NCBI GenBank assembly: GCA_016840405.1
Contig: JAEOSK010000007.1
Span: 1 to 64,000, forward strand
DNA length: 64,000 bases
Source of the DNA: Candidatus Hermodarchaeum yapensis
GTDB taxonomy: Archaea > Asgardarchaeota > Hermodarchaeia > Hermodarchaeales > Hermodarchaeaceae
Reading direction: 5' to 3'
Shown piece after piece: positions 1-64,000 of the stretch; position 1 is the stretch's first letter; every line of letters starts with the position of its first letter. The notes under the pieces are model-generated. The model ran no database searches and had not been told where the DNA came from. It worked only from the letters and a program-made list of their open reading frames with translations. A program made the translations under genes and the position numbers.

Positions 1-772
1 CAGTAAAGGCTTAGTCAGTGTTGTCCTCGCTGAAGCCCTTGGTATTTACGGGCTATTACTAGCATTCATGTTAATCATGAGTGCTGACTCTCCGACCATT
101 ACAACAGGCCAAGGTTTGCTAGCAATCGGGTCGGGCATTGCAATCGGTGTTGCTTGTATCGGTGCTGGTTTTGGTATCGCGTATGCCGGTGAATCGTTGA
201 GCGAGACAATTGCAGATCGCCCAGAAACATTCAGTAAAGGCTTGGTCTCTGTGGTGCTGGCTGAGGCCTTAGGGATTTACGGATTGTTGATTGGATTCAT
301 GACAGTAATGTCAATTGAAACAGCAACCGGTGATGCACAAGGATGGCTGGCAATTGCCGCAGGATTGTCAATTGCATTGGCAGCTATCGGTGGCGGAATT
401 GGTATAGGTTTGTCCGGTGCAGCACTAAGTCGGAGCCTTAAGGCAGCACCCGAAACCTTCAGTAAAGGGCTCGTGAGCGTTGTCCTCGCTGAGGCTCTTG
501 GCATCTACGGTTTGCTAGCAAGTTTCATGTTAGTAATGAATATAGATTCCGTAGTGATTGGATCGGCGTGGATCGGCATAGCCGCGGCAGGCACAGTTGG
601 TCTAGGTTGCCTAGTTGCGGGTGTGGCAATCGGATGGGCTGGTAGCTCCATGGTAGGTGCCCTCGTGAACAAACCTGAAGTGTTCAGCAAATCTATGGTG
701 CCTGTTGTGCTAGCTGAAGCACTGGCTATCTATGCGTTGCTGGTGGCGTTTATGCTCATCATGCAGATTTAG
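1..772 (+). CDS. atpK: A/V-type ATP synthase rotor subunit K (c), multi-hairpin, 5' partial
   Basis: Frame is open from nt 2 (SKGLVSVVLAEALGIYGLL...). The motif PETFSKGLVSVVLAEALGIYGLL and variants recurs four times, each with the ion-binding Glu, between Gly/Ala-rich helices. Confidence 0.93.
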   Translation, partial: SKGLVSVVLAEALGIYGLLLAFMLIMSADSPTITTGQGLLAIGSGIAIGVACIGAGFGIAYAGESLSETIADRPETFSKGLVSVVLAEALGIYGLLIGFMTVMSIETATGDAQGWLAIAAGLSIALAAIGGGIGIGLSGAALSRSLKAAPETFSKGLVSVVLAEALGIYGLLASFMLVMNIDSVVIGSAWIGIAAAGTVGLGCLVAGVAIGWAGSSMVGALVNKPEVFSKSMVPVVLAEALAIYALLVAFMLIMQI

Positions 773-788
773 TTTTAGGTTTCTAGTT

Positions 789-1007
789 TCATCCTCGTGG
801 TATGACCAAAATGGGTGACTGGTAACAAAGGTAGACAATAATTGCAATGATGACTAACACGAATCCGATGAGGGTGAGAATTAGCCCGAGGATCAGTATT
901 GGTTGAGTTTGGAATCCAAGCCCTGCAAGAAGCGTTGCGAGAATTAAACAAACAAATCCAACTACTATGATTATTATTCCAGTTATTGCTCCCAGGGCTT
1001 TTCCCAT
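789..1007 (-). CDS. Small membrane protein (2 TM), hypothetical
   Basis: 72-aa ORF with two hydrophobic helices; GGAGGA upstream of the start. Confidence 0.6.
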   Translation of the reverse strand: MGKALGAITGIIIIVVGFVCLILATLLAGLGFQTQPILILGLILTLIGFVLVIIAIIVYLCYQSPILVIPRG

Positions 1008-1115
1008 TGGCTCATTCCTCCACTAGGTTCTGCTGAACCCTTTCTTCATTAACTTTCGCATCATAATTTCTACGAGAGTGTCAATTGTAATTGTGAAATT
1101 TGCTGAAGAGTTATA

Positions 1116-1514
1116 ATGGTAAGCAATCGTGTGTTGTTCTGGTGGACCTTGTTGACAAATGATGAATTATTTTCAGGCGCAAATGCCATTATCTCCATTA
1201 AAGCAACCAATGAAATTCGCGACGAGAGTGGTTTTAACACGTTAGAGAAGACAAAGGGCGAATTAGTCCTAACAGAGAAAGAATTTGTTTTCTTAGAGGT
1301 AAAAGGAACTTTCAAGAAAGAAAAGAAGCGTTTGCATGCTTCTCCTGTGGACAAATTAGTAGGCTACAGTTATGAGCGATGGAGTGGTGGACCAACTACT
1401 CTGTATTTAACCTTCGATAAGGAAACAGGTGGCACACAATATTTCATTTACATCTGTAGTAAAGGGGATTACGAGAAGTTCATCAGGAAAGTCAAAGAAC
1501 GACAGCTAATCTAA
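1116..1514 (+). CDS. Hypothetical protein, possible PH-like (GRAM/bPH) fold
   Basis: Pattern KGELVLTEKEFVF, further beta strands and a C-terminal helix. True start may be slightly downstream. Confidence 0.55.
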   Translation: MVSNRVLFWWTLLTNDELFSGANAIISIKATNEIRDESGFNTLEKTKGELVLTEKEFVFLEVKGTFKKEKKRLHASPVDKLVGYSYERWSGGPTTLYLTFDKETGGTQYFIYICSKGDYEKFIRKVKERQLI

Positions 1515-1538
1515 AACCAACATTTTAGTGACGATTTT

Positions 1539-2582
1539 TCATCCAATGTGGACGTTGCCTAGTTCAGAGCATAGTGTGTCATAATCCTGTTGGGTTTTCA
1601 CGAATACTCCGATATTTCCTACACGTAGGTTTGTGAGTCCTTGTTGTTGCATAGCTTGTGCGCTTTGCATCATTTCTTGAAGGGTAGGTGGTCGCACTTG
1701 GGAAAGTTGGTAAGTAGGAAAGAAGGCAAGAAGGGTTGTTGGTATACTAGGGTCGGTTTCGGCAATGTGTCGAGCAATGGCGGTGTGTTGGTCAGTTTCC
1801 ACCCATCCGGGGATATAGAGGGTGAGAAGTTCAAGCACGAAACCTGCATCGTAGCTTAATTGAACGGATTCTAAGACGGTTTGGTTTGATGTTCCACAGA
1901 GGTTCTTGTAAGTTTTGGGATCGTAGGCTTTGATATCAAGCCAGAAGGCATCTATGCCGCCGTCTTTGAGGATGTCCAGATTGTGGTTTGTTAGGGCGTA
2001 GCCATTGGTTTCGAGAAGTATCCACATATTTTGGCCTGCTGCTTCTTTGATTGCATGAGCAGCTTCAGCGTAATAGTCGGGTCGACAAGCAAGATCGCCA
2101 CCAGTAAAGGCAATGATGTTTCGCGCTGGACCGTACCCTTGGACAGATGATGTGATCTGAGTCGGGTCTAGTTCCTGTGGGCACTGAGGGGATTGCAGGC
2201 CGATGAGGCGGCAGAATCCACAATGTTTGCAGAGGGTTCCTGCGTGCCACATAGTTGCTCGCTCTCGAGGTTCCCAGACGGTAACTTCTTGCCGATAATC
2301 CTTGACAATAAGGGCTAAATCGGTTGTGGATAGCCACTCACCATTGGCGACCTTACTAAACTCGGCTGAGTGACACTTCAAACAAGTGTGATTACATCCA
2401 CTTTGGTAGACAGAAAAATAATCTTCAGGACGGCTCAGGTGCATTGATCTGATTAACCGTTCAAAGTTGCCTTCTTTGTTCTTTCGGAGGGTGGCCTGAC
2501 ACGCAGGTCGCTGTTGACCATTGAGGGTTTTAGTCAAGCAAGCTCCTTGTTCAAGCCCTTGCTCCTTGAGAGGACATTTCAT
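1539..2582 (-). CDS. Radical SAM protein (PFL-activase-like family)
   Basis: GCNHTCLKCHS (CX3CX2C), FTGGD, LETNG and DIKA motifs; extra Cys cluster. Confidence 0.88.
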   Translation of the reverse strand: MKCPLKEQGLEQGACLTKTLNGQQRPACQATLRKNKEGNFERLIRSMHLSRPEDYFSVYQSGCNHTCLKCHSAEFSKVANGEWLSTTDLALIVKDYRQEVTVWEPRERATMWHAGTLCKHCGFCRLIGLQSPQCPQELDPTQITSSVQGYGPARNIIAFTGGDLACRPDYYAEAAHAIKEAAGQNMWILLETNGYALTNHNLDILKDGGIDAFWLDIKAYDPKTYKNLCGTSNQTVLESVQLSYDAGFVLELLTLYIPGWVETDQHTAIARHIAETDPSIPTTLLAFFPTYQLSQVRPPTLQEMMQSAQAMQQQGLTNLRVGNIGVFVKTQQDYDTLCSELGNVHIG

Positions 2583-2703
2583 CCTATAGTAGCATGGTGT
2601 TCATCACTTTTGGATTATACGATTCTCGTTCCGATTTGTATGCAGGTAAATACGGAACTTATTTCCTTCCAAAAGTTGATGATTTGCCACGAGGTTATCA
2701 ACC

Positions 2704-3744
2704 ATGGTTGCTGAAGATCGTTACAGTCGCTTTCGTGTTCTTGAAGGGATTGGAACCTCTGGAATGCAGCGAATACGCCAAGCGCGGATTGCAGTTGTTG
2801 GGATTGGTGGGCTAGGCAGTGTCTCTGCACACCAGTTGACCTCTCTTGGTGTCGGTTTGGTTCGAATTGTTGATCGTGATATTGTCGAGGTATCCAATCT
2901 TCAGCGACAATTATTGTACACAGCCAATGATATCGGAACACCGAAAGTTGAGGTAGCGAGGAAGCGGTTGAACGAGTTGAATACCGATGTTACTGTTGAA
3001 GCCTTGGCACTTTCTGTAACCGATGCAACGGCAGATCGTGTTGTGGAGGGGATGGACATGGTGATTGATGGATTAGACAGTTTTAAGCCACGGTATGCTT
3101 TGAATCGGGCTTGCATTCGTCAAAAAGTACCCTATGTTTTTGCAGGAGCACTTTCAGCAGTGGGGAATATGACCACGATACTCCCTGGGAAAACAGCATG
3201 CTTAGAATGTGTTTTTAGTGGTATTGATGAGAATCAACCAACTTGCGCTACGGTTGGCATTTATCCGACGGTGTTGGGAGTGATTGCGAATCTTCAAGTT
3301 CAAGAAGCCCTTCGTATTATCCTTGGCAACACTCCGCTTCTTGCCAATCAACTTCTTATGTTCGACATTAACCGTTTTCAATTAGATCAGATTCCAATTA
3401 AGCAACATGAAAATTGCCCTGTATGTGGTTTAGAAGCAAGCATTCGTAAACCAGCAATTGAAGAAGTGATAGAAATAACAGAACTATGTACTGAGGAAAC
3501 ATTTCTCGTGCATTCAAATAATCCAGTCACCATTGATATAGATCGTGCAACAGAGATTCTTCACGAACAATTTCCTGTAATTGCCCAAAGTAAGCTGGGT
3601 GTTCAAATTCAATATTCTAAAGATGTGGAAGTAAGTATCGTCGGGGAAGGCAACATCATAGTCAAAGGAATTAAATCATCTAAAAAAGCTGAAACGATTT
3701 ATCACCAAATCCTTGCTAATTTAAATGATGCACTCATAGGTTAA
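2704..3744 (+). CDS. moeB: ThiF/MoeB/HesA family E1-like adenylyltransferase
   Basis: RYSR, VGIGGLG, DRDIVEVSNLQRQ, PGKTACLECVF and CPVCG motifs. Confidence 0.88.
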   Translation: MVAEDRYSRFRVLEGIGTSGMQRIRQARIAVVGIGGLGSVSAHQLTSLGVGLVRIVDRDIVEVSNLQRQLLYTANDIGTPKVEVARKRLNELNTDVTVEALALSVTDATADRVVEGMDMVIDGLDSFKPRYALNRACIRQKVPYVFAGALSAVGNMTTILPGKTACLECVFSGIDENQPTCATVGIYPTVLGVIANLQVQEALRIILGNTPLLANQLLMFDINRFQLDQIPIKQHENCPVCGLEASIRKPAIEEVIEITELCTEETFLVHSNNPVTIDIDRATEILHEQFPVIAQSKLGVQIQYSKDVEVSIVGEGNIIVKGIKSSKKAETIYHQILANLNDALIG

Positions 3745-3848
3745 TATTGACAAAAAAAAGAATGTGCAAATCTGGTACCACAAGATGTTCGGCAATCCAT
3801 TTAATTCAAAAAGGTGTGTCCAACAACACTCTGCCTAACCAAAAAAAT

Positions 3849-5297
3849 CTAGTATCCTTTTCGAGTGTGGATGAATTCTTTGTTTTCCTTCCAAAATGTC
3901 TGTGGATCACGTTGTTTACCATAACCGAGGATGTGGTCAAGTTTCACAAGGATGCGGTTTAGGAATGGAACGTGTTTGATGGCGAACCGGGCTAGACGAT
4001 GGGACCAGTGGCGATTTTTCGTGAAAGGACATGAGGTGATGCAAGTACTGCAATCGTTGCCGTTTTGGGTCCAGAAATGGTAGCAGGTTTCTACGTTTAT
4101 GTACCATTTCAGAATGCCTGGGTTGTTGGATTTGGTAGGACCTGACCATGAGGGGTAGTCTTCATAACTGATGGACTGTGATGGGCATGATTCTGCACAC
4201 CGTTTACATGTTCTGCAAAATTGAAGGACTCCGAATTTGATAGGCTTGTCAGAAACAAGTGGGAGATTGGTGAAAACCTTACAGATTCGCAGATTGGATC
4301 CAAACTCGGGGTTGATTAGAAGTCCATGTCGTCCATATTCACCGAGTCCTGCGTCGATAGCGAGTGGGATGCTCAAGCCAAGGTTGTTACCTGCGGGAAT
4401 AGCTTCAAAGCCTAGATTTCGGATAAATTCTGCCATGCAAGATTGAATGAATGCCATACGGGAATATCCGTTACCAGTCGCAAAGGAAGCTGGATATGCA
4501 GGGGATGTTTGAAGGGCTTCTAAGTCCATTTCGACCCCAATGACAATGGCGTGGGTGATTTTTTCAGGGATTTCCGTTGGTTGCCCTCGTTTATCATGAG
4601 AGTAGATCCAGTTTCTATTGAGCCTGCATACACCAACAACCGCTGCTCCATAGGCTTTCGCAACTTGTTTGATGATCTGAGTCATTTCTTTGGTGTCATA
4701 AATCGGGGCTTCATTAATTTCCGGTTGTGCTAACTCTGCATCAAACTTTGCTTCTGGCGAAGCCTTTAATTTGATCCACGAAAACGCTTCTCGAAAGTGG
4801 TCGTATACAGTCCATGCGCTGGAACTGAGAGCGGCATCAACCTTCGAATAGCCCGGTCGGTTTAACCGAAAAATGGCATTCTGATGGGAATAGATGCCGA
4901 CTTGGTAGTCTCGAAAATCGGGGTCATTCATCACTCGCGCAAAGATGGTGTTTTCTTCACGAAATTGTTGGAATACTTGGGAATCAACAACATAGGGACT
5001 TTTGATCCAGTCTTTGAGATTTTTAACTGGTTCTTGTACCTGTGGTTTTCTAGATTTTGAAATGTCTTCAGATAACGAAATAGCATTTAGCGGGCACGCA
5101 GTGATACAGTTTTCACAAATGGTGCAAAAATCCAGTCTAATTTTTGGTTTCCCAGTCCTTTTTGAGATGTATATTGGTGAAGGGCTGCTTTTCTGGCGTT
5201 GGATAGGACAGACTTCAATACATTCCTGATGACACTTTGTTGGGTCACAGACCGTATCATCGATATAGAGGAAATCTTGGTTATGCGGTGTCTTCGT
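3849..5297 (-). CDS. rdhA: Reductive dehalogenase (cobalamin, 2x[4Fe-4S]) with extra N-terminal RLI-type FeS domain
   Basis: AIDAGLGEYGRHG, KVFTNLPL..DKPI.FG, FCRTCKRCAESCP and DCSTCITSCPF motifs. The frame stays open from the track start at 4934 up to 5303 and encodes CDPTKCHQECIEVCP...CTICENCITACP. The ACG start at 5297 is inferred. Confidence 0.82.
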   Translation of the reverse strand, partial: TKTPHNQDFLYIDDTVCDPTKCHQECIEVCPIQRQKSSPSPIYISKRTGKPKIRLDFCTICENCITACPLNAISLSEDISKSRKPQVQEPVKNLKDWIKSPYVVDSQVFQQFREENTIFARVMNDPDFRDYQVGIYSHQNAIFRLNRPGYSKVDAALSSSAWTVYDHFREAFSWIKLKASPEAKFDAELAQPEINEAPIYDTKEMTQIIKQVAKAYGAAVVGVCRLNRNWIYSHDKRGQPTEIPEKITHAIVIGVEMDLEALQTSPAYPASFATGNGYSRMAFIQSCMAEFIRNLGFEAIPAGNNLGLSIPLAIDAGLGEYGRHGLLINPEFGSNLRICKVFTNLPLVSDKPIKFGVLQFCRTCKRCAESCPSQSISYEDYPSWSGPTKSNNPGILKWYINVETCYHFWTQNGNDCSTCITSCPFTKNRHWSHRLARFAIKHVPFLNRILVKLDHILGYGKQRDPQTFWKENKEFIHTRKGY

Positions 5298-5321
5298 TTT
5301 CTGTCACGTCCATTTGTTTTG

Positions 5322-5732
5322 TTACTCTGAGTCAGAATCTTCTGCCTCTAGTTCAGCATGATAGCTAGTCTGGGCTTGAACGGTAGCAAATGGGTTAAGA
5401 CGCACAACCGTTAGTTCTTCAGTTGAATTGGTTTCTTCTGTTTGTTTTTCATGGAGTACCAAATATACATCAACCTGTTCTTTAACCGCTATGTAGGCCA
5501 TTCGTTTGTCGAGTGTGAGTAACGCGTATCCGTGTTGTTTTGCATAGGCGATTACTTGTTCATCGGGTTGTCCTAAAAGTTCAGGAATTTCATGGACCGA
5601 ATGGATAGTCCACTTACGTTGTTCAAGGAGAAGGCGTAATTGTCCACTCAACGTTTTTGGTGACATGCTTAGGTTTTCATCAAAAAGGAGTTCTTTATTA
5701 CCCATACTTGAGCAAACCTTGGTTTCACCCAT
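5322..5732 (-). CDS. PIN-like domain protein (DUF5615/Mut7-C-like)
   Basis: LLFDENL...G.PDEQVIAYA...LLTLDK pattern. Confidence 0.75.
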   Translation of the reverse strand: MGETKVCSSMGNKELLFDENLSMSPKTLSGQLRLLLEQRKWTIHSVHEIPELLGQPDEQVIAYAKQHGYALLTLDKRMAYIAVKEQVDVYLVLHEKQTEETNSTEELTVVRLNPFATVQAQTSYHAELEAEDSDSE

Positions 5733-5779
5733 TAAGTCTTACTATGAGAATGAACTCTAAGGTTTTGGATTTTTTCGTG

Positions 5780-6829
5780 TTAGAGTATGAGAGCTCGTTG
5801 AATGATGTTCGGTTCAAGTTTATCGGCTTTCCCATTCATGAGGGCTTTGAGGTTGAGGGTTTCGTACCATTTGAGGTTGAGGAAGCCTAAGACGATGCCA
5901 AAGTGGAAGGGATATCCGAGGAGAGCGTCAGAGCTGTCGGTACGGATTTGCTTATGGAAGGTATGTTCAAAACTGTATAAGCTTTCATACTGTTGGTAGA
6001 CTTCCCAGGCCTGAGAAATCATTGTTTTATATGGACTTTCTTGGAGTTTCTTGACACGTTCCTCAAAGCTTCGCGCGTGTAGGGCTTCTTTACAAAGGGC
6101 TCGGGGTAATCGAAATTCAGCGTTAAGTAACAGGGTTTCAGCGTCAGTTGGTGATATTCCAAGAAAGTGGGTGCGAAGAGAGGTCATGAAGTTGACAAGA
6201 TCGATTTCAACACCTGTCAGCTTGGAGGTGACTTCCTGGTCTTGCCCTTTCAATTTTCTTGCTTCACTGTGAAGGTTTTCAAGGATGTTAGCATCAATTG
6301 TTTGTTCCACTATAACGAGGCGTCCAGTTTCTTCATATTGTGGAATTAAACTCTCAAGAAGGCGCCTGAAGTATTGGTCTGGAATTTTTGATATAAACTC
6401 ATTCAGGTCCTTGGAATTTAACAGGTCTAGAAGAACTCTTGTGGTGAAGGGCTCGATTGGTACAAGTAGACGTTCGACAAGACTTTGGTCTTTTTCAGTT
6501 ACATAAAGTCGAAGAATGGGTTTGACGACCTCGCGTTGGAATTTTCGGGTAATCCAGTTCATGATTGATTGCATGGACTTGGGGGCGTCGGATTGGATTT
6601 CGGATAATACGCGGTTGAAATCTAACTTGAGTGCTTGCTCAACTTCGAGGGGAGTGGCGGATTCATCAAAATCCTTTGCAATCTCACCATAGCTCGTGGC
6701 ATCTAACACACGTAAGGCCGCATACATATCCCGAGCACCTAGCAGGGCGTCCCACTGCTCTGGTGTGAGCATATCTGATTTGAATCCCCGGATTTTTGCG
6801 TTAATGTAACTATACCGTGCGACCGACAT
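5780..6829 (-). CDS. atpC: A/V-type ATP synthase subunit C (AC39/d family)
   Basis: YSYINAKIRG.KS.ML N-terminus, EIDLVN motif, C-terminal LGFL.LKWYE..NL; 349 aa. Confidence 0.9.
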   Translation of the reverse strand: MSVARYSYINAKIRGFKSDMLTPEQWDALLGARDMYAALRVLDATSYGEIAKDFDESATPLEVEQALKLDFNRVLSEIQSDAPKSMQSIMNWITRKFQREVVKPILRLYVTEKDQSLVERLLVPIEPFTTRVLLDLLNSKDLNEFISKIPDQYFRRLLESLIPQYEETGRLVIVEQTIDANILENLHSEARKLKGQDQEVTSKLTGVEIDLVNFMTSLRTHFLGISPTDAETLLLNAEFRLPRALCKEALHARSFEERVKKLQESPYKTMISQAWEVYQQYESLYSFEHTFHKQIRTDSSDALLGYPFHFGIVLGFLNLKWYETLNLKALMNGKADKLEPNIIQRALIL

Positions 6830-6875
6830 CGTTTCCTACCTTCTACTTTCTTTTTGATAAGCCTTCTTCTTATTT

Positions 6876-7118
6876 TTAGGCTATTTCCTTCCTCCGACCA
6901 AACATCCCTGCCAAGTAAAAGAGGGTACAAAACATCATAATTGTACCAATCAATGCACCAATCAGAGCTCCGATATATTGACCATTTGGTCCCCAAATAT
7001 AAGGTCCAATAATCCAACCGACCAAGGCAAAAATGAGAATTTCACAAGCGATTGAAGTATATCGAAAAACTCGACCCGAAGAAATAGGGGCTTCACCACT
7101 CATTCCAGTCACCAACAT
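6876..7118 (-). CDS. AtpZ/AtpI-like (ATPase gene 1) small membrane protein
   Basis: Two TM helices with G-W-x-x-G and GALIG patterns, directly upstream of atpC. Confidence 0.6.
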   Translation of the reverse strand: MLVTGMSGEAPISSGRVFRYTSIACEILIFALVGWIIGPYIWGPNGQYIGALIGALIGTIMMFCTLFYLAGMFGRRKEIA

Positions 7119-7244
7119 TTTTTTCCAGTATTTTCGAGGTTAAAGTAAATCCCATCATTTACTTTTCTTCGAGTCGCTAGTAAAGGACATCTTCTCTTAA
7201 GGTTTCGGCTTATTATCAAGTGGAAACGAAATTTAACTATTTGT

Positions 7245-8669
7245 CGAGAAGTCCCAGTCGTTCACAGCGGAGAGGAATCGACCCGTTAGTTATCCGCACC
7301 CCTCCCACAGACTGAAAAAACACAAAGGTCCACCTAGCCTCAGCATGACGTCAATGCTGCTCACCCTCAAAATCCGCATCGCCCCCACAACGGCACAAAT
7401 CCAAGTCCTGTGGGCCCTATCTGAAAAATGCCGCCTCCTCTATAACTAAGCCCTAGCAGAACGCCGCCACCAGTGGGCCAGGACTCGTACACAGCCAACC
7501 CGCACGCATTCCCCTATCACCTACACACACCAACAAAACGCCCTCCCCGCCCTCAAGGCCCAGTATCCTGAATACACCTGGGTCTACTCCAAGGTCTTGC
7601 AAATGGTGTTACGCCGCTTGGATGCCGACTACAAGTCCTTCTTCGCTCGGTGGCGCCGGGGCGACACCCAGGCCCGACTACCTCACTTCAAAGGTAGACA
7701 CTACTTTACAACCCTGTGCTACAATCAATCCGATTTCACCCTAGACATCGAGCACCAACGGATTCGCTTCGCCCATCACCACCCCTCGGGGATTGAGCTG
7801 GTGTTTGTGTTGCCTTGGCTACCACAAATAAAGGATCGGATCAAACAAGTGGACCTGTTTCAGGATCGACAACGACGATGGTTCGTAGCTATAACCTATG
7901 AGGCAGCGGTCCTCCCGTATGAGGACAATGGTTGGTATCAGGCAATGGACCTTGGGGTGATCAACTTGGTCACTGCGGTGAACTCACAAGGAAAATTTGT
8001 CCAAATGCGTAATCGTCGCCCCGACCTGTACTGGAAGAAAAAGTTACAGGCCGTGCAATCGCGCCGCGATCATTGTCGAATGCAAAGTAATCGGTGGTGG
8101 TTTTATCATCGAAAGTGGCAGAAGATGCGACACAAGCTAACCAACTAGCTACGGGATTTCCAGCATAAGGTGTCAAAGGTGGTGGTAACGCATACCCGGG
8201 CCAACACACTCATCGTGGGTGATCTCGCGGTGAAAAGCATGGCGCAGAAAAAACGGAATTCGGGGTGTCGGCAGCAGGACGCTGCGAATCGCACGTTGAA
8301 TCATTCATTGCAGAACACCGGCTTCCTGGGGCGGTTCGTCCAATTTTTGACCTACAAAGCCAAGAAAGTAGGGAAAAGAGTGATAAGAATTGACGAGGCG
8401 TAAACGACCAAACGGTGTTGTGTATGTGGCACGGTTCGAGTTCGGCGGTTATCCGAACGCACTATTCAATGCACTTGTGGAACGCCCTTCGACCGGGATC
8501 AGAATGCGGCGGTCAACATCATGGTGCGGTTCCTATTGCAGCAACCCCCAGTGAACGGGGAGCCATTACAAGCTTTCTTGCAAGGCTTACATCGACACAC
8601 AGCCCTCCCCCACGTTCCCCGGGGAGTGGACACGATGGAAACCCCTGCATGAATGCAGGGGTAGTTCAC
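7245..8669 (+). mobile_element. IS200/IS605-family, tnpB-only (IS1341-like) element
   Basis: Left end CGAGAA...GAATCG. Right end has a perfect hairpin ACCCCTGCAT-GA-ATGCAGGGGT followed by AGTTCAC. Encloses tnpB; no tnpA. Confidence 0.88.
7345..8652 (+). pseudogene. tnpB: TnpB RNA-guided nuclease pseudogene
   Basis: One reading frame with an HTH-type N-terminus (LTLKIRIAPT..Q), MDLGV, VGDL, Zn finger CCVC..CTC and DRDQNAAVNI. In-frame stops at 7447 (TAA), 8146 (TAG) and 8401 (TAA). Confidence 0.92.
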
Positions 8670-8743
8670 CTGATAATAAGGCTTATTAGGAAAGGTCATC
8701 GTTGAAAGGCGAATAACGACTTGATAATTTACCTAAATTCTCG

Positions 8744-9076
8744 GTGTTTACGATGAGCAAGGTCTTAACGGATATTCAAAAGTCTGAAGCTGAAGCTGAA
8801 AAAATTATCGAGGAGGCTCGGGCCAAGGCTGAACAGATTCAACGTCAAGCTGAGCGAGAAGCTCGGGAAACGGAGCCTAAGGTGCGACAAGAATTAACGG
8901 AAGAAATTGCACTTATCCAAAAAGACGTTGAGAGCAAGGCGAAAACGAAAGCTCGACAAATAATTTCCAAAGCAGAAAAAGAAGCCGCTACCTTAGAAGA
9001 GGCAAGTGCGAAGAATATGAAAAAGACAGTCGACTTGATTGTCAGTGGTGTGTATGAATACGGGGGTGCGAGTTAA
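8744..9076 (+). CDS. atpH: A/V-type ATP synthase subunit H/G (peripheral stalk)
   Basis: Charged coiled coil (I.KSEAEAEKIIEEA); its stop overlaps the subunit E start (TAATG). Confidence 0.8.
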   Translation: MFTMSKVLTDIQKSEAEAEKIIEEARAKAEQIQRQAEREARETEPKVRQELTEEIALIQKDVESKAKTKARQIISKAEKEAATLEEASAKNMKKTVDLIVSGVYEYGGAS

Positions 9077-9717
9077 TGAGTAAGGGATCCGCGGCTGATA
9101 TGGTTCAAAAAACAATTATCGACGACGCAAAGGCTGAAGCGAAACGTATTGTCGATGAAGCTGAAGTGGCTGGTCGCCAACGCACCGAGGAAGCCTTAGA
9201 GAATGCCCGTACCAATCTCACGGGTTGGGCAGACCGACGACGTCAAATGGCTCAAGATTCAGGCGACCGAATCCTTGGCAAAGCTCAAAATGATGCACAC
9301 ATGAAAATCTTGGAAGCCAAGGCAAAGATAATTGATGGGGCTTTCGTCCATGCACGAAAGCAATTTGAAAAAGAAAGGAGTCAAGCCAGGTATAAGACCT
9401 TCCTGAAGAACCTGATAATTAATGCAGGAACACAGATTGGCGGTGGCGATATTGTGGTGCTGGCTAGAAAGGAGGATCAGGCTCTCGTTTCTAAGATGAC
9501 TGGTCTCGCTACTACAATCTCTAAGGCAGCTGGTCAGAGTGCAAAAGTCTCTGTGGGTAAGACACCGATGGACCTCATTGGCGGTGTATTTGTCCAAAAC
9601 AAAGAGGGCAATATCACGGTGGATTATCGGATTGACACTTTACTTGGACAAGTGGGAACCCAAAAGCGTAACGAGATTGCCAAGGCGCTCTTTGGTGAAG
9701 AAGCTAAAACGGAATAA
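9076..9717 (+). CDS. atpE: A/V-type ATP synthase subunit E
   Basis: N-terminal coiled coil; C-terminal IGGVFV..KEG.ITVD.R...EIAKALF. Confidence 0.9.
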   Translation: MSKGSAADMVQKTIIDDAKAEAKRIVDEAEVAGRQRTEEALENARTNLTGWADRRRQMAQDSGDRILGKAQNDAHMKILEAKAKIIDGAFVHARKQFEKERSQARYKTFLKNLIINAGTQIGGGDIVVLARKEDQALVSKMTGLATTISKAAGQSAKVSVGKTPMDLIGGVFVQNKEGNITVDYRIDTLLGQVGTQKRNEIAKALFGEEAKTE

Positions 9718-9848
9718 ATGGTAAATGCACATGATTCTTTTTTGAGTCAATCTACAAATTTTTGTAACACACAATTATAAATAAATGAGACGCGCTTGAA
9801 GCTTAAACTAAAACGTGTGTTGGTACATCGTTATATGAATAGACGGAC

Positions 9849-12746
9849 GTGTCCTTGACGACGGATTCACCATTACCCCACACTCAAGACGCATCTGCTG
9901 TCATGGAACAACTGCAGGTCACTGATGAAGGGTTAAATCATGATGAGGCGCAACGCCGATTAGAGAAATATGGTCCCAATGCCTTGGAAGAGACCAAAGG
10001 GCCCAGCCCTATCACCATGTTTCTCTCCCAGTTCAAGGAATCACTCGTCATTATTCTTATATTTGCAGCAATAATTTCGTTAGTGCTGAATTTTTACGTT
10101 AACCTCACCCTCCCTAGTCACAATGAACCTCCCATTGATGCTATTGTTATTATGATTATCGTAGTCATTAATGCCATCTTAGGTTTTACCCAGGAGTATC
10201 GTGCTGAGAAATCCATTGAAGCGCTACAAAAAATGGCTGCACCTCAAGCCCATCTAATCCGTGAAGGTGAACCTATAGATTTACCTGCAACAGAAGTCGT
10301 TCCTGGGGATATTCTCCGATTGGAGACCGGAGATCGACTGCCTGCAGACGCGCGGCTTATCGAATCTCATAATATCTACACCAATGAAGCTTCACTAACC
10401 GGTGAATCAATGCCTGTGAAAAAAAATGCTACGGGTATTCTCACGCGGAATATTCCACTTGCCGATCAATCCAATATGGTGCATGCTAGTACATCCCTCA
10501 CTTCAGGTCGCGGTCTTGCAGTAGTCACACAAACAGGGATGAATACCGAGATTGGTCGCATTGCAGGTTTTATTCAGGAAGCAGGAGAAAAAGAAACACC
10601 ACAACAGAAACGTATGCGAAGACTGGGTAGACAACTCGGTGTCGCAATTCTCATTATCTGTATGATTGTACTTACTGTCCAAGTTGTGGTAGCGTGGTTC
10701 ACTAGCGGTCTTGAAATGGGCACCTTCTTAGACTTGTTTGTTATTGCTGTAGCACTGGCAGTCGCGGCTATTCCCGAAGGATTACCCGCAGTCGTTACGA
10801 TTACTCTAGCATTAGGCGTCCAACGCATGGTGAAACGGAATGCAATAATCCGTAGGCTACCGGCTGTAGAAACTCTTGGATCCGCAGATATCATTTGTTC
10901 TGATAAAACTGGAACCCTAACAAAGGATGAAATGACAGTTCGGGAAATCTTTGTACCCGGAAACGTGGTAACTGTTTCAGGGGCTGGCTACTCCCCTAAA
11001 GGCGATTTTTCCTCTAACGGTCAAAAGATTGATCCCTTGAAAAATGTTCAGCTAGCATTGCTACTTCGTATTGGTCGACTGTGTAGTAATGCCACAGTTC
11101 GACAAGATAATGGTGGATGGGAAGTCGTTGGTGACCCAACGGAAGGTGCTCTAGTCGTAGCCGCACAAAAAGCTGGATTCACAGAAAAATTACTAGACGA
11201 ATATCCTCGAATTGCTGAACTTCCCTTTGACCCTGAACGGAAACGCATGTCAACCCTGCATGATGCCCCCAACCATGAAACCATCGCCCATGTGAAGGGT
11301 GCCCCGGAAGTTATTCTAGAACAAAGTACTCACATCTATACCGGTACCGGCGTTCATACCCTTTCAAAAGATGAACGAGCAGAAATTCTGAGCAATAATG
11401 ACAAAATGGCAAACAAGGCACTACGTGTGCTAGGAATGGCCTATCGAATTTGCCCTGAGGATCTTTGTGATATTTCGCCTGAGGGTGTGGAACAGGATTT
11501 GATATTCGTTGGTTTAGTGGGAATGATGGATCCACCTCGCCCCGAAGTCTATGATGCCATAAAAACTGCTCGAGGCGCTGGAATCAAATCAGTCATGATA
11601 ACTGGGGACAATCAATACACTGCCTTAGCTGTGGCTAACGAGCTAGGTATGTTTGAAGAGGATGACGCTGTGTTAACAGGAGATGCCCTAGATGCCCTTT
11701 CTGATGAAGACCTGACCGATGTCTCATCGCAAGTTCGTGTATATGCAAGGGTTTCGCCTGAACATAAGCTACGTATTGTGCAAGCTCTCAAAAACCGTGG
11801 GCATGTCACTGCAATGACGGGTGATGGCGTCAATGACGCTCCCGCTCTCAAATTTGCTGATATTGGTATTTCAATGGGAATAACTGGTACGGATGTGACG
11901 AAGGAAGCTTCGGATATGATTCTGACTGACGATAATTACGCTTCCATTGTCAACGCCATCGAAGAAGGACGGGGCATTGGTAATAATACTCGTAAATTCA
12001 TCTCTTACCTCCTCTCTTGTAATGCTGGAGAAATCTTGGTAATATTTCTCGCTAGTATCACCCTCTCCGTAATCTTTGGCTGGGACCTACCTCTTCTGGC
12101 AATTCAAATCCTATTTGTTAATCTTGTTACCGATGGTTTACCCGCACTGGCACTTGGTATGGATCCAATGGAACCGGATGTCATGATACGTGGTCCAAGA
12201 GACCCCAATGAGGGAGTCATTACTCGTAACGTCTGGGTTCTCATTTGGATAGTCGGGATTACTATTGGTATTATTACTTTGGGTCTCTTTGCTGTGGAAA
12301 TGTTGCGACTAACTCTACCTCTATGGGCAGGTGGTCTAGGCTGGGATATACAGAGTGCATGGCTTCGAGCGAGTACTCTAGCTTTCACACTTTTGGTTAT
12401 GGCACAAATGGTTCATGCATTTAATTCACGTTCTGGACATCTCTCGCTTTTCCAAGTAGGATTCACGAAAAACCGCCATCTGATTGCCGCCGTATCAATG
12501 TCAATTATTTTACAATTGGTAATTATCTACTTCCCACCCCTTTCCATAGTTTTTTCCACCGTCCCACTCCTTCTTTATGATTGGCTAGTGATTATCCTGC
12601 TAGCACTGTTAGTATTCGTTGTCGTTGAGGTGTACAAATTCTATCTCCGCTACCGATTACGAAAAACAACTGAAGTCTCCCAAAATTCTCCAGTTCCTAA
12701 ACCTGCCAATTTAGAGAAAGAGTTAAGGCAAAAATCCGATGTATGA
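9849..12746 (+). CDS. P-type (IIA, SERCA/PMR1-like) cation-transporting ATPase
   Basis: [36 protein letters not shown] and NLVTDGLPA motifs. Confidence 0.96.
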
Positions 12747-12787
12747 CATGATATCAAAGACATCAATGGTGTTGGAGGCTTAATCCT

Positions 12788-13024
12788 GTGCAATTCAACC
12801 TGACTAATCAGTCTCGGTGGGGACTAGCTGTTCTCTTCCTGGTAATCGGGACTGTACTCTTCGTCGCAGGATGGACTTCCCCATTTCTACCCGTCCCGGA
12901 TTCTCTCTTCTGGATAAAAACCGTGTTCCCCATTGCCGCATCCCTTGGATTTGTCTTCTTCTTTTTCGTTAGTCTTTTCATGCTATCAAAAACTCCACCA
13001 CCCCCATTGAACCCAAAAGAATAG
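12788..13024 (+). CDS. Small membrane protein (2 TM)
   Basis: Hydrophobic 78-aa ORF with GGAGG upstream. Confidence 0.6.
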   Translation: MQFNLTNQSRWGLAVLFLVIGTVLFVAGWTSPFLPVPDSLFWIKTVFPIAASLGFVFFFFVSLFMLSKTPPPPLNPKE

Positions 13025-13176
13025 CCGAAGCCTTTTACAACCTTCGTCTAGCTTCTCGTTATATTTTTCTAAGAGGCATTTGCCAATACGATAACGATAA
13101 TAAGAGAATAACAGGGTTGCTATTTACCACAAAGATTGGGGTGGGATTTCACTGAATTCCACGAGGAGGTTCAAAT

Positions 13177-13671
13177 TTGACTGATTTCCGCGACAAATTA
13201 CTAGCACTGGATCGGGAGGGTTTAGAAAAGGAGGCTTCGCGACTGGGCATTATTGTAACTGAGTCAATGAGCCGTGCTGAATTAATTACTTCGATTGAGA
13301 AAGCAAATGCCCATCTTGAATTGGGCGACATTCAATCCTTCTGGGAATATCGTGGCCTCATTTCTGGCCTTATATTTGTCACTGTAGCTACTATTGTATT
13401 AGCAATTGATACGTATTTCTTACTAACCGGTCTCTACATCCAAATTTTTGATGTTGCATCATCACCGGTCCCTCCGCTAATTTACTTAGTATGCCGATCC
13501 CTAGGAGGCTTCTTGATTTCCGCTGCACTACTCTCCCTTGTATTCAAAAAAGGTTACCAGAGAATTACTCCGGTTGTTCGAGCTGCCCTAATTATTGGTG
13601 CTGTACTTATCATCATTATTGTTATTGTCTCTGTACCTTTACCAGGTGATTGGTTATCGTTGCATCCCTGA
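13177..13671 (+). CDS. Membrane protein with N-terminal Rho-N/HeH-like helix-extension-helix domain
   Basis: LLALDREGLEKEASRLGI...SMSRAELITSI followed by about 3 TM helices; GGAGGT SD upstream. Confidence 0.65.
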   Translation: MTDFRDKLLALDREGLEKEASRLGIIVTESMSRAELITSIEKANAHLELGDIQSFWEYRGLISGLIFVTVATIVLAIDTYFLLTGLYIQIFDVASSPVPPLIYLVCRSLGGFLISAALLSLVFKKGYQRITPVVRAALIIGAVLIIIIVIVSVPLPGDWLSLHP

Positions 13672-13713
13672 CGAATGCACATCAACGACTGAATTTGGAA
13701 TGAGGTAAACAAC

Positions 13714-14478
13714 ATGACCGGCGCAATGGAGCCTTCAAGAAACAATGTACCTGCAATTGAAACATTTCAACTCAGCAAGATTTTTCATCCTGACATTTTG
13801 GCGGTGAATCGCCTTAATTTGAAGATTCAACAGGGAGTTGTTCATGCCCTCGTAGGACCGAACGGTGCAGGCAAGACCACCACTCTTCGATTGCTTGCGG
13901 GCTTGAGTCGACCCAACCGGGGAAGCATCTTTATCATGGGTTATGATATGCTCCGGGAATCATGGCAAGCAAAGGCCCACTTAGGCTTTTTACCAGATAC
14001 TCCCGCCGCATATGAAACATTACGGGTGGACGAATTCTTACGGTTCATTGCTAGTTTATATCAGGTGCCCAAAACTGACTTTGAAGAACGTCGTGAACAG
14101 TATGTGCAGCGGTTTGACATGGCAGGGTATGTGAATAAGTATCTAGGTGAACTTTCTCGAGGAATGCTTCAACGAACTTTACTTTGTGGCTTGCTCATTC
14201 GGAACCCCAAAATCCTAGTAATGGACGAACCACTCTATGGCCTTGATCCAGAAGGCGGGTATGTTCTCAAACGAATAATCCGTGAAGTCGCCCAGAATGG
14301 CACCACAGTTCTTATTTCCACCCATATTCTAAGTGTTGCTGAAGAAATCTGTGATGAATTTACCATTATCTCAGAAGGTGTTAAAGTCGCTTCTGAATCG
14401 GTAAGAGACCTACGTGAAAAAGTTGGAAGCGGAAACAACTTAGAGGATTATTATATCAATACATTACAGGGGAGGTAA
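13714..14478 (+). CDS. ABC transporter ATP-binding protein
   Basis: GPNGAGKTT, LSRGM signature, VMDEP and ISTH motifs. Confidence 0.95.
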   Translation: MTGAMEPSRNNVPAIETFQLSKIFHPDILAVNRLNLKIQQGVVHALVGPNGAGKTTTLRLLAGLSRPNRGSIFIMGYDMLRESWQAKAHLGFLPDTPAAYETLRVDEFLRFIASLYQVPKTDFEERREQYVQRFDMAGYVNKYLGELSRGMLQRTLLCGLLIRNPKILVMDEPLYGLDPEGGYVLKRIIREVAQNGTTVLISTHILSVAEEICDEFTIISEGVKVASESVRDLREKVGSGNNLEDYYINTLQGR

Positions 14479-14483
14479 AAATC

Positions 14484-16190
14484 CTGAGGGGCACTTCCAC
14501 AAGCATCGTCACGCGTTGGGAATATCGCCGCATGTGGAACAATCTTCGTATCTCAATACGCCGCCCCGCTTTCATCATGATCCAGGCTCTCTCAATCGCC
14601 ATCATCCTCTTGATTTTCTGGTTCCTCTGGTTCTTTATGATAAATGAAAGTTTGATGTTGGGCTATAATACGGGGATTGAGACCGTCCGAAATATGATCT
14701 ATTCACTTCTGCAAGAATCTGGATTCTTTGGTGAAAATGCAATCTGGCTCGTTTTTGCTCTCATTGCCCTCATTGTTGCTCACCAGATAATCAAGGCTCT
14801 AGTTGGTGTCCCCATAGGAGGGGAATCGGAGCCAGCGGATGTTGACACGCTGTTTTCTGCACCCATGAGGGGCTATGTGTTTTTCACCGCCAAGTATTTT
14901 CGCACAATTCCCAGACGGCTTCTTATCTACTTCTATGTCATTATCGCCATTCTCCCTATAGTGTGGTTCTTCATACAAGATTATGCTCTGTCATACGATA
15001 TGATTCTTCTAATCATCCTACTAGTATTTCTCCTGGGAGAAATCGGTTCAGTCGCAACCAGTGGCTTATACTTCATGCGAAAATTTGTCTCACAACATCG
15101 TCAATTCCGACGATACTATCGAATTGTATTCTTCGTTGCAGTAGCCTTAGGAACCTTTGTTCTATTGACACCCATATTGGTTGTTGGTGGTGTAGTATTC
15201 TATGGTCCGCTTTACAATCTTGCACGATTATTCATCGCAATGGTCTTTAGTGGTCATTGGTTGGTACCCAATCCCCATGTTCCAGTTTTCATCACTCTTT
15301 ACTATCCTGCTTTACCATGGTTGATTGGTGGATTACTATTTGGTTATCTATTCGTGTTAGAAGTTGCCCAATTCCTTTCAGATCGGATTACCATTGACTT
15401 GTATGAAGAAATTTCTGCGGTTACTCGGCGTCGTGGGCTCTCGTTAGGATGGCTGAGCCGATTCCCTGTGCTATTTGAGAGGGCAAAAAGCCCCCTTACT
15501 ACAGTGCTCCGAAAGGATTTCATTACTGGATTCAGGAAACCGGGGAAGGCATTCTATCTTGTTGGACTCATTGCAAACTTTGTATTCGCCCTGTTTCTAA
15601 TCACGCTTCAACCCACACTTATCACTGCAATTCCCCTTCCCTCCCAACTTGTACCCACACTCGGTTCCCTGTACATTATTCTCATAATTGTGATTGTTCC
15701 CCTTCTTTCTATCAATGCTTCTGATCCCTTCCAAGGTGAACGGGGAACAATCTATCTTATCCGGTTATCTCAGGTTCGACCATTCTGGTTCACATTCATC
15801 AAATACTTGCAACTCCTTTTGACCCCCTTTCTGTTAGCAATCCCCGTGACAATATACTTTGCTCTGTTTTTAGGCAATCCTCACTTACTCATAATGGCGG
15901 TTGCTATTTTACCTCACGCTGTACTCATATCAACAGCTATCGGTGTTGCGCTAGGTAGTCGCTATCCATCCACACCAAGCGGGAAAAAAGAAACACCAGT
16001 CGCTCTCATTATCACTTATCCAGTCATTTCTTGGACTGCGATGTCGCCAGTTCTTTTCATTTTTTTGGGTGTAGCACCAAGTAGCCTCACCTGGGTGCTG
16101 CTAGGTTCATTGTTTATCAGTCCGTACACTTTGGGGCTGGTTCTTTTTCTTCTCGGCTGGTCGGCTCACTCATATTTGCGTCAAGAATAG
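14484..16190 (+). CDS. ABC-2-type exporter permease-like membrane protein
   Basis: Multi-TM protein following the ATPase. An in-frame CTG at 14484 behind GGAGGT extends the track ORF (14532). Confidence 0.8.
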   Translation: MRGTSTSIVTRWEYRRMWNNLRISIRRPAFIMIQALSIAIILLIFWFLWFFMINESLMLGYNTGIETVRNMIYSLLQESGFFGENAIWLVFALIALIVAHQIIKALVGVPIGGESEPADVDTLFSAPMRGYVFFTAKYFRTIPRRLLIYFYVIIAILPIVWFFIQDYALSYDMILLIILLVFLLGEIGSVATSGLYFMRKFVSQHRQFRRYYRIVFFVAVALGTFVLLTPILVVGGVVFYGPLYNLARLFIAMVFSGHWLVPNPHVPVFITLYYPALPWLIGGLLFGYLFVLEVAQFLSDRITIDLYEEISAVTRRRGLSLGWLSRFPVLFERAKSPLTTVLRKDFITGFRKPGKAFYLVGLIANFVFALFLITLQPTLITAIPLPSQLVPTLGSLYIILIIVIVPLLSINASDPFQGERGTIYLIRLSQVRPFWFTFIKYLQLLLTPFLLAIPVTIYFALFLGNPHLLIMAVAILPHAVLISTAIGVALGSRYPSTPSGKKETPVALIITYPVISWTAMSPVLFIFLGVAPSSLTWVLLGSLFISPYTLGLVLFLLGWSAHSYLRQE

Positions 16191-16342
16191 CTAGGGCGCA
16201 GTTGGATGTTTTTCCAGAAAAATCTCGAAAAATGGAAAAGAACGCAAAACGCCCAAAAGGACTCGTCCCGACTAAACAATAATAAATAACGTCTTTACTA
16301 AGTTGGGTAAGTTTCCAGCTGACAGGGGAGTCCAAGACTAGA

Positions 16343-17968
16343 ATGTTCCCCATCATATTTCCATTACTCCTAATAGGTTCGGTTATTCTCATGTTCCTGT
16401 GGGCATTTCGCCCCACAATCGAAGGAAGGCTTATTCCCTATATTCTCGACAAACTTTCGGTTCCGGGGGAAATAAAACACACGTCCCTGATTAGTCTAGC
16501 TGACTCGCCACTCGAGCCTGAATATATCTCTCTTACAAACTGGGCAGAATCAGAATTATGGCTTGCTTTCCCACACATCTCAAAAAAGCCCAGTAATATG
16601 CTCCTCAACACGATTGATGAATCCTTGAGTTTGAGACTTGTATTGGGAAACAACACAGATGCTGAGCAAATTAAATCAACTGCCCGTCAGTATAAACGGG
16701 ATGTCGAGATTGTTCGAAGGCCCCGTATGCATTTCAAAGTCTTGTTAACAGGCAATTGTCTTGCCGTGGGATCAGCAAATTTCACTGAAAACGGTCTTGA
16801 TAAGCTCCATGAGTTGGCGGTTATTTCAACTGAACAACGAATGTTAAAGGAAGCCAGAGCATTTCTCTTAGCTTTCAGTGATGAATATTCTGAGTATCCA
16901 AATAGTGAACACACCTATTCACTTTCGTCGAGTTTACCACAAAGATCGAAAAGTGTCTTCGTGAACACCTCCAATGGATTAAATGATTTGGTGTATGCAC
17001 TACTAGGGTCTGCGAAGCAGAATGTGATTCTCGTATCGCCGTACATTACAAATGATGTTGCTGAACATATTCTCCGAGCGATTTCTGATGAAGTGCAAGT
17101 GCGGTTTATCACCTGGGTTGATTGGCGGCAATGGGCGACGGAGCGGTCAGATCCTGAAGCAATTGAGATGTTCTTAGCCAATCGCTTTGTGGTTGACTCT
17201 TGTCCAAACCTCCATGCAAACTGTATTATCGTTGATGGCAAAGCTGCAATTCTTTCATCGCAGAATCTAACCACAGAGAGCTGGAGTTCAAGAGATGAAG
17301 CGGGTATTTATACGAAGAATCCCGAATTGATTAATGCCATTCTCGAACGCATCGAAGGTTGGCCGAAGACTAGCTTCAGAATGGAACTTCTTGAGCGTGA
17401 AATTGAAAGATTCGCCCTGTTCTTAGGAAAAGAATCTGAGCAATTGCCATCTGTTCCCGATCAAGAAGAAGATGATGAATTCCCTGTTGATGTCGGTGAA
17501 GTGATAAGTCCCCCGCTTCTTGGGTTTACACTAATGCCCCAAAGGGAAGTGCTAGAACGAGAGGTTCCCATACCCACAGAAGAACCTGTTCTTGATGAGG
17601 TTCCGGTTCCTGTCACAGAACCTGCTCCGGCTGGCGTTCTTGCTACCGCAGAAGAAGCTCCTCTCGATCAACAACTCCTTGAACGGTTTTGGATGAAGGA
17701 TGTAGTATTCATTGGGAAAAAGCGATTAATGGAATACGTATGGGCGTGCATTACTCAAGTAAAGAAGAATCAATCCGTGACGCTCAAAGCAAGAGGTCAA
17801 CTCATTTATCGCGCAGTCGAAGTTGCTGAACTCTTACGGAACAAATTCGAACCTGATCTGGAAATTGATGAAAAAGCAATTCAAATTGATACCTACTACC
17901 CCAAGGGTAAGAAGAGCAAATGGGGAGGAATAAGTCAAATCGAAATCACTCTCCAGAAGAAAAATTAG
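16343..17968 (+). CDS. N-terminal TM + two PLD-superfamily domains + C-terminal Alba domain
   Basis: MHFKVLL...VGSANFT and VSPYIT...LHANCIIVDG...SSQNLT motifs; acidic/Pro linker; VFIGKK.LMEYV...TLKARGQLIYRAVEVAELLRNKF...ISQIEITL matches Alba. Confidence 0.85.
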   Translation: MFPIIFPLLLIGSVILMFLWAFRPTIEGRLIPYILDKLSVPGEIKHTSLISLADSPLEPEYISLTNWAESELWLAFPHISKKPSNMLLNTIDESLSLRLVLGNNTDAEQIKSTARQYKRDVEIVRRPRMHFKVLLTGNCLAVGSANFTENGLDKLHELAVISTEQRMLKEARAFLLAFSDEYSEYPNSEHTYSLSSSLPQRSKSVFVNTSNGLNDLVYALLGSAKQNVILVSPYITNDVAEHILRAISDEVQVRFITWVDWRQWATERSDPEAIEMFLANRFVVDSCPNLHANCIIVDGKAAILSSQNLTTESWSSRDEAGIYTKNPELINAILERIEGWPKTSFRMELLEREIERFALFLGKESEQLPSVPDQEEDDEFPVDVGEVISPPLLGFTLMPQREVLEREVPIPTEEPVLDEVPVPVTEPAPAGVLATAEEAPLDQQLLERFWMKDVVFIGKKRLMEYVWACITQVKKNQSVTLKARGQLIYRAVEVAELLRNKFEPDLEIDEKAIQIDTYYPKGKKSKWGGISQIEITLQKKN

Positions 17969-18091
17969 TGTCCTTGGTTAATCTGTTCACTTTCATCTTT
18001 GAGTCAAGTATAATTAATCAGCCACAAGACCATAATTTTGTAGGATGAAACCTTTTAGCCTAGTACGGTAAGGCAAGCAGCAATAGAAAAG

Positions 18092-19954
18092 GTGAACAAT
18101 ATGGGTAAAGCGAACATCGAACTTGATGGTGAGACCCTTACTATAGAGCAAGTAATCTCTGTTGCTCGGAATAGAACCCAAGTCACCCTCTCATCTAAAG
18201 CCAAAGCAAAGGTTGAGGCAGCCGCAAAATTAATTCAACAGTGGGCAGATTCGGGCGCGGTAATCTATGGGGTGACAACAGGATTTGGTCCATTTAGCGA
18301 AGTAATCATCTCAAGTGATAAAGCTCGTGACATCCAACGCAACCTCTTGATTAGTCACGCCGCTGGCGTTGGCTCACCTTTACCTGTTGAAGTAGTTCGA
18401 GCAACGATGTTACTTCGTGCAAATACGCTAGCTAAAGGGTTCTCAGGCATCCAACTCACAACCCTTCAACTCCTACTTGATCTCCTTAACAAAAGAGTTC
18501 ATCCCGTAATTCCCGAAAAAGGATCCGTCGGGGCTAGTGGAGATCTCGCCCCTCTCTCACATATGGCACTCGTTTTAATTGGAGAAGGTCAGGCGGAATT
18601 CAATGGTGAAATACTTCCAGGAGCTAAGGCGCTAGAACGTGCCAAGTTGACACCCATCACTCTTGATCGCAAAGAAGGAATTGCTCTCATCAATGGAACA
18701 CAGGTCATGACTGCCATTGCTGCATTAGCCATTGCTGATGCGAAAGCCCTTGCGGCGAACGCAGAAATCGCTGCGGCTCTATCAATTGAAGCACTCGAAG
18801 GAGTCACGGATGGATTTGATTCACGCATCCAGAAGGTGCGACCGCATGGAGGTCAGAAACACACAGCTAAGAATTTACGGGCATTGCTTAAAGGTAGTGA
18901 TCTGGTTTTGACTTCACGCCAGCGCGCTCAAAATGTCCAAAAAGCATTGAAAGAACTAGGAAAGATTCGCCACGCTGATGATACTACAACGCATGATGCA
19001 CTTCAAATCATTATCCATCATGTTATGCACTTGGTTATCGAATTAGACGAACAAATGGCTGTAGACTCGGGTCCATCCCGAACGAAACTTGAGAAACAGC
19101 GAAATGCAATCATGACGGCGTTGGAAAATCTGGGGGTTTCCAAAGAAGCCATTGATGGGGCAAAAGTCCTAGCGAAAAAAACTATTCGGGTTCAGGATGC
19201 TTATTCCCTTCGATGCACACCCCAAGTCATCGGTGCGGTTCGAGATAGCCTAGAGTATATCTATCAGGTTGTGTCCACGGAAATCAATTCCGCTACGGAT
19301 AACCCTCTTATCTTCCCCGAATCGAATATCTACCTTTCAGGTGGTAACTTCCATGGTCAACCAATAGCCTTAGCGATGGACCTGCTGACAATAGCCATGA
19401 CAAGCATAGGTACAATCGCTGAACGACGAATGGCCCGACTCATCGACCATCATCTCAGTAATGGGCTCCCACTTTTGCTACTCAAACCCACAATAGAAAA
19501 CCGTGGGGTCTATTACGGGCTTGGATTAGCCCAAATTTCTGCAGCCGCCCTTGTCGCAGAATGTAGAACCCTTTCCACACCTGCAAGTGTGCAAACAATA
19601 CCCACCTCAGCCAACCAAGAGGATCATGTCAGTATGGGCACAATTTCCGCACGACAGGCCCGTGAGGTAGTAGACAATGTGGAACACATTATTGCGTTCG
19701 AATTGCTTTGTGCAGTACAAGGCATTGATCTTCGAAAACTCCAACGTGAAATCACGCTAGGACATGGCTCAGATTTGGCCTATCAAATAATTCGGAAAGC
19801 TGTTCCAAGCATTTCAACCTATCACGGTGAGCAACGGAATCGAATAACCCAAGATACTTTTGTTCATCAGGATGTTATCACATTACATCAAATTGTTCAT
19901 AATAGACAATTACTTGACCCGATTATCCATCAAATTCTGGACTTCTCTCTTTGA
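18092..19954 (+). CDS. hutH: Histidine ammonia-lyase
   Basis: YGVTTGFG, GSVGASGDLAPL (MIO), QDAYSLRC, GGNFHG and NQEDHVSMG motifs. Confidence 0.93.
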   Translation: MNNMGKANIELDGETLTIEQVISVARNRTQVTLSSKAKAKVEAAAKLIQQWADSGAVIYGVTTGFGPFSEVIISSDKARDIQRNLLISHAAGVGSPLPVEVVRATMLLRANTLAKGFSGIQLTTLQLLLDLLNKRVHPVIPEKGSVGASGDLAPLSHMALVLIGEGQAEFNGEILPGAKALERAKLTPITLDRKEGIALINGTQVMTAIAALAIADAKALAANAEIAAALSIEALEGVTDGFDSRIQKVRPHGGQKHTAKNLRALLKGSDLVLTSRQRAQNVQKALKELGKIRHADDTTTHDALQIIIHHVMHLVIELDEQMAVDSGPSRTKLEKQRNAIMTALENLGVSKEAIDGAKVLAKKTIRVQDAYSLRCTPQVIGAVRDSLEYIYQVVSTEINSATDNPLIFPESNIYLSGGNFHGQPIALAMDLLTIAMTSIGTIAERRMARLIDHHLSNGLPLLLLKPTIENRGVYYGLGLAQISAAALVAECRTLSTPASVQTIPTSANQEDHVSMGTISARQAREVVDNVEHIIAFELLCAVQGIDLRKLQREITLGHGSDLAYQIIRKAVPSISTYHGEQRNRITQDTFVHQDVITLHQIVHNRQLLDPIIHQILDFSL

Positions 19955-20005
19955 AAGCTATTGAACCGAATGTAATAGCATGGTTTCTCCTGAAAAAATG
20001 AGGAC

Positions 20006-20026
20006 ACGCCCAGCTTAGCTGGGCGT
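20006..20026. terminator. Hairpin between convergent genes
   Basis: ACGCCCAGC-TTA-GCTGGGCGT, a perfect 9-bp stem. Confidence 0.55.
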
Positions 20027-20034
20027 TAATAGGA

Positions 20035-23000
20035 TTAGTCTCCCCATTTTCGACGGCGTCTGAAAATAACGATACCCGCACAAGCCACCGCCGCTATGGT
20101 AACAATACCGCCGAATATGATAATTTCTACCGGTATTTGAGGAGTGAAAATAACATTATTTACGGTCACTGAAATGGTTTGGCTCCCCTCATTTCCAGCA
20201 TTATCATATACCGTAACAGTAATGTCGTGTGCTCCGTTGAGAACTAACGTCGTGTTCCAGTTAAAGGTGAAAGGTGCACTAGTAATCTCGCCTACTTCTG
20301 TTCCATCGATGAAGACTTCGATACGTGCGATTCCACTACCTGGATCAGAAGCTGTCATTGAAATCGTAACGATGTCGTTGACCACATCTCCGTCATTGGG
20401 ATTTGTGATTTCCAGTGCTGGATCTGTGGAATCAATCACTGTATAGCTGTAATAGCTAGAATCATTATCATCAACTACCCAATTCCCAGCATTATCGGTA
20501 ATATTGAAGTAGTAGTCAATTTGGGTCTGCCAGATTTGGCTCGAAAGAGTTACTTGATAATGGTTACCACTGGTATGTGCCAGAACCAAAGTCGTCCAAG
20601 AACCTCCATCAACACGATACACCAACAGAGCTGATTGAATACCGCATCCTACATCAGAGACGTCACAGCCAATAGTTGGAGTTGCGTCATATTCGACATT
20701 TGAAGGCGCAGTATCCAAGCTTATTATGACAGGGTCAAAACTGTCAGTCACTGTGTAGTTATAGTAAAGGCCACTGTTATCTTCGACTTGCCAATTATCT
20801 ACGTTATCTGTAGCATTCATCCAGTATTCAATTAGGGTGCCATATGGTTGAGTGACGAAGGTGTATGCATATCGGTTCCCAGTAGTGTGCGTCATCGCCA
20901 CGTAGGTCCATGCGCCGCCATCAATTCGATAGGCTAATACAACACTAGCGATGCCACTCCCAATATCGACAACATCACAACCAATTACCGGAGTATCGTT
21001 GTACTGAACGGGTGAAGGAGTGTGACCAACATTTGATATGACCGGTGGGTTCAGGTCACCAACCGTGTAGGTATAATAGCTACCTCCGTTGTTCTCGACA
21101 GCGTTGTTTGCAGCATTATCAGTTGCATCAATGTAGTATTCAACAAACGCATTCAACGCCTGAACAGGAATGGTTCCCTCGTAGTGATCACCACTTGTGA
21201 AACTCATGGCTACGATATCCCATGATCCTCCGTCGACGCGATAGTGCAATTGAACAGAACTTACTCCGCTCCCTGGATCAGAAACATTACACCCAACTAT
21301 GGGGGCATCAAATTGTGAAACCACAATAGGAGTATGACCCACCTCACTAATCACAGGATCAGTGTTATCAACAACTGTGTAGCTGTAATAACTGCCAGTG
21401 TTGTCATCGATAATCCAATTGCCTGCAATATCCGTGGCATTCGCATAATACTGTACAACACTATTCCACGACTGAACTGGAATTGTCCCTTCGTAGTGAT
21501 CACTCACAGGACCACTCATAGCTACTTGTGTCCAGCTCCCGCCATCAACTCGATAGTATAAGACAACAGAGCTGACTCCACTACCACCATCAGTAACATC
21601 GCAACCCACTACAGGAGTATCATCATATTCGACGGTACTGGGGGAGTGATCGACACTGCTGATGAGTGGATCGGTGAAGTCGTCAACTCGGTAGCTATAG
21701 TAGCTCCCTGTGTTGTCATCAGTTGCCGTATTTGCGGCGTTGTCTCGGGCAACGAAGTAGTACTCTACGAGAGTGTCATAGACGTATGCAGATAGGGTGG
21801 TTTCATAGTGAATGCCTGTTGTATGTGTCATGGCAACCCAGAACCACGACCCTCCATCGATGCGGTAGTATAATCGGATATAATCGATGTCACTACCTGG
21901 ATCAGACACATCACAGCTAATAACAGGACTATCCGTGTAGTCTGGGTTCAAGGGTGTTCGTCCAAGATTACTGATAATCGGGTCTGTGGTGTCTTGTACC
22001 GTGTAGCTGTAATAGCTACCTCCATTATCATTCACAGCAAAGTTGCCTACAGTATCCGAGGCGTTCACATAGTATTCGACTAAATCATTCCACGCTTGGG
22101 CGGGAATTGTGCCTTCGTAGCTGTCGCCGGTGGCGGGGTTCATGGCGACAGTGCTCCATCCGCCTCCGTTCACCCGATAATAGAGGGTGACTGTTCCCAC
22201 ACCACTTTCTGTGTCAGTGACATCACAACTTACATCCGGGTTATCGGTGTACTCAACGGGGGTCGGTGAATGACTGATATTTGAGATATTCGGTGGAGTC
22301 GTTTCAGTGACTGTGTAGTAGTAATAGCCCCCACTTGCATCATCCGTAGCGCTATTACCTGCTGAATCAGTGGCCACGATATAGTATTCCGTGAAGGTAT
22401 CATAAGGCATGGCACCAATGGTGGCTTCATAATGGTTTCCACTGGTATGGCCCATGGCCATTGAACTCCATCCACCGGAGTCAAACTGATACCATAAGGT
22501 GACAGTGCTGACACCACTCCCATCATCAATCACATCACAGCCGACTGTTACCGGATCAGAGGATGTCACGACCCCAGGTGTATGTCCAACATTGCTGATG
22601 TCCGGATCTGTATTATCCACAACGGTATAACTGTAGTTACTTCCACCATTGTCTTCAGTTGCTGAATTCCCAGCATTATCAAAGGCAACAACGTAATATT
22701 CTACATCATCATCCCATGATTGAACAGGGATGCTTCCTTCGTAGCTATTGCCGGTAGCAGGGCTCATGGAGACGGGGTTCCATCCGCCTCCGTTCACCCG
22801 ATAATAGAGGGTAACTGTGTCTACGTCACTACCTGCATCGATGACGTCGAAGCTGACAACCGGGCTTACAGTGTATTCGACGGTAATAGGATTTCGATTG
22901 TGGTTGCTGATTAGTGGGTTTACGGTGTCATCTACGGTGTAACCGTAGTAGGCTCCTGAATTATCATCGATCCCCCATGCACCTGCATTATCGGTCGCAT

Positions 23001-25725
23001 TGACATAATATTGGACCTGCGCATTCCATGCTTGGGCCGGAATGCTGCCAGCGAATCCCGTACCTGACGTGGGGGACATAGTGACGGTGTTCCATCCGCC
23101 CCCGTCCACACGATAATATATCACAACCGTATCAATCCCACTGTCTGAATCAGTAACATTACAGCTCACCGTGGGGCTATCGGTGTATTCAACAGAGGTG
23201 GGTGTATGAGCAACATTAGTGATTACGGGGGGAATGGTGTCAGTTACAGTATAGCTGTAGGTTCCACTAATGCCTTGAAGGTCCATGTTATCGGTAGCGT
23301 TGACATAATATTCTACAAAGGTTCCGTACGGCTGTTGACCAATCGGTGCATAATAGCCTGCAAATCCAGTAGTAACCATGGTTGTGTTTTCCCAAGCTCC
23401 GCCATCAAAGCGGTAAAAGACCTTAATGCTTTGTAGGCCGCTTCCTTCTTCGGTGATTTCTGCAGTAACATTCACAGTATCCGTATAGCCCACTGGACTA
23501 GGAGTTTGAATAACATTATCAATACTGGGAGCAGTCTGATCCGTAACTGTATAATTCCAATAATCTCCGTTATCCAATGCAGTCGTTGTTAAACCCCAAT
23601 CATCTGTAGCTGTTACGTAATATTCCACGAAGGCATTGTGGTTCTGACCCGGAATAGTACCACTATAGGTGTCACCAGCTTGATAAGTCATTGAAGCCTG
23701 TTGCCAGGAACCACCATCTACACGATAATGTGCTAGCACGCTCTGAATGTCCTGTTCGACCACATCTGCAGACACTTGCACACCCTCTTGATGGTCAGGA
23801 GTTGTGGGGGTGTGAGACACATTACTCACCTGAGGTGCCGGATCATCATAGAGGTAGAGGTCATCAAAGAGAATCTCAAGTCGTGCAGTTGCGGAAACTC
23901 GTAGATATAATTCTTCCATAGTAATATCGGGAAGACTACCAAAGACTGCTTCATAGTCGTGGGTTAAGTCGCGGTGCATTTGCATCCATAATCCTGTTGT
24001 TCCAGCACCAGTGACGTTGAAGTAGGCTACTGAAGATGAATTAGAAGGACTGGCAGTCATTCCATTCATGTAATAATTTAGTTCACGTCCATCAGTGAGA
24101 ACTAGTCGGAACCAAACCTGGTTTGCAGTGACGGTATCTTCAATGCGCCACATAACATCCAGATAGGTTTCACGGGTGCTGTTCAAAGGTCGTTGTTGCA
24201 TCGCATGACGGAGAGTCAGCGTTCCACTCGAATGAGTTACATTCCCAGCTTTACTGCCATCATAAGCAGTCCCGGTGACGGTCATTCGTGACGATGTCGT
24301 AGTGAACCCCTGAACTTGTTGGCCTACCGCTGGTTGATCCTCAAAAGCTGCATGATTCAATGCCGCAGCACGTAGATTTACACTGTCAATTTGAGTGCTA
24401 ATAAGTGAATCAGTGCCATTAGCCGTTAAAAAGACTTCAACGTACCAGATCATTAATTCGCTAAGTGAGAAGTGAGAATTTGCATCGGACCATAGGTTAA
24501 CGTCTAAATGCTTCCAACTTCCTGTAGTATTGAAATCATTGGGATGGAGAACAACATCAAAGGAGCTGTTAGCAACTGGGCTACTCGACCCACCGTATCC
24601 GAGCATGTAATAGACATTTCGAGTCGCTGCCCCATCTCGACAACGGAATATGATGCACGCATAAGTGTTTGCAGTCAGGTTATCAAAAGTCAGATACCAT
24701 CTCATACTGACATGACCCTGATTGAGACTAGTCAATCGGGTATAGGGGTAATCGCGGGTATTGACATAACTGTAATTACCAAAGGAATAAGCAGTGAGAT
24801 TGGCACTATAAGTTCCTTCATGAGCTGTTGTACTTCGCTCAAATTTCCCAGCATCAGAAGAATCGGGTACTGTCCATGATGTGAAATCTCCTGTCTCAAA
24901 ATTCCCATTCCTATTCGTCCCGTTAATCCAATAATACCCGTCAGTTTCATTAAGCAGCTTAACATTATCAATATATCCACGCAGTAGTTGATCAGTTCCA
25001 CCCAGGGCTTGTAACTGGAATCTAATATTATCCACATAGATGTTTTCACTATAAGATCCTGCAAGCTGAGAAACTGACAAGAAATCAGATGTAAGATTAC
25101 GTGTAAGGGTATTCCATTGTTGTGCTGGACCCAAATCATAAATAAAGTATCCTTCCCAAGTGGAATTTTGGTCAATACTCGAGGTTCCATTGAGGAAATA
25201 AAATAACCAATAGGTATTGACACCATCTTGGAGTTGCACCTCTGCATACATTACATCCTCGATCGGATTCTCATTTTGATCGAGATACCAATCAAATTCC
25301 AAGGTTATATTGGAAAAGTCAGCGTCAATTCCTGTTTGTTCTAAAGTTGCAGTGGCAGTTTGATCTGGGTAGTTTTGGCACTGATAACCGGCCGAATAGG
25401 ATCCTTCATTAACTTGGGTTGTTTCAACCCAATGGTGACGGTTACCCGTTTTAGAAACACTCCATCCATCAGCCTCATATGCAGATGACCAATCCTCAAA
25501 CCCAGGATTTTCAAAATGATTTGAACTCCAATTAGCTTGACCCAAATCAGGGCCCGGTACAGGAATACGATTCATTCCATTTTCAAGCGTTCCATCTTCA
25601 GTGCCCAATGTCCCACCCATATCATCAGAAAGCGGAAAGCCTCCATTCAAATAAGTGGTCGTCATCGCACCAAGCGGAAGTAAACCAATTAACAATATCA
25701 ATAGTAAGGGGTAGCCAGCCCTCAT
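20035..25725 (-). CDS. Large cell-surface protein: signal peptide, 3 CBM-like domains, 11 Ig/FN3-like repeats, Big-type Ig domain, C-terminal TM
   Basis: NPGFED/NGNFET/AAFED domain starts; ~104-aa repeats containing YRVDGG.W and VEYYV.ATD.AGN; TM followed by RRRRK. Confidence 0.88.
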   Translation of the reverse strand: MRAGYPLLLILLIGLLPLGAMTTTYLNGGFPLSDDMGGTLGTEDGTLENGMNRIPVPGPDLGQANWSSNHFENPGFEDWSSAYEADGWSVSKTGNRHHWVETTQVNEGSYSAGYQCQNYPDQTATATLEQTGIDADFSNITLEFDWYLDQNENPIEDVMYAEVQLQDGVNTYWLFYFLNGTSSIDQNSTWEGYFIYDLGPAQQWNTLTRNLTSDFLSVSQLAGSYSENIYVDNIRFQLQALGGTDQLLRGYIDNVKLLNETDGYYWINGTNRNGNFETGDFTSWTVPDSSDAGKFERSTTAHEGTYSANLTAYSFGNYSYVNTRDYPYTRLTSLNQGHVSMRWYLTFDNLTANTYACIIFRCRDGAATRNVYYMLGYGGSSSPVANSSFDVVLHPNDFNTTGSWKHLDVNLWSDANSHFSLSELMIWYVEVFLTANGTDSLISTQIDSVNLRAAALNHAAFEDQPAVGQQVQGFTTTSSRMTVTGTAYDGSKAGNVTHSSGTLTLRHAMQQRPLNSTRETYLDVMWRIEDTVTANQVWFRLVLTDGRELNYYMNGMTASPSNSSSVAYFNVTGAGTTGLWMQMHRDLTHDYEAVFGSLPDITMEELYLRVSATARLEILFDDLYLYDDPAPQVSNVSHTPTTPDHQEGVQVSADVVEQDIQSVLAHYRVDGGSWQQASMTYQAGDTYSGTIPGQNHNAFVEYYVTATDDWGLTTTALDNGDYWNYTVTDQTAPSIDNVIQTPSPVGYTDTVNVTAEITEEGSGLQSIKVFYRFDGGAWENTTMVTTGFAGYYAPIGQQPYGTFVEYYVNATDNMDLQGISGTYSYTVTDTIPPVITNVAHTPTSVEYTDSPTVSCNVTDSDSGIDTVVIYYRVDGGGWNTVTMSPTSGTGFAGSIPAQAWNAQVQYYVNATDNAGAWGIDDNSGAYYGYTVDDTVNPLISNHNRNPITVEYTVSPVVSFDVIDAGSDVDTVTLYYRVNGGGWNPVSMSPATGNSYEGSIPVQSWDDDVEYYVVAFDNAGNSATEDNGGSNYSYTVVDNTDPDISNVGHTPGVVTSSDPVTVGCDVIDDGSGVSTVTLWYQFDSGGWSSMAMGHTSGNHYEATIGAMPYDTFTEYYIVATDSAGNSATDDASGGYYYYTVTETTPPNISNISHSPTPVEYTDNPDVSCDVTDTESGVGTVTLYYRVNGGGWSTVAMNPATGDSYEGTIPAQAWNDLVEYYVNASDTVGNFAVNDNGGSYYSYTVQDTTDPIISNLGRTPLNPDYTDSPVISCDVSDPGSDIDYIRLYYRIDGGSWFWVAMTHTTGIHYETTLSAYVYDTLVEYYFVARDNAANTATDDNTGSYYSYRVDDFTDPLISSVDHSPSTVEYDDTPVVGCDVTDGGSGVSSVVLYYRVDGGSWTQVAMSGPVSDHYEGTIPVQSWNSVVQYYANATDIAGNWIIDDNTGSYYSYTVVDNTDPVISEVGHTPIVVSQFDAPIVGCNVSDPGSGVSSVQLHYRVDGGSWDIVAMSFTSGDHYEGTIPVQALNAFVEYYIDATDNAANNAVENNGGSYYTYTVGDLNPPVISNVGHTPSPVQYNDTPVIGCDVVDIGSGIASVVLAYRIDGGAWTYVAMTHTTGNRYAYTFVTQPYGTLIEYWMNATDNVDNWQVEDNSGLYYNYTVTDSFDPVIISLDTAPSNVEYDATPTIGCDVSDVGCGIQSALLVYRVDGGSWTTLVLAHTSGNHYQVTLSSQIWQTQIDYYFNITDNAGNWVVDDNDSSYYSYTVIDSTDPALEITNPNDGDVVNDIVTISMTASDPGSGIARIEVFIDGTEVGEITSAPFTFNWNTTLVLNGAHDITVTVYDNAGNEGSQTISVTVNNVIFTPQIPVEIIIFGGIVTIAAVACAGIVIFRRRRKWGD

Positions 25726-25963
25726 AGATATCCCTCGGAGGTTGTGTCTCCCCTGTATGTCATGAGCACAACTAAAAGCCTTTGCATCAGAAGATGTCTA
25801 GAGTGATTTTCGCTTGACTAAATAACAATGAGTATGAAACAAACTACGAGGAATCAGGCAATCAACCAATTCCTTGATTGTGAAAAAGTTAGTTTCTACT
25901 AACAACTATTCAACTCGTTTAGGTTTCACTTAATATAATTGAAAAACATGAAGAAATAACGAA

Positions 25964-26428
25964 ATGATAAAACCTCTTTTTTATACTCAAGCCACCTCCT
26001 TCGATGGAACCTTGTCTTGGGAAATTACAGTCCCACGGACATCTTTTACAATTTCCCTCAAACGGAAAACGACCTTTCCTATTCGGTTTCTAATAACAAA
26101 TAACTCCGAGAAGCGGTTGTTAGTGCAAATCGAGGTTCACTCGTTATCACGAGTCCTTCGGTTTCAGATCAAAAAGACAACGGCCTTTGGCAGCGCCCGA
26201 GCTAAGCAACAACGTGAAAAACCTACTAGCCTGATAAAGCGCAACATCGCTCCTCTACGAAGTGTCCAATTCACGATAAATGCCAATTTCCATCCACATC
26301 TCTCAATTCAACCTATGACCCAAATTGGTCTTGAGTACGTAGTATCTGCTTTTGATGAGGACGGGAAAACTGTCACCCATACTGATCCGTATCGGATCAT
26401 CATCCCTTTAGCGAAAAAGAAAAGGTGA
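25964..26428 (+). CDS. Hypothetical basic beta-rich protein
   Basis: 154-aa ORF with Ig-like strand pattern and an AT-rich upstream region. Confidence 0.65.
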   Translation: MIKPLFYTQATSFDGTLSWEITVPRTSFTISLKRKTTFPIRFLITNNSEKRLLVQIEVHSLSRVLRFQIKKTTAFGSARAKQQREKPTSLIKRNIAPLRSVQFTINANFHPHLSIQPMTQIGLEYVVSAFDEDGKTVTHTDPYRIIIPLAKKKR

Positions 26429-26525
26429 ATCAACTAATTAGACCTAAAAATGCCTTTGGTAAAAATCAGTTACTGTTGATCAAAGGCTGGGAAATTGGGG
26501 GAGAAAATAAAGATAGACGCATCTC

Positions 26526-27005
26526 CTACGCCGGAAGTCCGGGTAAGAGATGCACCCTAAAGATAAAGGAAGAAGTCGCCCTCTGTTCACCTTTCGGCTC
26601 AATATAATTGACCCAAATGTGATGTTGCATGTTGCAGCAAGCGTAATGTCTAGATTCGAATTCGACCCCGCCACATTCCCACACGAACTTGTACCAACCG
26701 GCTGGGACACCACAAAATTCGATCCAGCCAGTATCATTGGTGTAAAAGGTACCAATATGTAGCCAACAATCCATGTAATAAACATCGACTTCTAATCCTT
26801 GAAGATAGATGTCTTTGTCTTGCCATTCGATGCCGTCCATTAAGTCCTTGTACAAGAATTGTTTGGATATACATATGCCGGGTGAAGAGAGGGCGGTTTC
26901 TTCAGCTTTAGCTTGGTTTGGGGGTGCAAGAAATATACAGATTCCGATGAATGCCACTGTAGCAATAGTAATCAGAAGTACTCTTGAAGTCTTTAGTTCA
27001 CTCAT
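26526..27005 (-). CDS. Secreted Cys-rich protein, prealbumin/SpaA-like fold
   Basis: Signal peptide; GTFYTNDTGWIEFCGVPAGWYKF pattern. Confidence 0.6.
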   Translation of the reverse strand: MSELKTSRVLLITIATVAFIGICIFLAPPNQAKAEETALSSPGICISKQFLYKDLMDGIEWQDKDIYLQGLEVDVYYMDCWLHIGTFYTNDTGWIEFCGVPAGWYKFVWECGGVEFESRHYACCNMQHHIWVNYIEPKGEQRATSSFIFRVHLLPGLPA

Positions 27006-27281
27006 CCTCTTTCCTCGTCATGAGGTTTGGTTTTTTTGTGGAGATTATGCATGACATCCAGTCTGCTCCCTACTCCTTTGGAGGTAGGTAATCTCACATA
27101 TCCCGCTGGTTCTGTTCAAGCCTGGAATCCGTAGGAAACCAGATACCTCAAGGTTCTATTGACTGATTCTTAATATAAAGTGTTAATGGCTTGTTCTAAG
27201 TGTAGAAAAACGTAACAGTTTCCAACAGGAAAGCTATTTTTTGATTAGTTAAAAAATAACCGACTTAAACCACAAAATAGC

Positions 27282-28553
27282 TTATTGTGCAGAAAAAGCG
27301 ATTTTTCCATTTTTTATCACTTTTTCGACGAGATTTATTCCAAAATGATAAGGGATATGAGCATGGTTCGGAGTATCGATGATCAAAATATCGGCCTGTT
27401 TATTTGGTTCGAGACTCCCAACCACATGGGATCGGTTGATTGCATGGGCGGCATTAATGGTTGCCGCGGCAATGGCTTCAGCTGGAGTCATTCGCATATT
27501 CAGACAGGCCAAGGTCAAAATGAGTTGCATTGATTCGGTCATGCAATTCGGATTATAATCGGTTGCCAATGCCACGGGTACTCCCGCGTCAATTAATTTT
27601 CGTGCAGGTGCATACTCTTTCTCCATTAAGACAAAGGCGGTTGCCGGTAAAAGGACCGCAACTACTTGGGCTTTGGCTAGCGCTTGGATGCCTTGGTTCG
27701 AAACTTTCAAGAGATGATCCGCAGAAATCGCTCCGACTTCGGCGGCTAGTTCTGCTCCGCCTAAGGTGGTCATCTCATCAGCATGCACCTTTGGGATGAG
27801 ATCATATTCCTTGGCCCGGTTGAGAATACGCCTTGATTGGTTAATGTCAAAGACGCCTTCTTCAGCGAACACATCACAAAATTCCGCCATTCCCTTTTTT
27901 GCCACGGTGGGAATCATTTTTTCCATGACCAGTTTCACATAGTGTTCTGGTCGGTCTTTGTATTTTTGAGGGACAACATGGGCTCCCATAAACGTCGGAA
28001 CAACATCAATTGGATGAATCAGGTTGAGGTCACGGATGGCAAGTAATTGTTTGTATTCGTGTTTGGGTTCCAAGCCATAACCGGACTTCCCTTCAACGGT
28101 TGTCGTGCCATACCGGAGCATACGATTCAACGTGTGTTGCCCAAGGCGCACCAAGGTCTTTCGACTTGCCTTTCGAGTCGCTTTGACCGTCACATTGATT
28201 CCTCCCCCCGCCTCCAAGATTTCCATGTAGGAGGCACCCTGAATTTTCTGGACAAATTCCTTTTCCCGGGTGCCCGCAAAGGCTAAATGGGCGTGGGGAT
28301 CCACGAATCCTGGAAGGACCGTTTTTCCTGTTGCATCAATGACCTTCGGTCGCGTTCCGGCTTTGACAAGTTTTTCAATTTCTCTGGTTGTTCCAACAGC
28401 AGCAATGCGATTTTCTTGGATCGCGACCGCTCCGTCTTTAATAATCCCTAACTCTGCGAGTTCGGTTCCTAGTTTGGGTGTGTGGCTGGCTCCAGCTAGG
28501 GTGAGGAGTTCTGCGGCATGTAAAATGACTGAATCGAAATGCATCCTTTCCAT
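27282..28553 (-). CDS. hutI: Imidazolonepropionase
   Basis: PGFVDPHAH, EGKSGYGL, HADE and ALATDYNP motifs. Confidence 0.95.
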   Translation of the reverse strand: MERMHFDSVILHAAELLTLAGASHTPKLGTELAELGIIKDGAVAIQENRIAAVGTTREIEKLVKAGTRPKVIDATGKTVLPGFVDPHAHLAFAGTREKEFVQKIQGASYMEILEAGGGINVTVKATRKASRKTLVRLGQHTLNRMLRYGTTTVEGKSGYGLEPKHEYKQLLAIRDLNLIHPIDVVPTFMGAHVVPQKYKDRPEHYVKLVMEKMIPTVAKKGMAEFCDVFAEEGVFDINQSRRILNRAKEYDLIPKVHADEMTTLGGAELAAEVGAISADHLLKVSNQGIQALAKAQVVAVLLPATAFVLMEKEYAPARKLIDAGVPVALATDYNPNCMTESMQLILTLACLNMRMTPAEAIAAATINAAHAINRSHVVGSLEPNKQADILIIDTPNHAHIPYHFGINLVEKVIKNGKIAFSAQ

Positions 28554-28594
28554 TACGGGGGAACAAGGGAATAAAACCTAATAAATGAGGCTCT

Positions 28595-29569
28595 TCACGA
28601 TTTCTTCTTCTTTGAAAGGCTTGATAGAACACTGGCATGTTTGGGATTCTTTTCAGCCAGTTTTCGATCTATAGCGATTTCCAGAATGTCCTCAAGGGAG
28701 AAGCCTTCCAATCTTAGATAGTAATCTGCAACGCCCGCTAAGGCTTCGATGGGGACCAGTCCACAAAATTCCGCACCTACTACAGGAACACCATATCGGG
28801 CGGCTTCAATTTTGACTAGTTCCATTTGTCGGTACAACGGTGACTTCCGGAAATCAGTATTCGTGATACCAATTTGCGTGATATCTCGATCCTCCCAGAG
28901 GGCACCCATGGCCTTAATTCGGACAAGACCTCCCTTCTTGCGGTGAATCGCCTTCGCTACCGCTTTAGCAATCTGGAGATCCGTTGTTCCCAAGTTGATG
29001 TTTAACCCAACCATCACTTCCCGAGCACCAGTCATGGTGGCACCCGCGGTAGGATGGGGTTTGGCTGGACCATATGCGGGGTGTCGTTCGGGGTCTTTCA
29101 TGTTCTTGGCAAGGGCTTCCCATTCGCCCTTCCGAATCCAGTCAACATCGCCCTTTTCAGGAGTTTCAGCAGCTTCACCATAGAGATACACGGGGACATC
29201 ATGCTCTTCTGCAAATGCATTGGCGAATTCTTTGGACAGGGTGATACAGTCCTCGACGGTCATATTTTTGATTGGGACGAAGGGGGCTACATCCAAGGCT
29301 CCAATTCGCGGGTGTTGTCCTTTGTGTTTCCGCATATCAATCCGTTCAATCGCCACACGACCTGCGTTCAACATGGCAGTTTTAGCTGCTTCGGGTTCAC
29401 CGAAATAGGTTATGACTAGCCGGTTGTAGGCGGTGTCATGTTCATAATCGAGAAGGTGGACGCCTTTCGTTTGGCGAATGGCATCAACAATAGCATCAAT
29501 GGTCTTACTATCTGAACCTACGCTAAAGTTTGGAATGCATTCAACAATTCGGTCCATTTTTGCTTTCAC
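28595..29569 (-). CDS. ftcD: Glutamate formiminotransferase
   Basis: VECIPNFS, IDMRKHKGQHPRIGA.DV.PF and HPTAGAT motifs. Confidence 0.93.
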   Translation of the reverse strand: MKAKMDRIVECIPNFSVGSDSKTIDAIVDAIRQTKGVHLLDYEHDTAYNRLVITYFGEPEAAKTAMLNAGRVAIERIDMRKHKGQHPRIGALDVAPFVPIKNMTVEDCITLSKEFANAFAEEHDVPVYLYGEAAETPEKGDVDWIRKGEWEALAKNMKDPERHPAYGPAKPHPTAGATMTGAREVMVGLNINLGTTDLQIAKAVAKAIHRKKGGLVRIKAMGALWEDRDITQIGITNTDFRKSPLYRQMELVKIEAARYGVPVVGAEFCGLVPIEALAGVADYYLRLEGFSLEDILEIAIDRKLAEKNPKHASVLSSLSKKKKS

Positions 29570-29575
29570 CTAGGT

Positions 29576-31240
29576 TTAGTCCTTAAGAAATGGAATTTTG
29601 ATATCACGCTTTTTAGCGAATTCAATTGCCTCCGGGTATCCTGCATCAACGTGACGGACAACTCCCATCCCTGGGTCGGTGGTTAACACGCGGAGGAGTC
29701 GGCGTTCAGCTTCCGGAGTTCCATCGGCTACTGATACTTGGCCCGCTGAGATGGCGTAAGGAATGCCCACGCCTCCTCCTTGGTGAAGTGAAACCCAGGT
29801 TGCTCCAGCTACTGCGTTGATGAGCACGTTCAATACAGGCCAGTCAGCGATAGCATCACTTCCATCACGCATATTCTCCGATTCGCGGTTGGGGGATGCT
29901 ACTGAACCAGCATCAAGGTGGTCACGGCCAATAACAATGGGGGCTTTTAGTTCTCCACTAGCAACCAGTTGGTTTAGCGCTTTTCCAAACTGCGCCCGTT
30001 CACCATAGCCCAGCCAGCCTACTCGAGCAGGTAAACCCTCAAACTGCACTTTTTCATGGGCGAGTCTGATCCACCGCTTTAAGATGTAGTTATCTGGAAA
30101 AAGTTTGAGCACTAAATCGTCGGTTCGGTAGATGTCTTCCGGTTCGCCAGAAAGGGCTACCCAGCGGAAGGGCCCGCGTCCCTCACAGAAAAGTGGGCGA
30201 ATAAAGGCTTCGACGAATCCAGGGTACTTCCATCGGTTCTTCTTCTCATCCCAGGAGATCTTTTTCGTATGTTGTCGTAGATTATTCCCGTAATCAAAGG
30301 TGATGGACCCTCGTTCTTGAAGGTCGAGAATCGCTTTCATGTGATGGAGCATCGAATCTTTGGAATGGCGAATATAATCCTCCGGGTCTTTTTCTCGAAG
30401 GCGATCTGCGTCTTCCTTACTAAATCCCTTGGGATAATAACCCGTTAGGGGGTCATGTGCTGCTGTCTGATCCGTCACGACGTCAACCTTGACGCCCCGA
30501 CGAACTATTTCAGGATGGGTCTCCGCGGTGTTACCAACTAATCCAATTGAACGTGGGGTTTCTTTTTCAAGGGCTTCCTCTGCGAGCTGTAAGGCTTCAT
30601 CTAAATCGTCTGTTTTGAGTTCACAGTAACCTGCTCGCATGCGTTTATCGATAGCCGCTTCGTCGACATCGACCGCGATGACAACGCCTTCATTGAATGT
30701 AACCGCGAGAGGTTGGGCACCTCCCATAGCCCCTACGCCTCCAGTTAAGGATAATTTCCCTTTCAACGTGCCACCAAAATGTCGGTCTGCTACTGCAGCA
30801 AAAGTTTCGAATGTTCCTTGAAGGATACCCTGGGTTGCGACGTAAATCCATGATCCTGCGGTCATTTGCCCAAACATGGTCAATCCTTGTTTGTAGAGTT
30901 TGTGGAAATTCTCCTCCGTGGCCCAAAACGGTACGATCAAGGAATTAGCGATAATTGCCCGAGGCGCATCCGTATGTGTTTTAAACACTGCGACGGGTTT
31001 TCCCGATTGGATGAGCATTGTCTCATCGGGCTCTAATTCCAGTAGGGTTTCCACAATTTTATCAAAACATTTCCAATTTCTGGCGGCTTGTCCCGTTCCT
31101 CCGTAGACGATAAGGTGTTCCCAATCCTTTGCGACATCTGGATCTAGGTTATTTTGGAGCATGCGAAGGATGGCTTCGATTTGCCAGTTCTTACAATGTA
31201 ATTGGGAACCACGGTAAGCGCGAATCGGTTTACGTGTCAT
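29576..31240 (-). CDS. hutU: Urocanate hydratase
   Basis: [30 protein letters not shown] motifs. Confidence 0.97.
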
Positions 31241-31405
31241 GGGTCTCCAACCTGAACCTCAAATGCCATTGAGCTTTGTCGCTGGGGGCTTTAAGTTGTT
31301 TTCTGTATCACAGTTCCTGTAAGTCTCCATGATATAGTGACACAAAATATCTGCTTTTATGATAGTTTCGATTTATGATATCAATGTAGGGAGGCCATAA
31401 TTCTC

Positions 31406-32059
31406 ATGATTGAAGAGCTCCTCTTTCGATACGGATTGCTCTTACTTTTCATTTTATTCATGGGAATTCGAGGCTATTATGGTCGGAAAGCCCAACCACC
31501 CGGTCAGAAGCGGACACGTCAGGAACGATGGGCTGACCAGGTCAAATACGAAAGCAAAGTCCTGGTAATCCTTCGAATTGTCATTGTCTACGCTATGATA
31601 ATGTTCATCCTGATTTGGAGCCTCGTACCTTTCATAATGCCTCCTTTGGCTCAACTCATCTTTCCTGTTTGGGTACGATGGTTGGGTGTCATAATTTGTT
31701 TACTCATGATTCTAGCGATTACGTGGGTAGGGATTCATCTTGGTCGACAAGTCTCAGGGTCTTTAGAGATCAAAACGGGTCATACTCTCGTGACAAGTGG
31801 TCCTTACAAGTATATCCGGCATCCCATGTACTTGGTGTATTTTATTTTCAATCTTGGCTTGTTTTTGATTTGTGCAAATCTTATCCTGTTAGTCATCGTT
31901 CTGCTTGGATTGATTGTAGTGGCTTCAAGAATGCGAGTAGAAGAGCAGATGATGCTTGAGCAATTCGGTGACGAATATCAGGAATACTTAGAACGCACTG
32001 GACGCTTTTTTCCACCTATTCGTAGAAAAACGAAAGAGGATAGCACAAACTCAAGATAA
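31406..32059 (+). CDS. Isoprenylcysteine carboxyl methyltransferase (ICMT/Ste14) family protein
   Basis: LVTSGPYKYIRHPMY...EE..L.QFG.EY..Y motif. Confidence 0.88.
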   Translation: MIEELLFRYGLLLLFILFMGIRGYYGRKAQPPGQKRTRQERWADQVKYESKVLVILRIVIVYAMIMFILIWSLVPFIMPPLAQLIFPVWVRWLGVIICLLMILAITWVGIHLGRQVSGSLEIKTGHTLVTSGPYKYIRHPMYLVYFIFNLGLFLICANLILLVIVLLGLIVVASRMRVEEQMMLEQFGDEYQEYLERTGRFFPPIRRKTKEDSTNSR

Positions 32060-32076
32060 AGTGAAATTTGAACAGA

Positions 32077-33360
32077 TTAAAGCGCCAGATAATGGACAAG
32101 TTGTTTAGTCATATTGATTAGTGAACTGATTGAGACACTTTCATCAGCACCATGGGCTTGCATATTATCAAGGGTGGGCGCACCGATGCCAATTATGTCA
32201 ATGGAATCAATTACTTCGTATACATAACCCATATCCGTGGAACCTGACATTCCAGCATATATGATATCGGAATCCTGGAAGCCATGGACCGCTTTGAGTG
32301 ACTCTGCGATTTTTCTAAGATACGGGCTTTCGAGATTCGTTTTAAAAGGTGGGTAATCGTGGTCGGTTTTGATTTCGACGCTAAGTGCTTTGCTTTTTTC
32401 CTGTCCTCTTTTGACTGCTTCTTCAATTTCTTTAAGGGCTTCTTCAAAGGTTTCTTCAGGAATGTACCGCCGATTAATGACCACCTCACATTCAGACGGA
32501 ACGATATTGACTTTGGTTCCTCCTCGAATGATATCAAGGTTAAACATCGGGGTCATTTGATCTGAAGGTCCCCCAAGCGATTTGAAAACTGGAACTGTTG
32601 AGATTTCAGATTCACGGACTTCCACTTCTGCTTTGAGCTTGAGGAGTTCATTCATGATGGGAATCATTTCTTCGATGGCGTTGACGCCCAAGAAGTTCAT
32701 TCCTGAATGCGCGCTTCGACCCTTGGTTCGAACTGAGACATTAAACACGCCTGCTGCTGCTGCAATGATAAGAGGGAGCTGAGCACCAAGTTCAGTATTG
32801 ATTAGATGACCTTTGATATATCCTTTTTTCGCGAGGTGATAGATGCCTGGATACACACCAAGTTCTTCATCGGTGCAGAGGCTACAGATGATGTTGAAGT
32901 TGGGGGTGAGTTTGAGCTCGTTGAGGACTTCGATAGCCACAATCATACTTGCTATGCCCGATTTCATGTCAAGGGCGCCACGACCGAAGACTTTGCCTTC
33001 TTTGATGATTCCTGCAAAGGGATCCATGGTCCAGGGCTCATCAATCGGAACAACATCCATGTGGGCGTAAATGGTGACGTCTTCCTTTTGATTATAATCT
33101 CGAGAGGCAACTAGATTCACGCGTGGGCCTTCAATTGGGTAGGGAATAGTTTTGGTAAGTTCTTCGGGAATAAGAACACGTTCAGTCTTGAAACCTAATT
33201 CTTTGAAGATAGGCTCTACCAAATCAACGAATTCCTCGTAGTTGTTTCCTGGTGGAACCACTGTGGGGACTTGGATTAATTCACTAAGTAACTTCGCGAT
33301 TCGTTCCTGCTTCTTTTCGACAGCTTCGAAAACTTGGTCAACTGAGAATTGATTTGACAT
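32077..33360 (-). CDS. M20 family metallopeptidase/deacylase (ArgE/DapE-like)
   Basis: AHMDVVP, GRGALDMK, DEE, GRSAH and AHGADE motifs. Confidence 0.92.
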   Translation of the reverse strand: MSNQFSVDQVFEAVEKKQERIAKLLSELIQVPTVVPPGNNYEEFVDLVEPIFKELGFKTERVLIPEELTKTIPYPIEGPRVNLVASRDYNQKEDVTIYAHMDVVPIDEPWTMDPFAGIIKEGKVFGRGALDMKSGIASMIVAIEVLNELKLTPNFNIICSLCTDEELGVYPGIYHLAKKGYIKGHLINTELGAQLPLIIAAAAGVFNVSVRTKGRSAHSGMNFLGVNAIEEMIPIMNELLKLKAEVEVRESEISTVPVFKSLGGPSDQMTPMFNLDIIRGGTKVNIVPSECEVVINRRYIPEETFEEALKEIEEAVKRGQEKSKALSVEIKTDHDYPPFKTNLESPYLRKIAESLKAVHGFQDSDIIYAGMSGSTDMGYVYEVIDSIDIIGIGAPTLDNMQAHGADESVSISSLINMTKQLVHYLAL

Positions 33361-33388
33361 TTTCTCTCACATTTCCTTCCCTCATTCG

Positions 33389-34120
33389 CTATTTTACTGC
33401 ATCGAGTTGCCGTTGAAAACTGACATTGATGGCTTTGATGTAGTCAGCGCGGGGCACGATTTCTCGACTAATAGTGTTTAACGTGGCTGGTCTAATGGTA
33501 CCTGATTGAACGAGTTCTCTTCCGGCTTGTTTGATAGCCTTGAAGATGTCGTCAACTTTGATTCCCATTTGTTTGAACACTTGGAGTTGGGCACCCATGG
33601 GACGAAGAATTGCGCCAACGAATTCACAATTTAAATTCTTACAGTACGCGTTGACATGGGCAATCAGTGGATCAAAATTATCCAATTCTGTAAAACCCGA
33701 AACCGAAACAAGGACGACCTTGTTCTGTTTACGATCACCTAAAGGTGGATGACGGCAATGATCATCACGAACCTCAAAGAAAGGTTGTACTAACGGAATC
33801 GACCGATCCAGTACCGCCTTTAGCGTGCTTGTCATCCCGTCAACGAAAACTGGTGTGGCTAGGATTAACACATCTGCGGTTTGGTGTTTCGTTAAGAGTT
33901 CTGCCATGTCATCATTGTGAACGCATTTTCCAGGAGTTTTTACCCAGCAGGTGAAACAACCAAGACAGGAATTCACTTTCAAGTCATCGACATATATTAG
34001 ATCAATTTCTGCTCCTGCTTCCTTTGCACCTTCCAGGAAGGTATTGAGAAGTAGGGCAGTTCCACCACGGTCTTTTCGTGGACTACTGTTGAGAGCTAAA
34101 ATCTTCAACGCTTCTTGCAC
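33389..34120 (-). CDS. Flavodoxin-family iron-sulfur flavoprotein
   Basis: NSSPRK, CLGCFTCW..TPGKC and ATPVF motifs. Confidence 0.88.
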   Translation of the reverse strand: MQEALKILALNSSPRKDRGGTALLLNTFLEGAKEAGAEIDLIYVDDLKVNSCLGCFTCWVKTPGKCVHNDDMAELLTKHQTADVLILATPVFVDGMTSTLKAVLDRSIPLVQPFFEVRDDHCRHPPLGDRKQNKVVLVSVSGFTELDNFDPLIAHVNAYCKNLNCEFVGAILRPMGAQLQVFKQMGIKVDDIFKAIKQAGRELVQSGTIRPATLNTISREIVPRADYIKAINVSFQRQLDAVK

Positions 34121-34161
34121 CTTTACGTGTACTCTGATGAATTCAAGTTTATCATATGCTT

Positions 34162-34373
34162 CGAGAAAACCCTGTCCTGTCAGGGCGGGGGTGAATCGTG
34201 AAGTTTAAATAGGTTTCTAGAATTCCCTAGTCGAGGTCCCGGTCAGCGGTCCGAGAACCAAGGCACCATGACCGGGCAACATCGCCGGAACGGCGAGTAG
34301 AGCCTGTGGACCAGTCGACACTGGTCGATGGAATGAAACAGGAAGCTTCGTCCCTCAGGGCGGGGTAGTTCAC
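34162..34373 (+). mobile_element. Non-autonomous IS200/IS605 mini-element (left end + TATA + omegaRNA-like scaffold + right end)
   Basis: Left end CGAGAAAACCCTGTCCTGTCAGGGCGGGGGTGAATCG; right end GGAAGCTTCGTCCCTCAGGGCGGGGTAGTTCAC, the same end type as the tnpB element; no substantial ORF. Confidence 0.82.
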
Positions 34374-34393
34374 AACCCCAAACACCGGATAAG
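34233..34393 (+). ncRNA. Putative stand-alone omegaRNA (TnpB guide scaffold plus flanking guide)
   Basis: TTTAAATA at 34204; stems CCCGGTCA/TGACCGGG, TCGCCG/CGGCGA, CCTGT/ACAGG and the right-end hairpin. Boundaries are estimated. Confidence 0.55.
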
Positions 34394-34399
34394 GAACAA

Positions 34400-34846
34400 A
34401 TGAGGTTTTGCCTTATGTCATATTTCCGAATCTGGCGCTATTGGCTCTTGGGCGTGAGTGTTTTCATTACTGCCTTTGGTTTGTTTATGGCGCTTCTTAA
34501 TCACACGATTTTGTTTTCATTCTTCAATACTCAAATTAATCCCGCGTTTTGGGGTTCCACACCTGTTCCGGCACCTGCCCAAGCGTTCCAAGGTTGGATT
34601 TATGGGGCTTGGGGCGCCACGGTGATGGGGTGGGGGGTTACAATGATTTTCATTGCCTACTATCCTTTTGGTCAACAGGAACGATGGGCATGGAAAGCTG
34701 TCCTCGTCAGCGTCTTATCATGGTACATTATTGATACCACGATCTCCTGGCTGTTTGCTGTCATCATCAATGTAATTTTTAATACAACTATTCTGATACT
34801 GGTGATCATTCCCTTACTCTTTACCTGGCAAGAGATGTCAAATTGA
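34400..34846 (+). CDS. Membrane protein (4 TM), hypothetical
   Basis: Hydrophobic; GA..MGWG...W.W...WY..DT.IS pattern. Confidence 0.75.
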   Translation: MRFCLMSYFRIWRYWLLGVSVFITAFGLFMALLNHTILFSFFNTQINPAFWGSTPVPAPAQAFQGWIYGAWGATVMGWGVTMIFIAYYPFGQQERWAWKAVLVSVLSWYIIDTTISWLFAVIINVIFNTTILILVIIPLLFTWQEMSN

Positions 34847-34905
34847 ACTTGAATCCTTTTCCGACAAGGTAAAAAAGCGGTGAACGTCCTTACATCGACG
34901 TTCAA

Positions 34906-35733
34906 GTGGAGATGACACTGTTGAAATCTACTCGTTCAATTTCAATTCTGAAGTGTATGGAAACCCATTGTGAAGAAATTGAAGATGTGGTCGCTCATGA
35001 GTTAGGATTGAGAATTCTTCTCACGGATTCGATGGGTGAAGAAAGTTTTGCTCTGGTTCATACGTTGCCAACAGAATTTGACTCACTCATCATTGGGTTA
35101 CTGTTTACTTCGCGTTTGATTTCTTCTCCTGGGGATGTTGTTCAAATCCGCACCCGAAGCCAACTTGCTAAAGTACGTCTATCAGATGAAAGTGCATTCC
35201 GGGACAAACTCAATTCAATCCGGGCAACTGCACGGATTGTTATGGGCATTTGTGGACCTGAAGAAGGGGCCTTAGGTACGTGGCGTGCTTGTGATGTTCC
35301 TGCAATTGAAACATCAATGAAAATATCACCTTCGATTATCCGGCAAGCAATTCAAAATCTGAATAACGAAATGGTGTTGTATCGACAGACAGGAGGTACA
35401 CATGGCGCCGCATTGGTTGACACTGAAGGTAATGTTATTAAGCTCGCTGAAGATGTGGGTCGCCATAGTGCGATTGATCGCGTCATCGGGAAAGCGTTAT
35501 TGGATAATATGAATTTGTCAAATCTGATTTTGGTATGTTCCGGGAGACTGACGGGTGACCTAGTTTTGAAAGCTGCAGTTGCGAGAATTCCTCTAATCGC
35601 TTCAATCAGTGCAGGTGTATTCTCAGGCATTGAGCTCGCTGATGCTGCAGGCGTTACGCTTATTGGGTTTGTTCGGGGTGCACGTATGAATGTCTACACG
35701 CACCCTAGTCGGTTGGTGTTTTCGTCAGTCTAG
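34906..35733 (+). CDS. fdhD: Formate dehydrogenase accessory sulfurtransferase FdhD
   Basis: TGGTHGAAL, EDVGRHSAIDRVIG, SGRL and LIGFVRG.RMNVY motifs. Confidence 0.9.
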   Translation: MEMTLLKSTRSISILKCMETHCEEIEDVVAHELGLRILLTDSMGEESFALVHTLPTEFDSLIIGLLFTSRLISSPGDVVQIRTRSQLAKVRLSDESAFRDKLNSIRATARIVMGICGPEEGALGTWRACDVPAIETSMKISPSIIRQAIQNLNNEMVLYRQTGGTHGAALVDTEGNVIKLAEDVGRHSAIDRVIGKALLDNMNLSNLILVCSGRLTGDLVLKAAVARIPLIASISAGVFSGIELADAAGVTLIGFVRGARMNVYTHPSRLVFSSV

Positions 35734-36545
35734 CGAACAAAGGTTTTCTTGTCAAGACGGTCATTGAAACTGATTTGTTCCATGCATTCATCACAAAGGG
35801 CTTGGGCTTCTGCGGGGATACCATATTTCTCGAAGAACTTGACAATGTTTGTGATATCTCGGAGAAGGATAGGACGGCCCTTCTTTAGAGCTCTGTGACG
35901 GTTGGGTCGTGATGCAAAATCGATTGCTTGTGGAAAATCGATGATCCATGGTTCATTTTGGAAGTACAATATGTTGAAGGCGGACAGGTCTCCGTGAATG
36001 ATGAATACTCGGTAGATGGCAAAGATTTGGTCGATGATTGAGTTGAAGATTCGTTTGGGGTGCTCAATCTGGACGTCTTTGAGCAGTGGTGCGGGTGTTC
36101 CATTTTCACCAAGAAATCGGGCGGTAAACATGTTATCGATATGACGGGCAGGAGTGGGAACCTTTACACCGGCACGAAAGACGCGATCTAAGATCCAGAA
36201 TTCACGAGATGCCCAATAACTCATGATATCCTTGGAATAGCCGACTTTCCCACCACCCATTTTCTTACGTTTCCCTCCCTTTGCGTGCGGTGTGGCATAG
36301 AGGCGATAGACTTTCAGGGCGAGAGGGAAATCATACCATAGTGCATGGAAGACGGTAGCTTCTTTTCCTGCACTAATAGTTCCTTTAACGTCCGTCGCGA
36401 GTTGTGTGGCTAGTGCTTCCACTCGAACGGACGTCAGAGTGATTTCAGGCAGATCTTCAAGGCGTCCTCGTTGCCCCTCGATTTTGCTGGTCTGACGTTG
36501 CGCTAGACTGCGCTTACTGATGTATGGGCTTGGTTGATTTGGCAC
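35730..36545 (-). CDS. RIO-family atypical protein kinase
   Basis: ISAGKEATVF, ALKVY, IHGDLSAFNIL and IIDFPQA motifs. Confidence 0.92.
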   Translation of the reverse strand: MPNQPSPYISKRSLAQRQTSKIEGQRGRLEDLPEITLTSVRVEALATQLATDVKGTISAGKEATVFHALWYDFPLALKVYRLYATPHAKGGKRKKMGGGKVGYSKDIMSYWASREFWILDRVFRAGVKVPTPARHIDNMFTARFLGENGTPAPLLKDVQIEHPKRIFNSIIDQIFAIYRVFIIHGDLSAFNILYFQNEPWIIDFPQAIDFASRPNRHRALKKGRPILLRDITNIVKFFEKYGIPAEAQALCDECMEQISFNDRLDKKTFVR

Positions 36546-36893
36546 TTTTTTCTAACCTTTCTTATGGTGAGTTTCGCCTCTCCACCAATTTCCAAGAGCT
36601 AGTAGGGTCAGATATCTTAACTACTCTGTGCTCTGGAGCTGCGGATTGGCAACTGATGTCCCTTTAAAAAATGGGTTCAACTAGTGCCTGTCTCGGGAGG
36701 CAGCGATTACACCATCTCCATCGACAGAGCAGGTCCTTTGAATTGAAAATTCTATTACCGGCATAAACGCAATACACCTCCATGAAAACAAAATCATGTA
36801 CACGGGAATTACCCATTGCGATATAAATGAATTACGGTATGTTTTGGACCCATCGCCCAAGCACTTTTTAACTGACTAAACGAATTCAAAATA

Positions 36894-37751
36894 TTGGTGC
36901 TTCCAATGGGTCGTAGCGCTTTCGCTGTTCTTATTGGGATTATTTTTACTTTTGGTTTAACTCTTCTTGCGGGACTCGTTTATTTCCCTTTGAATATTGC
37001 CATGTGGCTTCCCTTTGTGGGATTTATACTAGGATGTCTAGTCATCGGTGTGGTCGGGCGGTTCCGTATATTACATTTACTTCTCCTTTCTTTCGTCATT
37101 TACTTAGGGCTCATGGTGTTTCTTGCAGCCAACGTCTCACTGTGGACGGGTTTAGATTTTGGACTCTATTCGTTTGGTCGAATTGAACAAGCTTGGTCAC
37201 TCTTTATGGTATTCTTAGGTTCCATTCCCTTTATGGAGCTCCTTACTCAACAGGCCGCTTCTCTACGACTTATGTTCAGCGATTCCATTCTAGCAGTTTT
37301 TCTTGAATTCGCCGTTGCATCAATGCTCGTCCTTATCGTAGGGCTCATTATTACAATGATCGGCGGGTATTTCACTCGCTCATCGACACTCCATGTGGTG
37401 AGTGCTCCCGAACCTCCAGCAGAGGTTCCCGGGCCTGCGGTGCCGGCAACCGCACCACCAATGCAAGAACCCGCTCCTACCTTACCAGCTACAGTGCCTC
37501 CGGCTGAATATACTGCCATGGAAGCACCACCACCTACCTTGCCCGAACCTCAACCAGTCGAGGATGCACCGCCACTACCGTCAGATGCAAACCCTGCTGC
37601 TGCAGCAATTGCAGGGCTAAAAGGAAAGGCGACTAAGCACCTCAAAGGTACAGGTCAGAAGGCACCTGCTGGTCAATCTCGCTGTCCCCATTGTAACGCC
37701 ACTGTAATTCGTGGTTCTCGTTTCTGTAATGCTTGTGAGCGAGAAATTTAG
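36894..37751 (+). CDS. Membrane protein with Pro-rich linker and C-terminal zinc ribbon
   Basis: TM helices, Pro-rich tract, CPHC...FCNAC. Confidence 0.8.
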   Translation: MVLPMGRSAFAVLIGIIFTFGLTLLAGLVYFPLNIAMWLPFVGFILGCLVIGVVGRFRILHLLLLSFVIYLGLMVFLAANVSLWTGLDFGLYSFGRIEQAWSLFMVFLGSIPFMELLTQQAASLRLMFSDSILAVFLEFAVASMLVLIVGLIITMIGGYFTRSSTLHVVSAPEPPAEVPGPAVPATAPPMQEPAPTLPATVPPAEYTAMEAPPPTLPEPQPVEDAPPLPSDANPAAAAIAGLKGKATKHLKGTGQKAPAGQSRCPHCNATVIRGSRFCNACEREI

Positions 37752-38076
37752 TGGAGCAGTCAAACTCGGCGGATTTTTGCCTGTGAGACGTGTGTATGGC
37801 TTCCGTCGCAGAATATGTAATTATAGATAACATTTATATAGAAGGAAGAGCTGTTCGGGGCTACTCGAAACCTTAAAAAAGTTTCGTCATGCTGCGCGGG
37901 GTTACTCCCTGATATAACATGCTGTCTCTCTCTCCGTAGGTATCTTGTCATGAGGTAGGAGAGGTTCTAACCAAATTACAGTTCCCTGCCCAAAATCCTC
38001 TTTGAGGATGTGCATCAGTCTAATCGGAGATTAGATTCGCCACCGCGCACTCATCAGAATCATTGGTAGATTACAA

Positions 38077-39045
38077 ATGGCAAATCCTGCTCAAACTTCA
38101 ACCCAATCTCGGTCCCAACGATTCCGGGACGCTACCGAGGCGGTAGTAGGGTGCTCGGACTGCGGTACAGCACAGGTGATTCGTGATCCTGTTCGAGGTG
38201 AGGTAATTTGCACCAATTGTGGACTTGTGCTTGATTCACACATGGTTGACCATGGACCAGAATGGCGAGCTTTCACCAGTGAAGAGCGTGACCGTCGTGC
38301 ACGCACAGGTGGGCCGATTGATTTCACTCGTCATGATAAGGGTCTTAGCACTACCATCGATTGGCGTGACCGTGATGCCAGTGGGCGAAAACTTGCTCCT
38401 GGATTACGGGCGCAAATTTATCGACTTCGAAAATGGCAAATCCGGACACGGGTACATTCCAGTATTGACCGGAATCTAGCCCGTGCTATGAGTGAACTTG
38501 ATCGAATCACGAGTCAACTCAGCGTTCCTCGTCCTGTTAAAGAAGCTTCGGCGATTCTTTATCGTCGGACCGTTGAACGGCACTTAATTCGTGGTCGCAG
38601 CATTGAGGCTATGATTGCAGCCTGTGTATATGCTGGTTGCCGTTTACGACAAGTCCCCCGGACCCTTGATGAAATTGCCCATCACAGTCGTATCAATCGG
38701 AAGGAGCTTGGACGGTGTTACCGTCTTCTTCTTCGAAAGCTTGATATGCGAGTGCCCATCGCACAACCCGCGGATTTTGTACCTCGGTTTGCACAAGCGT
38801 TAGAGCTCAGTAGCCGGTCACAGCGGCGTGCGATTGACATTCTCGACAAGGCAAAGGCCAAGGGGATTACTGCGGGTAAAGATCCCACGGGGTTGGCTGC
38901 AGCGACTCTATATATCGCTTCGATTCAAGAGGGTGAACGTCGGACCCAACGTGAAATTGCAAATATTGCTCGTGTCACGGAAGTGACGGTACGCAATCGG
39001 TACAAAGAAATGGTTCGGGTTCTGAATCTTCAAGTTGAGATCTAA
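38077..39045 (+). CDS. tfb: Transcription initiation factor IIB (TFB), copy 1
   Basis: Zn ribbon CSDC...CTNCG, GPEWRAF, cyclin repeats, TEVTVRNRYKE. Confidence 0.97.
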   Translation: MANPAQTSTQSRSQRFRDATEAVVGCSDCGTAQVIRDPVRGEVICTNCGLVLDSHMVDHGPEWRAFTSEERDRRARTGGPIDFTRHDKGLSTTIDWRDRDASGRKLAPGLRAQIYRLRKWQIRTRVHSSIDRNLARAMSELDRITSQLSVPRPVKEASAILYRRTVERHLIRGRSIEAMIAACVYAGCRLRQVPRTLDEIAHHSRINRKELGRCYRLLLRKLDMRVPIAQPADFVPRFAQALELSSRSQRRAIDILDKAKAKGITAGKDPTGLAAATLYIASIQEGERRTQREIANIARVTEVTVRNRYKEMVRVLNLQVEI

Positions 39046-39322
39046 AGCCTGACGGGTCTCAACCCTTTCCCTTCTTTTAATATCTCTCTAGGATAGTGAG
39101 GGAAAAAAGAAAACATTTAAATATTTGTTTTACTAATAATTTAATGGGAAAGTTTATAAGGTTATCGAAGAGGAACGCGGTGCAACTTGCAATAACCCGC
39201 TAGATATCCTGCCACGTCAGGTCTCTTTAAAGACCTCTACGCACTATTTCCGCCCACATAATGCTTAGACACAATATACTGTGTATCTTAACCTTCCCTC
39301 TCCATCACTAGTAGGAGGAAGT

Positions 39323-40291
39323 ATGTATATGGCAAAACATTCATCCGTTCATGACAATAATCGGCTCACCTTCGAGGAAAAAGACGAGCATCCCCGGTGT
39401 ACAGATTGTGGGAGCTCTGAAGTAGTTCGAGATGGGAGCCGAGGGGAAGTCGCATGCGCGAACTGTGGGTTAGTCCTAGCTTCTAATGCTATTGATTCAG
39501 GACCCGAATGGCGAGCATTCACTAGCGAGGAAAGGGATAAACGCGCACGTACAGGAAGCCCCATTAATTATGCTCTTCAAGATCACGATTTAAGCACCAC
39601 GATTGACTGGCGGAACCGGGATGCAGCTGGTCGTCAGATTTCTACCAGTCGGCGAGCTGAAATTTACCGGCTTCGCAAATGGCAACGGCGTTCACGTGTT
39701 CATTCCAGCATTGAGCGGAATTTGGCTAGTGCCATGAGTGAATTGGATCGGCTGAGTAGCCAGCTGGGTGTTTCGCGAACCGTCAAGGATACAGCGGCTG
39801 TTATGTATCGGCGTGCTTTGGAACGGCGACTCATTCGTGGTCGTAGCATTGATGCAATGATTGCTGCAGCGATGTATGCAGCTTGTCGTCTCCGAGAAGC
39901 TCCATGTACTCTTGATGAAATTGCCTATCACAGTCGCATTAATCGGAAGGAACTCGGTCGATGCTATCGGCTCCTACTCCGACGATTAGATGTTCGTATG
40001 CCCGTCTCGCAACCCACTAACTTCATCCCACGATTCGCGAACAGTCTGGGACTCAGTAGTCGAGTACAACGTCGAGCTATCCAGATTCTCGATGACGCCA
40101 AAGCTAAAGGTATAACCGCTGGTAAAGATCCCACCGGCCTGGCGGCGTCAGCTCTCTATATTTCAGCAATAATGGAGGGCGAACGACGCACGCAACGCGA
40201 AATCGCTGAAATAGCCCATGTCACTGAAGTCACAGTCCGAAACCGCTACAAAGAACTTGTCCGCGAACTCCAGCTTGCTGTCGAATTCTAG
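39323..40291 (+). CDS. tfb: Transcription initiation factor IIB (TFB), copy 2
   Basis: Same motifs as copy 1. ATG at 39323 or 39329 behind GGAGG is preferred over the track's GTG at 39281. Confidence 0.97.
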   Translation: MYMAKHSSVHDNNRLTFEEKDEHPRCTDCGSSEVVRDGSRGEVACANCGLVLASNAIDSGPEWRAFTSEERDKRARTGSPINYALQDHDLSTTIDWRNRDAAGRQISTSRRAEIYRLRKWQRRSRVHSSIERNLASAMSELDRLSSQLGVSRTVKDTAAVMYRRALERRLIRGRSIDAMIAAAMYAACRLREAPCTLDEIAYHSRINRKELGRCYRLLLRRLDVRMPVSQPTNFIPRFANSLGLSSRVQRRAIQILDDAKAKGITAGKDPTGLAASALYISAIMEGERRTQREIAEIAHVTEVTVRNRYKELVRELQLAVEF

Positions 40292-40357
40292 TCAAAGTTG
40301 TGACCAGCTAGACTTAAAAAAGCAGTAGAGCATTGGGAGTCGCGGAGGCTCTCTTTT

Positions 40358-40894
40358 TTGGTTGAACAGATTGTTTTTGAAAAACTCTCCCGCGAAGAAC
40401 TACTCAAAATCATCGACATGTATGCCAAGAACTGGCTAGCAATTGATGGCACCTGGTTTCTTGCGGCAGAACAAAAATTTGATCTAGACACAGCTCTCGA
40501 GTTAGACACGGAATCATGGCGTCGGTTTTCTCCGGTCGAAGCGCAACGCATCATGAAGGAAATCGGTATACCTCCTAACTCCGGTTTAGAGGGGTTGAAA
40601 AAAGCTCTTCAGTATCGCGTCTATGCCCGATTGAACAAACAGTCTATCGAGGAAGTTGATGCAACACGATTCATTTATCGGATGGAAAAATGTCGGGTTC
40701 AAGAAGCACGGAAACGAAAAGGGCTCCCAGATTTTCCCTGCAAATCAGTAGGTTTAGTTGAATACACAGAATTTGCTAAAACCATCGATCCACGAATAAC
40801 GACTCGGTGTCTAGGTTGTCCACCAGATCCACATCCTGATGAGTGGTGGTGTGCATGGGAATTTACACTTCATGATCATAATATAACGACCTAA
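40358..40894 (+). CDS. DUF6125-like / V4R-fold protein
   Basis: KNWLAIDGTWF, CRVQ.AR..KGL..FPC and C..CPPD.HP..W.C.WEF pattern. Confidence 0.75.
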   Translation: MVEQIVFEKLSREELLKIIDMYAKNWLAIDGTWFLAAEQKFDLDTALELDTESWRRFSPVEAQRIMKEIGIPPNSGLEGLKKALQYRVYARLNKQSIEEVDATRFIYRMEKCRVQEARKRKGLPDFPCKSVGLVEYTEFAKTIDPRITTRCLGCPPDPHPDEWWCAWEFTLHDHNITT

Positions 40895-41116
40895 AATACA
40901 AATGAGCTGCTCTTCTAAAGCATCCAGGAAAGTGATCTCATAAGTTCTATTGCTTTGATTTTCTTTTTAATTTCTTGAACAGCAAGTCGAGTATCCAGAA
41001 ATTAATTGTTCTTTTTTTCAGGCATTTTTTTCAAAGGAAATATTTAATATCAATCATTTCCAGCAATACATTTTATTGAAGAATTCATCTATTTTAATAT
41101 CGAGAGTGAGGATTCA

Positions 41117-41656
41117 ATGAATGAAGTTAGACCTAAACTTTGGTTAAGAGTAACGGAAATAATTCTAGGGCTTCTAGCATTAATTGCTAGCTTTTTCATC
41201 ATGGTGTTTCCCGTTTTCAGTTTGGACCTCTTTATCCTCCTAATTGCTCTTGGTCTTGTAGGGTTAGGGCTAGCCCGGATCCTAAGGGGACTCTTTTCAA
41301 AAGTTCTATCGAGAATTAAACGCGAGTTTAGTATTGTTGTTGGTTTCATTTTACTCGTTGGCTCTCTGTTTATATTTCTCAATCCCTCTATCGCCACATT
41401 TCTCTCTTTCTGGATACTTGCAGCTATCTTGAGTGCCCTTGGACTAGTTCGAATATTTATCGGAGCACTAACCAAAAACTATCCCCAAAAACTCAAATAC
41501 ACACTTGTAATTCTGGGGACCATAACACTACTCTTAGCTTTGATGGCTTTTGTTCTTCCCCTCACAATCGGTTACTTGGTAATCTATCTTCTTGCAATCG
41601 GATTACTAACAGCGGGAATCGGAAGAATAACTCTTGGACTCTTCGGGTTCAAATAG
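41117..41656 (+). CDS. HdeD/DUF308-like membrane protein
   Basis: Repeated TM pairs ending in G..RI..G. Confidence 0.7.
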   Translation: MNEVRPKLWLRVTEIILGLLALIASFFIMVFPVFSLDLFILLIALGLVGLGLARILRGLFSKVLSRIKREFSIVVGFILLVGSLFIFLNPSIATFLSFWILAAILSALGLVRIFIGALTKNYPQKLKYTLVILGTITLLLALMAFVLPLTIGYLVIYLLAIGLLTAGIGRITLGLFGFK

Positions 41657-41767
41657 AATAATGAACTAAAATCCACAATTAGTACAGCACAAACTGCAAA
41701 TAAATAACATTATTTAGGCTACTCGTTGAATTGCCTTCACTGATTTCGAACACCAGTCATTTCCATT

Positions 41768-42682
41768 ATGGTGAATGAGATGCAACCAACTGATCCATTT
41801 ACAGCATTCCTTGAAGCCCTGATATTCTGGTGGCAGCTATGGGGTTGGCGGGTCATTCCAATAATTGGGGTAATCCTTGTATGGATAATATTGATTATTA
41901 CCTATGGTATACTACGACGGGTTCTGAAGAATCGGGCTAGAATTGCAGGTGTGCCTCCTGATGCCATTAATGGACTGATTTTAGCTATCGGATTTGGTCT
42001 CATTTATGTTGGTGTCATAGCTTTCATGGTTGGCTTTCCAGACATCTTTTCATATTTCGTAGTAATATTGGGAACTAGTTCTCTCATCATTGGCGCTGCA
42101 ATTGGTATTGCTGTTGGACAAGCCGTGCGGAATTTTGTTTCAGGTCTTTATGTTATTTTTTCGAGACCTTTTCATGTCGAAGACTACGTTAAGATTGGTG
42201 ATAAAGAAGGAATCGTTAAGGAAATCAGTATGAATTATACAAAACTGTTACAACCAGATGGATCCGATATTCTAGTACCGAATAGCAAGGTTCTCGATTC
42301 GGAAATTACAAATTTTATGTTTGAAAAACAAAAGCTCGCAGGCTTATTAGAAAATATCGAGGAAGTGGACAGAAAACAACGAAGCGTACTTCGCCAAGTG
42401 AGTAAAGTCATCGAAGTTGAGAAAATCGTACGATATGTGTTCCCAATGGCGTTTCATACAAGTCAGGATCTACGAAAACTACGTGACGCCTTAGACCAAG
42501 TTTGCAAAAAATGGGGAACCAAATTCGGCTTCCGACCCGTTTATGAAATCACTGAAGTTGAACAATTCGCCTTTAAATACAATTTTGTCCTTTTTTCAGA
42601 CAATGCAAGAAAAATACTTGAATTCAAACCTGCATTTATGGATGAAATTCTTAATGCAATATTCATTTCTAAAAACACCTGA
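41768..42682 (+). CDS. Small-conductance mechanosensitive channel (MscS family)
   Basis: NFVSGL....RPF.VED.V.IG..EG.V.EI and VPNS motifs. Confidence 0.9.
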   Translation: MVNEMQPTDPFTAFLEALIFWWQLWGWRVIPIIGVILVWIILIITYGILRRVLKNRARIAGVPPDAINGLILAIGFGLIYVGVIAFMVGFPDIFSYFVVILGTSSLIIGAAIGIAVGQAVRNFVSGLYVIFSRPFHVEDYVKIGDKEGIVKEISMNYTKLLQPDGSDILVPNSKVLDSEITNFMFEKQKLAGLLENIEEVDRKQRSVLRQVSKVIEVEKIVRYVFPMAFHTSQDLRKLRDALDQVCKKWGTKFGFRPVYEITEVEQFAFKYNFVLFSDNARKILEFKPAFMDEILNAIFISKNT

Positions 42683-42764
42683 ATGCAATTTTTCAAGTAA
42701 CGAAAATAAAGAACCTAAACCATAATCTGTACACAAACTAAATCACCTAATGATGGTGGATTAG

Positions 42765-43823
42765 ATGTCAAGGTTATTCCAAAAAAAATCTAAAAAATCC
42801 GGTCTTCCTCCAGGAACTCCTGCATACGTTGGTGAAAAGAAGCCTACGGAGACGCGAATCACGATCATTGAGTATGACAAAGAAAACCTCCATGAAAAAG
42901 AAGTCAAAACAATTGAGGAATGTCTTGAGGCTAAAGAGAGTTCGTTGGTAACATGGATAAGAATTACCGGTCTAAAGCAAATACCGCTTTTAGAGCATTT
43001 AGGAAAAGAATTCAAAATTCATCCTCTAGTGATTGAAGATATACTGAACACAACTCAACGACCAAAAATTGAAGATTATAAAGCTTATCTCTTCATAGTC
43101 GTAAAAAACGTTGATTTCACTTCAAAAGAGATTGAATCGAATCAAGTAAGCATCATTTTAGGACCAAATTTTGTTATTTCAATTCAAGAGAATCAAGAAA
43201 CAATTCTCCAACCTATCATAGATAGAATTCGGAATAATCGGGGAATCATTCGACAAATGAAAAACGACTTTTTAGCTTATGCAATATTAGACGCTGTTTT
43301 AGATAACTACTTTACTGCAATCGAAAAATTAAGTGATAAAATTGAGGTAGTAGAAGACGAATTAATCAGTAATCCCGTACAAGATACTCTACACGAAATT
43401 TATCATTTAAAACAAAACCTAATTGTTCTTCGCAAATCAATTTGGCCTTTTAGAGAAGTCGTCAGTCGGATGGAACGAGGTCGCTACACCTTGATTGATG
43501 AGAAACTCCTCATCTACATTCGCGACATCTACGATCATTCTATTCAAGTAATGGAAACCGTAGAAACCTATCGTGATATGCTATCCGGTATGCTTGATAT
43601 CTATCTATCTAGTGTCAGTAATCGAATGAACGAGGTCATGAAGGTTCTCACAATCATTGCCACTATCTTCATTCCACTGACCTTGATTGTAGGAATATAT
43701 GGAATGAATTTTAGATTTATGCCCGAACTTGAAATACCCATTGCCTACCCTCTTGTCTGGCTATCTATGATAATTGTAGGATCAGTTTTAGTTGTGTTTT
43801 TCAAACGAAAGAGATGGATCTGA
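42765..43823 (+). CDS. corA: Magnesium/cobalt transporter CorA
   Basis: GLPPGT, QRPKIE, YGMNF and MPEL motifs. Confidence 0.96.
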   Translation: MSRLFQKKSKKSGLPPGTPAYVGEKKPTETRITIIEYDKENLHEKEVKTIEECLEAKESSLVTWIRITGLKQIPLLEHLGKEFKIHPLVIEDILNTTQRPKIEDYKAYLFIVVKNVDFTSKEIESNQVSIILGPNFVISIQENQETILQPIIDRIRNNRGIIRQMKNDFLAYAILDAVLDNYFTAIEKLSDKIEVVEDELISNPVQDTLHEIYHLKQNLIVLRKSIWPFREVVSRMERGRYTLIDEKLLIYIRDIYDHSIQVMETVETYRDMLSGMLDIYLSSVSNRMNEVMKVLTIIATIFIPLTLIVGIYGMNFRFMPELEIPIAYPLVWLSMIIVGSVLVVFFKRKRWI

Positions 43824-43985
43824 AGTTTTTAATTTCAAATAATTGAACTCGTCAGTACTTCGGAGATCTTCTAAATTTCAAAGAAGATTATCACAACATA
43901 TTCAATACAATATAGAAAACATAATCAAATTTTGTTCATGCAGAATCGACTAATTGTTGACATAATTATATGACTTCATACGATT

Positions 43986-44261
43986 TCAAGTTACGACTCG
44001 TTGCTCGGCTAATTCTTTTAATCGCACTAGCCCCAAATTGATCTTGTCTTTCAATTCTGCGACATCCTTTTCTTCAGCTTCTTTTTTATCAAAGAGCACT
44101 ACTACTGAAAGCTGAAGCTTTCTTAACGAAAGAAATATCTGATAACTCATTTGATGTTGTTCAGGGATGTCAATCGAATAAGTTACCGGCCAATCCCATT
44201 CTTTTGTAGTTTGCTTAATGAATTGCTTAATCCAAAAGGAAAGTTCATTTTCTAATGTCAT
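43986..44261 (-). CDS. Hypothetical protein
   Basis: 91-aa ORF with ATG start and protein-like composition. Confidence 0.55.
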   Translation of the reverse strand: MTLENELSFWIKQFIKQTTKEWDWPVTYSIDIPEQHQMSYQIFLSLRKLQLSVVVLFDKKEAEEKDVAELKDKINLGLVRLKELAEQRVVT

Positions 44262-44586
44262 TTTGCTTCCTTAAATTTTTTTTTCGAGGAAATAAAAATA
44301 CTATGGAACTCTTTTATTGACTCCACCTTTTATATTCTGTTCCATATATTTCTGTTTAGTTCGTTGGTTTGGAGACGCGTATAGAATTTGTCTAAGTGGC
44401 CATAGTCGATTTTTGGATTAGCTGTTCTTTGTTTGTCTTAGATCTGCGTCATGAAGAATGGTAACACACCCAGGGATTTGAGTTCGGTTAAAGTCGGAAT
44501 GAAGGTTTATGGTGTCCTCTACTTTTGGTGCTACATTCCTTTGAATGAATGCTCTCAAGATGCAATTCTAATATTCATCTATTGAT

Positions 44587-44967
44587 TTATTCAATACCTA
44601 ATCGGGATGTTATTTTGACTAAGATGAAGATGACAAACGCCACTACGAGAAATGTGATTAGCTCTTGGATGAATAGAGTTGGAGTGAAGGTTGCAATTGG
44701 AGGCGCTTCCCATCCAATTGAAACGAATAGCACTGATAGAATCGGTGTTATGAAACTGGCAACTAACTGGGATACAAGTCGTCCAAGGTAAAGAGCCATA
44801 ATAAACGCAACAGCGAGACCCATTACCTTGTATTCTTTGAGAAAGTCTTTGAACTCTTGCCACAAACCTCTCTTTTCGGGTGGTGGTGGAGGCGGAGCTG
44901 GTTCAATGGCTTCTCTAATTCGCTTTAATTCTTCTAACATTTGATCTTCTTTTGACATTTCCATCAA
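44587..44967 (-). CDS. mscL: Large-conductance mechanosensitive channel MscL-family protein
   Basis: EFKDFL...VMGLAVAFIM...LVS.LV...ITP and F....ITFL.VAFVIF motifs. Confidence 0.85.
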   Translation of the reverse strand: MMEMSKEDQMLEELKRIREAIEPAPPPPPPEKRGLWQEFKDFLKEYKVMGLAVAFIMALYLGRLVSQLVASFITPILSVLFVSIGWEAPPIATFTPTLFIQELITFLVVAFVIFILVKITSRLGIE

Positions 44968-45116
44968 TTCCTAGCGAATTTGAATACTCTTGTTCTCCGT
45001 ATTTATAATGTTAAATAAGTTCAATCAAACCGTTGAATGTGGGCTTAACCTTGAAGGGGGGAAAAGGATTTTACACTTCTATTACTTACTACTGACGCGT
45101 TACTCTTATTTGGTGA

Positions 45117-45800
<684 letters not shown>

Positions 45801-45818
45801 ATGAAAAATCTGAACGAT

Positions 45819-46100
45819 TCATTTGGATTTGCGTTGTCGCTCATCAATTTCTTTGTAGAGTTTTAATTTCGTCTCGCGGTGGTGTTTGACAGCCAGTGTG
45901 AGATCTTGGATGAGGTTGGTCATTTCCGTGTCACTTAATTTGATGGTTTGAGCGTTTCCTTCACCGTCTGCGACGCGCACAAAGAATCCACCTTCTTTTA
46001 TGTAGCGATCTTTTTTTGTTTCGGGTGGAAAACCATCAACAGTAAGAACTGATGAAATCTTTTGCTCGAAGAAATGAACTATCTCTGCTACTTTAGTCAA
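45819..46100 (-). CDS. Hypothetical protein (possible PC4/Whirly-like fold)
   Basis: GGFFVRV...QTIKLSDTEM..L: beta strands followed by a helix. Confidence 0.55.
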   Translation of the reverse strand: MTKVAEIVHFFEQKISSVLTVDGFPPETKKDRYIKEGGFFVRVADGEGNAQTIKLSDTEMTNLIQDLTLAVKHHRETKLKLYKEIDERQRKSK

Positions 46101-46309
46101 GATTTAGTCACCGATGGCTTATCTACTAAGACCCCCTATAAAGCACTCTCTTTAACGTGAATACTGTATTTTTACTCTCATCTATTCACTTAGTTTTTTG
46201 CTTCGACATGCTTTTATGGATGTCAATATCTTCTCCCTAAGCAAACACGTGTTCTCTTGTGGGAGAACCGTTCAAGTATCGAAAAACAACATGTCTTATC
46301 GAGGAATGA

Positions 46310-46987
46310 TTGATGCCTAGAAATCCAAAGCCAGACATATTCCTTGGCTTTCGTGCGGAAGAAAAAGTCATGGAATTAGGTCAAAAACATGCTGCGAATG
46401 TCTCTTTAATCTTAAGCAAACTCCAACAGGCCATAGCCTTCAAATTAAATGGAAATACCAAGAGCTGTAAAAAAAATGTCCAAGAAATTTCTCAGCTAGA
46501 AAATGACGCTGATCAACTACGTCGTACAATGTTACGCGATTTAACAACAAGTGCTCTTGAAGCTGCTGATAGGGAGAGCCTGGTTCGGTTTGCCAAAGCC
46601 TTAGATAGGGTAGCTGACTGGGCTAATGACGCCGCAAGAATCTTAGCACTTGTTCCACTAGCGGACATCAGCCAGGAGTTCAAATCCCTTTTTACGGAAA
46701 TCACCCAATTACTTGTGAATATGGGTAATTACCTACAAGAAGCAACTAACGCGATTGTTGATGACTTGGATAAAGCAAAGATGTTAGGGGACAAAATTGA
46801 AGCCGCTGAAAAGGTAATCGACGAAGTCTATACCAAAGGTTTGGGCTTCCTACTCGAACTGGGTTCGACCCACTCCGCAGCTGTGGTAGTGCTAGTGCGG
46901 GACTTATTACACAACCTTGAGAATACAGCTGATACGGCTGAAGATGCCGTGGATCAACTTCGCATTATAATACTACGTCATTCCTAA
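46310..46987 (+). CDS. DUF47/PhoU-like phosphate transport regulator
   Basis: LENDADQLRR...DRE.L...LDRVAD and LENTADTAED motifs. Confidence 0.85.
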   Translation: MMPRNPKPDIFLGFRAEEKVMELGQKHAANVSLILSKLQQAIAFKLNGNTKSCKKNVQEISQLENDADQLRRTMLRDLTTSALEAADRESLVRFAKALDRVADWANDAARILALVPLADISQEFKSLFTEITQLLVNMGNYLQEATNAIVDDLDKAKMLGDKIEAAEKVIDEVYTKGLGFLLELGSTHSAAVVVLVRDLLHNLENTADTAEDAVDQLRIIILRHS

Positions 46988-47158
46988 TTCCAATGCGTTT
47001 GAATGGACTATGATAGAAGATTTACTCCGGAAATGCTACTTCTTTGGGCATTGAATTTTCCGCTCTTATGTACCACCTAGGCTTTATACTTCGACAATCT
47101 TTTATGGGCTCCCTCGTCTTCAGGTAACGAAACTTCGCGTTGTGATCTTGGTCGATGT

Positions 47159-47707
47159 GTGACTCTGAGGGGTAATGAACAAGACCGCGAAGAAGTCGTG
47201 GCTACGGAGATAATTAAATTGCGATGGTTTAGACGAAAAAGTAAGGACGAGGCCGAAACTACAGTAGAAAAATCCACTAGCAGAGTGGAATTACCTGAAA
47301 GCTCTCTGGAATCGATAATTAATCCTTTACATTCCTTTGAAAAACGATTGGATGAGATGTTTGAAGATCCAGCTGTCGTAGCGAAAACAAAAGCCTTGCA
47401 GGATACTCGAATCCAACTAATTGTGGGTGGAGAAGCGCTTCTCCTCAGTAAGACTGGCGTAAAACCCCTAACACTTTCTATTGAACGCAGTACTCAAGTT
47501 GATGTATTCATTCGTATCTCAGAAGAAGCAGCAGGGGAACTGGCTACCACCACAACACTTCCTGAATTCAAACAATTGTACAAACAACTGGTTAGTGCCA
47601 AGGGAGCTGCTTCCTACATCTCCATTAAACTGCACACACCTTTAGATGAACTTCGTCGGAAGGGTTACTTCACTATAGAACTGCTTCGAATCCTAATCGA
47701 TGCCTAA
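47159..47707 (+). CDS. Hypothetical protein (possible SCP2-like fold)
   Basis: 182-aa ORF; DVFIRISEEAA.EL pattern. Confidence 0.55.
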   Translation: MTLRGNEQDREEVVATEIIKLRWFRRKSKDEAETTVEKSTSRVELPESSLESIINPLHSFEKRLDEMFEDPAVVAKTKALQDTRIQLIVGGEALLLSKTGVKPLTLSIERSTQVDVFIRISEEAAGELATTTTLPEFKQLYKQLVSAKGAASYISIKLHTPLDELRRKGYFTIELLRILIDA

Positions 47708-47715
47708 GCATCTAT

Positions 47716-48105
47716 TTACAGAATCAACCATTGGGCAACGGCTCTTGTCAAGACAGTTGCTTGATCATCACATTCAATTTTTGATAGTGGCATATACAAC
47801 GCCTTAGGAAAATCAAGGCTCAGTGTGTTGTTGACAGGAACTACTCTGATAATTGCCGGAATCTTTTTTGAGTGTGAACCAGAGATCGGCATGTTTGTCA
47901 GGTATAGCGTTTGTAGAGGAAACTCGCTGAGACCCATCTTCTCAATGAGGTCCTGAATACTTTGAACTGCTTTTTCTTCTGGGGCAATCACAAGACCAGG
48001 AAGTTCCAGCTCTCCATCCTCATTTTCTCTAACAAGCATCTTCTTATTTCTAACGACAATTGTCATAGCCGTTGCAAGGAGAGGAGTAGCAGGCATATTC
48101 CACAC
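47716..48105 (-). CDS. Degenerate Nudix-fold protein
   Basis: IVVRNKKMLV...LELPG.VI.PEE; lacks the REUXEE box. Confidence 0.55.
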   Translation of the reverse strand: MWNMPATPLLATAMTIVVRNKKMLVRENEDGELELPGLVIAPEEKAVQSIQDLIEKMGLSEFPLQTLYLTNMPISGSHSKKIPAIIRVVPVNNTLSLDFPKALYMPLSKIECDDQATVLTRAVAQWLIL

Positions 48106-48208
48106 TTTCTGAATCTGTATAAGGTTGGTATCAGTTAACTAGGAGAAGTAATGAGTTTTTAATACTCCTCTTAGAATCAGGGTATTTGATTGATTTGTTG
48201 GTGTTCAT

Positions 48209-48760
48209 GTGACTGAGCCATCCTCCCCTTCACGTAGAAAACGGTTAGTTCATACTCTTCATCTGCTCATTAGTCACCACGAACCACCATATATGAATCG
48301 AACTTGGAGTATCTCTTTTCGAGGTCGCACCCTTCATATTTGTACTAGGTGTTCAGCGCTTTTGGTGGGTATCGTAGCTGGACTTTTCATCCATCTGTAT
48401 ATTTTCCTAATTCCCATGAATCCCCTCACTTTCTTTGGTGCGTTTCTTCTCAGTATTCCCGCCGTCATAGACTGGTCGACCCAAACACTCGAACTGCGAG
48501 AAAGCCGCAATTTCATCCGCGCCATCTCTGGTTTCCTATTGGGATATGCGGTGGGCTTGGTTCTCGCTTCTAACGATGTCATTTACTGGATTCTCGTCGC
48601 TGTGCTGTACAGTGGGTATACAATCATTTTTGGCACCCTTGCCCCCCGAATCATCCAAAGACGCGAAAAACGTGAATCACCCCAACAAGACATTCCACCT
48701 CTACTTCCGCCAGCTTCATCCACTCGTAGAACTACTCATGCTGGGCGTGACGAAGAGTAG
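48209..48760 (+). CDS. DUF2085-like membrane protein
   Basis: ICTRCSA...G, P.VIDW.TQ...RES.N.IR.ISG.L.G pattern. Confidence 0.75.
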   Translation: MTEPSSPSRRKRLVHTLHLLISHHEPPYMNRTWSISFRGRTLHICTRCSALLVGIVAGLFIHLYIFLIPMNPLTFFGAFLLSIPAVIDWSTQTLELRESRNFIRAISGFLLGYAVGLVLASNDVIYWILVAVLYSGYTIIFGTLAPRIIQRREKRESPQQDIPPLLPPASSTRRTTHAGRDEE

Positions 48761-48823
48761 GTTTTATAAGGCGCATTCTAGTGTTAAGGGCATCACTCTC
48801 CTGGTTGGAGGGACCTAGATACA

Positions 48824-49153
48824 ATGTCTGAAGCAAAGCCTGAAACCACGGATGAAAAAACGTTCATCACTATTGATGCGATAGATCTAGTTAAACACGG
48901 GTCTGAACTTGGAGCTGCGCTCGCTAACTTTCTCGGAGAAAAACTCGACAAGGATATTCAGGTTTCTTTGGCTGAAAATGAAGTATACGTTCGTAGTGAC
49001 AAACCAGCTCATCCTTCAAAGACTCAACTTCGCGTTTACTTGAAGCGATTCCTCCACCTGAACGCGTTACGAGAGGATCTAAAACTCATTTCTCCTGGCA
49101 AAGACAAATTTGCAATCATCGAGTACGTCACAGTTGTATATGTGGAAGAATAG
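48824..49153 (+). CDS. rpl22e: Ribosomal protein eL22-like
   Basis: ITID...LANFL.EK...SKTQLRVYLKRFLH...LREDLKLIS matches the eL22 pattern (FSKRYLKYLTKKYL...LRDWLRVV). Confidence 0.72.
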   Translation: MSEAKPETTDEKTFITIDAIDLVKHGSELGAALANFLGEKLDKDIQVSLAENEVYVRSDKPAHPSKTQLRVYLKRFLHLNALREDLKLISPGKDKFAIIEYVTVVYVEE

Positions 49154-49528
49154 AACCTTCTTGGCAACTATTTTCGACATCTACGTGATTTTTTCCCGAA
49201 ATTTTCTGAGTCGCTACTCTCTTTTGCCACAAGGTTTAAGAATACAAAGCCGACTAAAACCTCGTATAACCGAATTGGCGGAGATAGGACACTGGGGCAC
49301 ACGGAACTCCCTCCTTTCCCAATATTTCCATCTCCCCTCCTCCTCGCAAAAATTAAGCTTTTCCAAACCCCAGGTCCCTCCATCGCCTTCGCAAAACATG
49401 CTCATCGCGCGGATATCCCTCTCTTGCTATGATGTGTCATTGTTTTGTAGACGGGGCTAAGGGCTAAATAACTTAAACCTTAAGGCTTAAGACTCCTCAT
49501 TCAAGCGTTTAACTAGCGGGGTCACATA

Positions 49529-50047
49529 ATGCGGCATCTAAAGATCTTAGTAATTGGTCATCAAGGCGTTGGAAAAACGACCCTCATAAAGAGTGTTACA
49601 AAGAACACTATTTCCACTGATGTTAACGGTCGCACGGTTTGCCTTGATTTTGGTACCCTTGAATATCGTGACCTCAAAGCCCATCTTTTTGGGAGTCCCG
49701 GTATGCGGCAGTTCAATCTGGTCAGAAAGGCTTTGTCTTCAGGTTCTGATGGAGTCATTTTGGTTGTTGATAGCACTGACCCTGGATCCATTCGCGAGGG
49801 TGAAAGGTACCTGCGCGAGCTCTTTGGCGTTGATCCTCCTCCCTTAGTGGTTGCCGCTAATAAGCAAGATTTACCTGGGGCGATTCATCCGAAAAAAATC
49901 GAAAATATCCTCAATGTTCCTGCTCCCGTATTTCCCACACAGGCTCATCGTGGTATTGGACTTGACCCTCTTATCATCAATTTCATTCGATACCTCGGTG
50001 AGATTGGCAAGGGCTTGAATCTCCCTACTCTTATTGAAAAAGCATAA
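49529..50047 (+). CDS. Small Ras-superfamily GTPase (MglA/ATP_bind_1-like)
   Basis: G1 GHQGVGKT, TVCLDFG, HLFGSPG and G4 NKQD motifs. Confidence 0.9.
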   Translation: MRHLKILVIGHQGVGKTTLIKSVTKNTISTDVNGRTVCLDFGTLEYRDLKAHLFGSPGMRQFNLVRKALSSGSDGVILVVDSTDPGSIREGERYLRELFGVDPPPLVVAANKQDLPGAIHPKKIENILNVPAPVFPTQAHRGIGLDPLIINFIRYLGEIGKGLNLPTLIEKA

Positions 50048-50155
50048 TCCAACGGTAAACTTAGGATACAACAAGGTTCATTTCCTTTCTTGCGGAATTT
50101 GCACAATGCTTTTTAACGAGAGATTATCTGTTGCTTCAATCCGGAGGATAGTCCA

Positions 50156-50473
50156 ATGGTCGAAGAGTTAACTGATGACACGATTGAAGATTTTATCAAA
50201 GAACACGAGGTTGTCATCCTCGACATCTACACCGTTTGGTGTGGACCCTGTAAGATGCAGGCAGCGATTCTTGCTGATTTAGGGAAAGGGTTGGATGCAA
50301 AGCGTGTTGTAATCGCCAAGCTTGATGCAGATCAAGCTCCTATAACTTCACAAAAATATCAGATTCGTGCCATACCAACCCTAATTCTGTTCAAGGATGG
50401 AAATCCAGTCAAAACACATGTTGGTGTCTGGCCACGGGAAGAAATCGAAAACGAACTCGCTGCAATACTTTAG
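50156..50473 (+). CDS. trxA: Thioredoxin
   Basis: WCGPC active site; IPTL..FK.G. Confidence 0.95.
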   Translation: MVEELTDDTIEDFIKEHEVVILDIYTVWCGPCKMQAAILADLGKGLDAKRVVIAKLDADQAPITSQKYQIRAIPTLILFKDGNPVKTHVGVWPREEIENELAAIL

Positions 50474-50617
50474 GTTCCTGAATTCTAAACGGTTCAATCC
50501 AATCCAGTCCAGCTTGATTATATTCATCAGGCAGACAGCAAAACAGCTAGTCACTCTATTCCAATCTACCTGACATCACAATTCCTTTTTGTGACGTATG
50601 GAAAGAAGAGCTAACCT

Positions 50618-51415
50618 CTAGAAGAAGAACGTCCGCCTTTTCGGCTTATCCTCATCATCTTCAGTTGCTTCAGGCTCTGCTGGAGTCGTTGCCACTGGGG
50701 TTGGTTCAGGTACAGCGGCTGGTTCCGGAGGAGGTACTGGATCAGGAGCTGGCTCAGGTGTTGGTTCGAAAGTAGGTGCTGGTTCAGCTGGAACTTCAAA
50801 TTCGGGAGCTGGTTCGAAGCTAGGCGCTGGTTCTGGTTCAATTTCAAGTGGAAGTTCAGGTTCAAGTGTTGGTTCTAGTTCCGGAGTTACTGGCTCTTCA
50901 GGTGCAAGAAACACATCGGGGGCAGGTGGGGCTTCGATGGGTTCAGGTTCCGGAATAGGTTCAGGTTCAGGGATGGGTTCAGGTACTGGCTCTGGAACTT
51001 CCGCAGGTTCGGGAACCGGAGGAACAGGCGGAGGTGTAGCTTCTGGTTCAGGCTCAGGAATAGGTTCTGGCTCGGGTTCAGGTTCAAGGGTGGGTTCGAA
51101 CTCAGGGAGAGGCTCGGGTTCAGGTTCGGCTTCAGGCTGAGATTCGATTTCTTGGAGACCTGGAAGGATATCTTCAACAGCAGCTTCATCTTCGCCGAAG
51201 GTTACACCAAGAATTTCCTTAAGGCACGGTGCACATTTCTGACGCACGGCTTCAAGGGCTTCAGTAACGAAAGTTTCGATTGTGCGATCCTCGCTAGGAT
51301 TCTTTTCTTTCCAGAATAGGAACGTTTGTGTCATACGTAGAGCATCACGTACGCCGTTCCAATACATTTGTCCAAATTCTTCCTGTGACATTTCGTAGTT
51401 ACACCTTTCCCACAA
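50618..51415 (-). CDS. Pro/Glu-rich low-complexity protein
   Basis: Helical N-terminal domain, long (PE)n tract, C-terminal KPKRRTFFF. Start probably MSQEE (~51391). Confidence 0.75.
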
Positions 51416-51597
51416 ATATGGAAGCGTAATAACTTCTCTGCACTTTTGTGCGGTATTTAACCACTCGCACGTATTGCTTAAAATGTTTCGTCACCCTAGC
51501 ACCCCTAGTATGCCCTTTTTGAGAAAGGCATAAAGCAGGAAATGGCTCCAACAGCCTATGGTTAGGTGTTCAATTTCGTCATTGGTGTTGGTCCTAA

Positions 51598-53088
51598 ATG
51601 GTAAAATCGCTGCTCGATGAAGTCATGACGGTGTCCCTCCGGCGAGGAATACTCTACCCTAGTGCAGAAATTTACGGGGGGCTTGCTGGCTTTTATGATT
51701 TCGGTCCAATAGGAGCGCGAATTCGAAACAATCTCATTGCTCTTTGGAGGAATCGTTTCATTGAGCGCAGAGACATCGTTTATGAGATAAGTGGAAATAC
51801 GATTCTACCTAGCCCCGTTTTCAAAGCTTCGGGTCATCTTGACCATTTCACCGATCCCTCAGCTGAATGTCAAAAGGGTCACGTTAGTCGCATTGATCAG
51901 TTAATTGAGGAAAAATTGCAAATTCACGCCGAAGGGAAATCCAATAAGGAATTGGCAGAAATCATTGCTCAAAATAAGATACGCTGTCCTGTGTGTGGCG
52001 ACCCTCTCGGTGAGGTAAAGAGTTTTGGACTGATGTTTGGGACCAACGTGGGTGGCGAACGGCGACAAGCTTTTCTTCGACCGGAAACAGCTCAAAATAT
52101 CTTTCTCGGGTTTAAACGTGTTCAAACTGCAACTCGGGCGAAATTACCATTTGGTGTTGCTCAAATTGGGCGGTCTTATCGTAATGAAATTTCTCCGCGC
52201 CAAAGTATCGTTCGTGTCCGTGAATTTAGCCAAATGGAAATTGAATACTTCATTGATCCTAACCAAATGAATGAATGTCCCTTTTTTGAAGAACTATCAG
52301 GAATCAAATTGAATCTGGTTACTCAGGAAGAGCAAGAAAAAGCAGCCAAGAAAAAGAGTACAGATTATTCTTCAATCCAAGTTACCGTCAAAGACGCGTA
52401 TGAGAAAAAGTATGTCCCCAATCAATGGATGGCCTGTACTCTTGGAGACGAAGTTGTTTTCTTCCAAGAACTGGGCATTCCTGAGAACGCTGTCCGGTTC
52501 CGGCATATGCGACCAGAAGAAACACCTCATTATAGTGGTGGCAACTTCGATTTAGAAATTCTATTCAGCTTTGGATGGAAAGAAGTCATCGGTAACGCCT
52601 ATCGGCAAGACCATGATCTCCGGTCCCACATGAATGGCAGTAAAAAAGACCTCAGCCTGGAACTAGAGGGTAAAAAGATAATTCCTCATGTCATCGAACC
52701 CTCATTTGGCATTGACCGAATGATCTACGCGATTTTAGAACACACTTATCGTCCAAAGAACAAAAGTCGGGGATGGTCCTGGTTCCAATTCCCTGTTAAC
52801 CTCGCACCGTATCATGCTGTAATCCTACCATTACTGAATCGCCCAGAACTCGAGGAAGCAGCAAGGCGTTTATACCAACAATGTAAACTACAAGGCCATT
52901 CCATCCTCTATGATGACCGTGGACGGATTGGACGACGCTATGCCCGGGCGGATGAAATAGGAATCCCCAAAGCGGTCACCATTGATCCACAGACTTTAGA
53001 TGACCAAACAGCTACTATCCGTGACCGAGATACGGCCCAACAGACTCGCCATCTTCTCAGTGAGATATCCATCTTACTTAAACCATGA
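51598..53088 (+). CDS. glyS: Glycine--tRNA ligase (alpha2, archaeal/eukaryotic type)
   Basis: EIYGG..GFYDFGP, LRPETAQ, RNEISPR, EPSFGIDR and IGRRYARADEIG motifs. Confidence 0.97.
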   Translation: MVKSLLDEVMTVSLRRGILYPSAEIYGGLAGFYDFGPIGARIRNNLIALWRNRFIERRDIVYEISGNTILPSPVFKASGHLDHFTDPSAECQKGHVSRIDQLIEEKLQIHAEGKSNKELAEIIAQNKIRCPVCGDPLGEVKSFGLMFGTNVGGERRQAFLRPETAQNIFLGFKRVQTATRAKLPFGVAQIGRSYRNEISPRQSIVRVREFSQMEIEYFIDPNQMNECPFFEELSGIKLNLVTQEEQEKAAKKKSTDYSSIQVTVKDAYEKKYVPNQWMACTLGDEVVFFQELGIPENAVRFRHMRPEETPHYSGGNFDLEILFSFGWKEVIGNAYRQDHDLRSHMNGSKKDLSLELEGKKIIPHVIEPSFGIDRMIYAILEHTYRPKNKSRGWSWFQFPVNLAPYHAVILPLLNRPELEEAARRLYQQCKLQGHSILYDDRGRIGRRYARADEIGIPKAVTIDPQTLDDQTATIRDRDTAQQTRHLLSEISILLKP

Positions 53089-53213
53089 GTGAAAAAATCA
53101 TGGTTTCATCTCACATCACTTCATAACGTATCCTTTTATTTCGTTTTCAACACCTCAGTAAATCATTTGACTTTCTCCTATGGTTCAATGAAGCTTAGGT
53201 TAGGTTGGATGTA

Positions 53214-53825
53214 ATGGCAAACCAACTTTCTTTACAGGAACGATTGAAAATTTACTGACGAATAACAGAACTCGGATCCCTTACCCGGCGTTATATAGTG
53301 ATTCGGGCCTTCGATGGTGCCCTCACCATTGTTGCCATTGTACTGGCCGCCCTCGCTGCAGCAGTCCTATTAGGTGCGGTGATGACACTTGATCAAGTGA
53401 TTCTTTTAGTTCGAGCTAGTTTAAGTGCTGGAATGGGTCTTGCAATTTCTAGTGGCTGGGGTGCCTATGAAGCGGAACGCGTTGAACAGAAAAAAGAGAT
53501 CCAGCACCTAGAACAACATATGCAACGACCCATGGATGGGTGTATGGTAGAATCCGCCCTAAAATTTGCTACAGGGTGGGCTTCCTTTATTCACGGTATT
53601 TCTCCTCTTCCTGCCGCAATTCTTCCACTAATTCCCCTGGTTTTATTCCCCGCAGATTTTATCATGGCGGCAGCAATTTCGGTCATCATCGCAATGATTT
53701 TCCTCTTTATTTTGGGCGTGTGGATGGGACGAATTTCTAAAACCAATATGCTATTTGGAGGTCTTCGAATGGTGATAATTGGACTTATCACCGCTCTCAT
53801 TTGTGTGCTCATTGGTGCCCATTGA
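53214..53825 (+). CDS. VIT1/CCC1-family transporter-like protein with in-frame TGA near the 5' end
   Basis: RRYIV..AFDG.LT, GAYEAER.E motifs. ATG at 53214 is in frame, but TGA at 53256 interrupts it; the track starts at GTG 53298. Confidence 0.75.
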
Positions 53826-53841
53826 TTGTGAACCCGAAATT

Positions 53842-55752
53842 TCACTTGGAATCCAATTGAACTTTGATAGCTGAGCGAAGAAGCTCATTCACAAGTTTTC
53901 CATCGGCTCGACCGCGAACTTCCTTCATGACCATTCCCATCAGGGGTCCCATCGCCCGGTCTCCTCGCTCTGAAATCATCTTACTATTTTCTTTCACGAT
54001 TGTATCAACAATCGCCTTGAGTTCCCCCTTTGAAATAGCACCCAATCCTAGGTTTTGAACGGCTTCTTCAACCGCAGCCTGTGGATTCTTTGCTAGCCAT
54101 GTGAAAAGGTCAGGAATGGCTTCTTTTGCAAACAGGTTTTCTGCCAGGTGGTCAAATATGAGAATAATCTGATCTTCAGGAATATCGTCGACAGCAACTC
54201 CTTCTCGTTCCAGATTTCGCCAAGTTGTTTCAAGGGACGCTGCAACCGTGACAGCTAGCTGGGGATGACTTTTCGTAATTTGCTCAAATAGGTCAATCCG
54301 AAGCGAACGTATCATAATTTGAGCGAGTTCGTCACTCAGGTGAAACTCTTTCTTAAATTTCTGTAACTTTTCTTCAGGTAACTCAGGTAATGCTTGTCGT
54401 ATTCGGTCCAGGCGCTGCTGTGTTACGGTAACTGGAGCCACATCGGTTTCTGGGTACATACGGGCGGCACCAGGACGTGGACGTGAATAACGGGTTGTTC
54501 CATCACCCAGAGGACCTCGAGTCTCTGCAGGTACTCTCTTCAAAGCTTCTCGTGTACGATCTGCAACAGCATTCAACGCATCTCTGGCTTCTTGTTTGGG
54601 TGCAGCTACGATGATTATGGCATCAGACTGAGTAGTCTTAAGGTGTTTATGGAGCCGTTTTATCTCTTCAGCAGTTATTCCATAATTTGGTAATTCATCG
54701 GTATGAAACAGCCCTTTCACTCCTCCCCAAAATTGAGCATAATCGGCCAACTCGCTTCCAAAGCGTCGACCTGGCTGTAGTTCCCAGCCAACAAGTCCTG
54801 CGAATCCTGGGAGAATGAGAGCGAAAACACCCTCCTTATGCTTCAAAGCTCCTTTGATAACTTTACTTGTACTGGTCTTGAATAGCGGAGTTACATCATG
54901 AATTTCGTTATTAATTTGTCCTGCCCGCACTCCGCGGTTCTTCAATTCTTCACGGAGTTTGAGGAGCTCAACTTGTCGTTGGACCTCATATTGGACTACT
55001 TGTCCAATGAGATTGAGTTTCTGAACTCCCTTGATTTCAATAATCGCTCCGCCTTTAATCGACACATTAATGTCTTGACGGATAGTTCCTAGACCCCGTT
55101 TCACCTTGCCCGTGACACGGAAAATCTGACCAATTCGTAGGGCAGTAGCTTGTACTTGTTCAGGTGTCTTCATAGCTGGGGCTGTGGCAACTTCAATAAG
55201 GGGTATTCCCAACCGATCCAATCGCCAATAGGTATTGGTGCCGTCTTCTCGAATTTTTCGGGCTGCATCTTCTTCAACCCCGATTGTTTGAATAGGAACA
55301 GTGAATCCATTCACGTTTATGGCTCCGCCAAATGCCACTACAACACTTCGCTGGAATCCCGTGGTGTTACTACCGTCGATAACCAATTTTCGCATTACTT
55401 GAATTTCATCAACTGGTTGTGAATCCATGAGTAAGGAGATTTCGAGGGCAAAATCCACAGCTTCCTTGTCTAGTAGGTGGGGTGGTTCTTCATCCTGTTC
55501 AACAAGGCAGATGCTGTCATCATAGTTCTCATATACATGAACACGACCTTTGTGAAATTCAAACAGTGCCGCTGGGTCAATTTCACCTAATTCACTTTGA
55601 GTAGGTCGTAAACGGCGGAGAAAGGTGAAATGTGGCTCATCTTCGCGAATCTGAGTGGGACAATTGCAAAACAGTTTAGTTTTGGTGTCAAGCTGCTGGT
55701 GGACTTCAATTCCAATTAGAGCGCCGACCTTTTCATAATCAACTTTGGTCAT
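53842..55752 (-). CDS. gatE: Glu-tRNA(Gln) amidotransferase subunit E
   Basis: GIEVHQQL.T..KLFC, VIDGSNTTGFQR, RGLGTIRQD and RPRPGAARMYPETD motifs. Confidence 0.97.
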   Translation of the reverse strand: MTKVDYEKVGALIGIEVHQQLDTKTKLFCNCPTQIREDEPHFTFLRRLRPTQSELGEIDPAALFEFHKGRVHVYENYDDSICLVEQDEEPPHLLDKEAVDFALEISLLMDSQPVDEIQVMRKLVIDGSNTTGFQRSVVVAFGGAINVNGFTVPIQTIGVEEDAARKIREDGTNTYWRLDRLGIPLIEVATAPAMKTPEQVQATALRIGQIFRVTGKVKRGLGTIRQDINVSIKGGAIIEIKGVQKLNLIGQVVQYEVQRQVELLKLREELKNRGVRAGQINNEIHDVTPLFKTSTSKVIKGALKHKEGVFALILPGFAGLVGWELQPGRRFGSELADYAQFWGGVKGLFHTDELPNYGITAEEIKRLHKHLKTTQSDAIIIVAAPKQEARDALNAVADRTREALKRVPAETRGPLGDGTTRYSRPRPGAARMYPETDVAPVTVTQQRLDRIRQALPELPEEKLQKFKKEFHLSDELAQIMIRSLRIDLFEQITKSHPQLAVTVAASLETTWRNLEREGVAVDDIPEDQIILIFDHLAENLFAKEAIPDLFTWLAKNPQAAVEEAVQNLGLGAISKGELKAIVDTIVKENSKMISERGDRAMGPLMGMVMKEVRGRADGKLVNELLRSAIKVQLDSK

Positions 55753-57104
55753 TGGTCCCTCATCTCTTCATACTGACTCCGCTTGCTACACTCAGTTATT
55801 TCTCCGGCGATGTTGTGAAGCATTTGTTTTTGGACTTCTTTCAAATCTCGAGTCTGAGCCAGTACCCACATGAGTTTGACATAAGCGGTTTCTGCTATCA
55901 TGTCCTCGGCAGGAATTACACCTCGTTGGACCAGTTCAACTCCTGTTCGGTAGACACGCATTTGGACTCGACCCCATATACATTGAGATGTCATAACCAC
56001 CGGGATGGTTTCTGAAGTTGCCCGTTCTATTGCCTTTAGCAAGGCTTTAGGCGCGTGTCCTAACCCGGTTCCTTCAACAACAATTCCATGGTAACCCCGG
56101 TCGATGAGAGAATCAATCCGGTCTCCTGTCATTCCTGGTGTGGTTTTTACCAAGGCCACCTTTGGATCAAATTTCGGTAGTAGCTGTAATTTCCGTTTAG
56201 GATTGCGATGATGGTACGTAGAATCTTCTGCCAGTATCTGAACCTGTCCGTTCTTAACTTCACCAAACAAATCGGTGTTAATTGTAAGGAATGCATCTCG
56301 ACGGCTTGTATGGCACTTTCGAACCTGTGTTCCTCGATGTAGGGCAATGCTGGTATCGTCAGGGCTACGATGCATAGCAATTACTACTTCAGCAAAGGGA
56401 CCCTGGGAAGCAGCAATGGCAGCACCAGTTAGATTCAACGCAGCATCTGAGGATGGCCGATCAGACGAGCGTTGTGAGCCAGTTAAGATTACTGGGCCAG
56501 GTAGGTTTTGAAGCGCAAAGCTGAGTGCTGCTGCGGTATACCCCATGGTGTCAGTGCCATGCGCAATTATTACTCCAGCTGATTCTTCCAAGTGTTTCGC
56601 CGTTTGTTTTGCAATTGTGGTCCAATGACTTGGAAGTAAATCTTCACTAAAGACACTGAACAGCACCTCTGCCTGGATATTCGCCAATTCACCGAGTTCT
56701 GGTACAACCGTATACAAATCATCAGCCGTTAACGCTGGATTCACGGCGCCAGTGTGATAATCGACGCGACTAGCAATCGTTCCGCCAGTACTAAGAATGC
56801 TAATCAAAGGTAATCCTTTCTTCGTTTTGCGGGTTACGGATGGAAGATCGGGTTTTACCTTTCTCCCCTTTTTTAATCGAGTGAGTTGTTGGATATTATC
56901 AATATGAATTCCAATATTGTACCCGGTATCAAGTTTGATGATGATATGTTTGTCATCAGCACCGATTTCTGCTCGGGGGATTACAATGCCCTCAAAGGTG
57001 TTCTGGGCTGTTTGAATTTGAATTCGGTCCCCGATTTTGATCTTTGCCTTTTGGAGTGTTTGTTCTGCTTCACCTAAATACCCTGCAGGTTCTTCAGATG
57101 TCAT
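55749..57104 (-). CDS. gatD: Glu-tRNA(Gln) amidotransferase subunit D
   Basis: TGGTIASRVDY.TG, HGTDTM and GSQRSSDRPSSD motifs; ATGA overlap with gatE. Confidence 0.97.
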   Translation of the reverse strand: MTSEEPAGYLGEAEQTLQKAKIKIGDRIQIQTAQNTFEGIVIPRAEIGADDKHIIIKLDTGYNIGIHIDNIQQLTRLKKGRKVKPDLPSVTRKTKKGLPLISILSTGGTIASRVDYHTGAVNPALTADDLYTVVPELGELANIQAEVLFSVFSEDLLPSHWTTIAKQTAKHLEESAGVIIAHGTDTMGYTAAALSFALQNLPGPVILTGSQRSSDRPSSDAALNLTGAAIAASQGPFAEVVIAMHRSPDDTSIALHRGTQVRKCHTSRRDAFLTINTDLFGEVKNGQVQILAEDSTYHHRNPKRKLQLLPKFDPKVALVKTTPGMTGDRIDSLIDRGYHGIVVEGTGLGHAPKALLKAIERATSETIPVVMTSQCIWGRVQMRVYRTGVELVQRGVIPAEDMIAETAYVKLMWVLAQTRDLKEVQKQMLHNIAGEITECSKRSQYEEMRDQ

Positions 57105-57229
57105 ATTGATAAACCGCCTGTAGGATGTTGTGATTCTTTGCTTTTAGGACTTTGCCCAAGCCGATTTCGAGTTTCTTCACTCAGCTATGCGAAAGAAAAA
57201 TCGACATTCTGAATTTGGGGTTCGAATTG

Positions 57230-58600
57230 CTAGAAGATTCGTCGACGGAAACGATAGAGAACAAGGCCAATAATCGCAATGATAATGATGATCACACCGA
57301 TTTGGATGAGGAGGGTTTCACTGGCGAGGAGTCCACTAGTGATAGTGAGATTTTCTGTTGTTGAGGTGAAAGTGTACTGGTCTGAGAAGTAATCGACACC
57401 AATCACTCTTACCGCAGGGTATTCGTAACTTCCTTCTACTATTGCCATGACGGTGTATTCCAGTGTTACATTTTCCCCAGCTGGCAAATCAAATACTGTA
57501 GCTGAGGCAGCTCCTCCTGCTAGCTGGACTATTCCATCTTCAATTGCTTGGAGATCATTGATAATGACCTGAGAGAACGGCACATCACCAGTGTTAATGA
57601 CGGTGATTTCTACGGTAAGTGTATCACCACGACGAAGGAGATTGGTATTCATTTCCCGCGACACTAAGAGCGCTGATGTAGGTACTTGGAACCAGACGGT
57701 GTAATCAAAATCTTGTGGACTAAGATTGAAATCATATTCTTCAATTCCGATTGGGAAATAGGGAAAGATTGCGTTCTCGAAGGTTTCAACAGGAAGCCCG
57801 TCAGTGATCATACGGTAAGAAGGACCATCGACAGTAAAGGTTCCAGATCCGTTGAGGATTAGGGGATTTGTGCGACCCATTGCCCTACCAAGACTGAAAA
57901 TGTAGGTATTACCATCAAGTTCTGTCGCACCAGGAATCCTATATGTAAAAGTGACACGAGCATCTTGATCAGACCATTCAAAGTAGATGCGATATTGTGA
58001 TAATACCGCAGCAATCCCGGTTGCATTGAATCCATTGATCAGGTACCCAGTTGCGTTATCCACTTGATAGAAAGTGAGATTAAGAAACATCTCATGGGAT
58101 GCAATTGCGTCATTAAACGTCCACAGAGTTTGGTTCTCATATTCGGTAAAGTTGAAGCTACTAAATGAGGGCCAGTCGTCCAAAGGAACATAGTTTGTAG
58201 CAGTATAATTTAGGAAGTCTGTTGCTTCTTCAGCCGTTGTTTCATTGTCTAGTGGAAATGCCGTGATAGTAACATTTCCAGGATTTCCATCCCAAATTCC
58301 ACCTTCAATAAAACCAGATTGTGTCCAATTAAGTAGCGGATTGAAGGGAGATTGATCCATGGTCCGTGGTTCACCTGACCATGAAATCACAGCAGTGTCA
58401 TTATAGAAATACTTTGACTCCAATGATACACTAACCCAGTCAGCAAGGCCATTTGGGATTATTGGAGTTTTCGAGCTTGCTTCAAGAGTTGGTGGAGAAC
58501 CAACTCCCCCGTTTATCATTATAAAGGCTGGTGCTATGGGGCTGATGAAGAGAACACCAAACAGGAACACCATTGAAATCATAGATAACTTACTAGTCAC
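57230..58600 (-). CDS. Surface glycoprotein with C-terminal TRAP-beta/BatD-like Ig domain and TM anchor
   Basis: Signal peptide, many N-x-S/T sites, LLVSR.....GD.LTV.I.V.N.G...LPAGENVTL.Y, TM followed by RFRRR. Confidence 0.75.
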   Translation of the reverse strand: MTSKLSMISMVFLFGVLFISPIAPAFIMINGGVGSPPTLEASSKTPIIPNGLADWVSVSLESKYFYNDTAVISWSGEPRTMDQSPFNPLLNWTQSGFIEGGIWDGNPGNVTITAFPLDNETTAEEATDFLNYTATNYVPLDDWPSFSSFNFTEYENQTLWTFNDAIASHEMFLNLTFYQVDNATGYLINGFNATGIAAVLSQYRIYFEWSDQDARVTFTYRIPGATELDGNTYIFSLGRAMGRTNPLILNGSGTFTVDGPSYRMITDGLPVETFENAIFPYFPIGIEEYDFNLSPQDFDYTVWFQVPTSALLVSREMNTNLLRRGDTLTVEITVINTGDVPFSQVIINDLQAIEDGIVQLAGGAASATVFDLPAGENVTLEYTVMAIVEGSYEYPAVRVIGVDYFSDQYTFTSTTENLTITSGLLASETLLIQIGVIIIIIAIIGLVLYRFRRRIF

Positions 58601-58787
58601 AATTGCACACCAACATGCGGCTGAAACCGCGTATCAGGTTGAACCCGAATGCTCGAAGGTTTTTAAAAGATTTTCTGGTAGGAGCATTTCTTAAAAAATA
58701 ACTTGATAATTACTCTCCTGTCATCGTGAATTGAAAGAGGAAAAGAAAATTTGTCAAAACTAACATGGGATTTTATCTATTTTCACT

Positions 58788-58989
58788 AGAGAAAATCAAA
58801 CCATTCAATGTTGGGAGGAATCACGGGGTTTAAATCATCCTTTATCAAACCACTGTTGAGGTCCTGATGGGTGTCTTAGAATCACGGCACCATAAAACTG
58901 AGCAACATCGCAAGAACTGCAAGTAGAGCCTGTGGAGCTGTCTCACCAGGGAAGCAGGAAGCCCACTCCATGAGGTGTGGGCAGTTCAC
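58788..58989 (+). mobile_element. Second, degenerate IS200/IS605 mini-element homologous to 34162-34373
   Basis: Colinear shared blocks GAGAAAA, GAATC, GTTTAAAT, GAGGTCC, GGCACCAT, GCAACATCGC, AGTAGAGCCTGTGGA, CAGGAAGC, AGTTCAC. Confidence 0.78.
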
Positions 58990-59201
58990 CCACCGGCAAT
59001 AATTGGTAACACAATAACTCGTTGTCCTTCTTCGATGGCATCTTCGAGTGATACTCGTTTGCCATCGACAAGGACAACAAAGTGTCTGTGAAGCAAACCC
59101 AATTCCTTTAAAAGCTCGCGAACCGTTTTGGACTTTGTCAGTCGGATCTCAGAAAAACCATTGCTCAATGCCATGTCGGTGTAATCAATTTCGGATTCCA
59201 T
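58986..59201 (-). CDS. Ubiquitin-like SAMP / MoaD-ThiS family protein
   Basis: TVRELLKELGL...VVLVDG...VIVLPIIAGG with C-terminal diglycine. Confidence 0.88.
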   Translation of the reverse strand: MESEIDYTDMALSNGFSEIRLTKSKTVRELLKELGLLHRHFVVLVDGKRVSLEDAIEEGQRVIVLPIIAGG

Positions 59202-59309
59202 CGATGTTCACCCGCAACGCTAACCTCCCATCCCTTCCTACAGATAAAAATATATCCGGCTCGAACTGCTAACAGGTCAGGTGTACCGAATTCCTTATTC
59301 ACGCCCAAT

Positions 59310-59386
59310 GGGCCCGTGGCCAAGCTGGATAAGGCACCGGCCCTCTAAGCCGGTAATCGAGGGTTCAAATCCCTCCGGGCCCGCCA
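59310..59386 (+). tRNA. tRNA-Arg(TCT), CCA encoded
   Basis: Acceptor stem GGGCCCG/CGGGCCC, anticodon stem CCGGC/GCCGG with loop CCTCTAA, T-arm GAGGG-TTCAAAT-CCCTC, 3' GCCA. Confidence 0.92.
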
Positions 59387-59459
59387 CTTCACCTTATTCA
59401 CTCTTGCCATAATTTTTTCTTATGATAAGAGAATAGGGCTGACAAATAACGGTGGAACT

Positions 59460-60059
59460 ATGACTGCTAATCAATCCAATGGTCGTCCTGTGATGCGACT
59501 CCGATACTTGGTCCCCTATAGTCTGATTTTCTTTTTTGTTCCCATTCTAACTTTTATTATCGGTCGTTGGGTTGACCAATTATTTCAACTCCCTTCTTTC
59601 CCACCGTTTCCTTTCAACGTCTTCTTCGGAGTGGGAATAATGCTAATTGGGGCTGCAATTGGAATTAAAGCCACACGACAATTACGCTATACTGGAAAGG
59701 GGTTACCGTGGGGCGCATTGGATGAAGAAGCCAAAACGAAATTCTTGGTAACTAAAGGGATTTACTCTCACACTCGAAATCCCGTCGTGTTAGGCTACAT
59801 GTTATTGCCACTCGGGATGGGTTTCCTTTTTCATTCATTGGGGATGGCAATACTATTTCCTGCAGTAATTTTACTTATCATGATAATCCGAATCAAAAAA
59901 TGGGAAGAACCTGATTTGGAGAAACGCTTTGGTGAAAAATACCTTGAGTATAAACACAAGACACCCTTTCTTTTACCTCGAATACGACCAGTGCTTATTG
60001 GCTTCTTTACACGAAGGCGAACCAAGCCAGAGTCTAAAGATTCATCTACTCCTTCTTGA
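59460..60059 (+). CDS. ICMT/PEMT-family membrane methyltransferase
   Basis: LVTKGIYSHTRNP...EE..LEKRFG..YLEYK..TP motif. Confidence 0.85.
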   Translation: MTANQSNGRPVMRLRYLVPYSLIFFFVPILTFIIGRWVDQLFQLPSFPPFPFNVFFGVGIMLIGAAIGIKATRQLRYTGKGLPWGALDEEAKTKFLVTKGIYSHTRNPVVLGYMLLPLGMGFLFHSLGMAILFPAVILLIMIIRIKKWEEPDLEKRFGEKYLEYKHKTPFLLPRIRPVLIGFFTRRRTKPESKDSSTPS

Positions 60060-60615
60060 ATCGTTCCTGAAACATTTTAACTGCGGTGAGAATGATTTGT
60101 TCAGCTGCAGATGAATCCTTCCATTCTTTCACTTTCACCCACTTATGTGGCTCGAGTTTCTTATAACTAACAAAAAAGTCAGCTATTTCGGCACGGAGAT
60201 GGTGTGCCATCGTCGAACAATCCAAGACTTCATCGAACCGAGGATCGTTAACGGGTACTGCGATGACTTTATCATCTTCACCCTTCTCGTCTTCCATGGT
60301 CAAGATGCCGATTGGTCGCGCTTCCATAATACAGCCTGTGAAAGTAGGTTTTGTAGTCAATACAAGGATATCAAGTGGATCGTCATCTTCATACCAAGTT
60401 TGTGGAATAATCCCATAATCACCAGGAAAATACAACGCAGAATAGAGTACACGGTCTAACCGAAAAATACCCAGTTTAATATCGTATTCATATTTATTAC
60501 TGACACCATTAGGCACTTCCACAATGGAATAGATGCGTTTAGGAGGATCTGGACCTGGAGGCAGATCCCACCAAAGATTTGTCAATCCATTACGCTCCGT
60601 AACAAGAATATACAA
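60046..60615 (-). CDS. ppa: Inorganic pyrophosphatase (family I)
   Basis: NKYEYD, LDRVL, YPGDYG-like FPGDYG, DDDPLD and DEKGEDDK motifs. Confidence 0.96.
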   Translation of the reverse strand: MYILVTERNGLTNLWWDLPPGPDPPKRIYSIVEVPNGVSNKYEYDIKLGIFRLDRVLYSALYFPGDYGIIPQTWYEDDDPLDILVLTTKPTFTGCIMEARPIGILTMEDEKGEDDKVIAVPVNDPRFDEVLDCSTMAHHLRAEIADFFVSYKKLEPHKWVKVKEWKDSSAAEQIILTAVKMFQERFKKE

Positions 60616-60626
60616 TCATTAGGGAA

Positions 60627-63440
60627 TTAGGGCTTCTTTGCTGTTTTCTTTGGCTTTTCTTTTTCCTTTCGGTCTGAAGTTTTAGCAGACTTTGAAGGTT
60701 TATCTTTTAAGAGCAGGTTAAATTCTCGGGGTTTTCTCCATTGTCGTTCGGAATGTAAATCAAGTGTAGCTGCTACAAGGTTGTCCTTAGTGCGTTTCAA
60801 AGTGAATCCCATTTTTTTCATCAGCTCTTGAGCTCGAAAGTTATCAGGTAACATAATCCCATAGATTTCATCTAATCCTCGTTCAATGCAAATTTCAATC
60901 ATATAATCAAGCATCTTCGAACCGAGTCCTAGTCGCTGCCATGGATCAGCAACAATGAACGCGATTTCTCCTCGTTTTCCGTCTGGTTCTTCAATCAGTC
61001 GAACAACACCCAAAATTTTCTCTTTCCCTTTCTCTTGGAGAACTGGAACAATACCGAGTTCTCGATCATAGTCAATGTTTGTGTATCGAATTCGAACTTC
61101 ATGGGGCGTATCTTTTATAATTTCAAAGAATCGGTAACGAATTGATTCCTCGCTAAAATTCTGGAACATTTCTAACCAGAGTAGCTCGTCTTCGGGTTTG
61201 ATTGGTCGAAATAACACATTTCGTCCATCACGCATACGCCATATCAATTCGTATTTCTTCGGATAGGGACTAATTACTAGTTCAGATGCTGGGTCGATTC
61301 TTTTGTCTATTCGTTCAATATCAATGGCGATTCTTGCATCCAATGCGATAGCCTGTTTATCGTCAATAAGCATGGGATTAATATCAATCTCAACGATTTC
61401 AGGGAAATCTACCATCATCTGAGAAAATTGAACAATGAGTTCTTCGAGGAGTTTGAGATTTGCAGGCTGTGTTCTTCGGTGTCCTTTTTTCAATATCTGA
61501 TAAACCCGAGTTTCTTCCATAATTCGTCGTGCCAGAGTCTGGTTTAATGGTGGAAAACCAATGGCCACATCTTTGAAGAATTCAACACCTACTCCTCCCA
61601 TACCAAAGAGAACAATCGGACCAAAGAGAGGATCTCTTTTTGCACCTAAAATCACTTCTACGCCATCAGATGAGATCATAGGTTGAACGGTTACGCCTTC
61701 TATTGTTGCATCAGGATTGTAATTTTTCGCGGATTCAATAATTTGATCAAATGCGTTTCGTACCTCCAAATCAGAGTTTAGATTTAAAATTACACCTCCA
61801 ACATCTGATTTATGGCTAATTTCAGGTGAGAGAATCTTTAGTACAACAGGGTAACCGATAGTTATCGCTGCCGCAGCTGCTTCGTCGACTGTTGATGCGA
61901 CCTTTGTTTTCACGACAGGGATGTTGTAATATTCAAGGATTTGTTTTGCTTCAACTTCAGTGAGAATAAACCGATTCTGTCGAGCTGCATTTCGAATGAT
62001 TACTCTTACAGGGCGTTTTGGGGGGCTGCTCTCTGTTGGGAGTTCCTCTGGTGTTTGATATAACAAATCAAGATTCTGTTTGTATTGATACATATACATA
62101 TATGCGGCTATAGCTTGTTCGGGTGTCCAATAAGTTGGGAAGCTGTTTTCCACAAAAATTCGGTTCGCTTCATCAACTTTCTCTGCACCCATGAATGATG
62201 TCAGAATTGTCTTATTACATCCCCCTCTTGCATCACACATTCCCACAACAGCTGAAGCAATATCTGACGCAGCCGTAATTGCCTGAGGTGTGTAGATAAT
62301 TAGAATTCCATCCACATTAGGATCTTTTAGACAAAGGTCCATAACCGTACGATAGCGTTCAGCGTCAGCGTCTCCTAGCACATCTATTGGGTTACCATGG
62401 CTCCAATAGGACGGGAGGAACTTATCAAGCCTTTTAATTGTTGTTTCATCAAGTTGTGCAAGCTTTCCACCACGAACGATTAAAGCATCTGCGGCCATCA
62501 CACCTGGACCTCCAGCATTAGTAATTATTGCTAATCGCGGTCCCTGAGGAAGTGGCTGCATTCCTAATACTTCAGCAGCATTGAAAAGATCAGTAATTTC
62601 CTCAACACGTACAATCCCTGCGCGTTTAAAGGCGGCATCATAGACCATGTCAGAACCGGTCAATGATCCCGTGTGTGACGCAGCAGCTTTGGCAGTCTCA
62701 CTGAATTTTCCGGCTTTAACGACAATCATGGGTTTTATTTTAGCAAAGTGGCGAGCAGCGCTCATGAACTTTCTGGCTTCTGAAATACCCTCAATGTACA
62801 TGAGAATACTTCGTGTTTGCGGATCGGTCCCGAAATAATCTATCAAATCACCAAAGTCGACATCTAGCATCGATCCAACTGACACAAAATGGCTAAATCC
62901 GATGTTTTGTACATTTGCCCAATCCAAAATAGCTGAACCCAACGCCCCGCTCTGTGAAATAAAGGCAATATTACCTGCTTTCGGCATGCTCTCAGCAAAA
63001 GTTCCATTTAATTTGATGGTTGGACGAATTACCCCGAAACAATTGGGACCGATGATACGCAAATTATACTGATTCTTCAATTCGGTTAGCTGTTTCTCTA
63101 AAGCCCGTCCTTCCTCACCGATCTCCCTAAACCCTGCAGAGATAATAATGATTCCAATTATCCCAGCTTTTCCACATTCTTCGACAATACTTGGAACCGT
63201 CTTTGCTGGAGTGGCAATTATCGCCAAATCAATAGAATCTGGAATCTCACCTACTCTCGGATAGGCTTTTTGACCCATAATTTCCTTTCGCCGAATATTA
63301 ACTGGGTAAACTTTACCCTCAAAGCCACTTTGTGTAAGATTAGTCATCAGTATCTGTCCAACCGTTCCCTCTTCTTCACTTGCACCGACGATAGCCACAC
63401 TTCGCGGGTTGAATATTTTATCTAAGTTCACAGTTACCAT
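60627..63440 (-). CDS. NDP-forming acyl-CoA ligase / GNAT acetyltransferase fusion (Pat-like)
   Basis: CoA-binding domain (IFNPRSVAIVGAS, GPNC, SQSGA), SHTG, ATP-grasp (HKSDVGGV, DINP) and C-terminal GNAT (WQRLGLG). Confidence 0.92.
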   Translation of the reverse strand: MVTVNLDKIFNPRSVAIVGASEEEGTVGQILMTNLTQSGFEGKVYPVNIRRKEIMGQKAYPRVGEIPDSIDLAIIATPAKTVPSIVEECGKAGIIGIIIISAGFREIGEEGRALEKQLTELKNQYNLRIIGPNCFGVIRPTIKLNGTFAESMPKAGNIAFISQSGALGSAILDWANVQNIGFSHFVSVGSMLDVDFGDLIDYFGTDPQTRSILMYIEGISEARKFMSAARHFAKIKPMIVVKAGKFSETAKAAASHTGSLTGSDMVYDAAFKRAGIVRVEEITDLFNAAEVLGMQPLPQGPRLAIITNAGGPGVMAADALIVRGGKLAQLDETTIKRLDKFLPSYWSHGNPIDVLGDADAERYRTVMDLCLKDPNVDGILIIYTPQAITAASDIASAVVGMCDARGGCNKTILTSFMGAEKVDEANRIFVENSFPTYWTPEQAIAAYMYMYQYKQNLDLLYQTPEELPTESSPPKRPVRVIIRNAARQNRFILTEVEAKQILEYYNIPVVKTKVASTVDEAAAAAITIGYPVVLKILSPEISHKSDVGGVILNLNSDLEVRNAFDQIIESAKNYNPDATIEGVTVQPMISSDGVEVILGAKRDPLFGPIVLFGMGGVGVEFFKDVAIGFPPLNQTLARRIMEETRVYQILKKGHRRTQPANLKLLEELIVQFSQMMVDFPEIVEIDINPMLIDDKQAIALDARIAIDIERIDKRIDPASELVISPYPKKYELIWRMRDGRNVLFRPIKPEDELLWLEMFQNFSEESIRYRFFEIIKDTPHEVRIRYTNIDYDRELGIVPVLQEKGKEKILGVVRLIEEPDGKRGEIAFIVADPWQRLGLGSKMLDYMIEICIERGLDEIYGIMLPDNFRAQELMKKMGFTLKRTKDNLVAATLDLHSERQWRKPREFNLLLKDKPSKSAKTSDRKEKEKPKKTAKKP

Positions 63441-63561
63441 TGGACGTACCTCCTTTGTTCTGAATGATTATAATTCGAGGTTCAAACAACTAATTGTGTT
63501 GCTTTTGCCTGTACTTCATGGGACATACCGCTTGAATCTGCCCATTTTTTTACTTGATTCA

Positions 63562-64000
63562 TTATGAAGCCTTCGCTAAAAAGTCCTCTAGAAATATTGC
63601 GTATTCACAAGGATGTGTCCCATTCTGAATGAGGGACTTAATGATCCTAATGCGACCTTTTCCGGTCTTTGTAACACGAGATAGGATATATTCAATAGCT
63701 TTTTTGCGAAATGAACATAACCAGGTTTTTTGTTCATTTTTCACTAGTTTATAGTAAGGGCAAGTGCGGTATTTGAGGGTAAAGCCTCCTTCAAAATATT
63801 CAATTTCCACTTGGATACCAAGCTCTCGGTACATTTCGAGTAGACGATTACCAACCTCGTTCAGTGACCATGGATAATCGCGCGGGAAGAGCTCGTCTAA
63901 TGTTGGTTTTACTTGTGCAAGTGCATCTTTAGCAGAATCTGCAGCGATAGCATCACTAACCATTTGTACCACCTCGCTGCGGTGAAGGGGACTAAGACTT
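63562..64000 (-). CDS. V4R/methanogen-output-domain-like protein, 5' partial
   Basis: TCPY...LC...PCEY pattern; the frame is open to the window edge. Confidence 0.6.
   Translation of the reverse strand, partial: SLSPLHRSEVVQMVSDAIAADSAKDALAQVKPTLDELFPRDYPWSLNEVGNRLLEMYRELGIQVEIEYFEGGFTLKYRTCPYYKLVKNEQKTWLCSFRKKAIEYILSRVTKTGKGRIRIIKSLIQNGTHPCEYAIFLEDFLAKAS

What the first reader, a model, noticed from the sequence alone, without database searches (positions are those of the whole stretch)
16343..17968. Membrane-anchored tandem PLD-nuclease fused to the chromatin/RNA-binding protein Alba
Seen: an N-terminal hydrophobic helix; PLD domain 1 with HFK...GSANFT (H and K present, D absent); PLD domain 2 with HAN.IIVD...SSQNLT (K replaced by N); an acidic Pro-rich linker; and a complete Alba domain at ~17693-17965. 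Known: HKD nucleases (Nuc, BfiI, membrane-anchored Zucchini/PLD6) form one active site from two motifs, and Alba is normally a small stand-alone dimer coating DNA/RNA. I do not know this architecture from described proteins. Inference: Alba could heterodimerise with chromatin Alba and bring nucleic acid to a membrane-bound nuclease or degenerate scaffold.
Basis: partly seen in the sequence, partly recalled or inferred. Interest (0 to 1): 0.8.

Follow-up and report, generated by a model that had tools for sequence, protein, structure and literature searches.

The report
Membrane-anchored degenerate PLD nuclease fused to Alba
One genus of Asgard archaea carries a real, selected gene that joins a membrane anchor, two phospholipase-D-type nuclease domains with broken catalytic motifs, and a complete Alba nucleic-acid-binding domain; it is most likely a former defence nuclease reused as a membrane tether for DNA or RNA, and many species have since lost it.

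Summary
Window 16343-17968(+) encodes a 541-aa protein with five parts:
- one N-terminal hydrophobic helix (residues 1-22);
- PLDc_2 domain 1, with HFK...GSAN;
- PLDc_2 domain 2, with HAN(x)4D...SSQN, where Lys is replaced by Asn;
- a disordered acidic, Pro-rich linker;
- a full-length Alba domain.

The fusion is not an assembly artefact. I found 23 full-length homologues at 45-100% identity from independent assemblies. dN/dS is 0.12-0.16 overall, 0.04-0.07 in Alba and 0-0.08 in the anchor.

The catalytic site is degenerate across the family. Motif 2 always has Asn for Lys, and its His is kept in only 10 of 20 members. Motif 1 drifts in half of the family. In contrast, ten distant relatives at about 25-30% identity keep two intact HxK motifs and lack the anchor. 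Two of these also carry Alba. The two whose surroundings show such neighbours lie beside HerA, one of them also beside NurA, DpdA and VirD4.

Among about 300 Asgard genomes the fusion was found only in the window's own genus (8 of 15). It sits between a permease gene and a histidine ammonia-lyase gene. Five genomes of the genus lack it there, and two of those keep stop-riddled remnants.

Best reading: an exapted defence-type PLD nuclease, now a largely non-catalytic, cytoplasm-facing membrane tether for nucleic acid. Residual nuclease activity in the window's own clade is not excluded. No description was found in the literature searched.

The parts
16274..16289 (+). A/T-rich TATA-like box (AAACAATAATAAATAA), about 55-70 nt upstream of the ATG
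   Evidence: The block is conserved in upstream regions of orthologues down to 45% protein identity (alignment A3). Its role as a promoter is inferred.
16311..16318 (+). Conserved (A/G)TTTCCAG block, a possible transcription start or leader element
   Evidence: TTTCCAG is invariant in all 5 aligned upstream regions. Its function is not tested.
16325..16330 (+). Shine-Dalgarno-like GGGGAG, 12 nt before the ATG at 16343
   Evidence: Sequence. The GG.GA core is conserved. It supports Met1 rather than Met17 as the start.
16343..17968 (+). Whole coding sequence, 541 aa plus stop
   Evidence: There are 23 full-length homologues, and dN/dS is 0.12-0.16.
16343..16408 (+). N-terminal hydrophobic helix (residues 1-22), a predicted single membrane anchor
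   Evidence: The KD19 mean is 2.6, and it is the only such segment. The consensus MFPxxAxxLIIGSVILMxLWEF is conserved. The AF2 model has a helix at 5-21. dN/dS is 0-0.08 for residues 1-45. There is no K or R before it and 1-3 K/R in the 15 residues after it.
16478..16912 (+). PLD-like domain 1 (about residues 46-190), the least conserved folded part
   Evidence: Pfam PLDc_2. DpdK-type models match residues 97-182. Only 8 of 145 columns are invariant in the family.
16730..16780 (+). HKD motif 1: H130-F-K132 ... G143-S-A-N146, with Asp replaced by Gly137
   Evidence: His is kept in 17 of 20 members and Lys in 15 of 20. The Asn of GSxN is lost in most of clade B.
16913..17437 (+). PLD-like domain 2 (about residues 191-365)
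   Evidence: Best Pfam PLDc_2 stretch is 219-336. DrmC models match 216-335. pLDDT is 82-96. 40 of 175 columns are invariant.
17213..17266 (+). Degenerate HKD motif 2: H291-A-N293-CIIV-D298 ... S305-S-Q-N308
   Evidence: N293 and D298 are invariant in 20 of 20 members. Position 291 is H in 10, E in 4, Y in 2, N in 2, and C and M in one each.
17438..17683 (+). Disordered acidic, Pro-rich linker (residues 366-447)
   Evidence: pLDDT is 27-40. dN/dS is 0.46-0.55. Length varies by about 24 residues between clades.
17510..17527 (+). Conserved short linear motif PPLLGF (residues 390-395) inside the linker
   Evidence: P390, L393 and F395 are invariant, and L392 and G394 are at least 90% conserved, in an otherwise variable linker. 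Its partner is unknown.
17684..17965 (+). Complete Alba domain (residues 448-541)
   Evidence: Pfam Alba scores 47.2 bits, TIGR00285 E 8.5e-21 and PDB 1NH9 E 1.5e-15 over its whole length. The AF2 model shows a beta-alpha-beta-alpha-beta-beta order. 36 of 94 columns are invariant. dN/dS is 0.04-0.07.

Best explanation
The gene encodes a single-pass membrane protein with, most likely, the N-terminus outside and the bulk in the cytoplasm. Its cytoplasmic part is a tandem PLD-fold module descended from DrmC/DpdK/Nuc-type defence or mobile-element nucleases, followed by a flexible acidic linker and a canonical Alba domain.

In this lineage the composite HKD active site has been disabled. The motif-2 Lys is always Asn, and both catalytic His residues vary across the family.

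The protein therefore most likely works without catalysis, or with very weak catalysis. The Alba domain dimerises, with itself or with the cell's chromatin Alba, and grips DNA or RNA. The PLD module is kept as a scaffold or phosphate-binding surface. The N-terminal helix fixes the complex to the cytoplasmic membrane.

Shown here: the architecture, its conservation, purifying selection, motif decay, restriction to one genus, and repeated loss.

Inferred: topology, dimerisation, nucleic-acid binding, loss of activity, and the tethering role.
For: - Architecture: Pfam and NCBIfam matches. The AF2 model has PLD domains at pLDDT 80-96. Foldseek matches two-domain PLDs such as 7e0m, vaccinia F13, PssA and PLD3/4 at E 1e-13 to 1e-15.
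- Nuclease-type ancestry: the best PADLOC and NCBIfam matches are DrmC (4e-17), DpdK (4.5e-11), MkoB and NucT.
- Contrast with relatives: ten distant relatives all carry two complete HxK(x)4[D/E]...SxN motifs and no strongly hydrophobic N-terminus. P0025 and P0026 also end in Alba. P0025 lies beside VirD4/TraG, a DNA methylase, HerA, NurA and DpdA. The G009 relative lies beside a HerA-like ATPase.
- Decay of the site in the family: N293 in 20 of 20, H291 in 10 of 20, H130 in 17 of 20, K132 in 15 of 20, and GSxN of motif 1 lost in clade B. PLD1 has only 8 of 145 invariant columns.
- The protein is still under selection: dN/dS is 0.10-0.13 in the PLD domains, 0.04-0.07 in Alba and 0-0.08 in the anchor.
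- Alba features: GKK(R) and KARG are kept and invariant. The invariant residues 485-496, 513-517 and 531-535 coincide with the modelled dimer interface.
- Complex model with the genome's own Alba: ipSAE 0.84 in all three runs, best control 0.00. That mark was reached by 58 of 80 solved complexes and 2 of 110 mismatched pairs. The runs agree in at least 94% of contacts, and the partner's pLDDT is at least 82. This may be recall of solved Alba dimers.
- Anchor: one hydrophobic segment, with no K/R before it and 1-3 after it in all full-length members.
Against: - In the window's own clade (9 sequences, at least 54% pairwise identity) both His, K132 and both SxN elements are kept, apart from one H130N. 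Residual activity with Asn in place of one Lys therefore cannot be excluded.
- No binding, activity, topology or expression data exist.
- The charge bias around the anchor is weak, with net charge from -2 to +2 after the helix.
- The gene is dispensable. It is absent or decayed at the syntenic site in all 5 genomes of the genus that lack it and were examined, so any tethering role is not a core cellular function.
- Purifying selection on PLD2 motif residues (N293, D298, SSQN) could mean that a ligand-binding or catalytic pocket of unknown kind persists.
Confidence: 0.5

Rival explanations
1. It is still an active, membrane-bound nuclease, at least in the window's clade. Alba delivers DNA or RNA to a composite site built from HxK...GSxN (domain 1) and HxN(x)4D...SSxN (domain 2). 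One possible role is a defence enzyme that attacks incoming foreign nucleic acid at the membrane.
For: - In clade A, H130 is kept in 8 of 9 members, and K132, N146, H291, D298 and SSQN in 9 of 9.
- Its ancestry lies among defence-type PLD nucleases.
- Patchy presence within a genus, with decaying remnants, is typical of defence genes.
- From general knowledge, anchored PLD nucleases exist, such as PLD3/4 and Zucchini. The PLD3/4 folds are among the Foldseek hits.
Against: - The motif-2 Lys is Asn in every member. From published PLD mutagenesis (general knowledge), both Lys residues are normally required.
- Clade B orthologues have the same anchor, Alba domain and synteny but lack the motif-2 His in 10 of 11 members, and they are still intact ORFs. 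The shared function therefore does not need catalysis.
- One clade A member has H130N.
- The gene is not in a defence island. It lies between a permease gene and a hut-pathway gene.
Confidence: 0.28
2. It is a functional component of the adjacent membrane module (small HeH/Rho_N-like membrane protein, ABC ATPase, 552-aa permease), which would handle nucleic acid at or across the membrane.
For: - Same strand and order in all orthologous loci seen.
- The small upstream protein gives weak Rho_N/SAP matches in 3 of 3 orthologues, at E 0.002-0.066 and below the cut-off.
Against: - The cluster from the 78-aa ORF through the HeH-like membrane protein, ABC ATPase and permease to HAL is intact in the sister genus without PLD-Alba. 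In five genomes of the same genus that lack PLD-Alba, the permease-HAL junction, the part examined, is likewise retained.
- In 2 of 3 sister-genus loci the same gap holds an unrelated gene on the opposite strand, so the site is an insertion spot.
- The fusion has its own conserved upstream region of about 150 nt, with a TATA-like box and an SD-like element.
Confidence: 0.1
3. The hydrophobic N-terminus is a signal anchor that places PLD-Alba outside the cell, where it binds or degrades extracellular DNA.
For: - A single N-terminal hydrophobic segment could in principle act as a signal anchor.
- Two conserved Cys residues (C287, C294) flank the degenerate His and could form a disulfide outside the cell.
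- The net charge after the helix is weak.
Against: - There is no positively charged n-region before the helix: 0 K/R in all members that start at MFP.
- The hydrophobic stretch is about 20-22 residues, which is long for a cleaved signal peptide.
- K/R residues lie only on the C-terminal side. By the positive-inside rule (general knowledge) this favours the C-terminus inside.
- Alba and all relatives of the PLD module are intracellular proteins.
Confidence: 0.06
4. It is a lipid-directed PLD-family enzyme of the cardiolipin or phosphatidylserine synthase type, and its Alba domain has a secondary role.
For: - An N-terminal membrane helix followed by two PLD domains is the layout of bacterial cardiolipin synthases (general knowledge).
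- PssA structures are among the Foldseek hits, at TM 0.51-0.54.
Against: - Sequence models place it with nucleases (DrmC, DpdK, NucT, NgoFVII). The Pss model scores 15.9 bits against a cut-off of 314.
- The catalytic residues are degenerate.
- Relatives sit beside DNA-handling genes.
Confidence: 0.04

Closest known systems
DISARM DrmC, DpdK, and Nuc/NucT-type PLD nucleases
   Same: These are the best sequence-model matches to both PLD domains: DrmC 4e-17, DpdK 4.5e-11, NucT 8e-5. An intact relative, P0025, lies next to DpdA and HerA-NurA.
   Different: - Scores are far below the curated cut-offs (46.5 against 133 bits; 45.8 against 100 bits).
- This protein has two fused domains rather than a single-HKD homodimer.
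- The motif-2 Lys is lost and the His residues vary.
- It has a membrane anchor and Alba, and no DISARM or Dpd partner genes in the window.
Unanchored tandem-PLD-Alba proteins from metagenomes (P0025, P0026)
   Same: They have the same domain order, PLD-PLD-acidic linker-Alba. They align colinearly over residues 47-539 at 28% identity, with E 1.7e-41 and 2.1e-36.
   Different: - Both HxK motifs are intact.
- They have no hydrophobic N-terminus. P0025 has a weak TrmB-type wHTH instead.
- P0025 lies in mobile-element or defence surroundings; P0026's neighbours give no clear defence signal.
- Their Alba domains are only 34-37% identical to this one, less than the host's own Alba at 46%. A single origin of the fusion is therefore plausible but not shown.
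Archaeal chromatin/RNA-binding Alba (Sso10b, Mja Alba 1NH9)
   Same: The domain is full length, about 45-50% identical to the two solved Albas aligned and to the nearest metagenomic Albas, with GKK and KARG basic motifs. It is predicted to pair through the canonical interface.
   Different: - It is fused to the C-terminus of a 450-aa membrane protein rather than being a stand-alone protein of about 10 kDa.
- It scores below the NCBIfam equivalog cut-off (73.8 against 88.25 bits).
- The beta3-beta4 arm has a family-specific YYPxGKxxKWGGIS sequence.
Membrane-anchored PLD-family nucleases: PLD3/PLD4 and Zucchini/PLD6
   Same: They share an N-terminal single membrane helix followed by PLD domain(s) that act on nucleic acid (general knowledge). 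PLD3/4 structures are among the top Foldseek hits, at TM about 0.55.
   Different: - Those enzymes keep intact HKD motifs and are active.
- PLD3/4 face the lumen.
- None carries Alba.
- Sequence identity is only 10-15%.
Catalytically impaired PLD-fold proteins: vaccinia F13 and the FAM83 pseudo-PLD domain
   Same: These are PLD-fold proteins with incomplete HKD motifs that serve as membrane-associated or scaffold proteins (general knowledge). F13 structures are among the top Foldseek hits, at E about 4e-14 and TM 0.61-0.67.
   Different: There is no sequence kinship beyond the fold. F13 is attached by lipidation rather than by a membrane helix. None has a nucleic-acid-binding fusion partner.

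Membership tests
PLD / HKD superfamily (PF13091 PLDc_2) | Two PLD-fold domains forming a pseudo-dimeric module | tested here: met
   PLDc_2 matches in two stretches, 79.7 bits against a cut-off of 27. The AF2 model has pLDDT 80-96 in these domains. Foldseek matches two-domain PLDs at E 1e-13 to 1e-15 over 340-430 columns.
PLD / HKD superfamily (PF13091 PLDc_2) | Complete HxK(x)4D(x)6G(S/T)xN motif in each domain | tested here: not met
   Motif 1 has H, K and GSAN present but Gly at the Asp position. Motif 2 has Asn in place of Lys, in 20 of 20 family members.
PLD / HKD superfamily (PF13091 PLDc_2) | Catalytic His residues conserved among orthologues | tested here: not met
   H130 is kept in 17 of 20 members and H291 in 10 of 20 (otherwise E, Y, N, C or M). 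Ten distant relatives keep both.
PLD / HKD superfamily (PF13091 PLDc_2) | Phosphodiesterase activity | not testable with these tools
   This needs an enzyme assay with His mutants.
Alba (PF01918) | Match to the family HMM above the gathering score | tested here: met
   47.2 bits against a cut-off of 25, E 1.9e-12.
Alba (PF01918) | Full-length beta-alpha-beta-alpha-beta-beta fold | tested here: met
   The AF2 model has strands at 454-456, 478-484, 513-517 and 530-539, and helices at 462-476 and 485-502. The domain aligns to residues 1-87 of 87 of 1NH9.
Alba (PF01918) | Basic nucleic-acid-binding residues (GKK loop, KARG) | tested here: met
   G458, K460, A483, R484 and G485 are invariant, and K459 and R461 are at least 90% conserved. 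Their role is taken from published Alba structures (general knowledge).
Alba (PF01918) | Dimer formation | tested here: inconclusive
   The complex model with the genome's own Alba gives ipSAE 0.84 against a best control of 0.00. That mark was reached by 58 of 80 solved complexes and 2 of 110 mismatched pairs. Contact agreement is at least 94% and the partner's pLDDT at least 82. This is a prediction only and may be recall of solved Alba dimers.
Alba equivalog (NCBIfam TIGR00285, chromatin Alba) | Score above the equivalog cut-off; small stand-alone protein | tested here: not met
   73.8 bits against a cut-off of 88.25. The domain is the C-terminus of a 541-aa protein. The genome has a separate stand-alone Alba.
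DISARM DrmC / Dpd DpdK | Score above the curated cut-off | tested here: not met
   DrmC 46.5 bits against 133; DpdK 45.8 bits against 100.
DISARM DrmC / Dpd DpdK | Neighbouring system genes (drmA/B/MTase, or dpdA-J) | tested here: not met
   The neighbours in the window are an ABC ATPase, a permease, HAL and a surface protein. The same holds in orthologous loci. Only the distant relative P0025 lies near DpdA.
Cardiolipin / phosphatidylserine synthase (lipid PLDs) | Match to the family model | tested here: not met
   The PssA model PRK09428 scores 15.9 bits against a cut-off of 314. There is fold similarity only.

The most novel reading that the evidence does not exclude
The protein is a chromatin-to-membrane or RNA-to-membrane tether of an Asgard archaeon. 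Its Alba domain would co-assemble with the cell's Lys-tailed chromatin Alba on DNA or RNA. The dead PLD module and the N-terminal helix would pin that nucleoprotein to the cytoplasmic membrane. This would be a prokaryotic counterpart of eukaryotic membrane-chromatin tethers, built from a domesticated defence nuclease.
Probability: 0.15. Interest if true: 0.8.

Novelty: new variant of a known kind. Interest (0 to 1): 0.5.

Why it matters
Alba is one of the most widespread archaeal chromatin and RNA-binding proteins, and it is almost always a small free dimer. A version that is selected, membrane-anchored and fused to a nuclease-derived domain has not been described in the literature I could search.

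It offers two things. First, it is a clear case of a defence or mobile-element nuclease being captured, disabled and given a new location. Intact relatives, decayed catalytic motifs and pseudogene remnants are all visible for comparison. Second, it is a candidate for linking nucleic acid to the membrane in Asgard archaea, the closest known relatives of eukaryotes.

Its confinement to one genus and its repeated loss limit how general any role can be.

Tried and rejected
- Assembly artefact: rejected. There are 23 full-length homologues from NCBI, JGI, ENA and Logan assemblies, on contigs up to 232 kb.
- Start at Met17 (the 525-aa gene calls): rejected. The MFP... start and the hydrophobic helix are conserved. 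Codons 1-45 show 5.5-7.5 synonymous against 0-1.5 non-synonymous changes. An SD-like GGGGAG lies 12 nt before Met1.
- Functional module with the ABC cluster: judged unlikely.
- PDB sequence search with the PLD part (residues 40-365): no hit at E <= 0.01.
- Homologue search with P0025: returned only itself.
- Search with the Alba region among proteins of 297-947 aa: returned only this family.
- ESM Atlas feature search: only generic PLD clusters at scores of 0.80 or less, no PLD-Alba cluster.
- Literature: four searches found no PLD-Alba fusion. One paper (PMC11649824) shows that plant ALBA domains can be engaged by a short linear motif. This is only a loose parallel to the PPLLGF motif here and was not pursued.
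- Origin of the Alba domain: pairwise identities (46% to the host Alba, 34-37% to the P0025/P0026 Alba domains) do not settle whether the fusion arose once.
Full report
**1. What is there**

Window 16343-17968(+) is an uninterrupted ORF of 541 codons.
- Pfam finds two PLDc_2 stretches (E 2.2e-22) and an Alba domain (E 1.9e-12). Both are well above their gathering scores.
- NCBIfam Alba models cover residues 451-540 (E 8.5e-21) but stay below the equivalog cut-off.
- Against the PDB, residues 451-539 align to the whole of M. jannaschii Alba 1NH9 (E 1.5e-15), and ten other solved Albas follow.
- The only strongly hydrophobic segment is residues 1-22, with a Kyte-Doolittle 19-residue mean of 2.6.
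- An AF2 model built on a 20-sequence alignment has mean pLDDT 73.6. It shows an N-terminal helix at 5-21, two confident alpha/beta domains (pLDDT 80-96), a disordered stretch at 365-452 (pLDDT 27-40) and a beta-alpha-beta-alpha-beta-beta Alba fold.
- Foldseek matches the model to two-domain PLD-family structures: 7e0m, vaccinia F13, PssA and PLD3/PLD4, at E 1e-13 to 1e-15.

**2. It is a real, selected gene and not an artefact**

A search of the 5.8-billion-protein collection returned 23 full-length proteins at 45-100% identity. All carry PF13091 plus PF01918, and they come from independent NCBI, JGI, ENA and Logan assemblies. Two are labelled Promethearchaeota, that is, Asgard archaea.

Nei-Gojobori dN/dS between the window gene and two orthologues at 91-92% identity gives these values:

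| Region | dN/dS |
|---|---|
| whole gene | 0.12-0.16 |
| residues 1-45 | 0-0.08 |
| each PLD domain | 0.10-0.13 |
| linker | 0.46-0.55 |
| Alba | 0.04-0.07 |

The start at Met1 (MFP...) is supported in three ways. The hydrophobic helix is conserved. Codons 1-45 are under selection. The upstream region is conserved and carries a TATA-like box, an invariant TTTCCAG block and a GGGGAG element 12 nt before the ATG. The 525-aa gene calls that start at Met17 would cut the helix in half.

**3. The catalytic site is degenerate**

In the 20-sequence alignment:
- Motif 2 reads x-A-N-C-I-I-V-D ... S-S-Q-N. Asn replaces the canonical Lys in all 20 sequences. The His position is H in 10, E in 4, Y in 2, N in 2, and C and M in one each.
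- In motif 1, His is kept in 17 of 20 and Lys in 15 of 20. The GSxN element has drifted in most of the second clade.

The family splits into two clades, each with about 64% mean identity within and 50% between:
- Clade A contains the window gene. It keeps both His, K132 and both SxN elements, except for one H130N.
- Clade B has lost the motif-2 His in 10 of 11 members. It still keeps the anchor, the linker motif, the Alba domain and the synteny.

Invariant columns by region are 8 of 145 in PLD1, 40 of 175 in PLD2, 36 of 94 in Alba and 9 of 22 in the anchor. The domain with the better-looking HKD motif is therefore the least constrained part of the folded protein.

By contrast, all ten more distant relatives that I examined carry two complete HxK(x)4[D/E]...SxN motifs and no strongly hydrophobic N-terminus. 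These are P0025-P0032, P0069 and P0073, at roughly 25-30% identity.

**4. Where it came from**

The exhaustive phmmer search found, beyond the family itself, two proteins with the same PLD-PLD-linker-Alba order. These are P0025 (E 1.7e-41) and P0026 (E 2.1e-36). It also found several proteins with the same tandem PLD core and other C-terminal domains.
- P0025 lies between a VirD4/TraG-type coupling protein, an N6/N4 DNA methylase, HerA (DUF87), NurA and a DpdA-like transglycosylase.
- The one relative found in another Asgard family (G009) is of the type with a different C-terminal domain and lies beside a HerA-like ATPase.
- The best sequence models for the PLD domains are DrmC, DpdK, MkoB and NucT. 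All are defence or nuclease types, and all score below their curated cut-offs.

The core is therefore a nuclease-type PLD module that circulates in mobile-element or defence surroundings.

The fusion's Alba domain is 46% identical to the genome's own Alba and 34-37% identical to the Alba domains of P0025 and P0026. Whether the fusion arose once is left open.

**5. Distribution and loss**

In 301 genomes sampled across the phylum, the full protein was found only in the window's own GTDB genus. It is present in 8 of 15 genomes including the window's, at 72-91% completeness.

In every locus that carries it, it lies between a 550-aa polytopic membrane protein and a histidine ammonia-lyase gene.

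I examined that junction in five genomes of the genus that lack it:
- Three have a gap of 35-55 nt.
- One (G060) holds an Alba-only relic with three in-frame stops and the first ~420 codons deleted.
- One (G073) keeps only the last ~33 codons, with a stop.

In the sister genus, the cluster from the 78-aa ORF through the small membrane protein, ABC ATPase and permease to HAL is intact without the fusion. In two of three loci the same gap holds an unrelated 270-aa gene on the other strand.

The fusion was thus inserted into an older cluster at about the base of the genus, or lost in the sister genus, and it has since been deleted several times.

**6. The Alba domain and pairing**

The GKK(R) loop and the KARG element are invariant or nearly so. 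The genome has one other Alba gene, a 146-aa protein with a Lys/Glu/Pro/Ala-rich N-terminal tail.

I modelled that protein's Alba domain together with residues 446-541 of the fusion:
- ipSAE was 0.84 in all three runs, against a best control of 0.00.
- That mark was reached by 58 of 80 solved complexes and 2 of 110 mismatched pairs.
- The runs agree in at least 94% of contacts, and the partner's pLDDT is at least 82.
- The interface residues (485-489, 492-496, 513-517, 531-535) coincide with invariant columns of the family.

Alba homo- and heterodimers have been solved, so this pass may be recall. It shows that the canonical interface is kept. It does not show that the two proteins bind, and it does not separate a heterodimer from a homodimer.

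**7. Topology**

Members that start at MFP have no Lys or Arg before the helix and 1-3 within 15 residues after it. The hydrophobic stretch is about 20-22 residues long and has no charged n-region. By the positive-inside rule (general knowledge), this favours the N-terminus outside and the C-terminus inside. That orientation fits a nucleic-acid-binding domain. The net charge bias is weak, and no dedicated predictor was available, so this step is inference.

**8. Most likely mechanism**

I read the protein as an exapted defence-type PLD nuclease. It acquired a membrane helix, lost the canonical active site, and is retained in some species as a cytoplasm-facing membrane tether for DNA or RNA. 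Binding would go through a dimeric Alba domain, and the PLD module would serve as a scaffold or residual phosphate-binding surface. My confidence is about 0.5.

The main rival, at about 0.28, is that clade A proteins, including the window's, still cut nucleic acid at the membrane. Smaller rivals are membership of the ABC module, an extracellular orientation, and a lipid substrate.

A conserved PPLLGF motif in the otherwise free-drifting linker (P390, L393 and F395 invariant) points to an unidentified partner or an intramolecular contact.

**9. Novelty and score**

Both domains and the idea of dead PLD scaffolds are known. The combination of a membrane anchor, a tandem degenerate PLD module and Alba was not found in four literature searches. 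It was also not found in any large Atlas cluster.

This is a new variant of known kinds. It is rare and confined to one genus, plus two unanchored singletons. It is dispensable and has no experimental handle yet. I set interest at 0.5. It would be higher if the chromatin-membrane tether reading proved true in an Asgard archaeon.

Noticed in passing
L001:1426-1866 (-) = G000 contig C67, about 52.6 kb: The genome's only other Alba gene encodes a 146-aa protein. It has a ~55-residue Lys/Glu/Pro/Ala-rich N-terminal tail (KAKEPKAKEPKAEKVKAEEPKAEK...) ahead of a canonical Alba domain. This resembles a histone-tail or H1-like extension. Homologues P0035 and P0038 (73-78% identity) share it.
   Followed up: partly
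L013:5264-5626 (-) (G060) and L014:5098-5196 (-) (G073): Pseudogene relics of the fusion lie at the syntenic permease|HAL junction. One is an Alba-only remnant with three in-frame stops. The other is a 33-codon tail with a stop. They are direct evidence of repeated gene loss within the genus.
   Followed up: yes
L021:3124-3951 (+) and L023:3154-3963 (+) (sister genus): An unrelated ~270-aa ORF on the opposite strand occupies the same permease|HAL gap in 2 of 3 sister-genus loci. The gap appears to be a recurrent insertion site. The ORF was not scanned against family models.
   Followed up: no
window 13177-13671 (+): This 164-aa protein has a polar N-terminal ~50 residues followed by hydrophobic segments. 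The N-terminal piece gives sub-threshold Rho_N/SAP matches in 3 of 3 orthologues (E 0.002-0.066, cut-off 24.9 bits).
   Followed up: partly
window 17510-17527 (+), residues 390-395: An invariant PPLLGF core lies inside an otherwise fast-evolving disordered linker. Distant relatives have a different conserved hydrophobic patch (YPxHxGxxLxL) at the equivalent place after an acidic run. The partner is unknown.
   Followed up: partly
L006 (JGI metagenome contig), L018 (G009 contig C280): Tandem-PLD nucleases with intact HKD motifs lie next to HerA-type ATPases. In L006 they also lie next to NurA, a DpdA-like gene, a DNA methylase and VirD4/TraG. Several of these PLD proteins (P0028-P0031) share an uncharacterised ~110-aa C-terminal domain in place of Alba.
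   Followed up: partly
window 18092-19954 (+): The histidine/aromatic ammonia-lyase is 620 aa. The Pfam model matches in two stretches, the first ending at residue 285 (profile position 270 of 466). This implies an insertion of roughly 90 residues, which the 617-621-aa orthologues share.
   Followed up: no
window 16311-16318 (+) and orthologous upstream regions (A3): An invariant TTTCCAG block lies about 25 nt upstream of the start codon. It is conserved in orthologues down to 45% protein identity. It could be a transcription start or a regulatory site.
   Followed up: partly
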